Notes: generated by a model from the sequence alone, not told the origin. 64,000 nucleotides of DNA from Thermodesulfobacteriota bacterium (GCA_039715015.1 JBDLIE010000003.1:59201-123200), one strand, 5' to 3'. Positions 1 to 64,000 are shown, counted from the stretch's first letter. Numbers and translations: made by a program.

Positions 1-1807
1 CGCCAATGTCGTGGGCGATACCATGAAGCTTCATCCCCATGGTGACCAGTCCATTTATGCTGCTTTGGTGAACCTGTCAAACAAAGGCTTTCTTATCAGC
101 CAACAGGGTAATTTTGGTAACATCTACACAGGTGATGGGGCGTCGGCAGCTCGCTATATCGAATGTCGTTTATCACCCCTGGCCAAAGAGACCCTTTTTA
201 ATAAAGATTTGACCGCCTTTGCTGAATCTTATGATGGCCGTCTCATGGAGCCGGTTACCCTGCCAAGCAAAATACCTCTTCTTCTTCTGCAGGGAGCCGA
301 AGGTATTGCTGTGGGTATGGCAACTAAGATTATGCCCCATAATTTTGTCGAAGTGCTTGAGGCGCAAAAGGATATTCTCCATGACAAGGAAATAGAGATC
401 TATCCTGATTTTCAAAAGGGTGGCACCCTGGATGTCTCCGGGTATGATGACGGCAATGGTCGTTTAAAATGTCGAGCCTGCATCGAAGAAAAGGATGAGA
501 AAACCATCCTTGTTAAGGAGATTCCTCATTCGACAACCACTCAGTCCATTATGGAGAGTGTTGAGAAGGCGGCCAAACAGGGCAAGATCAAGATCCAGTC
601 CATTAATGATTACACCGCAGAAGAGGTGGAGATAGAGATCAAACTCCCGCGCGGCATTTATGCAGAGGATACGATCCGGGCACTCTATGCCTTCACCGAT
701 TGCGAGGTCTCCATCAGCCCCAATCTCACGGTTATTCGCGATGGCAATCCTGTCAATATCAGTGTCACTGAGGTTCTGCGCGACAACACCGACAAGCTGG
801 TTAACGATCTTGAAAAAGAGCTCCTGATAGATCTTGATCGCCTCCAGGAAAGGCTTCAGGCCGCTCTCCTTGAACAGATTTTCATAGAAGAACGTCTTTA
901 TAAGAAGATTGAGGAATGTGACACCTACCAACTTGTGGTTGAAACCGTTGACAGCTCGCTCAAACCTTTTCGAGATCGTCTGCTACGTGACGTCACCTTG
1001 GAGGATATTGAACGGCTTCTGGAGATCCGGATTAAACGGATATCCCGTTACGATATTGCCAAGAAGCAAAAAGAAATTAATGCCACCCGCAAGAAGATCC
1101 GTGAAGTTGAAAAGCATCTGAAAGATATGGTTCTTTTTACAACTAATTATATCGACAAGCTGCTGAAAAAATATGGCCCTGACTATCCTCGCCGTACAGA
1201 GATTGCCACCTTCTCCGAGGTTCAGGCCCGCAAGGTGGCAATCTCTAACCTTACCTTTGGCTATCAAGTAAAAACAGGATTTCTGGGCCATCAGGTTAAA
1301 GGGGATGAGGGATTTTCTTTCCCTTGTTCAGAGTATGACAAGGTCATGCTTGTCTTCAAAAATGGCACTTATAGAGTCGTGCCTGTGGCTGAAAAGGTTT
1401 TTATCGGCCACGATATCGTCTGGATGGGCAAGGTTGAAGGTAGACTCGTTTTTAACATCATCTACAAAAACGGTAGTGAAAATCTCTCCTATATTAAGCG
1501 CTTTAAAATGCCGAAATTTATCATGGAAAAGGACTATGAGCTGTTTAAGCCCCATAAACGCTCCCTTATTCAGCATATGAGTCTTGGTGATGAGGGGCTT
1601 GTCAGGGTCTATTACACCCCGAATAAAAGGGCCAAGGCAAATTATGAGGATTTTTCTCTTGAGGATTTCTTGATTAAAGGGGCGGCAGCCCGAGGGAAAA
1701 GGGTTTCCAACACCAGACCGGTAACCAGGGTGAGAGCGTTAACCTCCAAAGATGATAAGTCTGATGAGGTGAAAAACCCGGCAACCCTTTTTGATGCAAA
1801 AGATTGA
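1..1807 (+). CDS. parC: DNA topoisomerase IV subunit A (ParC/GyrA family), 5'-truncated by window edge
   Basis: HPHGD motif and catalytic ARYIE tyrosine; GAEGIAVGMAT motif; frame is open upstream of GTG 11 (ANVVGDTM); no GyrA-box seen, so more ParC-like. Confidence 0.85.
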   Translation, partial: ANVVGDTMKLHPHGDQSIYAALVNLSNKGFLISQQGNFGNIYTGDGASAARYIECRLSPLAKETLFNKDLTAFAESYDGRLMEPVTLPSKIPLLLLQGAEGIAVGMATKIMPHNFVEVLEAQKDILHDKEIEIYPDFQKGGTLDVSGYDDGNGRLKCRACIEEKDEKTILVKEIPHSTTTQSIMESVEKAAKQGKIKIQSINDYTAEEVEIEIKLPRGIYAEDTIRALYAFTDCEVSISPNLTVIRDGNPVNISVTEVLRDNTDKLVNDLEKELLIDLDRLQERLQAALLEQIFIEERLYKKIEECDTYQLVVETVDSSLKPFRDRLLRDVTLEDIERLLEIRIKRISRYDIAKKQKEINATRKKIREVEKHLKDMVLFTTNYIDKLLKKYGPDYPRRTEIATFSEVQARKVAISNLTFGYQVKTGFLGHQVKGDEGFSFPCSEYDKVMLVFKNGTYRVVPVAEKVFIGHDIVWMGKVEGRLVFNIIYKNGSENLSYIKRFKMPKFIMEKDYELFKPHKRSLIQHMSLGDEGLVRVYYTPNKRAKANYEDFSLEDFLIKGAAARGKRVSNTRPVTRVRALTSKDDKSDEVKNPATLFDAKD

Positions 1808-1850
1808 TAGTGGTGCACCAGTTTATTTTTGATGAAAATAGGAAATCCCC

Positions 1851-2534
1851 TTGAGTAAGGCCCCAGCAGTACAAAAAATGTTCGACTCCATCGCCGGTCA
1901 ATACGATCTGATGAACAGGGTCATGACCCTGGGCCAGGACCAGCGCTGGCGCAAGTTTGTGGTCGCCAAAGCTGGAGATGCCAAGCAGGGGAGGGTGCTT
2001 GATCTAGCCACCGGAACCGGTGATATTGCTGCCCTTTATAAAGAATCGTTTCCTAAAGCCACCGTCATTGGAGGCGATTTTGCCCAAAATATGCTGGCTG
2101 AGGCAGGCAAGCGCTTTGCTGACCGCGATATCTCCTGGCAGGCCTGTGATGCCAATTTTCTTCCCTTTGGCGATGATTTTTTTGAGGCAGTGACCTTTGG
2201 CTACCTCTTGCGAAATGTAGACCATGCCCCCACCGTTCTTAACGAGGTATACAGGGTGCTTAAAAAGGGGGGACGTATTGTCTGCCTTGACACTACGCCC
2301 CCTGGAAAAAACATTCTTTACCCCTTTATCCGGGGCTATTTACGTTGGGGAATTCCCTTAATGGGGAGATTGATCGCTAGCGATGAGGCCGCGTATGCCT
2401 ATCTGACAGGCTCCACCATGGATTTTTACAAGGCGGATGATCTTGCAACAGAATTTCGGCATGCAGGTTTTCAGAAGGTAGGATTCAAGAAGTTCATGAT
2501 GGGCACCATTGCCGTCCATTGGGGAGAGAAATAA
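1851..2534 (+). CDS. menG: Demethylmenaquinone methyltransferase (UbiE/MenG family)
   Basis: MFDSIAGQYDLMN N-terminal motif, VLDLATGTGD SAM-binding motif, LRNV motif. Confidence 0.85.
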   Translation: MSKAPAVQKMFDSIAGQYDLMNRVMTLGQDQRWRKFVVAKAGDAKQGRVLDLATGTGDIAALYKESFPKATVIGGDFAQNMLAEAGKRFADRDISWQACDANFLPFGDDFFEAVTFGYLLRNVDHAPTVLNEVYRVLKKGGRIVCLDTTPPGKNILYPFIRGYLRWGIPLMGRLIASDEAAYAYLTGSTMDFYKADDLATEFRHAGFQKVGFKKFMMGTIAVHWGEK

Positions 2535-2613
2535 GCTTCATTCCCTCCCCGTCTTCCCTTTAACGTCATTTGCATTATAGGTTTTTCGCTCATGGCGTCA
2601 GTTGACAACTCTC

Positions 2614-3195
2614 CTATTTCTTTTCCTCATACATCTTTAAGATAACCACGTCCTTGTTGGGCACATCACCATACATTCCGCTTTGTCCCCTTGGCACTGA
2701 AACAATGGCATCCGCTACATCCATGCCTTCGACAACCTTGCCAAACACTGCATAGCCGTATCCATCCATACGCATGGAACGATGGTCTAAGGACCTATTG
2801 TCATTCACATTGATAAAGAACTGGGCTGTGGCACTGTTGATATCCTGGGTGCGGGCCATGGACAAGGTGCCTCTTTTATTCTTTAAGCCGTTATGCGCCT
2901 CATTCATGATAGGCGGCCTGGTTGATTTTTTTTTCAGACCGGGCTCGAAACCGCCGCCCTGAATCATAAAACCAGGAATGACGCGATGGAAAATAAGGCC
3001 ATCAAAGAAACCATCACGCACATAGGTGCGAAAGTTTTTACAGGTAATGGGCGCCTCTTTGTCAAAAAGGGCAATGGTCATATTGCCCATACTGGTTTCC
3101 ATAATAATTCGAGGTGCGGATTCCTCAGCACATGATAATGCGGGTAAGGAAAAAGAAACGGCAAGAAGAAGCGCAAAGAGTACTTTTTTTGTCAT
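2614..3195 (-). CDS. ppiA: Cyclophilin-type peptidyl-prolyl cis-trans isomerase, exported
   Basis: FHRVIPGFMIQGGG, GTLSMART, SATAQFFIN, YAVFGKV motifs; N-terminal signal peptide. Confidence 0.92.
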   Translation of the reverse strand: MTKKVLFALLLAVSFSLPALSCAEESAPRIIMETSMGNMTIALFDKEAPITCKNFRTYVRDGFFDGLIFHRVIPGFMIQGGGFEPGLKKKSTRPPIMNEAHNGLKNKRGTLSMARTQDINSATAQFFINVNDNRSLDHRSMRMDGYGYAVFGKVVEGMDVADAIVSVPRGQSGMYGDVPNKDVVILKMYEEKK

Positions 3196-3321
3196 GTTGA
3201 AGCCTCATTAAAGTGGTTAAAATTGGGTAAGCATGAAAAAATATTATGAAAATACCATATTTCGATACAAAGTCTTATGAAAGAATTGAGTTTATTCCGT
3301 TTTTTGATTTATTATTTTGCT

Positions 3322-4371
3322 ATGCATAAGCCTTTAGATTTACATCCTGACAACGCACTTCAATGTTCCTATTCTGAGACTATTATCTTCGCCCAAAAGA
3401 TTTTCAGGACAAGCTCTGTTGCCATTGTCACCTGTCTAGTCCTCCTTTCTTTTATCATCCCTCAACGTGATACGGTTTCAGTGGCAAAGGTCCAAAATCC
3501 TACTGAAACTCTTACTGTTAAAGCAAATGAAGTTGAGCCCCCTGACCCCTCTGTGCCATCGTATAGTCCATCATCCTCGATGGATCTTCAGCAGACACTG
3601 GAGAAGTATGGGCTCTGGTCAATAAAGAATAATTCTACCATTGACCCGGTGCTTTTCACCTCCTTCCCTGATAACCTTCACACCTTATCCATTGCTGACA
3701 AGAAGACGACCTTTTTACACACCCTTTTGCCTGTGGCTCTTTATGCAAACCAGATGGTAGAGAATGAACGTTTGCGTCTTTTTGAAATTCTGGCAATGTC
3801 TGGTGCTCTGCCTGGAGATTTCTCATTAAAAGAAATTCCTGCAGCATGGCAAAAGATTCTATCAAATAAGGACAAACAGTGGCTTCTTGGTTTGGCTAAA
3901 CGTTATAAGGCTGAAACCATCGCTCAGCTCAAAAAAAGGGTGCGGCCCGTGCCTGTCAGTCTTCTTCTGGCCCAAAGCGCTTTGGAATCATCTTGGGGAA
4001 CTTCTCGTTTTGCCAGAGAGGGCAATAATCTTTTTGGCATCCGCACCTGGGGTGAAAAAGGACTTGTCCCTGGCGAAAGAGAGACAGGAAGCAAGTTTCT
4101 TGTGGCTCAATACGACACCATTCTTGACTCCGTAAATGCATATATCCTCACCTTAAACAGCCATCACCTCTACGTGAAATTCCGAACCCTTCGCATGGAG
4201 AGCCAGGACACGGAGGTGTTAAGTGGAGGCCTGCTTTTTTATTCTGAAAAAAGAAAGAGTTATGTGACTAAAGTTAATAGAATTATACGTTATAACCGAC
4301 TCAAACGTTTTGACACCCTGCATCTTGCTCGTTATGGAGAGAGCATGGCACCTAAGGTAGCAGTCAATTAA
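3322..4371 (+). CDS. Glucosaminidase (GH73, Bax-like) domain protein with N-terminal membrane anchor
   Basis: LAQSALESSWGTSRFAREGNNLFG motif; hydrophobic segment near N-terminus; start uncertain (ORF open from 3277). Confidence 0.8.
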   Translation: MHKPLDLHPDNALQCSYSETIIFAQKIFRTSSVAIVTCLVLLSFIIPQRDTVSVAKVQNPTETLTVKANEVEPPDPSVPSYSPSSSMDLQQTLEKYGLWSIKNNSTIDPVLFTSFPDNLHTLSIADKKTTFLHTLLPVALYANQMVENERLRLFEILAMSGALPGDFSLKEIPAAWQKILSNKDKQWLLGLAKRYKAETIAQLKKRVRPVPVSLLLAQSALESSWGTSRFAREGNNLFGIRTWGEKGLVPGERETGSKFLVAQYDTILDSVNAYILTLNSHHLYVKFRTLRMESQDTEVLSGGLLFYSEKRKSYVTKVNRIIRYNRLKRFDTLHLARYGESMAPKVAVN

Positions 4372-4515
4372 TTCTTGGTGTCTATATCCAGCGAATTTCT
4401 TTTGTTTCTTCTGTTTTTATGCCATACCCATTAGTCTGTTGCTGAACGAGGAAGGTGTCTCGTTCACTCTGTCCTGCCGTTGTGCATTACAATGATCATA
4501 AATCCGAGGTTTTTC

Positions 4516-5583
4516 ATGTCGAAAAGAAACATCCTGTTTCCACTTCTCCTGTTTTTTTTGTTTATGGCGCCAAGCTTCAGTCTGGCAGAAGGTAATGCAA
4601 CTATTTTAATTTATCATCGTTTCGGAGATGCCCGCTACCCAACGACTAATGTCAGTGTTGAGGCCTTTTCCGAGCAGATGGATTTTCTGCTTGATAATGG
4701 TTACACGGTGATTCCTTTTGCCGAGTTAATCTCTCTGTTAAAAAACAAAACAAAAATACCTGAAAAAACTGTGGTCATTACCATTGATGATTCCTATGCC
4801 ACTGTTTATGAAAATGCCTGGCCAATTCTTAAGAAACATGGCTACCCCTTTTCGGTTTTTGTTTACACTAAAGGGGTTGACCAGGATTATGGCGATTATA
4901 TGAACTGGTCACAACTCCGTGAGTTGAAGGAGCATGGTGTTGATCTTCAAGACCATACTTTCGGCCATAAGCACCTGGCATTTCGGCAGGAGAATATGGA
5001 TGAGTTTGGCTACAGGGCCTGGATCAGTGGCGATCTTGTGAAATCCATGGCCCTTTTTTCAAGGGAACTCGGCGATACGCCCCGTTTCCTTGCTCTTCCA
5101 TATGGCGAGTATAATCAAATCGTTATTGAGGAGGCCAAGGCCTTAGGATATGAGGCCATCTTGACGCAGGACCCAGGTGCTGTCGGCTCTCATTCAGATC
5201 TTTTCAATCTCCCCAGGCAGCCTATCCTTGGCGACGAATGGGCTTCCATGCCCCATTTTGAAAAAATCCTTAAACTAACCGATTTCCCGGTAACCGACCT
5301 TACCCCCCAGCCCCAGCAATTAGCAGATGCCATGGTAACCAGGTTTCAGGTAACCATGATCAATCCAGAGGATTATATCCCAGGCAGCTTTGGTTTTTGG
5401 GTAAGTGGTTTGGGCTGGCATCAAGGTCAAAGGCAAGGGGACACCCTCTATTTTACAGCTGATAAGCCTTTGCAGAGGCCGATAAGCAGAGTTGTGGTCA
5501 GCGGTCGCGTAGCCAAAGATAGAAAACTTGCTACCCGGACCTGGATGCTCGTTCATCCTAATGGAGATAAGGCAGGGAAATAG
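4516..5583 (+). CDS. Polysaccharide deacetylase family protein, exported
   Basis: ILIYHRF, ITIDD, DHTFGH and LPYGEY motifs; signal peptide; ATG 4516 preceded by GAGGT. Confidence 0.85.
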   Translation: MSKRNILFPLLLFFLFMAPSFSLAEGNATILIYHRFGDARYPTTNVSVEAFSEQMDFLLDNGYTVIPFAELISLLKNKTKIPEKTVVITIDDSYATVYENAWPILKKHGYPFSVFVYTKGVDQDYGDYMNWSQLRELKEHGVDLQDHTFGHKHLAFRQENMDEFGYRAWISGDLVKSMALFSRELGDTPRFLALPYGEYNQIVIEEAKALGYEAILTQDPGAVGSHSDLFNLPRQPILGDEWASMPHFEKILKLTDFPVTDLTPQPQQLADAMVTRFQVTMINPEDYIPGSFGFWVSGLGWHQGQRQGDTLYFTADKPLQRPISRVVVSGRVAKDRKLATRTWMLVHPNGDKAGK

Positions 5584-5817
5584 ATGGTGCGTGAACTTAT
5601 AGCTCGATTAGACTGGCCTCTGCTTGTGGTCCTCTTCCTTACCATCGGCCTGGCTCCCTTCACACCACCCCATCTTGTCGAAAAAATAAGGATGTTAAGC
5701 CAGGGAACCCTGGAAAAACCGGTGGACTGGTTTGATCTCATCTTTCACGCCAGTCCCTGGCTTTTCTTGGCAATAAAGGCGGCCTACGCTGTTCTTGAGC
5801 GCTATTTCCCAAAATGA
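5584..5817 (+). CDS. Small membrane protein of unknown function
   Basis: Two hydrophobic segments, LAPFTPPHLVEK and DWFDLIFH motifs; starts immediately after the upstream stop. Confidence 0.7.
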   Translation: MVRELIARLDWPLLVVLFLTIGLAPFTPPHLVEKIRMLSQGTLEKPVDWFDLIFHASPWLFLAIKAAYAVLERYFPK

Positions 5818-6851
5818 CAGATAGGGTATGTGCATTTCTTGCAGACACTGCACAGACCGCCATGGCCCAACTTGGCAAGGTCGGCACGGCTCATTTTTTC
5901 ACCGGAGAGTACCCGGGGAAGGACAAGATCAAAAACTGTAATTCGATGAAACATCCCGCAGGCCGGCAGGCCCATAACCGGAATATCACCGATGGTTCCC
6001 ACCAGAAACATGGCTCCGGGCAGAACCGGGGTCCCATAAACAATGTCGGTGGCACCGGCCTTGGCGATGGCCATTCTAGTTACATCGTCAGGATCAACAG
6101 ACATACCGCCACTGGTGATGATGAGATCAGCCCCTGCATCAATGCAGCCCCTGATTTCTTTGGCAATTATGTCGATATCGTCTGGAGCAAAGGCCACCTT
6201 GATAACCGAAGATCCCAACTCAGCGAGCTTTTTTCTGAGGACGGGTTCAAAGGCGTCCTTGATCCGGCCATAAAAAACTTCATTGCCGGTAATGATAAGT
6301 CCAGCCTGGACTTTACGCAGTTTTTTTACGGAGAGAATGCCCTCAGCCGGACAGATTTCAGCTGCTTGGTCAACAACATCTCTCTGAGAGGTCAGGGGGA
6401 TAAGGCGGGTTGCTGCAACCTGGGTTCCTTTTTTGACCGGCGTATTGTTATGCAAGGTGGAACACATCACCTCGCCGAGTAAGTTGAACTCATTAAGTTT
6501 TTCGACATCTATTTTAAGGATGCCATCAAATTCTGCGACTAAACTCAACTTCCCTTCGGTGGGGCCTCCGCTAATGGCAACGCCACTTCCAGCCAAGGCT
6601 TTGGCCATGATTTCGGCAGCCTCGTTTTCATGAACCTCGTCATCATCAAGGGAAAGTACATAGATGTGATCTTTACCAAGGCGCTTAAGGTGTTCGACAT
6701 CTTCGCTCCGGATGATATGCCCTTTTTTAAAGGCTGCCCCTTTGAAAGAGTCTTTTGCGTCGTCTGCCGAACCAAGGGGCCTGATTTCCGTGACGTCGTG
6801 GGGGAGGACCATACCAACGGCCTGTTCCACAGGGATTGTTTTTGATGCCAT
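5802..6851 (-). CDS. Molybdopterin-binding (MoeA-like/MoCF biosynthesis domain) protein
   Basis: ITGNEV, SGGMSVDPDD, GTPVLPGAM, GLPAC motifs; C-terminal CSVCKKCTYPIC. Confidence 0.82.
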   Translation of the reverse strand: MASKTIPVEQAVGMVLPHDVTEIRPLGSADDAKDSFKGAAFKKGHIIRSEDVEHLKRLGKDHIYVLSLDDDEVHENEAAEIMAKALAGSGVAISGGPTEGKLSLVAEFDGILKIDVEKLNEFNLLGEVMCSTLHNNTPVKKGTQVAATRLIPLTSQRDVVDQAAEICPAEGILSVKKLRKVQAGLIITGNEVFYGRIKDAFEPVLRKKLAELGSSVIKVAFAPDDIDIIAKEIRGCIDAGADLIITSGGMSVDPDDVTRMAIAKAGATDIVYGTPVLPGAMFLVGTIGDIPVMGLPACGMFHRITVFDLVLPRVLSGEKMSRADLAKLGHGGLCSVCKKCTYPICHFGK

Positions 6852-6962
6852 AATTACTCGGAATTTTTATATTATTTTTAAGAGTACTTATTTCACAAAA
6901 TTATTTTTGTAGAGGTAAGGGGAAGGCAATAATACTAAGCGCTTCTTTAAAAGGCTAGTATA

Positions 6963-6990
6963 TTGACAAAGGCCTCAAATAAGATAGAGT
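6963..6990 (+). promoter_or_regulatory. Candidate sigma70 promoter for the NSS transporter-gnnA-lpxB run
   Basis: TTGACA(6963)-16 nt-TAGAGT, ~70 nt upstream of ATG 7063. Confidence 0.5.
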
Positions 6991-7062
6991 TACCCCGCGA
7001 TAATCAGTTATTTTTATTCAATTTTACGGAAGTCTTGAACATAAATAAATGGAGAATATTTT

Positions 7063-8619
7063 ATGAGCAGTAGCAGGGGAAACTGGCAGTCAAATCTAGG
7101 TTTTCTGCTTGCCGCTATAGGATCGGCCATTGGCCTTGGCAATGTTTGGCGTTTTAGTTATATGGCCCATCAATATGGTGGGGGCGCTTTCCTTGTTCCG
7201 TATATCGTTGCCTTGCTGATCGCGGGCCTGCCTATCATGCTCGTCGAGTATGGCGTCGGACATTTTGAAAAAGCGTCTTCACCCTTAAGTTTCAGAAGAA
7301 TAGGAAGTCAGTATGAGTGGTTGGGGTGGTGGATGCCAGTGGTGGCTATGTTTGGCATTATGCTCTACTACTCGGTCATTATTGGCTGGTGTGTTAACTA
7401 TCTCTTTCTCTCCGCCTCTTTAGGGTGGGGTGCCGATCCGCAAAGTTTCTTTTTTAGCGATTTTCTTAAACTTACTGACTCAGCCGACAATCTAGGCTCC
7501 TTTCGGATGCCCATTCTCTTTGCCACAGGCTTTGTCTGGTTTTTATGCTGGCTCATCTGTTTTCGTGATGTCAGCCATGGAATTGAGCGGGCCAGTAAAA
7601 TTTTTATGCCGGCCCTGTTTCTCTTGACCCTTATTATGGTGGGCTGGACCCTTACTTTAGATGGCGCCACTGATGCAATCATCAATAATTACCTTTCTGC
7701 AGACTGGTCTCGGATCAATATCTTTGCCACAGACCCTGATATCCGCAGCCAGGCCATTAAGACATGGGTGGCTGCCTTTGGTCAGATCTTCTTTACCCTT
7801 TCTTTAGGTTTCGGCATTATGATCACCTATGCCAGCTACCTGCCGGAAAAAACAAATATTGGCCAGAATGCGTTAGTAACATGTGTGGTAAACTGTGCGT
7901 ACTCGCTCATCGCTGGTCTTGCTGTGTTTGGTATAGTAGGATTCATGGCCCAGAGTCAGGGGGTAGCCTTTGATGATGCCATTAAGGGCGGCCCGCAGCT
8001 TGCCTTTGTTGTTTACCCTAAGGCAATCTCATTGCTGCCAAGCTTCAATACCCTTTTTGGCATAATGTTCTTTTTAATTTTGGTTATAGCTGGTCTCACC
8101 TCAGGTGTATCCTTGATTGAGGCCTTTACCTGTTCTGTTACTGACAAATTTGTCTGGGGCAGGAAAAAGGTGGTGACCGCAGTATGTGTTTTAGGTTTTG
8201 TCGGCAGCCTGATTTTTACCACCCAAGGAGGACTTTATATACTCGATATTGCAGATCATTTTATAACAAATTATGGCCTCGTCCTTGGCGGTCTTTTAGA
8301 GTGCCTGCTGGTTGGCTGGGTGCTTAAAACAGTGGTACTACGGGACCATTTTGCTGCTTCCGGCAGTAAAATCCCGCTCATCTGGGATATCTGTGTCAGA
8401 TTTATCACTCCAGCTCTCTTACTTATTCTTGTCTATTTTGCAGTGAACGTTGACTGGAGTGAGAATTATGGTGGTTACTCCTCTAGACAACTCATGCTTT
8501 ATGGTGGCGGGGCCATGCTTGCTTGCCTCTCAGCGGCGTTAGTTCTTGCCTTTACATCATGGCACCCGGACAAACTTAAACGCCGCCATCAACCTGAAGA
8601 GGATGAACTCTTGGTTTAA
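7063..8619 (+). CDS. Sodium-dependent transporter, neurotransmitter:sodium symporter (NSS/LeuT) family
   Basis: GSAIGLGNVWRFSY, GGGAFLVPY, QIFFTLSLGFG motifs; many TM helices. Confidence 0.93.
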   Translation: MSSSRGNWQSNLGFLLAAIGSAIGLGNVWRFSYMAHQYGGGAFLVPYIVALLIAGLPIMLVEYGVGHFEKASSPLSFRRIGSQYEWLGWWMPVVAMFGIMLYYSVIIGWCVNYLFLSASLGWGADPQSFFFSDFLKLTDSADNLGSFRMPILFATGFVWFLCWLICFRDVSHGIERASKIFMPALFLLTLIMVGWTLTLDGATDAIINNYLSADWSRINIFATDPDIRSQAIKTWVAAFGQIFFTLSLGFGIMITYASYLPEKTNIGQNALVTCVVNCAYSLIAGLAVFGIVGFMAQSQGVAFDDAIKGGPQLAFVVYPKAISLLPSFNTLFGIMFFLILVIAGLTSGVSLIEAFTCSVTDKFVWGRKKVVTAVCVLGFVGSLIFTTQGGLYILDIADHFITNYGLVLGGLLECLLVGWVLKTVVLRDHFAASGSKIPLIWDICVRFITPALLLILVYFAVNVDWSENYGGYSSRQLMLYGGGAMLACLSAALVLAFTSWHPDKLKRRHQPEEDELLV

Positions 8620-8625
8620 ATTATT

Positions 8626-9162
8626 ATGACACCACCTTCAAAAGAAATTTATCAGCCCCTTGTGGCTGCCCATGATTTTATCTCATCAAGATTACTATAT
8701 TTCTTTAATAACGATGATTTTGCTGATACTGAGTTTGCTGTAAACGAGTTTGATGTCTTTGCTATTTTTATTGCAACAATAGCCTTTTTAAACAACAAAG
8801 AGCCCAGCGAAGAAATGGGTACTGTTGTTGAAGATTTTCATGCCACCATGATGAACGTTATTGTGCAGCGTATCCTTGCAGCCCAGCCGGAACAAGCATC
8901 TGTTGACAAGGAAGAAGCTCTTGCCGACCTGATTAAGAAGATCTTTGAAGAACGTTTTCGCCATTATTTTCACATCTTCAAAAAAGGGAGTGATGAAGAT
9001 GTCCAGCAGATGTATATCAAACTGGCTGACGCCTTTCTTGACAGTGCTGTTAAGGAATCTGGACCTCAGGAAACACTTAGTCGTTTCACATCCTTTGTCA
9101 TAGAACTGTTTGACGAAGTGTCTGTGTTACTCCAAAAAACTGAATCTCTCGCTGGCTCCTAG
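8626..9162 (+). CDS. Hypothetical acidic helical protein
   Basis: 178-aa ORF tightly packed between same-strand genes; no family recognised. Confidence 0.65.
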   Translation: MTPPSKEIYQPLVAAHDFISSRLLYFFNNDDFADTEFAVNEFDVFAIFIATIAFLNNKEPSEEMGTVVEDFHATMMNVIVQRILAAQPEQASVDKEEALADLIKKIFEERFRHYFHIFKKGSDEDVQQMYIKLADAFLDSAVKESGPQETLSRFTSFVIELFDEVSVLLQKTESLAGS

Positions 9163-9185
9163 CCAGGAGAGCTGGTAGTCATTCT

Positions 9186-10145
9186 ATGAAAAAGATTAAG
9201 GCAGGAGTTATCGGTGTAGGATATCTGGGTAATTTCCACGCCCAAAAATATGCCGCCATGGATCATGTTGATCTTGTCGGCGTTTTTGATACGGATATTG
9301 GTCGAGCCGAAGAAATTGCCAAATCCTGTCAATGCAAGGCGTATGATGATTATCACGAGCTCATTTCTTTAGTTGATGCCGCGAGCATTGTTACCCCTAC
9401 GACCTTTCATCACAAGGTTGGTATGGATTGTCTTGCTGCCGGCCTTGATGTCATGATGGAAAAGCCTATCACTGTTACGCTTGATGAGGCTGATGAGCTT
9501 GTCGAGCTTGCAAAACAACAGAAATGTATCCTGCAGGTTGGTCATTTGGAGCGTTTTAATCCTGGCATCATGGCCCTTAATCATTATCTTGATAACCCCA
9601 TTTATATCGAATCGCAGCGGGTCCATCAATTTAACCCCCGTGGCAATGATGTTGATGTTGTCCTTGATCTTATGATCCATGATATCGACATTATCTTAAG
9701 TGTTGTTTCCTCACCCCTAAAGACTATACGTACCCTGGGTTCATCAGTGGTCACCACATCCACTGATGTGGCCACTGCCCAACTTATTTTTGAAAATGGT
9801 TGCGCGGCCACTGTTACAGCAAGCAGGATTGCCCAGAGCAATGTCAGGCAGCTTGTAATCCATCAAAAAAAGAGTTCGCTCATTGTTGATTACGGCAAAA
9901 AGGATATCACAGTGATCGAACGAAGCGGCGGCCAGACAGCAGATGGCTATCCCATGGAAGAGGCCACCCATTTACCCTTTCCCGATCAAGGCGATGCTCT
10001 GAAGTCAGAACTGCTTCATTTTATTGATGCTGTTCAAACCAGGAAGCAACCGAAGGTAAGTGGGGTGGAAGGGCGGCAGGCCTTGGCCATTGCCCTTCAG
10101 TTAATTGATGAGATGAAAGAACATCAAGCTGTTCACAACTTATAA
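9186..10145 (+). CDS. Gfo/Idh/MocA oxidoreductase, probable UDP-GlcNAc 3-dehydrogenase (GnnA-like)
   Basis: GVIGVGYLG Rossmann motif, MEKP, VGHLERFNP, DLMIHDID; abuts lpxB. Confidence 0.8.
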   Translation: MKKIKAGVIGVGYLGNFHAQKYAAMDHVDLVGVFDTDIGRAEEIAKSCQCKAYDDYHELISLVDAASIVTPTTFHHKVGMDCLAAGLDVMMEKPITVTLDEADELVELAKQQKCILQVGHLERFNPGIMALNHYLDNPIYIESQRVHQFNPRGNDVDVVLDLMIHDIDIILSVVSSPLKTIRTLGSSVVTTSTDVATAQLIFENGCAATVTASRIAQSNVRQLVIHQKKSSLIVDYGKKDITVIERSGGQTADGYPMEEATHLPFPDQGDALKSELLHFIDAVQTRKQPKVSGVEGRQALAIALQLIDEMKEHQAVHNL

Positions 10146-11297
10146 ATGTCTGAAATTCCAAAAACAGAAGTTATGATAGTTTCCGGAGAGGCCTCCGGAG
10201 ATATGCATGCTGCCCGCGCCTTGCAGGCCTTGCAAAAACGTCTTCCTCAGATTAAAGCTTACGGCATGGGGGGCACAGCCTTACGCCAGGCTGGCATGGA
10301 GATTCTGGTCGATGCGGCAGATATGGCCGTGGTTGGCATTGTGGAAGTCCTTGCCCATCTCGGCTCCATTATCTCTGCGCAGAATATCCTCCACAATGCT
10401 CTTAAGGAGAGGAAACCAGATCTTCTCATTCTCATTGATTATCCTGATTTCAACCTGATGTTGGCCAAAAAAGCTCGCCGACTTCATATTCCAGTTTTGT
10501 ATTATATTAGTCCTCAGGTCTGGGCCTGGCGCAGTGGCCGGGTCAAAAAAATCCGTAAACTTGTCGATGAGATGGCGGTTATTCTGCCCTTTGAGAAAGC
10601 CTTTTATGCCAGGCACGCTTTCCCTGTAACCTATGTCGGCCATCCTCTGGCTGAACACGTAAAGGCAATCATTGGAAGAGAAGCCTTTTTTGACAAACAT
10701 GGTCTCCCTGCCGGTAAAAATGTCGTGGGTATTATGCCGGGGAGTCGGCGTAAAGAAATAGCCACCATGTTGCCAGTTTTTCTAAAAGCAGCAAGCCTCC
10801 TTCAGAAAGTTCATCCTGATACCACCTATCTCTTACCCCTGGCACCCACCTTGACTATTGATGTGCTCAAGGAAAACGGCCTTGATGATTTCCCTGTAGA
10901 TATACATGTGGTTGAAGGAGATCGCTATGATCTCATGGCATGCTGTGATCTGGTGATGGCCGCCTCAGGTACAGTTACCCTTGAGCTTGCCCTCTTGCAA
11001 ATACCCATGCTTGTTTCCTATAAAGTCTCAGCCATGACCCATTTTCTGGGAAAGCGCTTTATCAAGGTTGATTATGCCTCGCTGGTGAATCTTATTGCTG
11101 ATGAGGAAATAGTGCCTGAGCTTCTGCAAGATGATGCAACACCTGAGAAGATTGCCCGTGCCATGCAAAAAATCTGGCCTGGAAATCAACCCCATACAGA
11201 GATGATCTCAAAGCTTGCTGAAATCAAAGATGCCCTGGGCCAAGGTGGTGCTGCCGACAATGTCGCCTCACTCGCTGAAAAATTTTTCCCGAACTGA
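10146..11297 (+). CDS. lpxB: Lipid-A-disaccharide synthase
   Basis: SGEASGD, IDYPDFN, YISPQVWAWR, ILPFE, VGHPL, PGSR, ASGTVTLE motifs. Confidence 0.96.
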   Translation: MSEIPKTEVMIVSGEASGDMHAARALQALQKRLPQIKAYGMGGTALRQAGMEILVDAADMAVVGIVEVLAHLGSIISAQNILHNALKERKPDLLILIDYPDFNLMLAKKARRLHIPVLYYISPQVWAWRSGRVKKIRKLVDEMAVILPFEKAFYARHAFPVTYVGHPLAEHVKAIIGREAFFDKHGLPAGKNVVGIMPGSRRKEIATMLPVFLKAASLLQKVHPDTTYLLPLAPTLTIDVLKENGLDDFPVDIHVVEGDRYDLMACCDLVMAASGTVTLELALLQIPMLVSYKVSAMTHFLGKRFIKVDYASLVNLIADEEIVPELLQDDATPEKIARAMQKIWPGNQPHTEMISKLAEIKDALGQGGAADNVASLAEKFFPN

Positions 11298-11497
11298 CAA
11301 ATTGCAGCATTCTCCATCCCTCACTTTTAACTCTTTCTAACCTACTGATAATAAAAGGAAAAAATAAAAATCAGCACACATCTAGGCATTTTGCCTAGGT
11401 TGTCTTTAAACGCTGCGCCGATTGAAGCTTCCAGCCATAAGATTTAATTTTAGTTATAAAGTCGAAATTTATTTTTTCTTTACTAGGGAGACTCTTA

Positions 11498-13264
11498 ATG
11501 GTTGATCAATATCTTCAACATCTGATGGCCCTCATAGGCAATAATAAGATTTTTGCCAGTTATGAGTTCATGAAAAGTCTTCCACCCAATACCCCCATTC
11601 CAAATAAGAACAATCTGTTTAGCGATCTTGAGGTTAAGGTTAACGAGGCCAGACTACTTACCCGAGAGGTGAACAGGCTCCTGAAAAAAGCTGATTACCC
11701 TAAGGCCCTTGGCAATTTACTTAAGGCAAAACGTTTGGTGCCAGACTTTCCCAATATACAAAATGATATCGATTTTATAGAAGGGACCATAACCAATCTC
11801 CAGCAAAGCCTCAGCGAAGCAGAAAAGGCCGCCAAGAAGGGGAAGCAGAAAAAGGTCAGGGAATTTCTCGATACTGCACATAAGATTGACGGGCGCAATA
11901 TCGCAATTTCTAGAATTGAGAAAAAACTTCAAAAATCTTTACAAAGAAATAAGATCAGAAACATCCTCTTAACCTCAATGGTTATCCTTACCCCCTTTGT
12001 TTACAGCGGCTATGAAATTTTCTCATATATGGAAGGTAACTCCCACTGGACAAAGGCCAATTCATATATTGCCAGGCATGAATATCAGCTTGCCAAATTG
12101 GAAATGGAGAAAGTTGAGAAGAATTTGAACAAAGTTCATTTCCTCAATCAGCCTGGAAAGCTGAACCTCCTTGGCTGCACCAAGAACATGATTGCTTCAA
12201 CACGATTTCAACAGGGCCTCCTTGGCAAGGTTCTCCATGGAGATACCTTTATCGATCTTGCCAATAAAATACAGCTCGATAAGATCGCCTTGTTGACCAA
12301 GAAGGCTGAACAGAACGTCACAGACAAGAACTGGTCAGTAGCGCTTACAGAGTATCAGCAGGCATTGGATGTCGCTCTGAAGGATGAAGATTTTCATCAT
12401 GTTACCATCAATAAACTTCATAAATCTATTCTTGATATTCGCGATATCATGTATGTCCAATATGAGGACGTGGGTAAAGTATCTTTCAGAGGTATGGTGA
12501 AACAGGCGGATCTTCTCTTTAATGAAAAAAGATGGGATGAGGCCATGAATTCTTATGGTCAGGCACTCCGTTTTGCTCAGGAGAATAGGGTCTCTGATTA
12601 TGACCTCGTGACCAGGATTAGTAAGGCACGTCATGTGGCCGATATAAATAATTCTCTTGAAGAAGCCCAGGCTCTTTTAGCCCTTAACAAATCGATTGAG
12701 GCAAGAAAAATCTTTGAAAGAATCATTGAGTTCTCAGAAGAAAATGGGGTTACTGGTCTCGCAGCTACTGCCATTTCCCGAGAAATGATCGCCAAAATAG
12801 ATAAGAACGTTTTCCTTAATAAGATTGACACGTTAGAAATGAAAGCTGGAAAGCTTCGATTAGAGAAAAAGTATGAAGAATCATTAGCCTATTACCATGA
12901 GCTTCTTCAAGAAATCGGAGCAAATTCGAATAAACTCCAACTGAACTTAGCTGACCGAGAAAAAATGGTCAAAGAGACAATGGCAGAAATCAGCAAACAG
13001 CAGGTTGTTAGTAGCCAGCATAGATTTTTGCTTTCAGCTTATCAGAATATTTTGCGGAAAACTTTTAACCTCTCAAAAAATATCCGCCTAAAACAACCGG
13101 AAATTGTTTTCCTTAAAAATGATAACAACGTTTTGATTTATAAGGTTACTGCCCTTGGCACACAGGATTCCAATACATCGGCCATAGACACCAAGTATGA
13201 GGTTGACTATAAGTTTGACATGGGCACCGGAGCATGGGCCTTAAATGGTTCCCCAATAAGTTAG
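11498..13264 (+). CDS. Hypothetical single-TM protein with TPR-like helical repeats
   Basis: GGGAG RBS; TM segment ILLTSMVILTPFVY; repeated A..Y..AL helical patterns. Confidence 0.7.
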   Translation: MVDQYLQHLMALIGNNKIFASYEFMKSLPPNTPIPNKNNLFSDLEVKVNEARLLTREVNRLLKKADYPKALGNLLKAKRLVPDFPNIQNDIDFIEGTITNLQQSLSEAEKAAKKGKQKKVREFLDTAHKIDGRNIAISRIEKKLQKSLQRNKIRNILLTSMVILTPFVYSGYEIFSYMEGNSHWTKANSYIARHEYQLAKLEMEKVEKNLNKVHFLNQPGKLNLLGCTKNMIASTRFQQGLLGKVLHGDTFIDLANKIQLDKIALLTKKAEQNVTDKNWSVALTEYQQALDVALKDEDFHHVTINKLHKSILDIRDIMYVQYEDVGKVSFRGMVKQADLLFNEKRWDEAMNSYGQALRFAQENRVSDYDLVTRISKARHVADINNSLEEAQALLALNKSIEARKIFERIIEFSEENGVTGLAATAISREMIAKIDKNVFLNKIDTLEMKAGKLRLEKKYEESLAYYHELLQEIGANSNKLQLNLADREKMVKETMAEISKQQVVSSQHRFLLSAYQNILRKTFNLSKNIRLKQPEIVFLKNDNNVLIYKVTALGTQDSNTSAIDTKYEVDYKFDMGTGAWALNGSPIS

Positions 13265-13291
13265 ATTTATCTAAATATTTTCATCAAAGAC

Positions 13292-13330
13292 AAAGGTGGT
13301 TACTGTTATTAGACAGTAGCCGCCTTTTTT
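13292..13330 (+). terminator. Rho-independent terminator between convergent genes
   Basis: AAAGGTGGTTACTGT-tattag-ACAGTAGCCGCCTTT stem (G-U pairs) followed by T run. Confidence 0.7.
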
Positions 13331-14075
13331 ATTTGCGATGATTCTTTTCTCTTGCCAGAAGTTGCCTGTCGATCAAACTCCAGAGGCCATGGAGGATACG
13401 CACCTCCCTTTCATCAAGGCCGGCCCGATTGAAAATTCTGCGGTATGTCCTTAAAATATGGTCCGGATTTAAAGGATCAAGATATCCTGCCGCCAATAAT
13501 GTCTTGCGCATGTGCTGGAACATTTTTTCCTTATTTCCAGCCGTGGCAAGTTCAGTTGCCGGTGGGTCTTGCCCCTGTGAGCCGTGCTTGGAAAACGCAT
13601 AAAGACAGACTGCAACTGCCTGGGCAAGATTAAGTGACGGAAGATCTGGCGAGGTGTCAATGGTAATAAAGGTGTCGCAGAGGCTTAGTTCATCAGTGGA
13701 AAGGCCATGGTCCTCTCTGCCAAAGACGAGGGCGGCTTTTTGATCAGAGGGCAGGGCGCTGCATACTTCTTTTAATTGATCGGGCCGGATAAACTCATTT
13801 CGATATTTGCCAAACCTGCGGGTGGAGCCAACCACCAAGTGGCAATCACCTATAGCCCCTTCAAGACTTTTAAATTTGCGTGCAGAGCGCAGGACTGTTT
13901 TTTTGGCTGTGACCGCCATGTCACGTGCCTCTTTACAAAGATGATCAACACGAGGGTTGACCAGACGCAGCTCTCGGAAACCAAAATTCATCATAATCCG
14001 GCAGATAGAGCCGATATTATGACCACCTTGGGGTTCGACGAGGACGATGGCTATATTGTTAAATTCAGTAGTCAT
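13329..14075 (-). CDS. trmJ: tRNA/rRNA methyltransferase, TrmJ/LasT (SPOUT) family
   Basis: VLVEPQGGHNIGSICR, LVFGREDHGL, SLNLAQAV motifs. Confidence 0.85.
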   Translation of the reverse strand: MTTEFNNIAIVLVEPQGGHNIGSICRIMMNFGFRELRLVNPRVDHLCKEARDMAVTAKKTVLRSARKFKSLEGAIGDCHLVVGSTRRFGKYRNEFIRPDQLKEVCSALPSDQKAALVFGREDHGLSTDELSLCDTFITIDTSPDLPSLNLAQAVAVCLYAFSKHGSQGQDPPATELATAGNKEKMFQHMRKTLLAAGYLDPLNPDHILRTYRRIFNRAGLDEREVRILHGLWSLIDRQLLAREKNHRK

Positions 14076-14076
14076 C

Positions 14077-14116
14077 AAAAAAACAAACCCGAGCCTGTCA
14101 GCAAGACAAACCCGGG
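14077..14116 (-). terminator. Rho-independent terminator downstream of leuB
   Basis: Minus strand CCCGGGTTTGTC-ttgct-GACAGGCTCGGG followed by TTTGTTTTTTT. Confidence 0.7.
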
Positions 14117-14141
14117 CAACGAAAGTAAATAAAATAATCTT

Positions 14142-15224
<1,083 letters not shown>

Positions 15225-15253
15225 TTAATTATATTGAAAATTTACTAGAATTA

Positions 15254-16588
15254 TTAATGAGCACTCACCCGCCTGGGGTCAGCAAAGTATTCACGGGTTG
15301 ATCTAACAACAACACCAGATAGAAAGAGGAGACCAATGAGGTTAGGCCAAGCCATAAGGGCATTAAAAATATCAGAGATTGCCCAAACCTGCTTCAACTC
15401 AAAAGTGGCGCCCACCGGCAGTAAAGCACAGTAGAGAATACGGTAGGGCATAATCGATTTCTCTCCAAAAAGATATTCGACTGATCTGTCCCCGTAATAA
15501 GACCAGCTCACTGCTGTTGAAAAGGCAAAAATAGTCATACCGATGGCAACGATATATGTACCAATTGTGGGAAGCGCAGAGCCAAAGGCATGGGAGGTTA
15601 GGTCAGCGCCGGAGAGCCCACCCTGATAAGCGCCGGTAACAATGATGACAAGGCCGGTCATGGTGCAAATGATAATAGTGTCAATAAAGGGGCCGAGCAT
15701 GGCAACGAGCCCCTCACGGACAGGTTCGTTTGTTTGAGCGGCGCCATGGGCAATGGGAGCGCTGCCAAGACCTGCTTCATTAGAAAAAAGTCCGCGGGCA
15801 ACTCCAAAGCGAATGGCCTGGGCTACAGCAGCTCCAGCAAAACCTCCAGTAGCAGCACTACCGGTGAAGGCATCCTTAAAAATCATTGAAAAAGCTGCTG
15901 GAATTGCTTCAAAATTTAAGAAAAGTACGGTTAAGGCGCCAGCCACATAAAAAAAGGCCATGACAGGAACCATGCGACTCGCCACATGACCGATACGTTT
16001 AATGCCGCCGACAATAACGCAAAAGACCAGAATGGCGATAATAAGACCTGTTGCAAGTTTAGGGATATGAAAGGTGGTGAACAGGGGGGCAGCAACTGAG
16101 TTGGCCTGCACCATATTGCCAATGCCAAAGGAGGCAATAGCCGCAAAAAAGGCAAAAAGAATCCCCAGCCATTTTTGTTTAAGACCATGTTCAAGATAGT
16201 ACATGGGGCCGGCACTGATAGAACCATCCTCATGGATAACCCGATACTTAAGGGCCAGCAGGCATTCGGCAAACTTGAGGCTCATGCCAAAGAAAGCTGT
16301 TACCCACATCCAAAATAAGGCGCCCGGTCCGCCACTTGCTATGGCTACGCCAACACCAGCTATATTACCTGTGCCGATAGTTGCAGAAAGAGCTGCGGAT
16401 AAAGCTTGAAAATGGGTTATTTCACCCTTGTCTTTAGGGTTATCATATTTGCCGGACAATAAACCAAAGCCGTAAAAAAACCTCCGGATTTGAACGCCCT
16501 TCATGAGAAAAGTTGTGAAAACACCTGTACCTAGAAGCAAAATAATAGTAACAGGGCCCCAAACAAAACTACTGATTGAATCAAGCAC
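15254..16588 (-). CDS. Sodium:alanine/glycine symporter (AGCS/AlsT family)
   Basis: ATIGTGNIAGV, GGPGALFWMW, RGLFSNEAGLGSAP motifs. Confidence 0.93.
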   Translation of the reverse strand: MLDSISSFVWGPVTIILLLGTGVFTTFLMKGVQIRRFFYGFGLLSGKYDNPKDKGEITHFQALSAALSATIGTGNIAGVGVAIASGGPGALFWMWVTAFFGMSLKFAECLLALKYRVIHEDGSISAGPMYYLEHGLKQKWLGILFAFFAAIASFGIGNMVQANSVAAPLFTTFHIPKLATGLIIAILVFCVIVGGIKRIGHVASRMVPVMAFFYVAGALTVLFLNFEAIPAAFSMIFKDAFTGSAATGGFAGAAVAQAIRFGVARGLFSNEAGLGSAPIAHGAAQTNEPVREGLVAMLGPFIDTIIICTMTGLVIIVTGAYQGGLSGADLTSHAFGSALPTIGTYIVAIGMTIFAFSTAVSWSYYGDRSVEYLFGEKSIMPYRILYCALLPVGATFELKQVWAISDIFNALMAWPNLIGLLFLSGVVVRSTREYFADPRRVSAH

Positions 16589-16830
16589 GTTTCTTCTCCA
16601 TATTATTGAAAAAAGAGGGAAATTTACGGTTGAAGAGATGCTATACCCAAGATTTATCGATGTTTCAAGGGATAATTAACTTGGCAGACAACACCCCAAC
16701 ATTGAAGGGTTGGCAATCTTTAAAATCATAATCCTGATGAACAAAAAACTGTCATCCTTGCCGCACATACGATAGTGTGTCTATGAAATTCAAGGATTAT
16801 CTTAAAATTTAAATTCCATTCTCTCCCCTG

Positions 16831-18012
16831 ATGTCAAAAATAAAGAAACTGCAGAAACGGCTTTTGGTTGTAGATGACAACCTTGCCATGCGCAAAATGC
16901 TAGAGAGCATGTTAACCAGCATTGGCTATAACAATGTTTCTTCAGCTGTTGACGGAGAAAGTGGTTGGGAAAAAATCCTTGAGGGAGAAGTTGATATTGT
17001 TATTAGCGATTATATTATGCCGCGCTTAAACGGCCTTGAGTTCCTCCACCGTATTCGTCGCTCCAAGGAATATTTTAACCTCCCATTTATTATGATCACC
17101 GGCGCCGATAACTGGGGTGATTTTATGAATACGGTGCAGGCAGAGGTGGATAATTATCTCATTAAACCAATCACAGCAGACAGGCTTGAAGAGGTGCTTA
17201 ATCAAGTTCACCTACAGCAACAAAGCGCCAGCCCCTATCTGAAGGCTATGCATACAGGTAAACATTGCTATATGAACAATGATTTAGGCAAGGCCTATAA
17301 AAGTTTTCTTCTGGCCCAGGCCATTGAACCGGCGCTGGCTAAACCCTATTTTTACCTTGGCCAAATCAGCAAAGAAAGCGCCAGAGATGAGGAGGCGGTT
17401 AAGTTCTTCAAAAGATGCCTGGAGATTGAGGGGAATTACATAAATGCCATGGTTGGTCTTGTGGAGATCTATGCAAAGGCCGATGATTTTGGCCAGATGT
17501 TTATTTACCTTAACAAGGCTCTTGAGGTTGCCCCCAACAATATAGATCTCCATATTGATTTGGCCAAGGCTTCGTTTAAATTGGATGACATGGCTACTGT
17601 ACGTAAAGCCCTGAAAACTGCTACAAAAATCGCCAAAAGCAATAAGGCTCATGTTGAGAAGGTCATAGAATCTTATATAGGATGTGGTTTGCTCGATGAA
17701 GCAGATTATCTTTTTGGTAAAAAATTACAGGATGACGACACGGAGACGGTCAGATTTTGGAACAGGCTAGGCCTGGAAGCCAAGGGGATTGGCGATTTCC
17801 AAAAGAGTAAATATTTCTATTTGTCAGCCTTAAAGCTACGTCCTCAGGCGAAAGAGGTAAACTTCAATATAGCCATCTTACTCTACGAACAAGGTGAGTA
17901 TAATAGCTCCATGGCATACACAACAAAGGCGCTTCGTCTCTATCCGGATTTCCTTGAGGCTAAGGAGTTGATGGATTCTTTACGCAAGAAGATAGATCAG
18001 ATTGCTCCTTAA
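16831..18012 (+). CDS. Response regulator receiver domain fused to TPR repeats
   Basis: LVVDD, ISDYIMP phospho-Asp, MIT and IKP motifs; C-terminal TPR repeats, no DNA-binding domain. Confidence 0.85.
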   Translation: MSKIKKLQKRLLVVDDNLAMRKMLESMLTSIGYNNVSSAVDGESGWEKILEGEVDIVISDYIMPRLNGLEFLHRIRRSKEYFNLPFIMITGADNWGDFMNTVQAEVDNYLIKPITADRLEEVLNQVHLQQQSASPYLKAMHTGKHCYMNNDLGKAYKSFLLAQAIEPALAKPYFYLGQISKESARDEEAVKFFKRCLEIEGNYINAMVGLVEIYAKADDFGQMFIYLNKALEVAPNNIDLHIDLAKASFKLDDMATVRKALKTATKIAKSNKAHVEKVIESYIGCGLLDEADYLFGKKLQDDDTETVRFWNRLGLEAKGIGDFQKSKYFYLSALKLRPQAKEVNFNIAILLYEQGEYNSSMAYTTKALRLYPDFLEAKELMDSLRKKIDQIAP

Positions 18013-18034
18013 GAGGGGAGTTAGTTCGCAGAAA

Positions 18035-18742
18035 TCAGAGAGAAAGACCACTCCTTCGCGACTTTCTGGACAATTTACCCATTATCCAACCCACAAGAAA
18101 AACACCAAATCCTGCTAAGAACCATAAGATCCTGTCAGTTTGAAGAAGTTCAGTGTTCTCGACTTTTAACATTTCTACCTCTTGATCCAGGTCTTGAACT
18201 TGGGCCTTCAAGCTATCCCGTTCGCCAAAAATTTCTTCAACACCTTGGGCTTTTTCTTTCAAGTCTTCGTATTTGGATTCAGCATTTTTTACCGACTGTT
18301 CTAAGCCAGTAATTTGCTTTTCTAACTGACCAATCTCCCTTGCTTTATCCTTAAGTTGTCCTTGTAGATCTTTTGCTGAGTTTTTGAAAGTGCCTGTGGA
18401 AGATGCTGCAGAGTCTAATCTTTTCTTAAGGGTCTGAACTTTTCCTTTGAGGTCGGCAATAATCAGATCTTTAGGCTTTTCTTCGATAGTGTATTTTTTT
18501 TGAATCCAGCCTTTATCGCCCTTGGGGGTTTGTACGAGGATAAACCCATCTTCCTTTTCCTCAATAATCTTAAAAGAATCGCCAGATCTCAGATAAGAGA
18601 TAATATTGCCGCGGAGAGAAGGGGTATCGCGTAAGGAGACAATGAGGGTGTCAGAAATATACCTTTTCTCGGCACAAACTAATGACGGGGATAAAAAAAT
18701 AAGAAGAAGGGCCAGGACATAACGCCATTTGGGAGATTTCAT
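18035..18742 (-). CDS. SH3 domain protein (YgiM/HtrG-like) with coiled coil and C-terminal TM anchor
   Basis: Signal peptide, RYISD..LR..P and KGWI motifs, coiled coil, WFLAGFGVFLVGW tail. Confidence 0.8.
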   Translation of the reverse strand: MKSPKWRYVLALLLIFLSPSLVCAEKRYISDTLIVSLRDTPSLRGNIISYLRSGDSFKIIEEKEDGFILVQTPKGDKGWIQKKYTIEEKPKDLIIADLKGKVQTLKKRLDSAASSTGTFKNSAKDLQGQLKDKAREIGQLEKQITGLEQSVKNAESKYEDLKEKAQGVEEIFGERDSLKAQVQDLDQEVEMLKVENTELLQTDRILWFLAGFGVFLVGWIMGKLSRKSRRSGLSL

Positions 18743-19212
18743 TATAATAATCCTTGCTGTTGCCTGATTGCTTCGTAAAGTACTATGCCAGTGGTCATGG
18801 CCAGGTTGAGGCTACGTATATTTTCATTAACCATAGGAAGGGTATAGCAGCGGTCCTTATAGAGTTCAAGAACATCTTCAGGGAGCCCCTTTGTTTCTTT
18901 GCCGAAAATTAAAAAATCTCCTTGTTGGTAGTGTGCTTCTGTGTATGAATCGTTGACCTTGGTTGTGAAAAAATAGAGTCGTTCTTCTGCTTGAGCATTG
19001 AGGAAAGTTTCAAAATTATCCCAATATCTTATGTCAACAAAATGCCAATAGTCAAGACCGGCACGCTTGAGATGCTTATCTGAAGTAGAAAAACCCAGAG
19101 GCTTAATCAGGTGAAGTACTGAATTCGTAGCACCGCAAAGACGGGCGATTGACCCGGTGTTTGGTGGTATCTCCGGTTCAACCAGGACTATATTGAATGG
19201 TTTACTGCTCAA
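18742..19212 (-). CDS. trmL: tRNA (cytidine/uridine-34-2'-O)-methyltransferase
   Basis: PEIPPNTG, LKRAGLDYW, FGKETKGL, RSLNLA motifs. Confidence 0.92.
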   Translation of the reverse strand: MSSKPFNIVLVEPEIPPNTGSIARLCGATNSVLHLIKPLGFSTSDKHLKRAGLDYWHFVDIRYWDNFETFLNAQAEERLYFFTTKVNDSYTEAHYQQGDFLIFGKETKGLPEDVLELYKDRCYTLPMVNENIRSLNLAMTTGIVLYEAIRQQQGLL

Positions 19213-19221
19213 AAGAATCTA

Positions 19222-20571
19222 CTAAAGCAGGGTGATGGAATCCTGAGGTTTCAGGACAAAGGTTCGAACATAAAGGATTTTCTGGGTGGTAGACTTGTCA
19301 AGCATAGCCACAAGTTGATTTGTGGACTGATTGTAATAGGCCAGCTCAGTACCGCTCAAAACAGAACGTGGTTTGAACTTAAGGGCAAAGGGGTTCTTGA
19401 ACTGATTATTATGAGCAATTCTATAATCAAGATGCGGGCCAGTGGATCGGCCGGTTGAACCGACATAGCCAATAATATCCTTCTGTTTGATTTTAGAGCC
19501 ATTATGGAGACCTCTGGCAAAACGGGAGAGGTGACCGTAATAGGTTTTATAACCGTTAGGATGTTTGATGATGACCTGTTTGCCAAAACCACCTCTAACA
19601 CCTCGAAAAACAACCTTGCCATCTGCAGCGGCAATTATAGGTGTGCCGGTGGGTGCAGCCAGGTCAACTCCAAGATGTGGTTTGACGACTCCAAGGATAG
19701 GATGTTTGCGGCGCCAGCTAAACCTTGAGGTGACCCGCCCCATGGGAACCGGTGAACGAAGAAATGAGGTTCCAAGCTCCTCTCCATTGGGTGAGTAATG
19801 AGCAGATTTACCATTTTGAAGAGTATGATAGAAACCTTCTTGGACATCTTTGCCGGACTTGTCACCATATTTTGCGTACAAGATATTGCCGTAACCTATG
19901 AATGTATCTTTTTGGTAATATTCTTCATAAACGATGCTGAAATTATCACCAGGCTGAGTCTCAGTGTTAAAGTCAAGGCGTGAGGAAAATATGTCGGCAA
20001 AAGAATAAATAAGCTTGGGGCTGAGATTCAGTTTTTGAAAAGCGGTAAAGAGAGAAGAGTTAACTGTGCCGGTGATACTGACAGTTTTTACCTCAAGGGG
20101 AATTTCATCCTGAGCTGCAATAAAGGTGTCATCCCGCTTTACAACAGTATATTTATGAAGTGGATCAGACTCATAAATACAACGTAATAAGTTGCCGTCT
20201 TGATCCAAGTCGACTGTAAATGTATCATGGGGGCGTAATCTTCGAAAATCCAAACATGAATCCAGGTTGTTGACTATCTGGTGGCGGACGGTTTCGGGAA
20301 GCTCTGCTCGTTTCATGGCAAGCATGAGGGTATCACCAGGTAACAGTTCACCTGCAATGGTTTGCGATATCTTGGCGCTCAGGGGGAGGGGAGGTGGGCT
20401 TACAGCTTGAACCTCCATTGGAGAAATACCATTATGGGGACGCCTGGCCTGAAACCCATTTTGGATCTCACCATTACTATCCAGGGACGGGTTAGCCTGA
20501 TCAAAATAAACGCCTGCACAGGCCAAGACAAGAGAGAGTCCAGTAAAAAAAACTATGTGGGAAGTCTTCAC
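19222..20571 (-). CDS. M23 family peptidoglycan DD-endopeptidase (MepM-like)
   Basis: HLGVD and YGHL zinc motifs, STGPHLDY; N-terminal anchor and long N-terminal domain. Confidence 0.9.
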   Translation of the reverse strand: MKTSHIVFFTGLSLVLACAGVYFDQANPSLDSNGEIQNGFQARRPHNGISPMEVQAVSPPPLPLSAKISQTIAGELLPGDTLMLAMKRAELPETVRHQIVNNLDSCLDFRRLRPHDTFTVDLDQDGNLLRCIYESDPLHKYTVVKRDDTFIAAQDEIPLEVKTVSITGTVNSSLFTAFQKLNLSPKLIYSFADIFSSRLDFNTETQPGDNFSIVYEEYYQKDTFIGYGNILYAKYGDKSGKDVQEGFYHTLQNGKSAHYSPNGEELGTSFLRSPVPMGRVTSRFSWRRKHPILGVVKPHLGVDLAAPTGTPIIAAADGKVVFRGVRGGFGKQVIIKHPNGYKTYYGHLSRFARGLHNGSKIKQKDIIGYVGSTGRSTGPHLDYRIAHNNQFKNPFALKFKPRSVLSGTELAYYNQSTNQLVAMLDKSTTQKILYVRTFVLKPQDSITLL

Positions 20572-21017
20572 ATTTACACCAGGTGATAATGAAATTTGAA
20601 AAGTCGAGAAGCTATATTTAGTATCGACCTTATCTCCTTATTTCTTCACAAATTTTATTACAATATATTCTTTTTTGGAACAAGGTTAACATTAGTGGAA
20701 AAATCGCCTTTTTCCCTTGAAATCAAAGGGAAACAAGAGGTGTTCTTTATCTTGTGGTTGCGGCCGGCAAAGTTATACACTCTGTAGTGTTCCGCCTTAT
20801 GGGGCCAGAAGTTCAGCAAACCCTCCAAACCTTATTTTTTTACAAAAAATAAGGTGGTTCTCTTTGTTGATTCTTGTTAGTTATACATGTTTTCAAAATT
20901 CACCCCTGCCAAAAACACTTTCATATATAATGAAATAGGGCGGGAATCTTTTTAATAGAGTGTTGTGTGACAGGCCAACACCTCATGCAAAACATAGTTT
21001 TTAAGAGAAGTAAGAAA

Positions 21018-22253
21018 ATGGCTCTCATAGTACAGAAATTTGGCGGCACATCCGTTGCCGATCCCGGCAAAATTAAAGCGGTTGCCGACCGGGTAATGAA
21101 AAAAGCCCAGGAAGGAAATAAAATGGTTGTTGTGCTCTCTGCCATGTCTGGCGAGACAAATCGTTTTGTTGATCTTGCTCACCAGATGCAGGCTCAACCA
21201 GACCCGCGAGAATTCGACATGCTCCTGGCCACAGGTGAGCAGGTCACTATCTCACTTTTTGCCATGGCCGTTAAGGCAGCTGGCATGGACGCTATTTCGC
21301 TGCTTGGTGACCAGGTTAAAATTAAAACAGACTCCCGGCACACCAAAGCCCGCATAAAAGAAATTGATACGGAACTCATTAATCAATATCATGATGAGGG
21401 TAAGATCATTGTCGTTGCAGGATTTCAAGGAGTGACTGAGGATGACCATATCACCACCTTGGGACGCGGCGGTTCCGACACCACAGCTGTTGCCCTTGCT
21501 GCTGCCCTAAAGGCAGATGTATGTGAAATCTTTACAGATGTAGAAGGCGTGTACACCACAGACCCTAACATCTGCAACAAAGCGAGAAAAATTGAAAAAA
21601 TCACCTACGACGAGATGCTTGAACTCGCCAGTCTTGGCGCCAAAGTTCTTGATATCCGTTCTGTAAGTTTTGCTAAACGTTATAAAGTGCCCCTTCATGT
21701 GCGCTCAACATTCACTGATACTGAAGGCACATGGGTTGTTGAGGAGGATCAACAAATGGAATCATTGCCTGTCTCTGGTGTAGCCTATAATAAAAATGAA
21801 GCCAGGATAACCATTTCAAAGGTGCCAGATACACCTGGTACAGCTTCTAAAATATTCACCCCCATCTCTGACGCTGGAATTGTAGTTGATGTTATTATCC
21901 AGAACACCAGAAGTGGTGATTTGACAGATATGACCTTCACCGTTCCCTTAACTGATTATGATCAGGCCATGGAGATCGTTGCCGAGGTGGCTGGGGAGAT
22001 TAATGCTGAATACTATAGCGGCGACAAGGATATTGCCAAGATATCCATTGTTGGTGTTGGTATGCGTAACCATGCAGGTATTGCAACCACCATGTTTGGT
22101 GTTTTAGCAAAAGAAGGCATCAATATTTCCATGATTTCCACTTCGGAAATTAAAGTTTCCTGCGTAATAGAGGAGAAATACACCGAGCTTGCCGTGCGCA
22201 GTCTGCACGATGCATTTGGGCTCGACAAGGATAACCCCGCACGCTCCGAATGA
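21018..22253 (+). CDS. lysC: Aspartate kinase
   Basis: MALIVQKFGGTSV, LGRGGSDTTA, two ACT domains (ISTSEIKVS); ATG 21018 is the likely start. Confidence 0.96.
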   Translation: MALIVQKFGGTSVADPGKIKAVADRVMKKAQEGNKMVVVLSAMSGETNRFVDLAHQMQAQPDPREFDMLLATGEQVTISLFAMAVKAAGMDAISLLGDQVKIKTDSRHTKARIKEIDTELINQYHDEGKIIVVAGFQGVTEDDHITTLGRGGSDTTAVALAAALKADVCEIFTDVEGVYTTDPNICNKARKIEKITYDEMLELASLGAKVLDIRSVSFAKRYKVPLHVRSTFTDTEGTWVVEEDQQMESLPVSGVAYNKNEARITISKVPDTPGTASKIFTPISDAGIVVDVIIQNTRSGDLTDMTFTVPLTDYDQAMEIVAEVAGEINAEYYSGDKDIAKISIVGVGMRNHAGIATTMFGVLAKEGINISMISTSEIKVSCVIEEKYTELAVRSLHDAFGLDKDNPARSE

Positions 22254-22266
22254 GGTTGATTGACCT

Positions 22267-23862
22267 ATGACCACTGTATCAATATATGACACAACCCTGC
22301 GTGATGGTACGCAGGCCGAAAATTTCAACCTCTCGGTTGAAGACAAGGTCAGAGTCACCATGAAACTCGATGAGTTTGGGGTTGACTTTGTGGAAGGGGG
22401 CTGGCCTGGTGCCAACCCTGTCTCTTCTGAATATTTCAAAGAGATTAGAAATTACGACCTGCGCTATACAAAGGTTGCAGCCTTTGGATCCACCCGGAAT
22501 TTCAAGAACAATGCGGAAAGCGATCCTAACCTGCAGGCCCTTGTTGAAGCAAAAACCCCGGCCATTACTATCTTTGGCAAGACATGGGACATCCATGTCT
22601 TGGATGCGTTACATATTGAACTAAACGATAATCTGGTCATCATTGAAGATTCACTCCGTTACCTGCGCCCCCATGTCGAGCATCTCTTTTATGATGCTGA
22701 GCATTTCTTTGACGGCTTCAAGGCCAACAAGGAGTATGCCCTGTCAACAATTGACCGGGCTGTTGCCGGCGGCGCTGACGCCTTAGTCCTCTGCGATACC
22801 AATGGCGGCACCTTGCCCACGGAAATTCCGGAGATTATGACTCAGATCAAAAAACATCTGAAGAACCTGGGAAGCGAGGTGGAACTTGGCGTTCACGCCC
22901 ATAATGATTCAGAGACCGCGGTGGGTAATTCACTGGTTGCCATTTCCTGTGGCGCCACGCAGGTCCAGGGAACCATGAACGGCTATGGAGAGCGGTGCGG
23001 CAACGCCAACCTGACCTCCATCATCCCGGCCCTGGCTCTCAAGATGGGTTTTGAATTTGAGGCTGCCAAGAACTTGCAGAATCTCAGTGAGACATCGCGC
23101 TACGTCAACGAACTGGCCAACCTGGCCCACAACCGCTACCAGCCCTATGTCGGCTCCTCGGCCTTTGCCCATAAGGGTGGCATCCATGTCAGTGCAGTGC
23201 AGAAAAACCCCTTGACCTACGAGCATATTGAGCCGGAAAAGGTGGGTAACGTCCGCCGTATTCTTATCTCGGACCAGTCCGGGCGCTCCAATGTTCTTCA
23301 TAAGGCCAAGCAGTTTGGCATTGACCTGAAGAGTAAAGACCCTGTGGTCACGGCAATCCTTAAAGACCTTAAAGAGCTTGAGAATCAGGGTTATCAATTT
23401 GAAGGGGCAGAGGCCTCTTTTGAATTGCTCATGCGCCGGGCCCTTGGTACGCAGCGCCGCTATTTTGACCTCAAAGGCTTTCGGGTTATTAACCAGAAAA
23501 ACAGCCAGGATGAAAATGTCAATGCCGAGGCCACCATTCGCTTGGAGGTGGGAGGCGAAATGGTCCACACTGCTTCCCTGGGTGATGGTCCGGTTAATGC
23601 GCTGGATAATGCCCTGCGCAAGGCTTTGACCAGATTCTACCCCAACCTGAAAGATATGTGGCTTGATGACTACCGGGTTCGGGTATTGGCCAGTGAGCAT
23701 GGTACCGGGGCCAGGGTTCGCGTTTTGATCGAGTCCTCTGACAAGGTAAGTCAATGGGGCACCGTAGGTGTCTCCCACGATATCCTCGAAGCCAGCTGGC
23801 AAGCGTTGGTGGATAGTATCAGCTATAAGCTGATGAAGGATGAAATGAAGAAAAACGCTTGA
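22267..23862 (+). CDS. cimA: Citramalate synthase (LeuA/CimA family)
   Basis: YDTTLRDGTQ, EGGWPGANP, DAEHFFDG, HAHND, GERCGN, AHKGGIH; lysC-cimA synteny. Confidence 0.88.
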   Translation: MTTVSIYDTTLRDGTQAENFNLSVEDKVRVTMKLDEFGVDFVEGGWPGANPVSSEYFKEIRNYDLRYTKVAAFGSTRNFKNNAESDPNLQALVEAKTPAITIFGKTWDIHVLDALHIELNDNLVIIEDSLRYLRPHVEHLFYDAEHFFDGFKANKEYALSTIDRAVAGGADALVLCDTNGGTLPTEIPEIMTQIKKHLKNLGSEVELGVHAHNDSETAVGNSLVAISCGATQVQGTMNGYGERCGNANLTSIIPALALKMGFEFEAAKNLQNLSETSRYVNELANLAHNRYQPYVGSSAFAHKGGIHVSAVQKNPLTYEHIEPEKVGNVRRILISDQSGRSNVLHKAKQFGIDLKSKDPVVTAILKDLKELENQGYQFEGAEASFELLMRRALGTQRRYFDLKGFRVINQKNSQDENVNAEATIRLEVGGEMVHTASLGDGPVNALDNALRKALTRFYPNLKDMWLDDYRVRVLASEHGTGARVRVLIESSDKVSQWGTVGVSHDILEASWQALVDSISYKLMKDEMKKNA

Positions 23863-23874
23863 TCGGCGTTTAAG

Positions 23875-23908
23875 AAAACGGGTCGCTTCTCACAAGCGCC
23901 CCGTTTTT
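23875..23908 (+). terminator. Rho-independent terminator after cimA
   Basis: AAAACGGGTCGCTT-ctcac-AAGCGCCCCGTTTT stem followed by T-rich tail. Confidence 0.65.
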
Positions 23909-23919
23909 ATTATGACTTA

Positions 23920-24303
23920 ATGACCATCTTCCCAGAAGAAGAAACGCCTCAGAAAAAGCCCTATATCCTGATTCTCCTGCTCGGCTTTTTCATCCTCACC
24001 CAGCCTCTTCTGTACCAGTCCTTAAGGGGGGGAGAGTCCACATCCCAGGCAATCTTTAAAGATGAACAGCTATTGGCTGATATCAGCAGACAACAGCCTT
24101 TTCTTCTCTTTCAAGCCATACCAATTAATAGGGCGGGCCGTGAGCAATTAGTGGTGGTTCCAGGTATAGGGCCGCAATTATCTCGGCGAATCATTGCCTA
24201 TCGCTCTTCCCACGGACCTTTCAGCACCCTTGACGAGCTTCTCAAGGTAAACGGTATTGGTCCCCAGAAACTGGAGCGCTTAAAGAAATATTGCCGGCTC
24301 TAA
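23920..24303 (+). CDS. comEA: ComEA-like helix-hairpin-helix DNA-binding protein
   Basis: IPINRA...VPGIGP and LLKVNGIGP HhH motifs; N-terminal TM. Confidence 0.8.
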   Translation: MTIFPEEETPQKKPYILILLLGFFILTQPLLYQSLRGGESTSQAIFKDEQLLADISRQQPFLLFQAIPINRAGREQLVVVPGIGPQLSRRIIAYRSSHGPFSTLDELLKVNGIGPQKLERLKKYCRL

Positions 24304-24445
24304 CCTATCTCCTATTTGTCAATATCCAGAAGTCTATTTAGTGAGGCGGTTCCAACCTCTCCACCCTGACATGCAATAAGGCTGCGAAGTTTCTCCAGGG
24401 CCGAACCATCAACACTGGCCCCTTTGGCAAGTACAGTTCCTTTTT

Positions 24446-24873
24446 TCAAATCATTTTTCCAGGCCATGGCCCCTGGGAGCGCAGGCAGCGCAAAAACTGC
24501 TTTTTGATAAGACAGGGCAGGGGGGGGGGGGGAGAGGCAAGGCTACTTGCTTTATCCCATAAATCTTTGGGCAGTGAAAAAATGCTTGTAAAGCCGCCCT
24601 CTAAATGCAAACCAAAGAGACGAATGTCTCTGCAGAGTTGAGGTTTGTTTTCGAGGCAAAATTCACAGGAGTTACCTGCTGGAGCAGGCCAAAAAAACAA
24701 CCCTTGATCCCTTTTTAAGAGTGCCAAGGTCTGCAAGAAGAACACCGCAAAACTCATGACCAAGAACCCTGGCCAACTCCATACTGGCCGGGGGCGTGGA
24801 AAAGGCTTTTCCATCTATCTGTTGCACAAACACCACAGGCTTCAACCTTTAGAAGATGTTTAAGCCATAACAT
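24446..24873 (-). pseudogene. Degenerate zinc-dependent alcohol/threonine dehydrogenase (MDR family, GroES-like domain)
   Basis: Motifs spread over three minus-strand frames: LKVEACGVCATD, then RVLGHEFCG...KKGSRVV, then WPA..GNSCEFCLENKPQLC...GLHLEGGF; boundaries approximate. Confidence 0.75.
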
Positions 24874-24930
24874 GTTGTTTTTTCTCCCATAATCAACACT
24901 TCCAGATCACAGCAAAACTCCTTTTTACAC

Positions 24931-25575
24931 CTAGTGCCCCTTTACAAAATCAGTCATATCCTGCCGAATTTTTTCATACTGCTTCAGGGTCAAACCAGCA
25001 CCGAGAGCCACAGCTTGTGCCATTTGAGCTGTAAGGAAGTCACCCGGACCATGGGCGTCTGCATTAACAGCAAGCTTAGCGCCAAATTTTAAGGCCAGGC
25101 TGGCTACATGGCCATTTGTCAGACTATGTCCCTTGCGACCGGAAAGCTCCAGGAAAATCCCTTTGTCTGCAGCGAGTTTGACATCATCTTCACTGATCAT
25201 GCCTGGATGAGCAAGAACATCAATATCGGCCTCAAGGGAAGCCCGGTTCGTTCCCGGCGCTACGGGTTCGACAACTGTTTCGCCATGGGCAACCACCACC
25301 AGAGCACCAATGCTACGTGCCTTGGCAGCCAATTCCGCTATAAGTCCTGGGGGAACATGGGTAAGCTCAATACCTGGCAGCAGCCGGGTGTTGGAGTAAG
25401 GATTGAGCTCATTTGCAACCTGGGCAATACGCGGAATAATGAAGTCCAAATTAGATGAATCCGCGTGATCTGTTATGGCAATGGCTTCATAACCAAGAAC
25501 CTCAACCCGGCGCAAGTGTTCAGCCGGGACAAGCTCGCCGTCACTGAAAAAACAATGGGTGTGCAGATCAATCAT
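24931..25575 (-). CDS. PHP domain (histidinol-phosphatase-like) protein
   Basis: DLHTH..SDG, AITDH, GIELTH, LAHPG, NADAH metal ligands. Confidence 0.88.
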   Translation of the reverse strand: MIDLHTHCFFSDGELVPAEHLRRVEVLGYEAIAITDHADSSNLDFIIPRIAQVANELNPYSNTRLLPGIELTHVPPGLIAELAAKARSIGALVVVAHGETVVEPVAPGTNRASLEADIDVLAHPGMISEDDVKLAADKGIFLELSGRKGHSLTNGHVASLALKFGAKLAVNADAHGPGDFLTAQMAQAVALGAGLTLKQYEKIRQDMTDFVKGH

Positions 25576-25577
25576 GT

Positions 25578-26915
25578 TTAACTTTCTCCTTCAATGAGTT
25601 CAGCCCGCAGGGAATTGAGGCAGCCTTCCGTTACCATCACACTTACCAAGTCACCAGCTTTATACTTTTGTGGACTATAAAAATTAACAATCAGATTGTG
25701 GCTACTTCGGCCACTCCACTGGCCCTGGCCATTTTTACTTTCTCCTTCAATCATTAACTCAAGAGGCTTGCCGACAAACTCCTGATGGCGTTCAAGGGAA
25801 ATTTCCTTTTGCCGATTTTGAAAAATAGCCAGTCGTTCAGATTTTTCCTCTTCACTGACCGTATCCTCGAATTCACAGGATTTAGCAGGAGGGCGGCTTG
25901 AATATTTAAAAGAAAAGGCAGAATCATAGCGAACTTTTTCCATAAGATCCATAGTGGCTTGGAAGTCTGAGGCAGATTCACCAGAAAAACCAACGATAAT
26001 ATCGGTGGTTAAGCTGATGTCAGGGCAGGCCTGGCGGAGCCCGGCTACCTTTTCCATATACGTTTCCACCGTATATTTGCGATTCATTTTCTTGAGAACA
26101 GCATTGGACCCAGATTGGACCGGCAAGTGAAAGTGATGACCAAGGTTGTCGAGGTCCTTAAAGCAATCCATCAGAGCAGGGGAGAGGTCCTTGGGATTTG
26201 AGGTCGTAAAACGAAGGCGAACAAGGCCAGGCACAGCTGCAACCGCGCGAAGAAGCTCAGGGAAACTGGTTCGTTTTGCAGGGTGTTGATCATTGCCGTA
26301 GGAATTAACATTCTGGCCGAGCAAGGTGATCTCCCGAACACCGCCCGCAACGAGATGACGAACCTCTGCGAGGATATCTTCCTGTTTACGGCTTACCTCC
26401 CGGCCTCGGGTATAGGGGACGATACAGTAAGTGCAAAAATTATTACAGCCCTGCATAATGGTGACAAAACGCTTATGGGCCAAGCCGTGTTTGAGACTGG
26501 GTAAAAAAGGCGGGATAGTGAAATTGTCAGACTGGGAGGTGGAAATTATGTTTTTCCTGCCGTCATCAATCTCTTGAAAAAGCTCGGGCAACTGATAGAT
26601 GGAGTGAGGTCCTAAAATAATATCCACATGGGGCATGCGGGATTTCATTTTTTGGCCCTCTTGCTGGGCAACACAACCGGCAACAGCGATAATAAGATTA
26701 GGATTATTTTTTTTAAGACGGCGCAAAGAGCCTATGAAACTGTAAGCCTTCTGCTCAGCCTTTCCCCGAATGGAACAGGTGTTGACAATGACGGCATCAG
26801 CTGTCTCCAACTCGCTGCACAGAAGGTAACCATGCTGTTCAAGTAGCTGGAGCATGATCTCTGAATCACGCTCGTTCATCTGACAACCAATGGTTTCTAT
26901 ATAAATATTCTTCAT
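25578..26915 (-). CDS. miaB: tRNA-2-methylthio-N6-dimethylallyladenosine synthase
   Basis: GCQMN..DS, NTCSIR, GCVAQ, radical SAM GCNNFCTYC, LLGQNVNSY, C-terminal TRAM domain. Confidence 0.95.
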   Translation of the reverse strand: MKNIYIETIGCQMNERDSEIMLQLLEQHGYLLCSELETADAVIVNTCSIRGKAEQKAYSFIGSLRRLKKNNPNLIIAVAGCVAQQEGQKMKSRMPHVDIILGPHSIYQLPELFQEIDDGRKNIISTSQSDNFTIPPFLPSLKHGLAHKRFVTIMQGCNNFCTYCIVPYTRGREVSRKQEDILAEVRHLVAGGVREITLLGQNVNSYGNDQHPAKRTSFPELLRAVAAVPGLVRLRFTTSNPKDLSPALMDCFKDLDNLGHHFHLPVQSGSNAVLKKMNRKYTVETYMEKVAGLRQACPDISLTTDIIVGFSGESASDFQATMDLMEKVRYDSAFSFKYSSRPPAKSCEFEDTVSEEEKSERLAIFQNRQKEISLERHQEFVGKPLELMIEGESKNGQGQWSGRSSHNLIVNFYSPQKYKAGDLVSVMVTEGCLNSLRAELIEGES

Positions 26916-26984
26916 CAGGACAAAGTTACCAATTAATACGATAAAACAACAGGTTGCAAACTAAACATAAAGTAAGACATGGAG

Positions 26985-27200
26985 TTAGAGCAAGGCTCCC
27001 TGACAGGCAAGAGCGGACAAGAGAGCGGTGATTTCACCGCCGCTCTCTGGAGAAAAACGAATAAGTACAATTCCATTCCGGGCATCAACGACCGAGAGTA
27101 TGGCAAGGCCATCATAGGCCTCCAGAATAAACTTAAGAAAATGTATCCTACTTCTGTTAATCCGCAGATACAACTGGGCAGTATGGGAGTCAACACTCAT
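26985..27200 (-). CDS. DUF4911-like small protein
   Basis: RSRIHFLKFILEAYDGLA motif typical of the small protein upstream of miaB in Desulfobacterota. Confidence 0.72.
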   Translation of the reverse strand: MSVDSHTAQLYLRINRSRIHFLKFILEAYDGLAILSVVDARNGIVLIRFSPESGGEITALLSALACQGALL

Positions 27201-27206
27201 AAAAAA

Positions 27207-28652
27207 CTAAACAGAAAGCGATGCATCAAAAGAGCCTACAAGGTCTTTGTAATCGGCCAAGCGGGGATCAACAACTTCAGTAAGGTACTCTTCAGTTTGC
27301 TCAGGGGCACGACCAACAAACTCACTACCATCACCAACCATAGCATCAAGGTCATCTGCTGTGAATGGTATCCGGTCATCTGCACCAAGACGAGCAAGAA
27401 GGTCATTTTCTACACCATCATTTTTAACTGCAAGTCCGGCCTCTACAGAGTGAACCTTAACGACCTCGTGCATTTCCTGACGACTTTCACCTTTTTCCAC
27501 ACACTCCATAAGAATCTTTTCAGTGGCCATAAAGGGAAGCTCCTGGCGCAAATGGCGTTGAATCTGTTGAGGGTAAACAACCATATCAGATGTAATGTTT
27601 AGAAAAAGTTTCATGATTGCATCTGTCAGCAAAAAGGCCTGGGGAATGTCCATGCGGCGGATTGCTGAATCATCCAGGGTACGTTCAAACCATTGATTGC
27701 TATAAGTTGCAGCAAAATCAGCAGGAAGCCCCATAAGCTTCCGGGCCAGTCCTGTCATGCGTTCAGAGCGCATAGGGTTACGCTTATAGGCCATGGCTGA
27801 ACTGCCAACTTGATTTTTCGCAAAAGGTTCTTCTTGAACCTTAAGATTAGAAAGCAGACGCATATCAACAGCAAACTTATGGGCAGAGGCTCCGATGCCT
27901 GCCAAAGTTTCTGAAGTTTTCATATCAAGCTTTCGGGTATAAGTTTGACCACTAACGGCAAAAAGATCGGAAAAACCAAGCTTTAAGGCAACAAGCTCAT
28001 CAAGCTTGCGAACTTTTTCATGGTCACCCTTATAGAGCTCTATAAAAGTTGCCTGGGTACCAACTGTTCCTTTAGCGCCACGAGCCTTGACTTGAACCTC
28101 AAGATGCTCAATATAGTCGAGATCCATCATAAGATCCTGAATATAAAGAGTATTTCTCTTGCCAACAGTGGTGGGCTGGGCAGGTTGATAATGGGTGTAA
28201 CCTAAGGTTGCAAGATCTTTGTGCTTGCGACAAAAACGGGAGAGATTGGCAATAACATTAAGAAGCGCCGCCTTAACGAGCTTAAGGGCGTCGCGCTGCA
28301 GGATAAGATCGGTATTACAGCCGACAAACTGACTGGTAGCGCCTAAATGAATGATGGGCTCAGCAGTAGGGCATTGTTGACCATAGGCATAAACATGTGC
28401 CATAACATCGTGACGAATCTCTTTTTCCTTGGCCTGAGCAATATCAAAGTTAATGTTATCCTTGAAGTTTTTAAGCTCCTCAATCATTTTTTCAGTGACA
28501 ATATCAGTGAGACCCATTTCACGCTCAGCCTCAGCCAAGGCAATCCAACAACGCCTCCAATTCTGAAATTTGTTTTCTTCAGAGAAAATCCACTGCATCT
28601 CAGGACTAGTATAACGACTAACCAGGGGCTCCTGGTAAACTTCACGATTCAT
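27207..28652 (-). CDS. purB: Adenylosuccinate lyase
   Basis: PLVSRY, RHDVMAH, IHLGATS, THYQPAQ, GSSAMAYKRNP signature. Confidence 0.95.
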   Translation of the reverse strand: MNREVYQEPLVSRYTSPEMQWIFSEENKFQNWRRCWIALAEAEREMGLTDIVTEKMIEELKNFKDNINFDIAQAKEKEIRHDVMAHVYAYGQQCPTAEPIIHLGATSQFVGCNTDLILQRDALKLVKAALLNVIANLSRFCRKHKDLATLGYTHYQPAQPTTVGKRNTLYIQDLMMDLDYIEHLEVQVKARGAKGTVGTQATFIELYKGDHEKVRKLDELVALKLGFSDLFAVSGQTYTRKLDMKTSETLAGIGASAHKFAVDMRLLSNLKVQEEPFAKNQVGSSAMAYKRNPMRSERMTGLARKLMGLPADFAATYSNQWFERTLDDSAIRRMDIPQAFLLTDAIMKLFLNITSDMVVYPQQIQRHLRQELPFMATEKILMECVEKGESRQEMHEVVKVHSVEAGLAVKNDGVENDLLARLGADDRIPFTADDLDAMVGDGSEFVGRAPEQTEEYLTEVVDPRLADYKDLVGSFDASLSV

Positions 28653-29318
28653 TTACAAATCTCCGGATTTACGTATTTATTCATACTTGTGACGTGAAAC
28701 ATTGTAATGTTTTCTGATAGCAATAAGCTGGTATATTTAACCCATTTCCCCATGTTTTTCATGGCATTATAGGCCAAATTAACAAAAATAGTCCATCTAG
28801 AGCTGGGAGCGAGGGCTGTCGCCTTCTTCAATACAGCTATTTTGACAATGTCGCATAATATATATTATGTATAATTAACTTAAAGCAAGTAATGTCAACA
28901 AGTTGCCGTGCTACAATATTAGGTGGAATAAATTGAGATACTGTGTGGAATAATCGTTCAGCCTGGCCTGCCCTAAAGCCAAGATTAAGTGAGTGAACTG
29001 CAGGGACCAAGAAAACCTTGACCATTCTCTCCGCTATCCTGCGCAAATAGAGTTTTATCTAAAGGATTGCCACTCGCTTATCTGGTGAACCGTGGAAAGC
29101 GGTATTGTTGTTAGCCGCTTAAAGCTGTTTGTGTTTTCCGGGCTAATCCCTTCTGGGACCAGGCCGACGAACAAGAGACCTGACTGTTTCCTGGGCAGAA
29201 ACTGCTCACTCAAGTGGTCATTTTCTGGCGAGTCGACTCGTCACAGCGCTTTTTTGTTGTTGGCCCAGACGATCTAGGATGTTGAAGCCGCACGGGGCAA
29301 CAGTCTTTTTATGGTTTT

Positions 29319-29334
29319 CGGTATAAATTTTGCT
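29319..29334 (+). promoter_or_regulatory. Candidate sigma54 (-24/-12) promoter of the multiheme cytochrome
   Basis: CGGTATAAATTTTGCT: GG-N10-GC spacing with TTGCT, ~65 nt upstream of ATG 29398. Confidence 0.5.
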
Positions 29335-29397
29335 AATAAATTTTTACTATGTGGCAAGATGTCACATTATTTCCTTTGTTTAATTGAAGGATTACTT

Positions 29398-30537
29398 ATG
29401 CATTTTGCTTCATTTTCACCTCATGCTTCAACTGACATTGACTACAAGTCTACGACTTCTTGCTTATTTTCATTCTCTCAATCGCTGTTTTATGCCTTAG
29501 TAGCAACTTCTCTGCTTGCCCTACTTCCCTCTTTAGCCTTTGCCCGCATGACAGGTCCTTGCGACAATTGCCACACTATGCACAACAGTCAAGATGGTCT
29601 TGCAATGGCCACGGTTGGTGGCGAAGACGGCTCTGTGAGCAATCTATTTCTCACTAAGGGCAGCTGTATAGGCTGTCATGCCATGGGCACGGCCAATAAA
29701 ATTGAGCTTCTCGGCACTACTCCTGTACCTCAGGTGCTTCATGTCGATGGTTCAGGTGATCTGGCTGGCGGAAATTTTGCCTATCTTCTCGGCAATAAAG
29801 GCAGTGGCGCCTCTGATGCCAAGGGGCATAATATTGTCGATTTCAACAATGAAGACGCAGACTTATATGGTGCACCAGGTGGCATTGTTCAATCTTTCCA
29901 CGACGATGGTTATAACGTAAATGATGGGAATTTGACCTGTTCAGGTACAAATGGTTGCCATGGTTATAGGTATGCCAGCACCCCTTTAACCTCTGGAGTG
30001 GCTACCCTTTCCGGCGCCCATCACAATAATGTTGAGGGTAAATGTGACCAGGCCACCAACCCAGCCAACAGCTACCGTTTTCTGACCGGCGTCAAAGGCT
30101 TTGAGAACCAAACGGATAAATGGCAGAATGTCAGCTCCTCAAGCCACAATGAATATTTTGGTCAGGCTACCCCTATTCAGCTTGGTTGCAGTGGTGGCGC
30201 CACTAGCTGCCACAACATAGGAGTCAGTCCTCCAGACAATACCATGAGCCAGTTTTGCGCCACCTGTCATGGTAACTTTCACACCCTGACGACTTCTACA
30301 TCCGATGGCATAGGCAGCACCTTCACCTCTCCGTTTATCCGCCATCCTACTGATGTAGCCCTGCCTGCATCAGTAACGCCTGGTTCTGATGTGGTCATGT
30401 GCCTCTCCTGCCATGCTGCCCACGCCACAGATTTTCCTGACATGCTCAGGTGGGACTATGATGCCATGAAGGCAAACGACGCTTCCTCACCGAGCAACTC
30501 CGGCTGTTTCGTCTGCCATACAACGAAAGATGATTGA
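29398..30537 (+). CDS. Secreted multiheme c-type cytochrome, OmcS-like
   Basis: Signal peptide ending AFA; five CXXCH plus CX5CH and CX6CH; OmcS-type motifs CHTMHNS, GGNF, KGHNI, APGG, YRFL, MSQFCATCH, RHP, CLSCHAAHA..DMLRW, CxxCH..KD; start chosen from AAGGA RBS. Confidence 0.85.
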   Translation: MHFASFSPHASTDIDYKSTTSCLFSFSQSLFYALVATSLLALLPSLAFARMTGPCDNCHTMHNSQDGLAMATVGGEDGSVSNLFLTKGSCIGCHAMGTANKIELLGTTPVPQVLHVDGSGDLAGGNFAYLLGNKGSGASDAKGHNIVDFNNEDADLYGAPGGIVQSFHDDGYNVNDGNLTCSGTNGCHGYRYASTPLTSGVATLSGAHHNNVEGKCDQATNPANSYRFLTGVKGFENQTDKWQNVSSSSHNEYFGQATPIQLGCSGGATSCHNIGVSPPDNTMSQFCATCHGNFHTLTTSTSDGIGSTFTSPFIRHPTDVALPASVTPGSDVVMCLSCHAAHATDFPDMLRWDYDAMKANDASSPSNSGCFVCHTTKDD

Positions 30538-30541
30538 TTTT

Positions 30542-32311
30542 TTATCCGGATACATCCGAGATGCAGAGTTGAAGTTGCCTTTTGCCCCTAAATTCATTGC
30601 CGGCAAGCTGATACACACAATGCATATGGCAACCTGGTACAATTGATTCTGCTGTTTGCTTGCTCTTAGTGCGTGCCCTGAACCATATCGCCCTGAACTT
30701 ACTTGTGCCCATACATAAAATCAGTTGGAGATGGTCCTTGTCCTTACCGACAAATTTGGCAGAATCAACGCTAAATTCATTTGAGAAAACAGGGTGTTCA
30801 AAATGCTGTCCAAAAGGTGCAAGCTTATTAATTTCATCAACGGTAGCAAGATTTATATTTTCCAAGGCCAAGGCCCCATCTGTGTCTAGAAAAGCAAGGC
30901 CTTCATTGTCTATCTCCTCACGATCAATGGCCTTGAGAAAATTTTCTCTAAACAAATCAAGCCCTTGCTTGAAAATTTTAATTCCGGCAGCTCCCTTATG
31001 TCCACCAAAGGAAATGATGTTCTCCTGATTTGCCCTCTGCTCCATGTCTGCTGTTTGCGCTAGAATATTGAGGATATGCACTCCCCCGCCTGTTCGGCAT
31101 GACCCGGCTAGCACTTCACCATGAGGAGTATTTCCAAAAACAACTGCCGGAACACCATGTTTTTCAGCTAGCCTTGAGGCCAGAATCCCTAAAATTCCAG
31201 GATGAAAATCAGTATGATACGCTACGATTCCCTTACTGGTGTCTGTTTCCTCTAGCAGTCCATTGGCAATATCCCTAGACTTTGCCTCACTTTTCTTGCG
31301 CAAATCATTGACTTTGGTTAGTTTTTCGAAATATTGTTTTGCTAAATCACCACCTTCAGCTAGTAAAAAATCCAAGGCCAATTGCGGATCTGCCATTCTT
31401 CCAGCACCATTTATCCGGGGACTTACCTGGTACGCCAAGTCTTCTTCAGTCAATTTGCCTACGGGGGCACCACCAAACTGCATGGATCGCCAACAGTGTC
31501 TGGCAAATGTGTTGATCTCCTTGAGGCCATACCTGACCACCGCCCTATTGGTCGCACTGAGAAGAGAAACACTGTCAGCAATGGTAGACAAGGCAACATA
31601 ATCAAGCAGTGAGATAAGGGTTGGGGTCTGAGTCGGCAGGCTGCCATCTTCAACCAGACTGGTACGCACAGCGCTCATAACCAGCCAACATACCATGCAA
31701 CCTGATATTGCCTTGTCGGGATATAGACACTTTTCCTGTTGAGGGTCAACTAACGTATAGGCTGAACAAGGGAACTCATCTTCTGGAACAAGATGGTGGT
31801 CGGTGATAATTACATCAATACCGGCTTCCTTGAGCACGGCTATTCTTTTTTCATCAGAAACGCCGCAATCTGCTGTAATAACAAGGTCTATAGCGGGAGT
31901 GTTGGCTAAAATTCGCGAACAGAGTTGGTCTGTTAAACCGTAGCCATCCTGCAGCCTATCGCCAACAAAGCTGTTAATCTGGCCATTATTGCGCCCCAAA
32001 AAGCCGTTGAGGGCTTTTTTAGCTACAGCATGCGCCGTGAGACCATCAACGTCATAATCCGTCACCAGGCCAATATTCTCGCCTTTTTTGATGGCTCTAA
32101 CAATTCGTCCCACAGCCTTGTTACAGTTTTTGAGGAGGTGTGGCGCAGGAATTTCTCGTAGCTTAGGGTCAAAAAAGGGGGTGAGATCTGCCAGGGATGA
32201 AACATCTCTACGACAGAGAATGTCGGCCTGGAGATGACTTAAGCCCCCAGAGCGAGCAGCCTCATAAACAGATTTTGACCGTTGGCGTTCCCTAACAATT
32301 AACTTTTTCAA
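30542..32311 (-). CDS. recJ: Single-stranded-DNA-specific exonuclease RecJ
   Basis: DYDVDG, DGYGL, ITADCG, ITDHH, PRINGAGR, FGGHKGAAG, LAPFG motifs. Confidence 0.92.
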   Translation of the reverse strand: MKKLIVRERQRSKSVYEAARSGGLSHLQADILCRRDVSSLADLTPFFDPKLREIPAPHLLKNCNKAVGRIVRAIKKGENIGLVTDYDVDGLTAHAVAKKALNGFLGRNNGQINSFVGDRLQDGYGLTDQLCSRILANTPAIDLVITADCGVSDEKRIAVLKEAGIDVIITDHHLVPEDEFPCSAYTLVDPQQEKCLYPDKAISGCMVCWLVMSAVRTSLVEDGSLPTQTPTLISLLDYVALSTIADSVSLLSATNRAVVRYGLKEINTFARHCWRSMQFGGAPVGKLTEEDLAYQVSPRINGAGRMADPQLALDFLLAEGGDLAKQYFEKLTKVNDLRKKSEAKSRDIANGLLEETDTSKGIVAYHTDFHPGILGILASRLAEKHGVPAVVFGNTPHGEVLAGSCRTGGGVHILNILAQTADMEQRANQENIISFGGHKGAAGIKIFKQGLDLFRENFLKAIDREEIDNEGLAFLDTDGALALENINLATVDEINKLAPFGQHFEHPVFSNEFSVDSAKFVGKDKDHLQLILCMGTSKFRAIWFRARTKSKQTAESIVPGCHMHCVYQLAGNEFRGKRQLQLCISDVSG

Positions 32312-33246
32312 AACCCTTCTCGACTGAGGAGATTTTCAATTTTTTGTTGGTCGTCCGGATGAAACCAGTGAATTGCCTTGTCCTTGCCAAACCAGGTAAA
32401 TTGCCTCTTGGCATAATGCCTGGTATCGCGGGCCAATAGCCTCAAAGCATCCTCCCAACACCAAGAACCGTTGATATAATTCACCATATGACGGTAGCCA
32501 ATAGATTGCATGGGGGGTAAATCAGGGCCAAATCCTCTCTTCAAGAGCCCTTCGACCTCAGCCAACAAACCCAGCTCCACCATGATCTCTACCCGGGCAT
32601 TAATCCGCTGATACAGCTCTTCGCGGTCCCTTTGCAAGCCCACCTTCAACACAGTGAACTCCCCATGCTCGGAGTTTTGATCAGCAAGATGTTCAGTCCA
32701 GGATTTGCCAGTGGCTCGAAAAATTTCTATGCCCCGGGCCAGACGCTGGCTGTCGTTTTCGTGGATTCGCGCAGCTGTTTGGGGGTCGCAATGGAGTAAC
32801 TCTTTATAAAGTTTGGCATTTCCGCACTCTTGGAGCTCGTTCCTAACCTGACTCCTAATCTCAGCCGGTATTTCCGGCATCTCAAAAACTCCTTCAAGGA
32901 GGCTTTGCATATAGAGGCCTGTTCCCCCAACCAGCATAGGAAGATGATCGCGACTGGCTATGTCTTTAATGGCCTGACGGGCATCCGCAACGAAACGGCT
33001 GACATGATAGGCCTCATCAGGCTCGACATAGTCAACGAGGTGATGCTGAACACGGGCACGCTCGGCAACAGTGGCTTTGGCGGTGCCAATATTCATATAC
33101 CTATAGATCTGCATGGAATCCATGGAGATAATTTCAGCCTTAAATCTGTCAGCAACCCCAAGAGATAGCTCTGTTTTCCCCACCCCGGTGGGGCCAGCCA
33201 GAACAACGATTTTTTGCTTATCAAAGGACGGAGAAGGAGGGCTCAT
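32308..33246 (-). CDS. miaA: tRNA dimethylallyltransferase
   Basis: GPTGVGKT, DSMQIYR...IGTAK, VGGTGLY, YAKRQFTWF. Confidence 0.96.
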   Translation of the reverse strand: MSPPSPSFDKQKIVVLAGPTGVGKTELSLGVADRFKAEIISMDSMQIYRYMNIGTAKATVAERARVQHHLVDYVEPDEAYHVSRFVADARQAIKDIASRDHLPMLVGGTGLYMQSLLEGVFEMPEIPAEIRSQVRNELQECGNAKLYKELLHCDPQTAARIHENDSQRLARGIEIFRATGKSWTEHLADQNSEHGEFTVLKVGLQRDREELYQRINARVEIMVELGLLAEVEGLLKRGFGPDLPPMQSIGYRHMVNYINGSWCWEDALRLLARDTRHYAKRQFTWFGKDKAIHWFHPDDQQKIENLLSREGF

Positions 33247-33464
33247 AAATGAAGGAGAAGGTGATCCTGTTCAGACTTTTAGACTCGGCTTACGCTCTAC
33301 AATTTGGGTGACAGCTTCCCATATTTACACTATATTTGCCTTTTTTTGAATCCAACTATTGTAAAAGCATCTTTCTTAAAGATTAAAATTGACCTGCTCC
33401 ACGCAGATTAATTTTAATCCCGCCCGGATACTTACTAACTTCAGCCTTGAAAGAGGAATTCCTT

Positions 33465-34547
33465 ATGCCAGATCGTATATATAACTTCAGCCCTGGACCA
33501 GCGACTCTACCCCAGGAGGTTTTGGCGCAAGCCGCTAAGGATATCGTTAATTTTAATGATAAGGGCATTGGCCTTATTGAACTCTCCCATCGCTCCAAGG
33601 AGTTTATGGCTGTTGCTGACGAGACCGAAGCGCTCCTTCGTGACCTGATGGCCATTCCCGATAATTACAAAGTGCTTTTCCTTCAGGGCGGTGCCTCAAC
33701 GCAATTTGCCATGGTTCCCATGAATCTCATGCGCCCGGACCAAAAGGCAACCTACCTTAACACCGGCACTTGGGCCAAGAAGGCCATTAAAGAGGCTAAT
33801 CTTATTGCCGAGGCTGATGTCGCCTACTCCAGCGAGGAAAGCTCCTTCAACCATGTCCCTAAAAACGGTGATTACAGCGTTGATCCTGGTGCCGAGTATC
33901 TCTATTTTGTCTCCAACAATACGATTTACGGCACCCAGTTCTCTGAGTTTCCCAAAAGTGACAAGATGCTCGTTTGCGATATGTCTTCTGACATCTTAAG
34001 CCGTAAATTTGACCTGGCGCCCTTTGGCCTGGTCTTTGCCGGCGCCCAGAAAAATATGGGTCCGGCGGGTGTAACCACGGTTATTGTTCGCGATGATTTG
34101 CTTGACCGCGCCCCTGACAGCCTGCCCACCATGCTTCGCTACAAAACCCATGCCGATAAAGGGTCCATGTTTAACACCCCGCCCTGCTTTGCCATTTATG
34201 CAGTGGGGCTGGTATGTAAGTGGCTCAAGGCCGCTGGCGGTGTCCAAGCCATGGAGCAAAAAAACAAAGAAAAAGCTGCTGTTTTGTACGACATGATTGA
34301 TTCCACCGATTTTTACAAGGGTCACGCCCAGGTGGATTCAAGGTCCTTGATGAACATAACCTTCAACCTGCCCACCCCTGAATTGGAAGCTGAGTTTATT
34401 GACCAGGCAGGTAAACTTGGCTTGGATGGACTGAAGGGCCATCGTTCCATCGGTGGTTGCCGGGCCTCAATTTACAATGCCTTCCCCAAACAGGGTGTTC
34501 TTGATCTAGTCGATTTCATGAAGAAATTTGAAACGAAAAACAGCTAG
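33465..34547 (+). CDS. serC: Phosphoserine aminotransferase
   Basis: YNFSPGPA, ELSHRS, FLQGGAS, AGAQKN PLP lysine, NTPP, GHRSIGGCRASIYNA. Confidence 0.96.
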   Translation: MPDRIYNFSPGPATLPQEVLAQAAKDIVNFNDKGIGLIELSHRSKEFMAVADETEALLRDLMAIPDNYKVLFLQGGASTQFAMVPMNLMRPDQKATYLNTGTWAKKAIKEANLIAEADVAYSSEESSFNHVPKNGDYSVDPGAEYLYFVSNNTIYGTQFSEFPKSDKMLVCDMSSDILSRKFDLAPFGLVFAGAQKNMGPAGVTTVIVRDDLLDRAPDSLPTMLRYKTHADKGSMFNTPPCFAIYAVGLVCKWLKAAGGVQAMEQKNKEKAAVLYDMIDSTDFYKGHAQVDSRSLMNITFNLPTPELEAEFIDQAGKLGLDGLKGHRSIGGCRASIYNAFPKQGVLDLVDFMKKFETKNS

Positions 34548-34569
34548 AGAGCCTTTGACTGTTCCAGTC

Positions 34570-34619
34570 AAATAAAAAAAGCGCGTCAAGCATTTCAACT
34601 TGACGCGCTTTTTTTATTT
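34570..34619. terminator. Bidirectional Rho-independent terminator
   Basis: Perfect 21-bp inverted repeat AAATAAAAAAAGCGCGTCAAG/CTTGACGCGCTTTTTTTATTT between convergent genes. Confidence 0.85.
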
Positions 34620-34665
34620 ATAGATTGCCTCAACTCGATGAGACACACTTATAAATGAAAAATTC

Positions 34666-35106
34666 TTAAGGAGCTGATTGGGCGGCAGCGTCCTCTTTCT
34701 CTGAAGTTTTGGCCTTTCCTTTAAGCAGGTGAAGATCACTGGTCTCAACCTTAACCTCACCGTTTAAGGAAGCACCACCTTCCACAAGCAGATTGACCGC
34801 CTCAACATTGCCATCAATCCTGCAGCCTTTTACAACATTTAAATTGCAGGCCTTGATATTACCCTTAACTTTACCCTGACAGGTGAAGGTCTCTATTTTA
34901 ATATCACCAGTAACACTGCCTAATTCACCAAGGATGAGATGCTCTCCTTCGACATTTCCTTCAATGGATCCATCAAGGCGAAGTTTGCCGCTAAAACTGA
35001 GATCCCCTGTAAACTTCATGCCTGTGCCAATAATACTGCTAATGGCGACATTGCCGCCTCCTAATTCAAGATCCTGGTTATCATCATTTTTCTTAAAAAA
35101 ACTCAT
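34666..35106 (-). CDS. Bactofilin (polymer-forming cytoskeletal protein, CcmA-like)
   Basis: SIIGTGMKFTGDL..LRLDGSIEGNV beta-helix repeats. Confidence 0.9.
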   Translation of the reverse strand: MSFFKKNDDNQDLELGGGNVAISSIIGTGMKFTGDLSFSGKLRLDGSIEGNVEGEHLILGELGSVTGDIKIETFTCQGKVKGNIKACNLNVVKGCRIDGNVEAVNLLVEGGASLNGEVKVETSDLHLLKGKAKTSEKEDAAAQSAP

Positions 35107-35162
35107 GGAAACTCCTTAATATTGCCAATCTGGCTGCGGGGAAATAGGTGTGTAAAGGGAAT

Positions 35163-36095
35163 TTACTGATTCACAGAAGGCATATTACGGGCAACCCTGA
35201 CAAACTTAAGAGGGTTTACGCTTTTGCCGTTATAGAGAATTTCATAATGAAGATGAGGGCCTGTACTGCGACCTGAATTTCCAACTAAACCAATCACTTG
35301 GCCGCGTTTAACCTGTTGATTTTTTTCAACAAGGCTTTTTTTCATATGAAGATAACGTGTTTTAAAGCCCTTGCCGTGGCCAACAACTACGTAATTGCCA
35401 TTCCCTTCCGTATAACCCTTGTCGACAATTTTCCCGTGGGCAGTTGTGATGATCTCAGTGCCTGTTTTATCACTAATGTCTATACCACTATGGAAAGCAA
35501 CCTTTTCGTTGATGGGGTCAATCCGACGGCCATACAATGAAGTAATAGAGCCAAGAACAGGGGGACCGAGGGGAACAGACTTGATAATATCAAGGGAATG
35601 ATCAAATTTAAAGAGGAGGTCCTCGTACGAATCTCCAGTAAGAGGCTTGAAGGGGCCACCACTATGTTTGCTGTTTTCCTTGACAGAGGTCTTTATCCCT
35701 ACTGTTTTCAGGATAGATTCGACAATCTCGCTTCTACTTTTAAGTTCACTGAGGGCATTGTTTAGAAGCTCCTCTCTCTCACTGCTCTTTACATTAAGAC
35801 CTTCAAGGATACCCTGAAACTCTGATTCTTTGTCGGCAATTTGCTTGGCAAGATGATCCTCAAAACCTTTATTCCACTCCTGGGCAGCGTGGAGATCCTG
35901 CTGTGCCTGATCAATGGAAGATTTAAGGTGAACATTCTGGTAGGAATGCTTGAAACCAAGGAAGGAAAAAAGAGCCAGCAAGAAGACAACAGCGAGAGAG
36001 GAAAGAACCACCGTGGTCAATGAAGATTTAGGCATGACATAAGATCTAGTTTGATCTCTTTCGCCTGTAATAACAATATGGAGATTACTTTTCAT
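35163..36095 (-). CDS. M23 family metallopeptidase with TM anchor and coiled coil
   Basis: FHSGID, YLHM, STGPHLHYE motifs; directly upstream of bactofilin. Confidence 0.9.
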   Translation of the reverse strand: MKSNLHIVITGERDQTRSYVMPKSSLTTVVLSSLAVVFLLALFSFLGFKHSYQNVHLKSSIDQAQQDLHAAQEWNKGFEDHLAKQIADKESEFQGILEGLNVKSSEREELLNNALSELKSRSEIVESILKTVGIKTSVKENSKHSGGPFKPLTGDSYEDLLFKFDHSLDIIKSVPLGPPVLGSITSLYGRRIDPINEKVAFHSGIDISDKTGTEIITTAHGKIVDKGYTEGNGNYVVVGHGKGFKTRYLHMKKSLVEKNQQVKRGQVIGLVGNSGRSTGPHLHYEILYNGKSVNPLKFVRVARNMPSVNQ

Positions 36096-36316
36096 GATGT
36101 CCCTTGATGCGCTTTTATTTTTACTTTTTTTCTAATGGGATAAAGAAAACTTTTTACCCGGCTATCCAAACAAAAAACTTTCTAAAACTTAAAGTCAAAA
36201 CAAAAATACGTCGCAACTTACAACTTTCTCCTTTAATTTGTCAATCCAATTAAGCTTTTATCTCTATCCTTCTCTGTATTTTTTATATTAACAACCAAGA
36301 ATTAAAGGGTGATGAT

Positions 36317-37189
36317 GTGCATTACGAAGGAAATGTTATTAGGCCGCCAAGCGAGGCCCATTCAATCATTTTGCAGGTAACAGTGGGCTGCTCCCATAAC
36401 AAATGCACCTTTTGCGGGGCATATAAAGATGTGAAGTTTAAAATTAAGGATGAGGCCATTGTTAGAGAGGATATTGACTTTGCCTCACGATACTGTCGAA
36501 GGCAAAAAAGGGTATTTTTAGCTGACGGGGACGTTCTTATCTTGTCCCAACGTAGACTTATCACCCTTTTTAAGGAGATCAGAGAAAAACTTCCTTGGGT
36601 TAACAGAATCAGCCTCTATGCAAATGCCAAAGCAATTCTCTCCAAGTCGGAAAAGCAATTACTGGAACTTAAGAAACTTGGACTGCATCGCATTTATATG
36701 GGGCTCGAAAGTGGTGACGACAAAGTATTGCAGACCATCAAAAAGGGGGCAAACGCTGAAAAAATGATCCGGGCTGCCCAGCATGTCCGTCAGGTTGATA
36801 TCTTTCTTTCGGTTACCGTTCTGTTGGGTGTAGGCGGTGTTTCAGGATATAAAAAGCATGCCAGGGAAACAGCCGAAGTCCTCGCAGCCATGTCGCCAAA
36901 CCAAATAGCAGCCCTGACCCTGATGGTCATGGATAATACCCCCTTGGGGGATCTTGTTAGCTCAGGAGAATTTCAGCTGCCAGACAGCAGAGGCATCCTC
37001 CTGGAATTAAGGGAACTGATGACTGCTCTTGAAGTGGGAAGGCCCTGCCAATTCCAAACAAATCATGCCTCGAATTACCTTGCCGTGAATTGTCGTCTGC
37101 CAAAGGATAAGGAGAAAGTCCTGAAAGATATTGAAGAAGCACTAGAGGGAAGTCGTGATTTAAGACCAGAACACCTCAGAGCCCTCTAA
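36317..37189 (+). CDS. Radical SAM protein
   Basis: GCSHNKCTFC cluster motif, RPPSEA, FLADGD, GLESG. Confidence 0.9.
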   Translation: MHYEGNVIRPPSEAHSIILQVTVGCSHNKCTFCGAYKDVKFKIKDEAIVREDIDFASRYCRRQKRVFLADGDVLILSQRRLITLFKEIREKLPWVNRISLYANAKAILSKSEKQLLELKKLGLHRIYMGLESGDDKVLQTIKKGANAEKMIRAAQHVRQVDIFLSVTVLLGVGGVSGYKKHARETAEVLAAMSPNQIAALTLMVMDNTPLGDLVSSGEFQLPDSRGILLELRELMTALEVGRPCQFQTNHASNYLAVNCRLPKDKEKVLKDIEEALEGSRDLRPEHLRAL

Positions 37190-37223
37190 CCGGCAGGCGA
37201 GAGTTACCGCCCCTTCCTCCAAG

Positions 37224-37270
37224 GAGATAGCAAGAGGGGAAGTGTTCCCTCCCCTCTTGCAGCCTATCTC
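37224..37270. terminator. Stem-loop between convergent radical SAM gene and pepA
   Basis: GCAAGAGGGGA...TCCCCTCTTGC inverted repeat; no strong U tract. Confidence 0.5.
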
Positions 37271-38748
37271 TACGACCAATTACGGACCAGATCTATGAGG
37301 GTGCGGGCAGCTATACCGGATGGCCCTTTGGGTATATAGGATTTTTCGGTAAATCCCCAGGCTGTACCGGCAATATCAAGATGAGCCCAAGGCGTATCTC
37401 CGACAAATTCCTCCAGGAAGGCTGCTGCAGTAATGGTACCGGCAGGTTTGCCACCAATATTTTTCAGATCAGCCACCTCTGACTTGAGCTGTTTCTTATA
37501 TTCTGCTCCCAGGGGAAGTCTCCAGGCCGGCTCGCCACTGCGTTCACCGGCAGCAACAATCTTTTCCGCCAGGATGTCATTATTTGACAGCAAGCCAGAG
37601 TAGTGATGGCCGAGTCCGATAATGACCGCTCCGGTTAAAGTGGCCAAATCAACAATGGCGGCTGGCTTATACTTTTTAATCCCATATGCCAGGGCATCCA
37701 TCAGGATAAGCCTACCCTCGGCATCGGTATTAATAACCTCGACAGTTTTACCACTATAAGATGTTATTATGTCCCCCGGTTTAACAGCCGCAGCACCTGG
37801 CATATTATCTGTGGCCGGCACTATTCCCACGACATTGACACCTGCTGGTTTTTCCTCGCCAATGGCGGCCATGGCAGCCATTACAGCTGCGCCACCACAC
37901 ATGTCGTATTTCATATCCTCCATACCGGCACTGGGCTTAAGAGAGATACCGCCGGAATCAAAGGTAAGGCCTTTACCGACCAGCAGAAGCGTGTCTGCCT
38001 TTTTCTGGGCGCAACGATATTCAAGAATAACCATTCTCGGGCCATTCTCAGAACCTTGATTAACGGCCAGCACTCCTCCCATCTTGAGACGCCGCAGGTC
38101 ACGATGGGAATATACCGTGCATTTTAGAGGAAATTTTTCACTCAAACTCCGTGCAAAAACCGCAAACTCTTCAGCGGTCCAATTATTACCTGGCTCATTA
38201 GCCATATCACGGGCTGTTTTGCCGGCCCGGGCGGCGACTTCGGCCAGGCGAACACCCTTACGGCATTCTGCACCTAACTCCTGAGGAAAGAGGGTTATCT
38301 TTTTCAAGAAAACATCCTTGTCGTCATCTTTACTCTTTTTATACCTTGTGAACCGATACTGACCGAGAAGGACACCTTCAGTTAAACATTCACCGAGCTC
38401 TTTCATGCCCATGTCGATCCCATACCAAATCGCAGCCAAACTTTCCGCCTTAAATTCAAGGGACTTCTTGCCGATTATGCCGCCAGCTTTGCGAATTTCC
38501 TCCCTCCCCTTTTCCTTATCTCCCAAACCGATAAAAAGAAGGCGCTTGCAGGGCAGGTCCTTGTCTGGATAGACCATTAGTGTTTCGTCAATTTTAGCGG
38601 TAAAGTCACCAGCCGTAGTGGCCCTGGCAAGATATGACTGAAGAGCGGGATCAATTGCCGCCATACTGCCGTCAGCCTGGACAGATACGAGGACAGCCAG
38701 GATATCTCCTGTAAAAACAGTAAATTTCTTATTTGATACGGTAATCAT
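37270..38748 (-). CDS. pepA: Leucyl aminopeptidase (M17)
   Basis: VGKGLTFDSGG, MKYDMCG, NTDAEGRL, ATLTGA, HLDIAG. Confidence 0.95.
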   Translation of the reverse strand: MITVSNKKFTVFTGDILAVLVSVQADGSMAAIDPALQSYLARATTAGDFTAKIDETLMVYPDKDLPCKRLLFIGLGDKEKGREEIRKAGGIIGKKSLEFKAESLAAIWYGIDMGMKELGECLTEGVLLGQYRFTRYKKSKDDDKDVFLKKITLFPQELGAECRKGVRLAEVAARAGKTARDMANEPGNNWTAEEFAVFARSLSEKFPLKCTVYSHRDLRRLKMGGVLAVNQGSENGPRMVILEYRCAQKKADTLLLVGKGLTFDSGGISLKPSAGMEDMKYDMCGGAAVMAAMAAIGEEKPAGVNVVGIVPATDNMPGAAAVKPGDIITSYSGKTVEVINTDAEGRLILMDALAYGIKKYKPAAIVDLATLTGAVIIGLGHHYSGLLSNNDILAEKIVAAGERSGEPAWRLPLGAEYKKQLKSEVADLKNIGGKPAGTITAAAFLEEFVGDTPWAHLDIAGTAWGFTEKSYIPKGPSGIAARTLIDLVRNWS

Positions 38749-38965
38749 AGATTCTCCGAAATATTATTTACCCCATGTGCTCGACCAATCTTAGATAAAA
38801 AGCCTACATGAGCCACAAGAAAATAGTCTAGAAAACATCTTGTTATTGATAAAATAGTCTTTGATCGTTCTTTATATTTTATTAAACATAGAATGAAGAG
38901 GCTGTAAACTCAGACAGAGCGTGCAACTTCTTTCCTTATTATTAAATCTTTTTTAAGCTCACCTG

Positions 38966-40057
38966 GTGACCATCGTGATAACTCAGCTTGTTCTTGCTAT
39001 TTCCTGCGCCGTTTTGATATCTGCTCTCTGTTCCATTGTCGAGGCTGTTCTTTACTCGGTGCCCATGAGTCATATTGAAATATTGACCCAAAAAGGGCAA
39101 CGGTCTGGTGAAATCCTAAAAGATCTTAAAAAAGACATTAACCAACCCATTACAGCAATCCTTACCCTAAATACCGTTGCCCATACCATGGGGGCCGCCA
39201 TTGCCGGTGCTGCGGCTGCCACTGTCTTTGGTGCAGAAAGCATCACCTTTTTTTCCATTGTTTTCACCTTCATCATCCTCATACTCTCGGAGATTCTCCC
39301 GAAAACTGCTGGTGTCACCTACGCCAAGCCCCTTTCCTCCCTTATTGCCCGGCCCCTATCCTTGCTGGTGACCATTTTAAAACCTATCACCTTTGCCTGC
39401 CACGCCTTCACCATCCTTATTCCTGGTGCTAAAGACAGTGACCTCGTTTCTGCCGACGAAGTCCTAGCCATAACTGGCTTAAGCCGGAAATCCGGCGAGA
39501 TAGACCAGGAACAAGAAGGCGTTATTAAGAATATTATCGAACTTCGCAAGAAAACAGTACGGCAGGTCATGACACCGCGCACAGTGACCTTTACCCTTGA
39601 TACGGATCTTTCCATAAAGAGCGCCAGAAAAATGCGCGACAACTGGGAACTCCACAGCCGGGTTCCTGTTTACACAGAGAGCCCAGACAATATCATTGGT
39701 ATAGTCATGCGCAAAGATGTCCTGCTTCACGCTGTTGATGGGAATGAGCAGCAAAAACTAAAGCTACTCGTCAGTCCCATTCATTTTGTCCCGGAGACAG
39801 CCCGTTTAAATACGGTTTTGCTCGATTTTTTCGAATTACGCCAGCATCTCTTCTGTGTTGTGGATGAATATGGTGGTTTTACTGGCGTTATCTCTTTAGA
39901 GGACATTATTGAAGAGATTATGGGGATGGAAATCATGGATGAATCCGACCATGACAAGACCATGAGAGAAATGGCCAGAGATAAGTCTCAAGAGTTTATG
40001 TCTGACAAGATCCAAATGAGCCCTCAGGAAAAGGTTCCTGAGCCTAAAACAGAGTAA
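38966..40057 (+). CDS. CNNM/DUF21 plus CBS domain protein (CorB/hemolysin-like)
   Basis: CSIVEA, AILTLNT, SEILPK, MTPR, HSRVPV, VVDEYGG..LEDIIE. Confidence 0.88.
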   Translation: MTIVITQLVLAISCAVLISALCSIVEAVLYSVPMSHIEILTQKGQRSGEILKDLKKDINQPITAILTLNTVAHTMGAAIAGAAAATVFGAESITFFSIVFTFIILILSEILPKTAGVTYAKPLSSLIARPLSLLVTILKPITFACHAFTILIPGAKDSDLVSADEVLAITGLSRKSGEIDQEQEGVIKNIIELRKKTVRQVMTPRTVTFTLDTDLSIKSARKMRDNWELHSRVPVYTESPDNIIGIVMRKDVLLHAVDGNEQQKLKLLVSPIHFVPETARLNTVLLDFFELRQHLFCVVDEYGGFTGVISLEDIIEEIMGMEIMDESDHDKTMREMARDKSQEFMSDKIQMSPQEKVPEPKTE

Positions 40058-40091
40058 ATCGCTTTAAAAAAACATTAAAACCTTCTGCTCT

Positions 40092-41450
40092 CTAGAAAAT
40101 AAACCAGAGATAGATAATGAGCAGGAGGCTAATGAGCAGATTAACGCCGATAAAGCTCTTGATGGTGATATAGTCTTCGAACTCGACTATGGCAAAACGC
40201 CAAAGGATATAACCACCGGCAATGGCACCATTCAACATAAAAAAGGCAGAGAGAATATGAACCGGAAAAGCTGGGGTGGTAAATGCCAGGTTTTCAAGAT
40301 ACCCTAGGCCAAACTGCCTGCCAATGGTGGGCACAAAATCACCAACACCATCGGCAAAAAAGCTCATCCGGTAGACAAGTTCGCCTGTAAAGGCCAAGGG
40401 TATCAAAATTGGCACCATGGGCGACAGGTGGCCACAGATTGGATCCTTGGCCACTCCAAAAAGATTTGCCCCCACCTTGATCACCCAGAGAACCATCAAA
40501 GAACAGAATACCAACAGCAGACTAAAGACCAACGAATCCGGCAAGGTGGACATCTCCAGCCAGTGATGATAGGTGGGTTTTTCCCTTAGAAAACGGGCAA
40601 GCTGCGATCCCATCAGAAAAGGAACAATATAAGTACAGGTAATATACCTGCCTTGGTTCTTGATGAGTTCTATGTAAGGATTTCTTAGAATGAGCTGCGG
40701 CGAATCCCGGTCACACAAAGGCAAACAATGGCCGCAAACCAGGCAGTGGAGATTGTGGTTTACGGAAACCGCTCCCAGGTAGACAGGGCAACCAGTTTTA
40801 TCATCAATTCCCTTCTTGCAGGCGAAAGTCTTGCACCCCTTGCATTTTTTATGATCTGCCCGAAACTCTGTAATGGACATAGTGGCAGCAGCGCCTGTAA
40901 TGCGACCTAGTGGGCAGAGGTGGCGGCACCAAGCCTGGCCAGGGAACAGGATGGCAAGTAATGCTGAACCAAGGACAATGGAGAGGACCAGGTAGGATGT
41001 GCCGGCCGGCCATTTATTTAATCCGGCGACAATTTCCACCCAAATAATAAAGGCCAACAGAAAAACAGAGAGATAGACCCCGTATTTCTGCAAGAATTTT
41101 GGCACGGGCAGATTAAGGCTTAACCCTTTTTTCTGCAAGAACACACCTAACCCTGGGAATGGGCAGATTCCGCACCACATCCGGCCAACAAAGAACCAGG
41201 AAAGGACAATGGATGGCCAAAGCAGCCCCCAGGTTAAGAAAACGGCGAAGTTGCTGTTGGCCTCCTGTGGTCCCCAAAATCCGGAAATAACCACCAGAAC
41301 AAAGAGGACATCACCCAAGCTCCGTAATTGGGCATAATGGTGGCGCGTGGCAAGAAACCTACGAGTGGCCGGAAAAGCTCGAAACAGGTCGAGCCCTCCC
41401 CTGTCATCAAAGGCCATCAAGCTTTTTATTGCCTTTTTCCACCAATTCAT
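40092..41450 (-). CDS. Membrane-bound 4Fe-4S binding protein (NapH/MauN-like)
   Basis: GRMWCGICP and WCRHLCP motifs, CKGCKTFAC...CP and CLVCGHCLPLC; multiple TM helices. Confidence 0.8.
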   Translation of the reverse strand: MNWWKKAIKSLMAFDDRGGLDLFRAFPATRRFLATRHHYAQLRSLGDVLFVLVVISGFWGPQEANSNFAVFLTWGLLWPSIVLSWFFVGRMWCGICPFPGLGVFLQKKGLSLNLPVPKFLQKYGVYLSVFLLAFIIWVEIVAGLNKWPAGTSYLVLSIVLGSALLAILFPGQAWCRHLCPLGRITGAAATMSITEFRADHKKCKGCKTFACKKGIDDKTGCPVYLGAVSVNHNLHCLVCGHCLPLCDRDSPQLILRNPYIELIKNQGRYITCTYIVPFLMGSQLARFLREKPTYHHWLEMSTLPDSLVFSLLLVFCSLMVLWVIKVGANLFGVAKDPICGHLSPMVPILIPLAFTGELVYRMSFFADGVGDFVPTIGRQFGLGYLENLAFTTPAFPVHILSAFFMLNGAIAGGYILWRFAIVEFEDYITIKSFIGVNLLISLLLIIYLWFIF

Positions 41451-41457
41451 AGTCGTC

Positions 41458-42567
41458 TTAGCCCAAGGGCTCCAGAATTAAATCAACCTGAAATTCATCA
41501 TTTTCACGCACGATCTTCAGGCTGATAGTCTCACCAATCCGGTGCTGTTGAAGGGCAGATGCCAGGTCAGCAGATGAACCAATAGCAGTACCGTTAATAC
41601 CAATGATGATATCACCAAGGATAAGCTGACCACTGATCTGCCTGGTGCCTTGCAGCCCAGCCTGTTCTGCAGCTGAACCAGGCTGGATTTTTATAAGCAA
41701 TACTCCCTCAATACCTAGGCGCTGAGTTAGCTGATCATTAGCAATGGTCACACCCAGACCAGGCTTTAACAACTTGCCATACTTGATCAGATCAGGAACA
41801 ACCATGTTGACCTTATCAACCGGGACGGCAAAACCAATACCGGCACTCACCCCGGCAGGGCTGTAAATTGCCGTATTTACACCGATGAGGCGACCGGCAC
41901 TATCAAGCAGCGGCCCACCTGAATTTCCGGGATTAATCGCCGCATCGGTCTGAATCATGTCTGAAATAGTATCACCGGTAACAGCGGTTATTTCTCGGCC
42001 TAAAGCACTGACGATTCCAGAGGTAAGGGTATGATCAAGACCAAAGGGATTGCCAATGGCAAAAACCTTCTGGCCAACAAGGAGGTTCCCTGATTGGCCG
42101 AGGGGAATTGGCTGAAGCTTAGAAGCAGGTGCTGAAATCTTCAACACAGCCAAATCCTTATCTGGAGCAGCCCCCACCAGAACCGCTTTCCAGGTCGAAT
42201 TGTCTGCCAAGGTCACATGTACCCGGGAGGCATCTTCAATAACATGAAAATTGGTAACAATCATTCCGTCCTTGTTCCAGACAAAACCGGAACCTGTACC
42301 TTTGGGGATCTCATAGGCATTAAGGGTAAAAATGTTACGCCGTAACTCAATGGAGGTGATATAGACCACCGAAGGAGAGGTCTTCTGGAAGAGGTCTATG
42401 GCATTAATCTCCCCACCGGCAAGATCGCCACGGGCGGTTATGGCCCGGGGTTCAGCATCCTCATAAACCGGGAGGCGAAAAGGTTTTTCAAAAAAAAACC
42501 AGGCCACCACCAGCACTGCCATAAGCCATAAAAATGGTTTCAACGAAGGGGTAGAACGCAAAGACAT
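41458..42567 (-). CDS. HtrA/DegP-family trypsin-like serine protease with one PDZ domain
   Basis: GSGF, TNFHV, DLAVL, IGNPFG, QTDAAINPGNSGGPL. Confidence 0.92.
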   Translation of the reverse strand: MSLRSTPSLKPFLWLMAVLVVAWFFFEKPFRLPVYEDAEPRAITARGDLAGGEINAIDLFQKTSPSVVYITSIELRRNIFTLNAYEIPKGTGSGFVWNKDGMIVTNFHVIEDASRVHVTLADNSTWKAVLVGAAPDKDLAVLKISAPASKLQPIPLGQSGNLLVGQKVFAIGNPFGLDHTLTSGIVSALGREITAVTGDTISDMIQTDAAINPGNSGGPLLDSAGRLIGVNTAIYSPAGVSAGIGFAVPVDKVNMVVPDLIKYGKLLKPGLGVTIANDQLTQRLGIEGVLLIKIQPGSAAEQAGLQGTRQISGQLILGDIIIGINGTAIGSSADLASALQQHRIGETISLKIVRENDEFQVDLILEPLG

Positions 42568-42600
42568 ATCAGAATTTACCCAGTGAACTCAGGGTGTCAC

Positions 42601-43986
42601 CTAAAGATTCAAGAAAAATTTAGCAATAAGAAAATAGGCTGAAACGCCTATAATATCGATGGCTGTGGTAACAAAGGGACCTGTAGCCACAGCCGCATCA
42701 ATATCAAGACGTTTAAGCACCAGGGGAACAAAGGTTCCCACAGTGGCAGCCAGTGTCATGGCAAAGAGAACGGAAAGGCCAACAACAAGGCCCAATTGAC
42801 CGCTGTCGGCAAAGCTGAAAAAGGCGACGCTGCCAAGCAACAAGCCATATAATCCACCAAGCAGCACACCCACCCGCATCTCTTTAAAAACGACCTTGGA
42901 TAGCTCATTAAGATTTATGCGGCCTGTGGCAATACCCCGGACGACAATGGTGCTTGATTGGGTACCGATATTGCCACCCATACCCATTACAATTGGGATA
43001 AAACCAGCCAGGGCCAGAACCTGCTGCAATTCACTTTCAAAGAAATTAATAATAAAAACTGCCATAAGGCCACCGATCCAACTGGCAAAGAGCCAAGGGG
43101 CCCTGGTAACCGCCGTATCCAGGGTGGACTTGAGAAGAATCTCCCGGTCTTTACCAGCACCAGCAAGTTGGAGAAAGTCCTCGGTTACCTCTTCACGGAT
43201 AACGTCGATAATATCGTCAACCGTAATGATACCAACCAGTTTGTATGCGGAGTCAACAACTGGTACAGCCAAGATGTTATACTGGGAAACAATGTGGGCG
43301 ACCTCCTCCTGATCTGTATCAGTGGAAACCGCAATCACATTGGTATTCATAATATTTTTCAGCTGCCGGTAGGGCTTTTGGGTAAGGAGTTCCCGCAGGG
43401 AGAGAACACCGGCAAGCTGGCCATCGTCGCCGTGAGTGATGTAGAGATAGAAGGCCATCTCCATCTCTTCGCTATTTTCCTGCACCCATTTAATGGCCTC
43501 ATCGACACTGAGTTCATCATCGAGGGAAAGAAAATCCGGTGACATTCGGCCACCAGCGGTATCAGAACCATACTGCAGGAGTTCTTCAACCTCTTCCCGG
43601 TCTTCCCGTCCCATAAGTTTCCTAATCTGGGAGGCAAAATCATCAGGGAGATATTCGAGAAAATCAGCAGCGTCATCCGGGGGCATTCCCTCAACAACCC
43701 TTGCAAGATACAGGGGGGTAAGGTTGACGACAAGCTCCTGCATGATGGTACGATCAAGCTCACTAAGGAACTCCCCCATCTGGGAAGTCTGGGAAACTAC
43801 ACTGAAAACATGACTTCTTTCGTGAGGAGTGAGATGGCGAAAAACCCAGGCAGTATCAGCAGGGTGGGTCTTTTCAACTAATTTAAGAAGACGATCTTTG
43901 GCATGGCGCCTGTTAAGGCGGCGGATGGTATCAAGGAGAACCATCCCCTCATTACCTATCATTTCTGTTTTGCGTATACTATTCAT
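42601..43986 (-). CDS. mgtE: Magnesium transporter MgtE
   Basis: N-domain, CBS pair, RAPWL, GMGGNIGTQ, GPFVTTAID. Confidence 0.93.
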   Translation of the reverse strand: MNSIRKTEMIGNEGMVLLDTIRRLNRRHAKDRLLKLVEKTHPADTAWVFRHLTPHERSHVFSVVSQTSQMGEFLSELDRTIMQELVVNLTPLYLARVVEGMPPDDAADFLEYLPDDFASQIRKLMGREDREEVEELLQYGSDTAGGRMSPDFLSLDDELSVDEAIKWVQENSEEMEMAFYLYITHGDDGQLAGVLSLRELLTQKPYRQLKNIMNTNVIAVSTDTDQEEVAHIVSQYNILAVPVVDSAYKLVGIITVDDIIDVIREEVTEDFLQLAGAGKDREILLKSTLDTAVTRAPWLFASWIGGLMAVFIINFFESELQQVLALAGFIPIVMGMGGNIGTQSSTIVVRGIATGRINLNELSKVVFKEMRVGVLLGGLYGLLLGSVAFFSFADSGQLGLVVGLSVLFAMTLAATVGTFVPLVLKRLDIDAAVATGPFVTTAIDIIGVSAYFLIAKFFLNL

Positions 43987-44031
43987 TGCAGCCAGGCATC
44001 GTTATATTCTTGGGATTTGAGGGAACTAAGT

Positions 44032-44061
44032 AATATAGCGGCAAATATCTCATCAAGTCAA
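44032..44061 (-). promoter_or_regulatory. Candidate sigma70 promoter for mgtE-htrA-4Fe4S genes
   Basis: Minus strand TTGACT-18 nt-TATATT upstream of mgtE. Confidence 0.4.
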
Positions 44062-44118
44062 TGAAATACCCATCACTTCCAAGAAATTACCATCCATCAT
44101 CTTGGTGGAACAAGAACG

Positions 44119-44469
44119 CTATTTATCGGAATGCAACCATTGCTTAACAAGATCGCCACCCTTGTCAGGATCGGATGAGGCAAGTTTGGCTATTTTTTGG
44201 TCATCAGTTATGAAGTCGGGGATATCGTCATCAGGATCAATAGTAAGATCTTCAAAATTAACTATCTCATTGAGTTCCATGGCAGCATCAGTGCTCATTT
44301 TTTTTTCATCCACCATCTTTTTTGACTCGATTCTCTCCGGATCAAAAATATAAGCAAAAAAAGGGCGCACAAAGAGGAAGAAAAAAAGAAAGAGTAAAAG
44401 GCCATAGGTGAGGGGCGGAACAAGCCATTCAACAAGACGAATAATTTGACTGGTAATATTTTCAGACAT
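44119..44469 (-). CDS. Small single-TM protein resembling the FliF C-terminal region
   Basis: TM ending FVRPFF, acidic linker, C-terminal IAKLASSDPDKGGDLVKQWL. Confidence 0.6.
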   Translation of the reverse strand: MSENITSQIIRLVEWLVPPLTYGLLLFLFFFLFVRPFFAYIFDPERIESKKMVDEKKMSTDAAMELNEIVNFEDLTIDPDDDIPDFITDDQKIAKLASSDPDKGGDLVKQWLHSDK

Positions 44470-44598
44470 GAATCGTTGTTTTTTTTGTTAACAGGGAAAT
44501 CTTTCCAGATTTAAAGTATATATAATTGAAACAAAGCAGGGAACTTGAGATTTTTTTTAAAGCGAGATACCGTTTAGTTAATTTAAGAGTAGAAAATT

Positions 44599-45642
44599 AT
44601 GAACGCAAGTGACATCTTCAACTATTATTCCATGATCAGTGACCATATCTGGGCCCAGATTCTCGTTACTGTCTCCATGTACATTTTTGCCACCATTCTA
44701 ATCGAACTCTTTATGAGTAAAGTAGTTCGAAATCTTTCTGCCAATACGGCCACGAAAATCGACGACCATATTATAGATGCCTTACATAGCCCGGTCTATC
44801 AGACAGTATTGCTTGTTGGCATAATCCACATCGTCTCGCTTGCTGATTTTACCCCCCCTATCTCAAACACTCTTATTAAGCTTTGCCAGAGCTTTATTAT
44901 ACTATTGTGGCTTCGCGCCTTCATTAAAATTACTAATTTTTTAGGTAAAACGCTGACTTCATGGCGAGACAGATTGGGGCCAGACCTGCTTAACCTGATC
45001 AATAAGGTAATTTTTCTCGTGCTGGTTTTCCTGATGCTGGCCAGCTTGTTTTGGCTCTGGGATATTGACCTTACTCCCATTTTTGCCTCAGCAGGTGTTG
45101 CTGGTATCGCAATCGCCCTTGCCGCCAAAGACACCCTGGCAAACTTCTTTGGCGGCATCAGTATCTTCCTGGATAAGGTGTATCGTGTTGGTGATTACGT
45201 CATCATTGATAATAAGGAAAGAGGTGAAGTGGTTGAGATTGGCATCCGCTCTACGAGAGTAATTACCCGGGATGATGTCTTGATCAACATCCCCAACTCG
45301 ATTATGGCCGCCTCAAAAATTATTAATGAGAGTGCCCCCTACCCCCAATATCGCATTAAAATCCCTGTGGGAGTTGCATACGGCACTGACCTGGACTACG
45401 CAGAAGGTGTTTTGCTCGATATCGCCGCAAATGATGAGAAGATTGTCAGCCAGCCCTTTCCTAGGGTTCGAATCCGCACTCTGGCGGATTCATCGGTAAA
45501 CCTCGAATTACTTGTATGGGTCAAAGACCCTCGTGATCGGGGTATTCAAACCCATCTCTTTCTTAAAAAAATCCACAAAAAATTTGCTGAGGAGAATATT
45601 CTAATTCCTTTTCCACAACTGGATGTCCATCTCGACAAATAA
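44599..45642 (+). CDS. MscS-family mechanosensitive channel
   Basis: AGVAGIAIALAAKDTLANFFGG, GEVVEIGIRST, IPNS, VGVAYG, IPFPQ. Confidence 0.92.
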   Translation: MNASDIFNYYSMISDHIWAQILVTVSMYIFATILIELFMSKVVRNLSANTATKIDDHIIDALHSPVYQTVLLVGIIHIVSLADFTPPISNTLIKLCQSFIILLWLRAFIKITNFLGKTLTSWRDRLGPDLLNLINKVIFLVLVFLMLASLFWLWDIDLTPIFASAGVAGIAIALAAKDTLANFFGGISIFLDKVYRVGDYVIIDNKERGEVVEIGIRSTRVITRDDVLINIPNSIMAASKIINESAPYPQYRIKIPVGVAYGTDLDYAEGVLLDIAANDEKIVSQPFPRVRIRTLADSSVNLELLVWVKDPRDRGIQTHLFLKKIHKKFAEENILIPFPQLDVHLDK

Positions 45643-45812
45643 AAAAAAATATTATTTATAATCTCAAAATGTTGCCTTTGGTTCACTGCTAACTGAAAAA
45701 AATTTCTTGTCCTGAGATATTCTTTTTGCGCACAATGAAGTTGAGAAAGGTGTGTTTTTTTATCCCGACTTATCTGTTTCTGGATCGAAGGAGTGTGTCT
45801 GCGGGGTGTCCA

Positions 45813-46217
45813 ATGTCTTTTGTTTCACCAGTTCGAGATACATATTGGAGGGGGATCGGATTTTTTATCTGCCTGTGCCTTTGGCCTCAAACTGTAACAG
45901 CCGATGACTCTTCCCTCTTAAGCAAGATTTCCCCTCTTATTGCCATCAACAACAACGCATCGGTTTTAGAACTCCATCCTTCGCTCATAAATAAAGGAGA
46001 AGCCTTTTCACCTATCTTATCTCAGGTGAGAAATTATCCCCCCTCTGTTAAAAACAGCATGAGTGACCAAGATCTTTTCTCTATGGCCCTGGGGGCTCGT
46101 TTCCAGATTAGTGAATGGCTTGGTGTCGGTGCTGCCTGTACCGTACCTTTTACTTTAGAGGAGACGGCGGGGAAAGAAGATCTGTCCATAGAGGCTATGG
46201 TCACCATGCAATTCTAA
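45813..46217 (+). CDS. Hypothetical exported protein with beta-barrel-like C-terminus
   Basis: Signal-like N-terminus; amphipathic strands and terminal Phe (IEAMVTMQF); start uncertain. Confidence 0.5.
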   Translation: MSFVSPVRDTYWRGIGFFICLCLWPQTVTADDSSLLSKISPLIAINNNASVLELHPSLINKGEAFSPILSQVRNYPPSVKNSMSDQDLFSMALGARFQISEWLGVGAACTVPFTLEETAGKEDLSIEAMVTMQF

Positions 46218-46319
46218 TTATTTTTTCCTTACTAGCTCATAACAAAGCCGGTGAGGGGAAACAAATCTATAACGTTAAGTGTGTTGCTTCCCCTTACAGC
46301 TAAAAAAAACTACTCCAAT

Positions 46320-46359
46320 CAAAATGGCCTTTTCGATATTTGTCGAAAAGGCCATTTTG
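46320..46359. terminator. Rho-independent terminator (perfect inverted repeat)
   Basis: CAAAATGGCCTTTTCGA-tatttg-TCGAAAAGGCCATTTTG. Confidence 0.7.
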
Positions 46360-46449
46360 TATTAATCTCTTTTTTATGTATAGTAACAAGCAGTTAACCT
46401 ATTTCAAAAAGATAATCACATTAAAATTCTTCTCTTTCCGTGTACATTT

Positions 46450-47745
46450 ATGGACATCCAACACGATGTTAGTCACACCTACAGGCAGACAGTAAATATT
46501 TTCCGCAGCACAATCAAGGATCCTTTCTTTTCAAAGATTCTTGTCCATGCTGCTGCCCTCTCTTTTAAATCGACCCTATCGCTGGTGCCCATCCTCGCCT
46601 TGGTATTTTCTGTGGGTAAAGGTTTTGGCGTCCAGGAAATCATAGAACCCATCATCATGAAGCATTTTGTGGGGGGAGGTGTTGCCAACGATATCTTTCC
46701 CCAGGTCCTCAAATATGTTGAAAACACCAATGTCAAGGCCCTTGGCACCATTGGCCTGCTCTTTATTCTGTACACTGCCATTTCTATGGTCAGTGATGTG
46801 GAGGAGGCCTTCAATCTGATCTGGAGCGTTAAACGGGCCCGCTCCCTCTATCGCAAATTCACTGATTATCTCTCTGTACTGGCCATTGGCCCCTTGTTTC
46901 TAGGTGTTATGCTCAGTGTTTCACCACTGTTAAGCAGTCATACAATCACTCAAAAATTGATGGAGTATGGCCTTTTTGCCGGAGCCTTTGGTTTTTTTCT
47001 CAAAGCTATTCCCTGGCTGGCTTCCATATTTGTCATCACCCTCCTCTATCTCTTTATCCCTAACACCAAAGTAAAGTTGCAGTCTGCCCTTGTTGCCGGG
47101 ATTATCGGAGGCCTCATCTGGCAATTCAACCAGATTCTTTTTATAAAATTCCAAATTGGCGTGTCACGATATAATGCAATTTACGGCACTTTTGCCACGG
47201 TACCCATTCTCCTGCTTTGGCTGCAAGCTGGTTGGGTGATTATACTTGCCGGGGCAATTCTCTCCAACGCCTGTCAAAACAGAAGTACAACCCAGAATTT
47301 TAGTATTGAAAGCATGCCGTACGGAGAAAGGGAAAAGCTGCTGCTCCTCATCTTGACTCAGATTTGTCAGCGGTATGATGAAGGCAATGGAGAAAGCGGC
47401 ATTGATCAGCTTTCATCGGAGCTTATGCTCCCAGAGGAGATGATCAGAGCGGCCTGCGATATCCTTATTGAGAAACACTATCTAGTAAGAATGGAAAAAG
47501 AAGACGGCATGCCTGCCTTTATGCCTGAAAAACCGCCAGAGGCCATTGGCTTGGCAGATTTCTTCATTAACCTGAAGAAATCTCAGCAGGATGTTCTGTT
47601 TTTTGACAAAGAGATTCTGACCGAGGATTTGAGGGCGACCCTGGATGCTCGCAATGAGGCGATTATTGAGAAATTCAACCAGGACTCCATTGTCTCGCTC
47701 TACAAGCAAAAAGAAGTTTCACCAGAAGCGCCAGAAAAGCCTTAA
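46450..47745 (+). CDS. YihY/BrkB family membrane protein with C-terminal extension
   Basis: AAALSF..LSLVP, EEAFNLIW, LYLFIPN, YNAIYGTFATVP. Confidence 0.88.
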   Translation: MDIQHDVSHTYRQTVNIFRSTIKDPFFSKILVHAAALSFKSTLSLVPILALVFSVGKGFGVQEIIEPIIMKHFVGGGVANDIFPQVLKYVENTNVKALGTIGLLFILYTAISMVSDVEEAFNLIWSVKRARSLYRKFTDYLSVLAIGPLFLGVMLSVSPLLSSHTITQKLMEYGLFAGAFGFFLKAIPWLASIFVITLLYLFIPNTKVKLQSALVAGIIGGLIWQFNQILFIKFQIGVSRYNAIYGTFATVPILLLWLQAGWVIILAGAILSNACQNRSTTQNFSIESMPYGEREKLLLLILTQICQRYDEGNGESGIDQLSSELMLPEEMIRAACDILIEKHYLVRMEKEDGMPAFMPEKPPEAIGLADFFINLKKSQQDVLFFDKEILTEDLRATLDARNEAIIEKFNQDSIVSLYKQKEVSPEAPEKP

Positions 47746-47778
47746 GAGTAAAATGAGCCTATGGAGCCGTACGCTGGC

Positions 47779-49569
47779 TTACGGTTTCCACTTTCCATCT
47801 CCCCTTTTGCGGAGACGAATGGCGATGGGGGTTACCTCAACAAGCTCATCATCGTTAATATAGGCGATACAATCCTCTAAGCTCATCTCGATGTGGGGGG
47901 TGAGGACCACTGCTTCATCAGTGCCTGAAGCCCTAACATTGGAGAGTTTCTTGCCTTTGGCGGGATTGACCACCATATCAGCTGGTCTGGAATTCTCGCC
48001 AACGATCTGACCGCCATAAACATCAACAGCCGGACCGATAAAAAGTTTGCCTCGGTCCTGGAGGTTACACAGGGCATAAGCCACCGTGGTTGCCTTTTCC
48101 TTGACGATGAGTACACCATTTGTCCGGTTGACAATTTCACCTGCATAAGGGCCATACTCTGAAAAAACATAGTTCATGATCCCCATCCCCTTAGTATCTG
48201 TCATAAACTGTGAACGAAAGCCGAGGAGTCCACGGGTGGGAATTTTATAGACCAGCTTGACCATACCGTTTTCTGTGGCCATCTCAAGCATCTGCCCCTT
48301 CAATTTACCCAGCTTTTCGATAACCGGCCCCTGGTACAACTCATCAACGTTAATGGTCAGCTCTTCGTAGGGTTCCAGCTTCTGACCATCCTCCTCCTTG
48401 AAGATAACCTGGGGTCGCGTAACCTGGAGCTCAAAGCCTTCCCTCCTCATATTTTCTATCAAGATGGAAAGATGCAGCTCGCCACGGCCAGAGACCTTGT
48501 AACCCACGCCATCGGTGAGGGGCTCGGCGACCAGGGCGACATCGGAAAGCATCTCCCGGCGTAAGCGCTCCTCGATGTGACGGGAGGTAACAAACTTACC
48601 TTCAAGGCCGGCAAAAGGAGAATCATTGGGAATGAAATTCATGGAGATGGTGGGAGGATCAATCTCAATGAGGGGTAAAGGTCTCGGATCTTGCGAATCA
48701 GTAAAGGTGACGCCCACTGTGACATCATCCATACCGGCAACGGCAACAACCTCACCTACTCCGGCCTCCTCTACACTGACTTTTTCGTTACATTCAAAAC
48801 GGAAAATCTTAGAGATACGGATTGGCTTAATTGAACCATCACGCCGGGCCACGGCAATATCCTTGTTGATTTTCAAGGTTCCATTAACCACCTTGCCAAT
48901 ACCCAGACGTCCCATATAGGGAGAATAGTCTATGGAATTAACCTGCATTTGCAAGGGAGCGTCGGTCGAACCCGCTGGCGGTGGAATATGTTTGGTAATC
49001 ATCTCGGAGATGGGTTCCATATTCATGTTGTCGTCATCGGCCTCAAAGCGGGCATAGCCTGACTTAGCTGAGGCATAGACAACCGGGAAGTCAAGTAACT
49101 CGTCAGGGGCCTCAAGTTTAACAAAGAGGTCAAAGACCTGGTCAACCACCCAATCGCAGCGCGAGGCAGGTTTGTCAATCTTATTAATGCAGACAATCAC
49201 CGGCAGATTATTAGCCAGGGCCTTTTTTAAGACAAAAAAGGTCTGGGGCATGGGACCTTCCTGGGCATCCACCAGAAGAAGGCAGCCGTCTGCCATACGC
49301 AGTACACGTTCTACCTGGCCGCCAAAATCGGCATGGCCGGGGGTATCGATAATGTTAATGAGGTAATCATTATACTCGTAAGAACCGTTTTTCGAGGTAA
49401 TGGTAATGCCACGCTCCCTCTCAATATCGCCGGAATCCATAAGGCGTTCCGCAACCTCTTGGTTCTCGCGAAACATGCCGGACTGCTCAAAGAGCTGATC
49501 AACCAGGGTTGTTTTGCCATGGTCGACATGGGCTATAATAGCGACATTTCTAAGCTTTTCTGTATTCAT
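47779..49569 (-). CDS. typA: Translational GTPase TypA/BipA
   Basis: [45 protein letters not shown]. Confidence 0.97.
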
Positions 49570-49617
49570 AGTATAAAAAGAGTGATGCAGCCCTGATCAG
49601 GCTGACAGAGATGGTTC

Positions 49618-50199
49618 TTATGAGGAAAAGGTAGGGAAAGTACGGGAAGTTGTCAGTAATGTCAACAACTCATTTACCGGCTTATCTGTAGAGATCTCAA
49701 GGAAATGATGAGGTTCTATCTCATCGGGGTATTCAAAGACCTCTTTTTGCCTAAGATAGATGTCCCAGGTGCCATCTGATACGGCCTCAGGGTCCTGAGC
49801 GCGTAGGTTCAGGCGATTCTTGGTCACCTGTTCCGGGATCTGGCAAAGGATGAAATGAAAGGTACAGTTAAGCTCGGTGCATAAATCCACCAGCCGACTA
49901 CGCTCCGATTTTTTATGATATGAGGCGTCAAGGACCACCGAGCGGCCGCAATTCAACTCTTCAGCAGCCAGACGTAATAACTCATCATAGGTGAGACGAC
50001 TGAACTCCGGAGTATAGATGCCGTCAGCAAAGGTGGCGTCACTCTTTTCAGAGGCCTGGAGACCGGCCAGTTTCTTGCGAACAACATCAGAGTTGTAGGC
50101 CGCAATGCCTCTGTGCTGGGCAAAGGCCTGGGCCAAGGTGGACTTACCGCTGGCAATAAGCCCCAAAAAAATAAAAAGACACGGTTTAGTTGCCGGCAT
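49618..50199 (-). CDS. AAA_33/gluconate-kinase-like P-loop kinase
   Basis: GLIASGKST Walker A, SDVVRK, SVVLDA, SDG motifs. Confidence 0.8.
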   Translation of the reverse strand: MPATKPCLFIFLGLIASGKSTLAQAFAQHRGIAAYNSDVVRKKLAGLQASEKSDATFADGIYTPEFSRLTYDELLRLAAEELNCGRSVVLDASYHKKSERSRLVDLCTELNCTFHFILCQIPEQVTKNRLNLRAQDPEAVSDGTWDIYLRQKEVFEYPDEIEPHHFLEISTDKPVNELLTLLTTSRTFPTFSS

Positions 50200-51199
50200 A
50201 TTTTTCAGCAAGAATAAAGTATCTTTTGGCCCCTTCCAGGGCGGTCTTAGCAGTTTTCTCGTCTACCTCCGGGGCATGGGCGGTAAAAAGACCAATCTTG
50301 CCACGCACGTAAGCCCGGTAACATTTATAGAAATTGAGCATCTTCACCAGATCATTATCGCCTGATTTTTCCATAAAACGTTCGATGAAATAATCAGAAA
50401 GATCGGAGAGGTCCTGATAATCAAGATCCATGGCAAGAAAGGCAACATCACTTGCCACATCACAGTAGCGGAAACGTTCGTTAAATTCGATACAGTCAAA
50501 AATGTAGGGCGTGTCACCAGCAAGACAGATATTGGCCGAATAAAGGTCACCGTGGCAATCCTTAACCCGCTTCCCAGCACGCTCAAGAAAGAGCTCCTTC
50601 TGCTCCAAGAAACCACTGGCATATGCCTTGATGGCCTCAAATTGGCTCTTCGTCAAAGCGCCTTGGTCGATAAAACCTTCAGTCTGCTCGAAATTTTCCA
50701 GGACATTCACGGCAACCGAGTCAGCGCTGCCGAACTTCTGGATCTCAGGGCCACAAGCAGCCTTTTCGTAAAAAGGCACCAGGGTATCGACTATCTGATC
50801 AATGGTTGCTCGGTTTATGCCTCCGGCCTCAATCACGTCAGCCATCATGCCCTCAAGGGGCATTTTCTTCATCTTGACACCATATTCAACGACTTCGCCG
50901 CTGCCACCAAAGGTGAAACCTGAATCAGTCCGGGTGATGGCCACTGTATCAAGATAAATATCCGGGCAGAGCCTGCGATTTAGCAATAACTCCTGCTCAC
51001 AGAAATGTTTCCTCTTCTCCAGGGTCGTGAAATCAAGGAAGCCGAAATCAACAGGTTTTTTGATCTTATAGACAAAATCCCCGGCGATCAGCACGAAAGA
51101 GATATGGGTCTGTACCAAAGTGACATCGCTGACAGGATGGTCATAATGGCCAGGATCTTGAAAAAAAGTTATAAAGGCAGGAAGAGTGCTTTCCGACAT
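50186..51199 (-). CDS. Aminoglycoside-phosphotransferase-like kinase (COG2187-type)
   Basis: QTHISFV, KIKKPVDFGFLDF, ELLLNRRL, CHGDL, FDCIEFN, AFLAMDL, YRAYVRGK. Confidence 0.82.
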   Translation of the reverse strand: MSESTLPAFITFFQDPGHYDHPVSDVTLVQTHISFVLIAGDFVYKIKKPVDFGFLDFTTLEKRKHFCEQELLLNRRLCPDIYLDTVAITRTDSGFTFGGSGEVVEYGVKMKKMPLEGMMADVIEAGGINRATIDQIVDTLVPFYEKAACGPEIQKFGSADSVAVNVLENFEQTEGFIDQGALTKSQFEAIKAYASGFLEQKELFLERAGKRVKDCHGDLYSANICLAGDTPYIFDCIEFNERFRYCDVASDVAFLAMDLDYQDLSDLSDYFIERFMEKSGDNDLVKMLNFYKCYRAYVRGKIGLFTAHAPEVDEKTAKTALEGAKRYFILAEKYAGN

Positions 51200-51219
51200 G
51201 ATATGTCCCCGTAGGTCAT

Positions 51220-51255
51220 AAAAAAACAGGATGGTGCCAAAACGACACCATCCTG
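51220..51255 (-). terminator. Rho-independent terminator after ahcY
   Basis: CAGGATGGTG/CACCATCCTG stem with T7 tail on minus strand. Confidence 0.75.
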
Positions 51256-51282
51256 CAAAGAAGAAACAGAGCTTACAATGGA

Positions 51283-52590
51283 TTAATAACGATAATAATC
51301 CGGTTTATAGGGGCCGTCTACCGGCACTCCGATATAATCGGCCTGCTCTTTGCTCAAGGTGGTCAGGTTAGCACCGACTTTCTTGAGGTGAAGACGGGCA
51401 ACCTTTTCATCAAGGTGTTTGGGCAGGAAGAAGACATCATTTTCCATCTCATCACCCTTTTCCCAGAGTTCGATCTGCGCCATGACCTGGTTGGTAAAGG
51501 AGTTACTCATAACAAAGCTCGGATGGCCCGTGGCACAACCAAGATTTACCAGTCGGCCTTCAGCGAGGATAATGAGGCGTTTACCGTCCGGGAAGATGAC
51601 ATGATCAACCTGGGGCTTGATGTTTTCCCAGGGCAGATCTCGCAGGGAGGCTATATCGATCTCACTGTCAAAATGACCGATATTACAGACAATGGCCTGG
51701 TCAGGCATGGCATCCATATGGGCCTTGTTAATCACCTCTAGGTTGCCGGTACAGGTAACGAAAATCTCGCCAACTGGGGCAGCCTGTTCCATGGTAACGA
51801 CTTTATAGCCTTCCATGGCAGCCTGCAGAGCACAGATGGGATCAATCTCAGTGATGAGAACCGTGGCGCCCATGCCGCGCAGGGCCTGGGCACAGCCCTT
51901 ACCAACATCACCATAACCGACAACAACACAGGTCTTGCCGGCTATCATGACGTCGGTGGCACGCTTGATACCGTCAATAAGTGACTCACGGCAGCCGTAG
52001 AGATTATCAAATTTTGATTTGGTGACTGAATCGTTAACATTAAAGGCCGGAGCCATCAGTTTTCCGTCACGGCTCATTTCATTTAAGCGGTGGACGCCGG
52101 TGGTGGTTTCTTCGCTGATCCCCTTAATATCCTTCATCAATTCAGGATATTTTTCATGCATAACCACGGTGAGGTCGCCGCCATCATCAAGGATAAGATT
52201 GGGTTTCCAGCCATCAGGGCCGAAGATAGTTTTTTCAATACACCACCAAAACTCCTCCTCGCTCTCGCCCTTCCAGGCAAAGGTGGGAATACCGGCATCA
52301 ACCATGGCAGCGGCAGCATGGTCTTGGGTTGAAAAGATATTACAGGATGACCAGCGGATCTCAGCACCGAGGTCAACCAGGGTCTCCATGAGAACCGCAG
52401 TCTGGATGGTCATGTGCAGACAACCGGCAATGCGGGCCCCAGCAAGGGGTTTCTTGCCGGCATATTCTTCCCGGACAGCCATCAGGCCAGGCATTTCGGT
52501 TTCGGCAATAGCCACTTCTTTGCGGCCCCAGGCTGCCTCGCTCATATCAGCGACCTTATAGTCGCCTGTATCTAAAACTTTATTGGACAT
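51283..52590 (-). CDS. ahcY: Adenosylhomocysteinase
   Basis: [56 protein letters not shown]. Confidence 0.97.
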
Positions 52591-52618
52591 TATGTTCCTC
52601 AATATTTGTGAGAATCTA

Positions 52619-53785
52619 TTACTTGAGACCAGCAGCGTCTCTTAACTCAGTGGCCTTATCGGTTCTTTCCCAGGTAAAATCGTCATGCTGACGGCCGAAA
52701 TGACCATAGGCTGCTGTTCTCTTGTAAATGGGACGAAGAAGATCAAGCTGTTCAATAATGGCCTTAGGACGCAGATCAAAATGGTTTTCCACCAGGACCT
52801 TTATCTTGCCGTCACTGATATGACCGCTACCAAAGGTGTTGATATTGATGGAGACCGGCTTTGAGATACCTATGGCATAAGCGATCTGCACCTCCACCTC
52901 GCGGGCAAGGCCTGCGGCAACGATATTTTTGGCAACATAGCGTCCCATATAGGATGAAGAACGATCAACCTTGGAGGGGTCCTTGCCGGAGAAGGCGCCG
53001 CCGCCATGGGAACCCATGCCGCCGTAGGTATCAACAATAATTTTGCGACCGGTAACACCACAGTCGCCAACCGGGCCGCCGATAACGAAACGACCGGTGG
53101 GATTGATGAAATATTTAGTGTTGCCATCCACCATGTCAGCGGGCAGAACCGGCTTTAAAATTTCCTCCATGATTCCCTCTTTAAGGTCATCGTAATTGAC
53201 GTCCGGAGAGTGCTGGGAGGAAAGGACAACAGCCTCAATGCGGATGGGCTTATTGCCTTCATACTGAATTGTTACCTGGCTCTTGGCATCGGGGCGCAAC
53301 CAGGGCAGGCGTCCTGACTTACGGATCTCTGATTGACGTTTTACGAGCTTATGGGCCAGGGTAATTGGCATGGGCATCAGTACATCTGTCTCGTCACGGG
53401 CATAACCGAACATAAGGCCCTGGTCACCGGCACCCTGGTCAAGGTCAACGCCGGTTCCTTCGTCAACACCCTGGGCGATGTCTGCAGACTGCTTGTCAAT
53501 ACTGGTTAAAACGGCACAAGACTGGGAGTCAAAACCCATTTCAGATGAGTTGTAGCCAATTTCTTTAATCGTATCGCGAACTATCTGGGGCATATCCACC
53601 CAGGCAGCGGTGGTAATTTCACCGGCGATAACGACCATGCCTGTATTGACCAAGGTTTCGCAGGCAACACGGGAAGTCTTATCTTCGGCAAGGATGCCAT
53701 CGAGAATAGCATCGGAGATTTGATCAGCAACCTTGTCAGGATGTCCTTCAGAAACGGACTCAGAGGTAAAAAGGAAGTTAGACAT
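52619..53785 (-). CDS. metK: S-adenosylmethionine synthetase
   Basis: [39 protein letters not shown]. Confidence 0.97.
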
Positions 53786-54055
53786 GTGATTCTCTTTGCA
53801 AAGGGTATTGGAAAATGAAGCAAAGACGGAACGCGCCGTCGAAAAACAAGCATACACTAGTACATAGACAGCATCAAAAAAGCAAGTTTTTCTAAGGTTG
53901 CAGAGGAAATTTCCGCATTTTTTAATTCTTTTGCTCTGTGGTTAGATTTTATCTCTTACCAGACATGATCGAACTTTGAAAAAATCTGGCTCAAAAAAAT
54001 GAAGATCTCTTTTAAGCTGCCTTACGGGCTCTTTCATCTTGATGAGCAACAAGGG

Positions 54056-54640
54056 CTATTTAAACTTTTTATGACAAGATTTTTTTTGATTGTTGATTGT
54101 GGTGATTAGTTGCGAGGCATCCTGGAAGTTTCCCTCCTGGGCCAGGGAAATTAATTGTTTTATGTTCTCCACTAATTCTTGCCAAAGCGGATGCCACTCA
54201 CTTTCTGCCATATGCCCATACTCCTCACAAATTCCATAAAATTCATCAACTAAGGCAGTACTTGGCATTTTTGATGCAGCGATGGCATTGCTCATCTGCT
54301 TCCATTGCAGCGCCATGGTTTTTTTTATTTTTTTAACTTCATAAGACCTTGATTTCTTTTTAATTTTAGATTTTTTGGTCGCCTTTGTTTTTTGGGGAAT
54401 TTGACTTTGATCTGTTGAGGGAGGCGCTGAGTCAACCAGGCTTGCCGTCAGACTAACATCAAACTTAACCTGTCCCCCTACCAGCTTTTGCTTCATCTTA
54501 AGGGAAACCGTATTGCAAATGGAAAGGGTAACACCGCCGACCGTCACCTGGCCAGTCTCAATCTGGTTAGCTAATTTACGCAACTCATTTGCAACACCCT
54601 TTAAATTCTCAGGTGAACAAGATTGTTTGTCCGCTACCAT
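54056..54640 (-). CDS. Amphi-Trp-like domain fused to XXXCH-domain protein
   Basis: VANELRKLANQIETG amphipathic N-domain; C-terminal KKSCHKKFK. Confidence 0.62.
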   Translation of the reverse strand: MVADKQSCSPENLKGVANELRKLANQIETGQVTVGGVTLSICNTVSLKMKQKLVGGQVKFDVSLTASLVDSAPPSTDQSQIPQKTKATKKSKIKKKSRSYEVKKIKKTMALQWKQMSNAIAASKMPSTALVDEFYGICEEYGHMAESEWHPLWQELVENIKQLISLAQEGNFQDASQLITTINNQKKSCHKKFK

Positions 54641-54691
54641 TTTCCCTCCTGCACAAAGAGTTCTTGCTGCTAAAAAGTGTCCAGCGACATC

Positions 54692-56692
54692 TCACAAAAT
54701 CTTATTAGTAGCTATTACTATATTTCCATAATAATCTAAAGAGAAACTACAATCATCAGGCACAAGAATGGTCGTATAGTCATCAATGATGAGACACGGT
54801 CCCTGGTGCTCCTTTTGGCCTTGCAGACTGCTTCTTAGACGTATTGGAATTTCCTGCCTCCCCTTGTCAAATTCTACCGTGACAAATTGAGAAGTTTTGG
54901 TGTCAGCACTCCTTGCCGGAACCTTGGTAAAGGATCTTGCAAAAGGAGTATGGTCCTGCAGCAGTTTCGCAGCAGACCTGATGGCAACGCATTCAATTTG
55001 GACATCAGGAAGCGTGTAACCAAAAGCAAATTCATGTTCAGTATGGAATGCCGCCAGGAAGTCTTGACTGAAAGGAACTGTAATCTCAAATGATTGACCA
55101 GCATAACGCAGGTCAACAAAAGACTCTGTGCCCATGGAACCAGTGAGGCCCATTGCAGCCATTTCACCTTCCACCCTCTTGTTAAGCTCAAGAATATGCG
55201 GCTTAAGAGAATCATAATTTACAGCCCCCCCACATAGAAAAAGGGCCTTAACCCTGTCTAAAAGAGGCTCAGTACAAAGCATTCCCTGGGCTGAGAGAAT
55301 TCCGGCCCGGGCCGGGATAATGATCTTTTTCACACCTAACTCCCTGGCCAGATCGCAACAGTGGAGACCTGAGGCACCTCCATAAGAAAAAAGGGTGAAA
55401 TCCGCGGGATCATGCCCTTTTTCAAGGGAAACGGTTCGCACTGCCTTCACCATACCTGCTGTGACAATACGGATAATACCAAGAGCACATTCTGTCGGAC
55501 TTAAGCCAAGCTTGCCGGCCAAGTCTGCCATGGCCAGATTGCTCCGGCCCTGGTCTAGAGACATTCGGCCACCAAGAAATTGCTCGGCTAAAAGTCTACC
55601 GAGAAAAAGGTTTGCATCGGTAACAGTTACCTTCTCCCCCTTGCCATAACAGACCGGGCCAGGATCAGCACCGGCACTCTCCGGGCCAACATGAAGGAGT
55701 CCTCCCCCGTCAACGCGAGCTATGGACCCACCCCCTGCCCCTACGGTATGGATATCAAGAACTGGCACCCTTACCGGGTAACCGTCAAGGCTATACTCCG
55801 TGGTAAGGCTCGGCTTCCTGTGACAGAGAGAGACATCGGTTGAGGTGCCGCCCATATCAAAGGTGATGATCTTATCCAGATTCTGCTGTCTCGCCAGATA
55901 AAAAGCTCCCTTAACACCGCCGGCAGGCCCGGACAAAATGGTATGCACAGCACGTTTTTCAATGCTTTTTGCCGGCAAGACGCCGCCATTTGACTGTTGC
56001 ACAGAAAGACTCTTACCCTCCATATAGCCAGCAAGCCGGGAGATATAGCTCGACATCACAGGCGAAAGATAGGCATTAATCAAAGTGGTTGAAAGTCGTT
56101 CATACTCGCGAAACTCCGGCAGGATATCGCTTGAAAGAATTACCGGGATAGAGAGGTGGGAAAGCTGATCACCAAGAAGCTCTTCATGACAGGCATTTGC
56201 ATAGCTATGCAACAAACAGATGGCGATGGCTTCAGGTTGCTCTTTTTCAACAACCTGTTTGATGCGCTCTACTTCTTGAGCTTCCAAGGGGACATATACT
56301 GATCCATCAGCAAGAATACGCTCCTTAACTCCAAGGATAAGCGCTTCATCACATAGAGCGGCAGCCCTGATTAGATTAATATCATAGAGTTTACTGCGAT
56401 TTTGACGGCCAATATTGATGACATCCTCAAAACCTTTGGTGGTTATAAGCAGGGTGCGGGCCCCTTTCCTTTCTAAAAAGGCGTTGGTGCCCACCGTGGT
56501 GCCATGGATGATCTCCAGATGGTCAGGTATTTCAGTCGGAAAAAAATGGCGAAGCCCCTGGATAATTGCCCGGCTTGGATCATCAGGGGTGGAGGAAACT
56601 TTAAAACGGCGCAGATCACTGCCCGCCAGGAGGATGAAATCAGTGAAGGTACCACCTGTATCAACCCCCAGACGCAAGGCCTCAGGAGCCAT
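54692..56692 (-). CDS. Hydantoinase/5-oxoprolinase subunit A family protein
   Basis: GVDTGGTFTD, HGTTVGTNA, SGPAGG, DMGGTSTD, GAGGGS, GPESAGADPGP. Confidence 0.92.
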   Translation of the reverse strand: MAPEALRLGVDTGGTFTDFILLAGSDLRRFKVSSTPDDPSRAIIQGLRHFFPTEIPDHLEIIHGTTVGTNAFLERKGARTLLITTKGFEDVINIGRQNRSKLYDINLIRAAALCDEALILGVKERILADGSVYVPLEAQEVERIKQVVEKEQPEAIAICLLHSYANACHEELLGDQLSHLSIPVILSSDILPEFREYERLSTTLINAYLSPVMSSYISRLAGYMEGKSLSVQQSNGGVLPAKSIEKRAVHTILSGPAGGVKGAFYLARQQNLDKIITFDMGGTSTDVSLCHRKPSLTTEYSLDGYPVRVPVLDIHTVGAGGGSIARVDGGGLLHVGPESAGADPGPVCYGKGEKVTVTDANLFLGRLLAEQFLGGRMSLDQGRSNLAMADLAGKLGLSPTECALGIIRIVTAGMVKAVRTVSLEKGHDPADFTLFSYGGASGLHCCDLARELGVKKIIIPARAGILSAQGMLCTEPLLDRVKALFLCGGAVNYDSLKPHILELNKRVEGEMAAMGLTGSMGTESFVDLRYAGQSFEITVPFSQDFLAAFHTEHEFAFGYTLPDVQIECVAIRSAAKLLQDHTPFARSFTKVPARSADTKTSQFVTVEFDKGRQEIPIRLRSSLQGQKEHQGPCLIIDDYTTILVPDDCSFSLDYYGNIVIATNKIL

Positions 56693-58089
56693 TAGTCAAG
56701 CTCCTTGATGATTTTCAGCAACTCTTCCACTTCACTAACCACCGCTTGATCTGCTGCCAGCATTTTTTTAGCCAAGTTCAAATGATAGGTGGCTGGCTTA
56801 AACTGACCCTTAAAATAGAAACTTTTGCCAAGGTTAAGGTGGGACAAGGCCTGTTTGCCCTGACGGGAGTAGATACCGGCAATCTGGAAATAGCCCCCGG
56901 AGAAATCGGGCATGGCGCCCACCAGTTGCCTATAAAGGGCAAGAGCTCGTTCATCATTGCCGTTGGTTGTGAGGGTGACAGCAAGGTTATAGGAGGCATA
57001 CCAATCGCCGGGGTCGATATTCCTGGCCTTATCAAAAAGATTCTTGGCCTCCTGGAGGCGACCGCTTTTGAAATAGATAAGCCCCAGATCACTCAACAGG
57101 ATCGACTTGCCAGGAAAGGCCGCAAGGACCTTTTTTAACTCTTCCTCAGCCTTGGCATATTGCGCTTGGTCAGAGTAGGCCAGAGAGAGACCATAGGTTG
57201 CCATCAGGCGGTCAAATTCATTATCAGCCTTGCGAATTTTTTTTCTATATGATGCCAGAAGTTGCTGTGGTTGTTTTGTATAAGACTTGACCCGGCACTT
57301 GATACGATTGAACTCAAACTGATCCACCTCTGGAAAGCTGCCTGGCTGGTTCATGTGGATCAGATCTTCTACATAGCCCATGCGCAGTTCCGGCTTGGGA
57401 TGGGTAAGCAGATACTGTGGCACCTCCCCCATATTAAGCTGATTAACCCTATACATCTTCTTCAACATCGTAACCATATCTCGTGGGTCACGGTTGGTTT
57501 GTAACATATAAGCGTAGGCCTTCCGGTCCGCCTCCTCTTCATCGTGGCGGGTAAAGGCCATTCCCATGGCCGCTCCAGTGGCCAAACCACCGGTTATAAG
57601 GGCCTGGGAGACGGCTCCGCCCCCCAGGGCAATACCGGCCAATACCAAAGCCAAGGTGGCGGCATTGATCTTTGTTGAATTTTCGATCCTCCCGGCAATA
57701 TGGCGACTTACAACATGACCTACCTCATGGGCCAGAACACTATGAAGCTCCCCTTCATTATCCATGGTCTCCAGCAGACCTGAATTCATAAAGATAAGGC
57801 CGGATGGAGTGGCAAAGGCATTAAAATCGCGATTATTAATCACGTAAAAATGATAATCGAAATACTGGCTGCCAGCGATGCTGACGATCTCATTGCCAAG
57901 CTTATTAATATATTGGTTTATGTCTGGCTGATCCAGCAGGTCAAACTCGCTTCTCACCACGGCAAGCATTTTCTGGCCATACTCCCGTTCCTCCTTGACG
58001 CTAAAGGCGTAAAGCGACGAAATCGAGAAAAAATCCCAACAAAGAAGAAGGGTTATAGAGATCGCAATGACTACTTTTTTACAAAACAT
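56692..58089 (-). CDS. M48 metalloprotease with TPR repeats (BepA/YfgC-like)
   Basis: NAFA.P.G, AHEVGH zinc motif, EEEAD, YLLTHP, C-terminal TPRs; signal peptide. Confidence 0.9.
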   Translation of the reverse strand: MFCKKVVIAISITLLLCWDFFSISSLYAFSVKEEREYGQKMLAVVRSEFDLLDQPDINQYINKLGNEIVSIAGSQYFDYHFYVINNRDFNAFATPSGLIFMNSGLLETMDNEGELHSVLAHEVGHVVSRHIAGRIENSTKINAATLALVLAGIALGGGAVSQALITGGLATGAAMGMAFTRHDEEEADRKAYAYMLQTNRDPRDMVTMLKKMYRVNQLNMGEVPQYLLTHPKPELRMGYVEDLIHMNQPGSFPEVDQFEFNRIKCRVKSYTKQPQQLLASYRKKIRKADNEFDRLMATYGLSLAYSDQAQYAKAEEELKKVLAAFPGKSILLSDLGLIYFKSGRLQEAKNLFDKARNIDPGDWYASYNLAVTLTTNGNDERALALYRQLVGAMPDFSGGYFQIAGIYSRQGKQALSHLNLGKSFYFKGQFKPATYHLNLAKKMLAADQAVVSEVEELLKIIKELD

Positions 58090-58309
58090 TGTAATGAAGG
58101 GCTCACTGAGCTATGGAGACGTGGATGGCCAGGAAAATCATATATCATATACTATTAACCAACATATACCTTATCATTTTATGTTTACCAGATAAAAAGG
58201 ACAAAGAGGGTTTATGGACTTCTGCCAATAAATCCTGTATAGATTTTCTGGATCCTCTTTCTTCCCAAACAATTTTGATTAACCCGGCTTTGCCCTTTTC
58301 CTTTCTGCC

Positions 58310-59959
58310 ATGCTAAGCGAACTTCACATTGAAAACCTAGCCATCATTAAAGAACTCACCCTTGAGTTCAAGCATGGTTTTACGGTCTTAACCGGTGAGA
58401 CAGGGGCAGGAAAATCGATCATCCTCCAGGCCATCCATCTTCTCTCCGGCGGCAAGGCCACGGCAAAATTGGTGCGCAGTGGCACCGAACAGGCGATTGT
58501 TGAAGCCCTTTTTGAAATTTCGGACAACTCTCCTGTCCGGCAGCTCGCTGAGGAAAACAGCATTGATTGTGATGACACCCTTATCCTAAAAAGGATCCTT
58601 TCTGCCAAAGGGCGGAGCCGTTTTTATGTAAATAACAGCATGACCACGGCAAAGGTGGTCGGAATGTTGAGCGAATATCTCCTCAGCGTTGCCAGCCAGC
58701 ATGACCATCAACAGCTTCTATCCTCCCGGGCCCACCTTGACTTTGTTGATGCTGCCGGTGACCTCTTGCCCCTCCGCCAGACAGTTACAACTCTTTATGA
58801 AACATGGAGCGCTGCCAGGCAAAAACTTACAGATCTTCAGGGCAGCGAGCAGGACAAAGAACAGCGCAAGGACTTCCTGCAGTATCAGATTGATGAGATC
58901 GAAAAAGCAGCCCTTGTTGATGGTGAAGAAGAGCGCCTGCAAGATGAAAAAAACAGATTACGCAGCTCCACTGAGCTTACAAAACTGGCGTCAGATTCAT
59001 TTGACAAGCTTTACAGCATCACGGATTCTCTAGCCGTTGTCCGCAAAAACCTGGAGCAGGCAGCCAGCCTTGACCCCCTGGCCTTGACGATAAGTGAGGC
59101 CGTTGCCGAACAGAGTTACCTCTTGGAGGATCAACGTTCAGAAATCCGCCATTATATGGAAGCAATTCCCCACGACCCTGGCCGTCTTGAAGAGGTCACG
59201 GAACGCCTTGACACCATCGCCCATCTCAAACGTAAGTATGGAGCGACTATTGGAGATATACTTCTGTTCCTGGCAGAAGCACGGGAGGAACACAGCAATC
59301 TAGAATCCTTAGATCAAGAAATTTCAGAGACCCAGATTCTCGTCAAAAACTCCCTTCAGGATTTAGAGGATGCCTGTTACGGTCTGAGTTCGGCGCGCAA
59401 GAAGGCTGCTGGCGAGCTTGCCACGGCCATCAGCATGGAACTCAAATCGCTCTGTCTAGAAAACAGCTGCTTTGAGATTGCCGTAACCCCTCAAGGTCCA
59501 TCCCGAACCGGCATGGACCACCTCGACTTTCTTTTCTCCGCTAACTTCGGAGAGACAGTTAAGCCCTTGAGCCAAGTGGCTTCGGGCGGTGAGCTCTCGC
59601 GACTCCTTCTTGGTCTTAAATGTGTTCTGGCCAAAAACGATCAGGTAGAAACTGTGATCTTTGACGAGGTAGACAGCGGCATCAGCGGTAAGGCGGCTGA
59701 GTCGGTGGGCACCAAGATCCGTGAGCTGGCCTGCCACCATCAGGTACTCTGCATCACCCATCTGGCCCAGATCGCCTCGCTGGCTGACGATCATTTTCAA
59801 GTCAGCAAATCCATTGAAGATGACCGGACCGTAACTACTATCCAAACACTCGAAGGCCCAACAATTCATGGAGCACTGGCCGCCATGCTCGACGGAAACT
59901 CTGTCACCGATAGCACCCTGGCCTATGTCCAACAACTGGTTGAGCGCAAGACAAAATGA
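58310..59959 (+). CDS. recN: DNA repair protein RecN
   Basis: LTGETGAGKS, ASGGELSR, FDEVDSG, CITHLAQIAS. Confidence 0.95.
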   Translation: MLSELHIENLAIIKELTLEFKHGFTVLTGETGAGKSIILQAIHLLSGGKATAKLVRSGTEQAIVEALFEISDNSPVRQLAEENSIDCDDTLILKRILSAKGRSRFYVNNSMTTAKVVGMLSEYLLSVASQHDHQQLLSSRAHLDFVDAAGDLLPLRQTVTTLYETWSAARQKLTDLQGSEQDKEQRKDFLQYQIDEIEKAALVDGEEERLQDEKNRLRSSTELTKLASDSFDKLYSITDSLAVVRKNLEQAASLDPLALTISEAVAEQSYLLEDQRSEIRHYMEAIPHDPGRLEEVTERLDTIAHLKRKYGATIGDILLFLAEAREEHSNLESLDQEISETQILVKNSLQDLEDACYGLSSARKKAAGELATAISMELKSLCLENSCFEIAVTPQGPSRTGMDHLDFLFSANFGETVKPLSQVASGGELSRLLLGLKCVLAKNDQVETVIFDEVDSGISGKAAESVGTKIRELACHHQVLCITHLAQIASLADDHFQVSKSIEDDRTVTTIQTLEGPTIHGALAAMLDGNSVTDSTLAYVQQLVERKTK

Positions 59960-60960
59960 CCACTGCCCTCGCCCTTTTTTCAGGTGGCCTTGACTCCATC
60001 CTGGCCTGTCGTGTCATTCAGGATCAAGGCATTAAGGTCAAAGCCCTTAAATTTGTCAGCCCTTTTTTTGACTATGACCTCCTGGCCCGGCGCGACGAAT
60101 ATTGCGCAGAGATCCTTGCCAAATATGGAATTGATGTTGAGCTCATTGATATCAGTGAATCTTACCTGCACATGCTGGCAGCCCCTACCTACGGCTATGG
60201 CAAGAATTTCAATCCCTGTGTCGACTGTAAGATTCTTCTGGTCCGTGCCGCCAAAGAGCTGATGGCCAAGTATGAGGCCTCCTTTCTTATTACCGGCGAG
60301 GTAATCGGCCAGCGTCCCATGTCGCAACGCTCAGACACCCTTCGTATTATTGAAAGAGATAGCGGTACCGACGGTATTCTCCTGCGCCCCCTCTGCTGTC
60401 AGGCCCTGAAAAAAACACAGGCCGAGGAACAAGGTCTCATTGATCCCGAAAAACTGCCCCACTTCCATGGCCGCAACCGAACACCGCAGATAGAACTTGC
60501 TAGCCAAATGGGGATCAGCGATTTTCCCTCACCAGCCGGGGGCTGTATATTAACAGAACCAATACGGGCCGCCCGTATTCAAACCCTTTACAATATGGGG
60601 AAAGAAGAACTTCTTACGCCTGAGAATATCCGCTTCCTTCTCCAAGGCCGTCAATATCTCTTTCCATCCGGGGCCTGGCTTACCATGGGCCGCAACCAGA
60701 GTGAAAATATACTTATTGAGTCCCTTCAAATGGACAAGGACTTACTCATTAAGGCCGCAAAAAAACCAGGGCCAAGCGGACTTTTACGATTTAGTCATAA
60801 CGAGGCGGATCATCAACTGGCCGCAGCCATAGTCGCCCGCTATATGAAAAAAGATGATGATTTGGCCCAGGAGATGCGTGTTGTCGAGTCTGATGGTTCA
60901 TCAGATATCATTTCAGTTCGCCCTGCTGTGGATAGTGAGATCAAACCTCTGAACTGGTAG
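59956..60960 (+). CDS. PP-loop tRNA sulfurtransferase-like protein (ThiI/MnmA-related)
   Basis: FSGGLDS PP-loop, NPCVDCK, TGEVIGQRPMSQ, LLRPL, PAGGC. Confidence 0.8.
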   Translation: MTTALALFSGGLDSILACRVIQDQGIKVKALKFVSPFFDYDLLARRDEYCAEILAKYGIDVELIDISESYLHMLAAPTYGYGKNFNPCVDCKILLVRAAKELMAKYEASFLITGEVIGQRPMSQRSDTLRIIERDSGTDGILLRPLCCQALKKTQAEEQGLIDPEKLPHFHGRNRTPQIELASQMGISDFPSPAGGCILTEPIRAARIQTLYNMGKEELLTPENIRFLLQGRQYLFPSGAWLTMGRNQSENILIESLQMDKDLLIKAAKKPGPSGLLRFSHNEADHQLAAAIVARYMKKDDDLAQEMRVVESDGSSDIISVRPAVDSEIKPLNW

Positions 60961-60996
60961 ATCAATTATTCTTCGTTACAGCGCTCACAGGAGTTC

Positions 60997-61026
60997 TTGA
61001 CATGGCTTGGAAATATATTCTAATAT
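60997..61026 (+). promoter_or_regulatory. Candidate sigma70 promoter for tRNA-Thr
   Basis: TTGACA-18 nt-TAATAT, 70 nt upstream of the tRNA. Confidence 0.55.
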
Positions 61027-61095
61027 CGGAGTCCTGTACCACCTGCGGTGCAGTTTAGTGCAGGTCCAGCAAAAAGTTGCCTATCACACCTTGAA

Positions 61096-61171
61096 GCCGA
61101 TGTAACTCAGTTGGTAGAGTAGCTGATTCGTAATCAGCAAGCCAGCGGTTCGACTCCGCTCATCGGCTCCA
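61096..61171 (+). tRNA. tRNA-Thr (anticodon CGT)
   Basis: 76-nt cloverleaf: acceptor GCCGATG/CATCGGC, D stem ACTC/GAGT, anticodon stem GCTGA/TCAGC with loop TTCGTAA, T arm AGCGG-TTCGACT-CCGCT, 3' CCA encoded. Confidence 0.97.
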
Positions 61172-61278
61172 CTAGTTTCAACGACTTACGCAACACAACC
61201 AGGGGAAACCTCTTCCTTTTTTCTATTTTTTGTGCCAATATTGTCCCATCAACTTATTTTCTTCCTTGGGGTAATTTT

Positions 61279-61916
61279 ATGGCAAGTATTAGGAAAAGAG
61301 GTCCTTACCAATGGCAGGCACGAATACGTAAAAAGGGATATCCAGCCCAGGCTAAAACCTTTTACACTAAAGCTGATGCTGAGGCATGGGTTGCGGAAAT
61401 CGAGTCGGAGATGGTGCGTGGAGTATTTGTAATGAAGAAAAACTTCTACTTAAATCATGCTCAGCCAAACTTCGCCCTGTCATTTCCTTTGCGATAGAAA
61501 CTGCGATGAGACGAGGAGAAATTTCAACTCTTACGTGGAACAACGTTAACCTTTCAGATCGTTCTTTTCATCTCCCTAAAACCAAAAAGGGAGAACCAAG
61601 AACTGTCCCCCTCTCCCCTACAGCTCTTAATATCCTCAAGGCCTTGCCGAGAAACATAAGCGGATTGGTATTTGGCATTAGCGCCGGAAACATTACAAAG
61701 CAAATGAGCAAGACATGCGTAAAAGCAGGAATACAAGACTTACACTTCCATGATTTACGACATGAGGCCACAAGTAGGTTTTTTGAAAACACAGATCTTG
61801 ATGTTATGGAGATTAAAACTATAACTGGGCATAAGTCTTTGCAAATGCTCGCTCGACATAGTCACCTTCGAACTAGCCGCCTTGCCGATCGGCTGGCGGG
61901 AGCAAAAAGGGGTTAG
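61279..61916 (+). pseudogene. Tyrosine recombinase/integrase pseudogene
   Basis: N-terminal MASIRKRG..WQARIRKKG..KTF arm domain joins out of frame near 61430 to the catalytic domain (TAMRRGE, FHDLRHEATSR, GHKS); central domain missing; catalytic Tyr position reads His. Confidence 0.85.
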
Positions 61917-61991
61917 CGTTCAAGCAAACAACTACCCCTTGCCTTAATCAAATCAACTCACTAGTCGAGCCAAATTGATGCAATTAGCGGA

Positions 61992-62498
61992 TTATTTTTT
62001 CTCGGCCAGGTAAAATTTATGCTCCCTATCAAGAAATACAACATAGAATGTATTTTTATCAAAAAAATTGCCTGTTTTGGGGTGTGTTTTCATGTGTTGA
62101 GATGAGGGGATCTTGAAGCCGACAAGCCTGATTTTCGAACCAAGCCTGAAGCGCCCCCACTCTGCCTGATGCGGCACATGTGAAGGCCTAGTAAAGCTTG
62201 ATTTGGCAGGAAATTCACCATAGATAGCGAGTACTTTTAGTCCACCGCCGCCAATTCTCTCATGTAGCCAATAATCAAGAGGCTTGGCCGTATAATCTTT
62301 TAACTTAGCAAACAGCTCGGACAGCTGCTTGTGGGTCCACTCATTGAAGTTTTGTCCTGCAGGTTGACTGTGGACGAAATACGAAAAATTAAATTTGCAA
62401 CGAATGGTCAAATCGTTATCATCATCCTCAATACTCGACAGCTCAGCAAGCCCAGCAAGAAAAGCATCTGCCTTTGCATTCTTAAATTTTCTCCTCAT
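61992..62498 (-). CDS. Hypothetical 168-aa protein, possible RelE-like ribonuclease toxin
   Basis: KFNFSYF, RFRLGSKIRLVGF, FYVVFLDREHKFY; ATGA overlap with the upstream ATPase; fold is inferred. Confidence 0.65.
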   Translation of the reverse strand: MRRKFKNAKADAFLAGLAELSSIEDDDNDLTIRCKFNFSYFVHSQPAGQNFNEWTHKQLSELFAKLKDYTAKPLDYWLHERIGGGGLKVLAIYGEFPAKSSFTRPSHVPHQAEWGRFRLGSKIRLVGFKIPSSQHMKTHPKTGNFFDKNTFYVVFLDREHKFYLAEKK

Positions 62499-63634
62499 AT
62501 TCTTGGCACTCCACCGATCTTCCCAGAGTTGTACACTGGAGCCAAAAGACGATCATTTCTGACAATATCACCTTGGATTTCATCTAGCCGGTAGCCATAA
62601 CTTTCACTTTTATCTTTGTTGATAATGACTGTCCTGTACTTCCCCATATATTCAAGGATATCGGCGCTATGGGTAGAAAATAGCATCTGGGCATTCTTGG
62701 GATTTATTTCCTCGTCATCAAATTGCTTAACCATAATGGGGAGCATGTGGGGGTGAAGGTCAATGTCAAATTCATCCATAACAAGGAGCCCACCGGTTTT
62801 AATGGCATAAATATAATATGGGATAATTTTAAAAAGGGTCTGAGTACCAAGCGACTGGGAAAAGAAAGTGAGAATGTTTTTTTCCACATCTGCATCATGC
62901 GAAAAAATAGGAAAGTAGTTTTCTTCTCCCTCCTCATCTTTTTGCGCGTAGACATTGATGTCGGAGATTCCTAAATCACAATTTTTAATAATTTTAATAG
63001 CTTTTTTTAATACATCAGGGTTGTTGTAATAATATTTTGACATATATTTATGATTATTTGCGAAGTCTACCCTCCCCTGCCATGAAACATTTGTTATTAT
63101 TGAGTCAAAAAAACTATAAACTGGTGCAATAGCCAAAACTTCATATTGATTAGCAGTACTTATTATAGATGCATTGCTTCTTTGCTTAAAGGATTTAAGG
63201 CGAGAAAACTCTTTCGTGCAGTAGGCAACATTGTTGTCTTCGCGATGAAATAGTAACGTTTCTCGTTTTATTTTCCTAAATAGCTTCTCAGATAAAACAC
63301 CCTCTTTTTTTAGGCATAATTCATAGCGGTATGTGATATCATAAATAATGAAATCACAATATAGACAGATTGGGTTGTCGTTGTTGAAAAATGAATCAAC
63401 GACAATTTCATTGTCAGGTTTTTTATTAAATGAATCGCAACAGAAATCTTTCATGAAGGCAATAATTTTCAAAGCGTTAGTCTTCCCTGATCCGTTTGCC
63501 CCTTTTATACAGAGAAGGTTTGAAATAGCATTGCCTCGCGAAATATCTTGAGGACACTGAGGGCCAAGCTCTAATGAAATCTCAATTCCTTCTTTAAAGC
63601 AAAAAAAATTTTCAGCTCCAAATTTCAATAGCAT
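62495..63634 (-). CDS. ABC-type ATPase of the RloA/AbiLi (AAA_15/AAA_21) family
   Basis: ENFFCFK N-terminus, Walker A GANGSGKT, QSLGT signature, Walker B/D-loop MDEFDIDLHP, STH switch, C-terminal YNSGKIGGVP. Confidence 0.85.
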   Translation of the reverse strand: MLLKFGAENFFCFKEGIEISLELGPQCPQDISRGNAISNLLCIKGANGSGKTNALKIIAFMKDFCCDSFNKKPDNEIVVDSFFNNDNPICLYCDFIIYDITYRYELCLKKEGVLSEKLFRKIKRETLLFHREDNNVAYCTKEFSRLKSFKQRSNASIISTANQYEVLAIAPVYSFFDSIITNVSWQGRVDFANNHKYMSKYYYNNPDVLKKAIKIIKNCDLGISDINVYAQKDEEGEENYFPIFSHDADVEKNILTFFSQSLGTQTLFKIIPYYIYAIKTGGLLVMDEFDIDLHPHMLPIMVKQFDDEEINPKNAQMLFSTHSADILEYMGKYRTVIINKDKSESYGYRLDEIQGDIVRNDRLLAPVYNSGKIGGVPRI

Positions 63635-63890
63635 GTCTTTCTCTTTTTGGTTGTTTTCGGTTTGTTTTGTGAATAAGGGACGCGAAGAAACTCACCTTAA
63701 CGACTAAACTGACCGTTTTTGACAAAAAAAGCAACCTAAAACGACTCCATCCCCAGACATAAAAATCTTCCTAAGTAGACTTGATCGCTAAATAAGCACC
63801 GACATAAATCTACCCATGAGTTTTGGGGAAACGCCCTGATAGCGGAGCGTAGCCTTACCTAAAACGATTTGATGGAAAGCCAGAATAGAA

Positions 63891-64000
63891 GAGCCGGTCT
63901 TGGAAAACTGGACAGGTCGTTAAGTGAAAATGCCGTTCCAATCTGTTAACTTTATTTCAAACAGAAAGGAGCAAAACAATGGCAAAGAGACCACGCAGAA
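63891..64000 (+). mobile_element. Left end of an IS3-family insertion sequence with start of transposase OrfA
   Basis: IR-like GAGCCGGTCTTGGAAAACTGGACAG; AAGGAG RBS; ATG 63979 MAKRPRR, cut by the window edge. Confidence 0.6.

Follow-up and report, generated by a model that had tools for sequence, protein, structure and literature searches.

An AbiLi-type ABC ATPase paired with a predicted RelE-fold toxin on an island of a Thermodesulfobacteriota bacterium

Described systems and the gene pair in the window

The described system closest to the gene pair reported here is AarT:AAA of Acinetobacter guerrae, which the available text of Ernits et al. 2023 (PMC10440598) presents as a validated toxin–antitoxin pair made up of the toxin AarT (node D3) and an AAA ATPase antitoxin (node D29). 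According to that text, AarT has an mRNA-interferase fold and no HHpred match, its target is given as mRNA or tRNA, and it blocks translation without its ATPase, which neutralizes it, as determined with a neutralization assay and metabolic labeling. The AlphaFold interface of the two proteins was unconvincing (pDockQ 0.24–0.35), and in E. coli the pair did not protect against the BASEL coliphages. In the network of the same study D29 also pairs with the RloB-like node D44 and D3 also with Panacea, including in Bacteroides uniformis. An earlier note on the DNA analysed here had proposed a new kind of system, a proposal overtaken by this published and validated pair.

AbiL (AbiLi–AbiLii) and PARIS (AriA–AriB) have the ATPase in common with our pair but carry TOPRIM effectors, as far as the available parts of PMC13064643, PMC9122126 and PMC11464382 describe them; the last of these reports for PARIS a release mechanism and an AriB that is only modestly toxic alone. 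Menshen/ptuXYZ (NsnABC) also combines an ABC ATPase with a BECR RNase, but has three genes and a PIN fusion (PMC11980606 and PMC12065111, available text). A literature search covering chiefly non-subscription papers returned no AarT follow-up and no phage defense by a two-gene ATPase–RelE pair, and the available part of PMC8832971 holds nothing specific on the pair.

The window, by which we mean the whole stretch of 64,000 nucleotides analysed (GCA_039715015.1 JBDLIE010000003.1:59201-123200), carries on its minus strand a 379-aa ATPase ORF (62495..63634) followed by a 168-aa ORF (61992..62498). Both are intact, and the tetranucleotide ATGA at 62495–62498 is common to the end of the ATPase gene and the start of the small gene. 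The ATPase displays the motifs GANGSGKT, QSLGT, MDEFDIDLHP and STH and a terminal YxxGxxGGVP; the ORFs, their overlap and these motifs had all been read correctly in the earlier note. Pfam assigns the protein to AAA_21 (E 5.9e-30), and its best PADLOC match is AbiLi (E 6.1e-62 over residues 1–379), followed by AriA (E 1.6e-30), in agreement with the RloA/AbiLi-type ABC ATPase that had been suspected and that is here the predicted antitoxin and sensor. In an alignment of 97 sequences, comprising the window protein and 96 of 119 listed homologues, residues G45, N47, G50 and K51 of the Walker A motif (residues 45–52; 63479..63502, minus strand) and D287 and E288 of Walker B are invariant. The model of the ATPase has a pLDDT of 93.3 and matches the structures of Rad50 and PtuA. 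The GC content is 35.8% in the ATPase gene and 42.4% in the small gene, compared with 50.2% for the genome, and the genome contains no second copy of either gene.

The pair comes after a tRNA-Thr(CGT) gene (61096..61171, plus strand) that represents the integration site. A 51-bp att-like sequence corresponding to the 3' half of this tRNA (61123..61173, plus strand) is repeated with 98% identity on another contig (G000:C40:6057-6107). That copy adjoins a repeat-rich ORF, at least 1823 aa long and cut by the start of its contig (region G000:C40:1-6107), and possibly marks the far end of the island starting at 61123. Tail-to-tail with the small gene lies a tyrosine integrase remnant (61279..61916, plus strand; Pfam Phage_integrase, E 2.7e-22), which consists of two pieces, one N-terminal and one catalytic, that are not in the same frame. 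In comparison with the intact 339-aa homologue of another locus (L009), it is short of about 110 middle residues and has a His where the homologue carries its C-terminal Tyr, so the description of this integrase as dead was accurate.

On the other side of the pair, the left end of a multi-copy IS-like element occupies 63890..64000 (plus strand), as judged from read depth and loose ends. The earlier note had placed an IS here; a multi-copy element is indeed supported by the depth of 403.5 of a 1246-nt contig starting at 63903, about six- to eightfold that of the flanks (47.5–69.7), together with the divergence of other copies of the element at 63889–63890, whereas only 7 codons of its ORF fall inside the window, the end of which is also the end of the contig. 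Going by the motif at the ORF start, the element may belong to the IS3 family. The part of the island at 61144–63919 had a mean depth of 47.5 against 69.7 for the flank, in one run and not readable as a share of cells. At 58310–60960, 5' of the tRNA, lie two genes with a 4-nt overlap that, going by their motifs, presumably encode a RecN-like ATPase and a PP-loop tRNA-thiolation-like protein. A promoter and terminator scan performed at chance level, with 6 sites against 5.1 in shuffled sequences.

Family and fold of the small protein

The 168-aa protein, whose C-terminal pattern RFRL...RLVGF...FYVVFLD..H..Y had been read correctly in the earlier note, matches nothing in Pfam or PADLOC and gives no significant NCBIfam match. 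It is nevertheless not a chance frame, because 279 of 305 candidates are homologues at E ≤ 0.001 and 22 columns are invariant in 90 sequences; the family, collected with a profile, numbers 365 representatives at 50% identity. The model of the protein (pLDDT 93.5) consists of one domain plus an N-terminal helix, and the structural matches span residues 31–167 (61998..62408, minus strand).

The four top Foldseek matches of this model are RelE/YafQ toxins, although nothing was returned at E ≤ 0.001. In a second, independent structural search the top six rows are RelE/HigB toxins with Z from 6.4 to 5.2, led by HigB (Z 6.4, rmsd 3.9, 94 residues aligned), an archaeal RelE (6.3, 3.5, 87) and T. thermophilus RelE (6.2, 2.9, 85). 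Toxins of RelE/HigB/YoeB/YafQ/ParE type or Cami1 make up 25 of the 26 top rows, the family of some titles being assigned by recall, and no fold match reached Z 8. The RelE-type fold that the earlier note had suspected is thus backed with moderate confidence, Z being below 8, and is carried by the agreement among the rows. The family profile found nothing at E < 0.1 among the sequences of solved structures, and an ESM Atlas search with the protein yielded unnamed clusters only. The link to RelE is structural only, because a profile comparison with one HigB sequence also gave nothing.

Residues R116, R124, D157, H160 and F162 are invariant in all 90 homologues and occupy the last strands and the segment following them. 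For RNase-active RelE-like proteins, the available part of bioRxiv 10.64898/2026.08.28.747851 describes basic residues conserved close to the third strand and a His or aromatic residue toward the C-terminus in the active-site pocket. By analogy with this description, the five invariant residues would form the active site of a BECR-fold RNase predicted to block translation.

We also considered whether the small protein might be an RloB/TOPRIM protein, the usual partner of such ATPases. Pfam gives no RloB match, a profile built from 24 RloB partners reaches only E 0.24, and the model is of the RelE fold; the earlier statement that the partner is not a TOPRIM protein therefore holds.

The protein could still act in another way, as an effector that the ATPase activates, a cutter of tRNA or rRNA, or a ParE-like gyrase inhibitor instead of a ribosomal mRNA cutter, and be weakly toxic alone. 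With 168 aa it is far larger than RelE, which has about 90 aa, and it contains insertions; ParE structures are present among the matches at Z 4–5, but the RelE, HigB and YafQ rows outrank them. The modest toxicity of AriB (PMC11464382) and the alternative targets named for AarT (PMC10440598), both as given in the available texts, would suit such an effector, whereas the invariant Arg/Arg/Asp/His/aromatic set fits the description of RNase-active RelE-like proteins and AarT blocked translation when its ATPase was missing. We regard this alternative as unlikely and prefer a RelE-fold RNase toxin.

The relation to AarT can be traced further. The C-terminus of AarT, read from the cloning primer in the available material of PMC10440598, is PKKHT. 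KKHT ends 9 of 267 proteins of the window toxin family; P0211, which has 38% identity with the window protein (E 9e-31), ends PKKHT, and the KKHT end is also found in two further family members partnered with an ATPase. From these circumstantial matches, the KKHT end and the pattern of partners, the window toxin is likely to belong to node D3 (WP_152878172.1). As far as the available text and Dataset S1 of PMC10440598 allow comparison, both systems are two-gene operons with the antitoxin ATPase first (order AT), both antitoxins are AAA_21-type ABC ATPases related to AriA, PtuA and AbiLi (D29 being compared by description), and both toxins combine an mRNA-interferase fold, of moderate Z in our case, with the lack of a sequence-profile match. 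The RloB, Panacea and ATPase partners found independently here also form the same pattern as in that network.

The Panacea:D3 pairs and the MAG6450 family (NF046006) have a homologous toxin domain but a different antitoxin; 6 of 90 and 6 of 39 homologues match NF046006 weakly (best 24.9 bits, short of the curated cut-off of 40 bits) and the window protein does not match it. Menshen likewise joins an ABC ATPase to a BECR-fold RNase, and 2 of 38 toxin-family members match NsnC weakly (best E 3.3e-4). The window pair differs from it in having two genes only, with neither a ParB-DUF262 gene nor an inactive-PIN domain: the stretch from the ATPase gene to the multi-copy element contains no ParB-DUF262 NsnA ORF, and a GmrSD/DUF262 neighbor occurs in only 1 of 35 loci.

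Conservation of the pair and exchange of partners

A survey of gene neighborhoods showed that the two genes form a conserved unit, with pairing in both directions across phyla, as the earlier note had anticipated. Among the best 80 of 138 genome loci of the small protein, the ATPase is directly upstream in 78, while the remaining two (L006 and L023) have no upstream DNA; the 4-nt overlap is kept in 53 of the 78. Of the 18 viral loci, 14 have the ATPase upstream, three have no upstream DNA and one has Panacea. Searches starting from the ATPase covered 80 metagenome and 4 viral loci, 16 partial low-scoring rows being left outside both of the following counts. For ATPases scoring at least 380 bits, a member of the toxin family follows in 26 of 29 (two without room, one with another partner), and for full-length ATPases below 300 bits the partner is RloB in 36 of 39 (two without room, one unassigned). 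Two of the RloB calls were checked in Pfam, with E 7.7e-44 and E 3.8e-6, the latter below the cut-off. The hosts of the pair belong to at least ten phyla.

It could be argued that the genes are merely co-transferred cargo and that the small protein neither is a toxin nor binds the ATPase, given that the evidence for binding is a model. Two-way pairing across at least ten phyla, translational coupling, the pairing of this toxin family with Panacea antitoxins as well and a complex score of 0.65 that the controls do not approach all speak against this, and we consider it very improbable. The earlier note had also inferred selection from the intact ORFs beside the decayed integrase, an argument that is weak when taken alone, and for which conservation across phyla is better evidence.

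The toxin behaves as patchy cargo, because a search of 60 host relatives gave no match and only 2 of 400 other genomes of the host phylum have one; 18 viral contigs carry it. Among 139 neighbors of 35 loci there is no conserved third gene. In these 35 loci an integrase is found at 5, about 6 have another toxin–antitoxin or defense-type gene, and housekeeping genes flank many, all counts being without a background control; of 41 loci with full flanks, 9 have an integrase or a tRNA/tmRNA gene no more than 3 kb away. The defense-island context of the pair is accordingly modest. The tail-to-tail arrangement of toxin gene and integrase recurs in L009, L040, L047 and L069, and the L009 integrase is 46–55% identical to the remnant in the window. 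An Ash-family gene lies near the pair in L010 and phage replication gene A in L069, neighbors that we take to indicate P4/P2-type elements. In L032 a 3' piece of the DNA polymerase I gene (L032:7193-7510) lies downstream of the pair and the polymerase I gene upstream, as if a cassette had entered there. On a conjugative plasmid of Shewanella baltica (L185:4776-8989), the pair is situated between integrase genes and beside a retron Ec67-family gene.

The same toxin family is used with Panacea antitoxins. A homologue of the small protein in Bacteroides phage BI-TP1 (hhalign 99.6%) sits behind a SocA_Panacea gene, and SocA_Panacea precedes homologues of this type in 28 of 28 viral loci, all of them near relatives of each other. 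The connection to Panacea that had been drawn from the C-terminal motif is hereby borne out for distant homologues. On small plasmids of Acinetobacter and Enterobacteriaceae the toxin family is found behind a longer ATPase of 432–471 aa, and this pair is the main cargo of plasmids of 4.6–6.5 kb (L183, L186–L188). In plasmid records of Acinetobacter, Escherichia, Klebsiella, Enterobacter, Salmonella and Citrobacter, 69 match the ATPase and 69 match the toxin homologue, which is annotated only as hypothetical.

Trees of the ATPases were calculated with FastTree and, for 36 picked rows, under LG+G4. In the FastTree tree the window ATPase is on a strongly supported branch of 112 rows, 109 of which are toxin-partnered, with RloB-partnered ATPases as its nearest neighbors, and the Acinetobacter/enterobacterial-plasmid type is placed among other RloB-partnered rows. 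A single clade of toxin-partnered ATPases was rejected with the 36 picked rows (p-AU 0.00012), and the 379-aa window ATPase thereby differs from the 432–471-aa type in lineage as well as in length. Because both trees are unrooted, two captures of the toxin, or one capture with later swaps back to RloB, fit equally. Krishnan et al. 2020 reportedly provide a classification of ABC ATPases that may already list this gene pair. The tested A. guerrae ATPase starts with MLVNFS in the available material of PMC10440598, as the plasmid-type ATPases do; judging by this start it probably belongs to the plasmid type, in which case the lineage of the window would be the one outside that assay.

With AbiL/RloAB the window pair thus has in common the ATPase family, the RloB partners of its nearest ATPases and the gene order, and differs from it in a RelE-fold instead of a TOPRIM partner. 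With PARIS it has in common an ABC ATPase and a small nuclease, but there is no DUF4435/TOPRIM effector, going by the absence of such Pfam and PADLOC matches and by the RelE-type fold, and its ATPase has 379 aa compared with the 55-kDa AriA. In L103, where an ATPase of the window lineage matches at 3001–4140, the next gene encodes 147 aa, misses the family profile and ends in FRL..RLIGF..FYIVW.D, a pattern similar to that of the family; from its sequence this partner is a possible further swap of the effector.

Predicted interface and proposed mode of action

Modeling of the ATPase together with the toxin gave a complex score of 0.65, while the best of three controls gave 0.00. The 0.65 mark is reached by 116 of 157 solved pairs and 2 of 215 mismatched pairs, counts that hold roughly for the present case, in which our own alignments were used. 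Contacts agree to at least 98% between runs, and the partner pLDDT is at least 85. In the model the N-terminal helix of the toxin (residues 3–24; 62427..62492, minus strand) is placed on ATPase residues 6–8, 15–18, 90–92, 339–357 and 372–374, so that the conserved C-terminal element of the ATPase (residues 339–374; 62513..62620, minus strand) provides most of the predicted docking surface. The ATPase columns at the interface have a conservation of 0.82 compared with an average of 0.66, and in the helix N7 is conserved in 86, F13 in 80 and L14 in 73 of 90 homologues. The helix motif N-x5-[FYL][LIM] is present in 77 of 90 close homologues and in none of 7 Panacea-partnered or 3 Acinetobacter-type proteins, a contrast confounded by kinship. 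The model supports binding of the toxin N-terminal helix to the C-terminal element of the ATPase, and this confidently predicted binary interface is a difference from AarT:AAA, for which the one in the available text of PMC10440598 is unconvincing. AriB of PARIS is also described as binding via an N-terminal helix (PMC11464382, available part). The RloB partners of the nearest ATPases (L109–L131) begin with a basic stretch that includes a conserved Asn (MSR[TS]NP[YF]), which by its sequence may be the counterpart of the toxin docking helix.

Because the RNase core is outside the confident interface, the 1:1 model leaves inhibition of the toxin unexplained; inhibition would call for a higher oligomer or for sequestration of the toxin from the ribosome. 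The breakage of the genes was examined in 130 loci. After removal of 3 duplicates and of 27 loci that were edge-cut or missing one of the genes, 100 distinct complete loci remain, in which both genes are intact in 92, the toxin is broken beside an intact ATPase in 7, and the ATPase is broken beside an intact toxin in 1. This asymmetry, an indirect sign of toxicity, differs from expectation by gene length (binomial p 0.0015), with the reservation that it rests on 8 events, some from metagenome assemblies with possible assembly errors and two in related loci.

We propose that the ABC ATPase grips the RelE-fold toxin by its N-terminal helix and keeps it inactive, as the model would have it, and that the toxin, once freed, would cut RNA and thereby stop translation. 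Toxicity, the translation block and neutralization by the ATPase would follow the published A. guerrae pair, and the transfer of function from AarT to the window pair is indirect. That oligomers form, that a phage protein is sensed in an ATP-dependent manner and that the toxin is then released is taken from the analogy with PARIS only, and a role of the ATPase in sensing phage would be of the same inferred kind. We assign a probability of about 0.8 to the toxin–antitoxin part of this proposal, that is, to a type II module of the AarT:AAA kind, and of about 0.5 to the whole mechanism of an ATPase-held RelE-fold translation toxin with phage-triggered release.

The anti-phage trigger is the part that is not well supported, one published phage test of a relative having been negative. 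The pair may instead be a toxin and its neutralizing ATPase with no anti-phage role, an addiction or stabilizing module of islands, prophages and small plasmids in which loss or dilution of the ATPase would set the toxin free. The negative phage screen of the A. guerrae pair (available text of PMC10440598), the related pair carried as main cargo by plasmids of 4.6–6.5 kb, the ratio of 7 to 1 between broken toxins and broken ATPases and a context that is often no defense island are in keeping with such a module. On the other hand, an ATPase of 379 aa whose catalytic motifs are invariant would be costly as an antitoxin that does nothing but bind, its nearest relatives pair with RloB as in the abortive-infection system AbiL, and the pair is intact on an element whose integrase is dead. 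Addiction alone is therefore, in our estimation, a less probable account than release of the toxin upon phage infection, albeit a more probable one than a different activity of the effector.

A wider and still doubtful idea is that RloA/AbiLi-type ATPases might constitute a universal clamp on any effector that offers a short N-terminal helix, that RelE-fold toxins might have been taken at least twice from Panacea-type pairs to replace the TOPRIM nuclease, and that the window lineage could be an unrecognized abortive-infection system made of an ABC-ATPase phage sensor and a translation-blocking RNase.

According to the available text of PMC10440598, AarT:AAA is so far the single validated example of its kind and lacks both a convincing interface and a demonstrated biological role. 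The ATPase lineage of the window is widespread and apparently separately partnered, and from its sequence relationships it seems new with respect to AarT:AAA. Neither Pfam nor PADLOC detects its toxin, and the latter would report an orphan AbiLi only. The predicted interface between N7, F13 and L14 of the toxin and residues 339–357 of the ATPase is specific and can be mutated, making it testable how small RloA/AbiLi ATPases neutralize unrelated nucleases and whether, like AriA, they sense phage. Around one toxin family there is exchange both of the effector, TOPRIM versus RelE, and of the antitoxin, Panacea versus ATPase.
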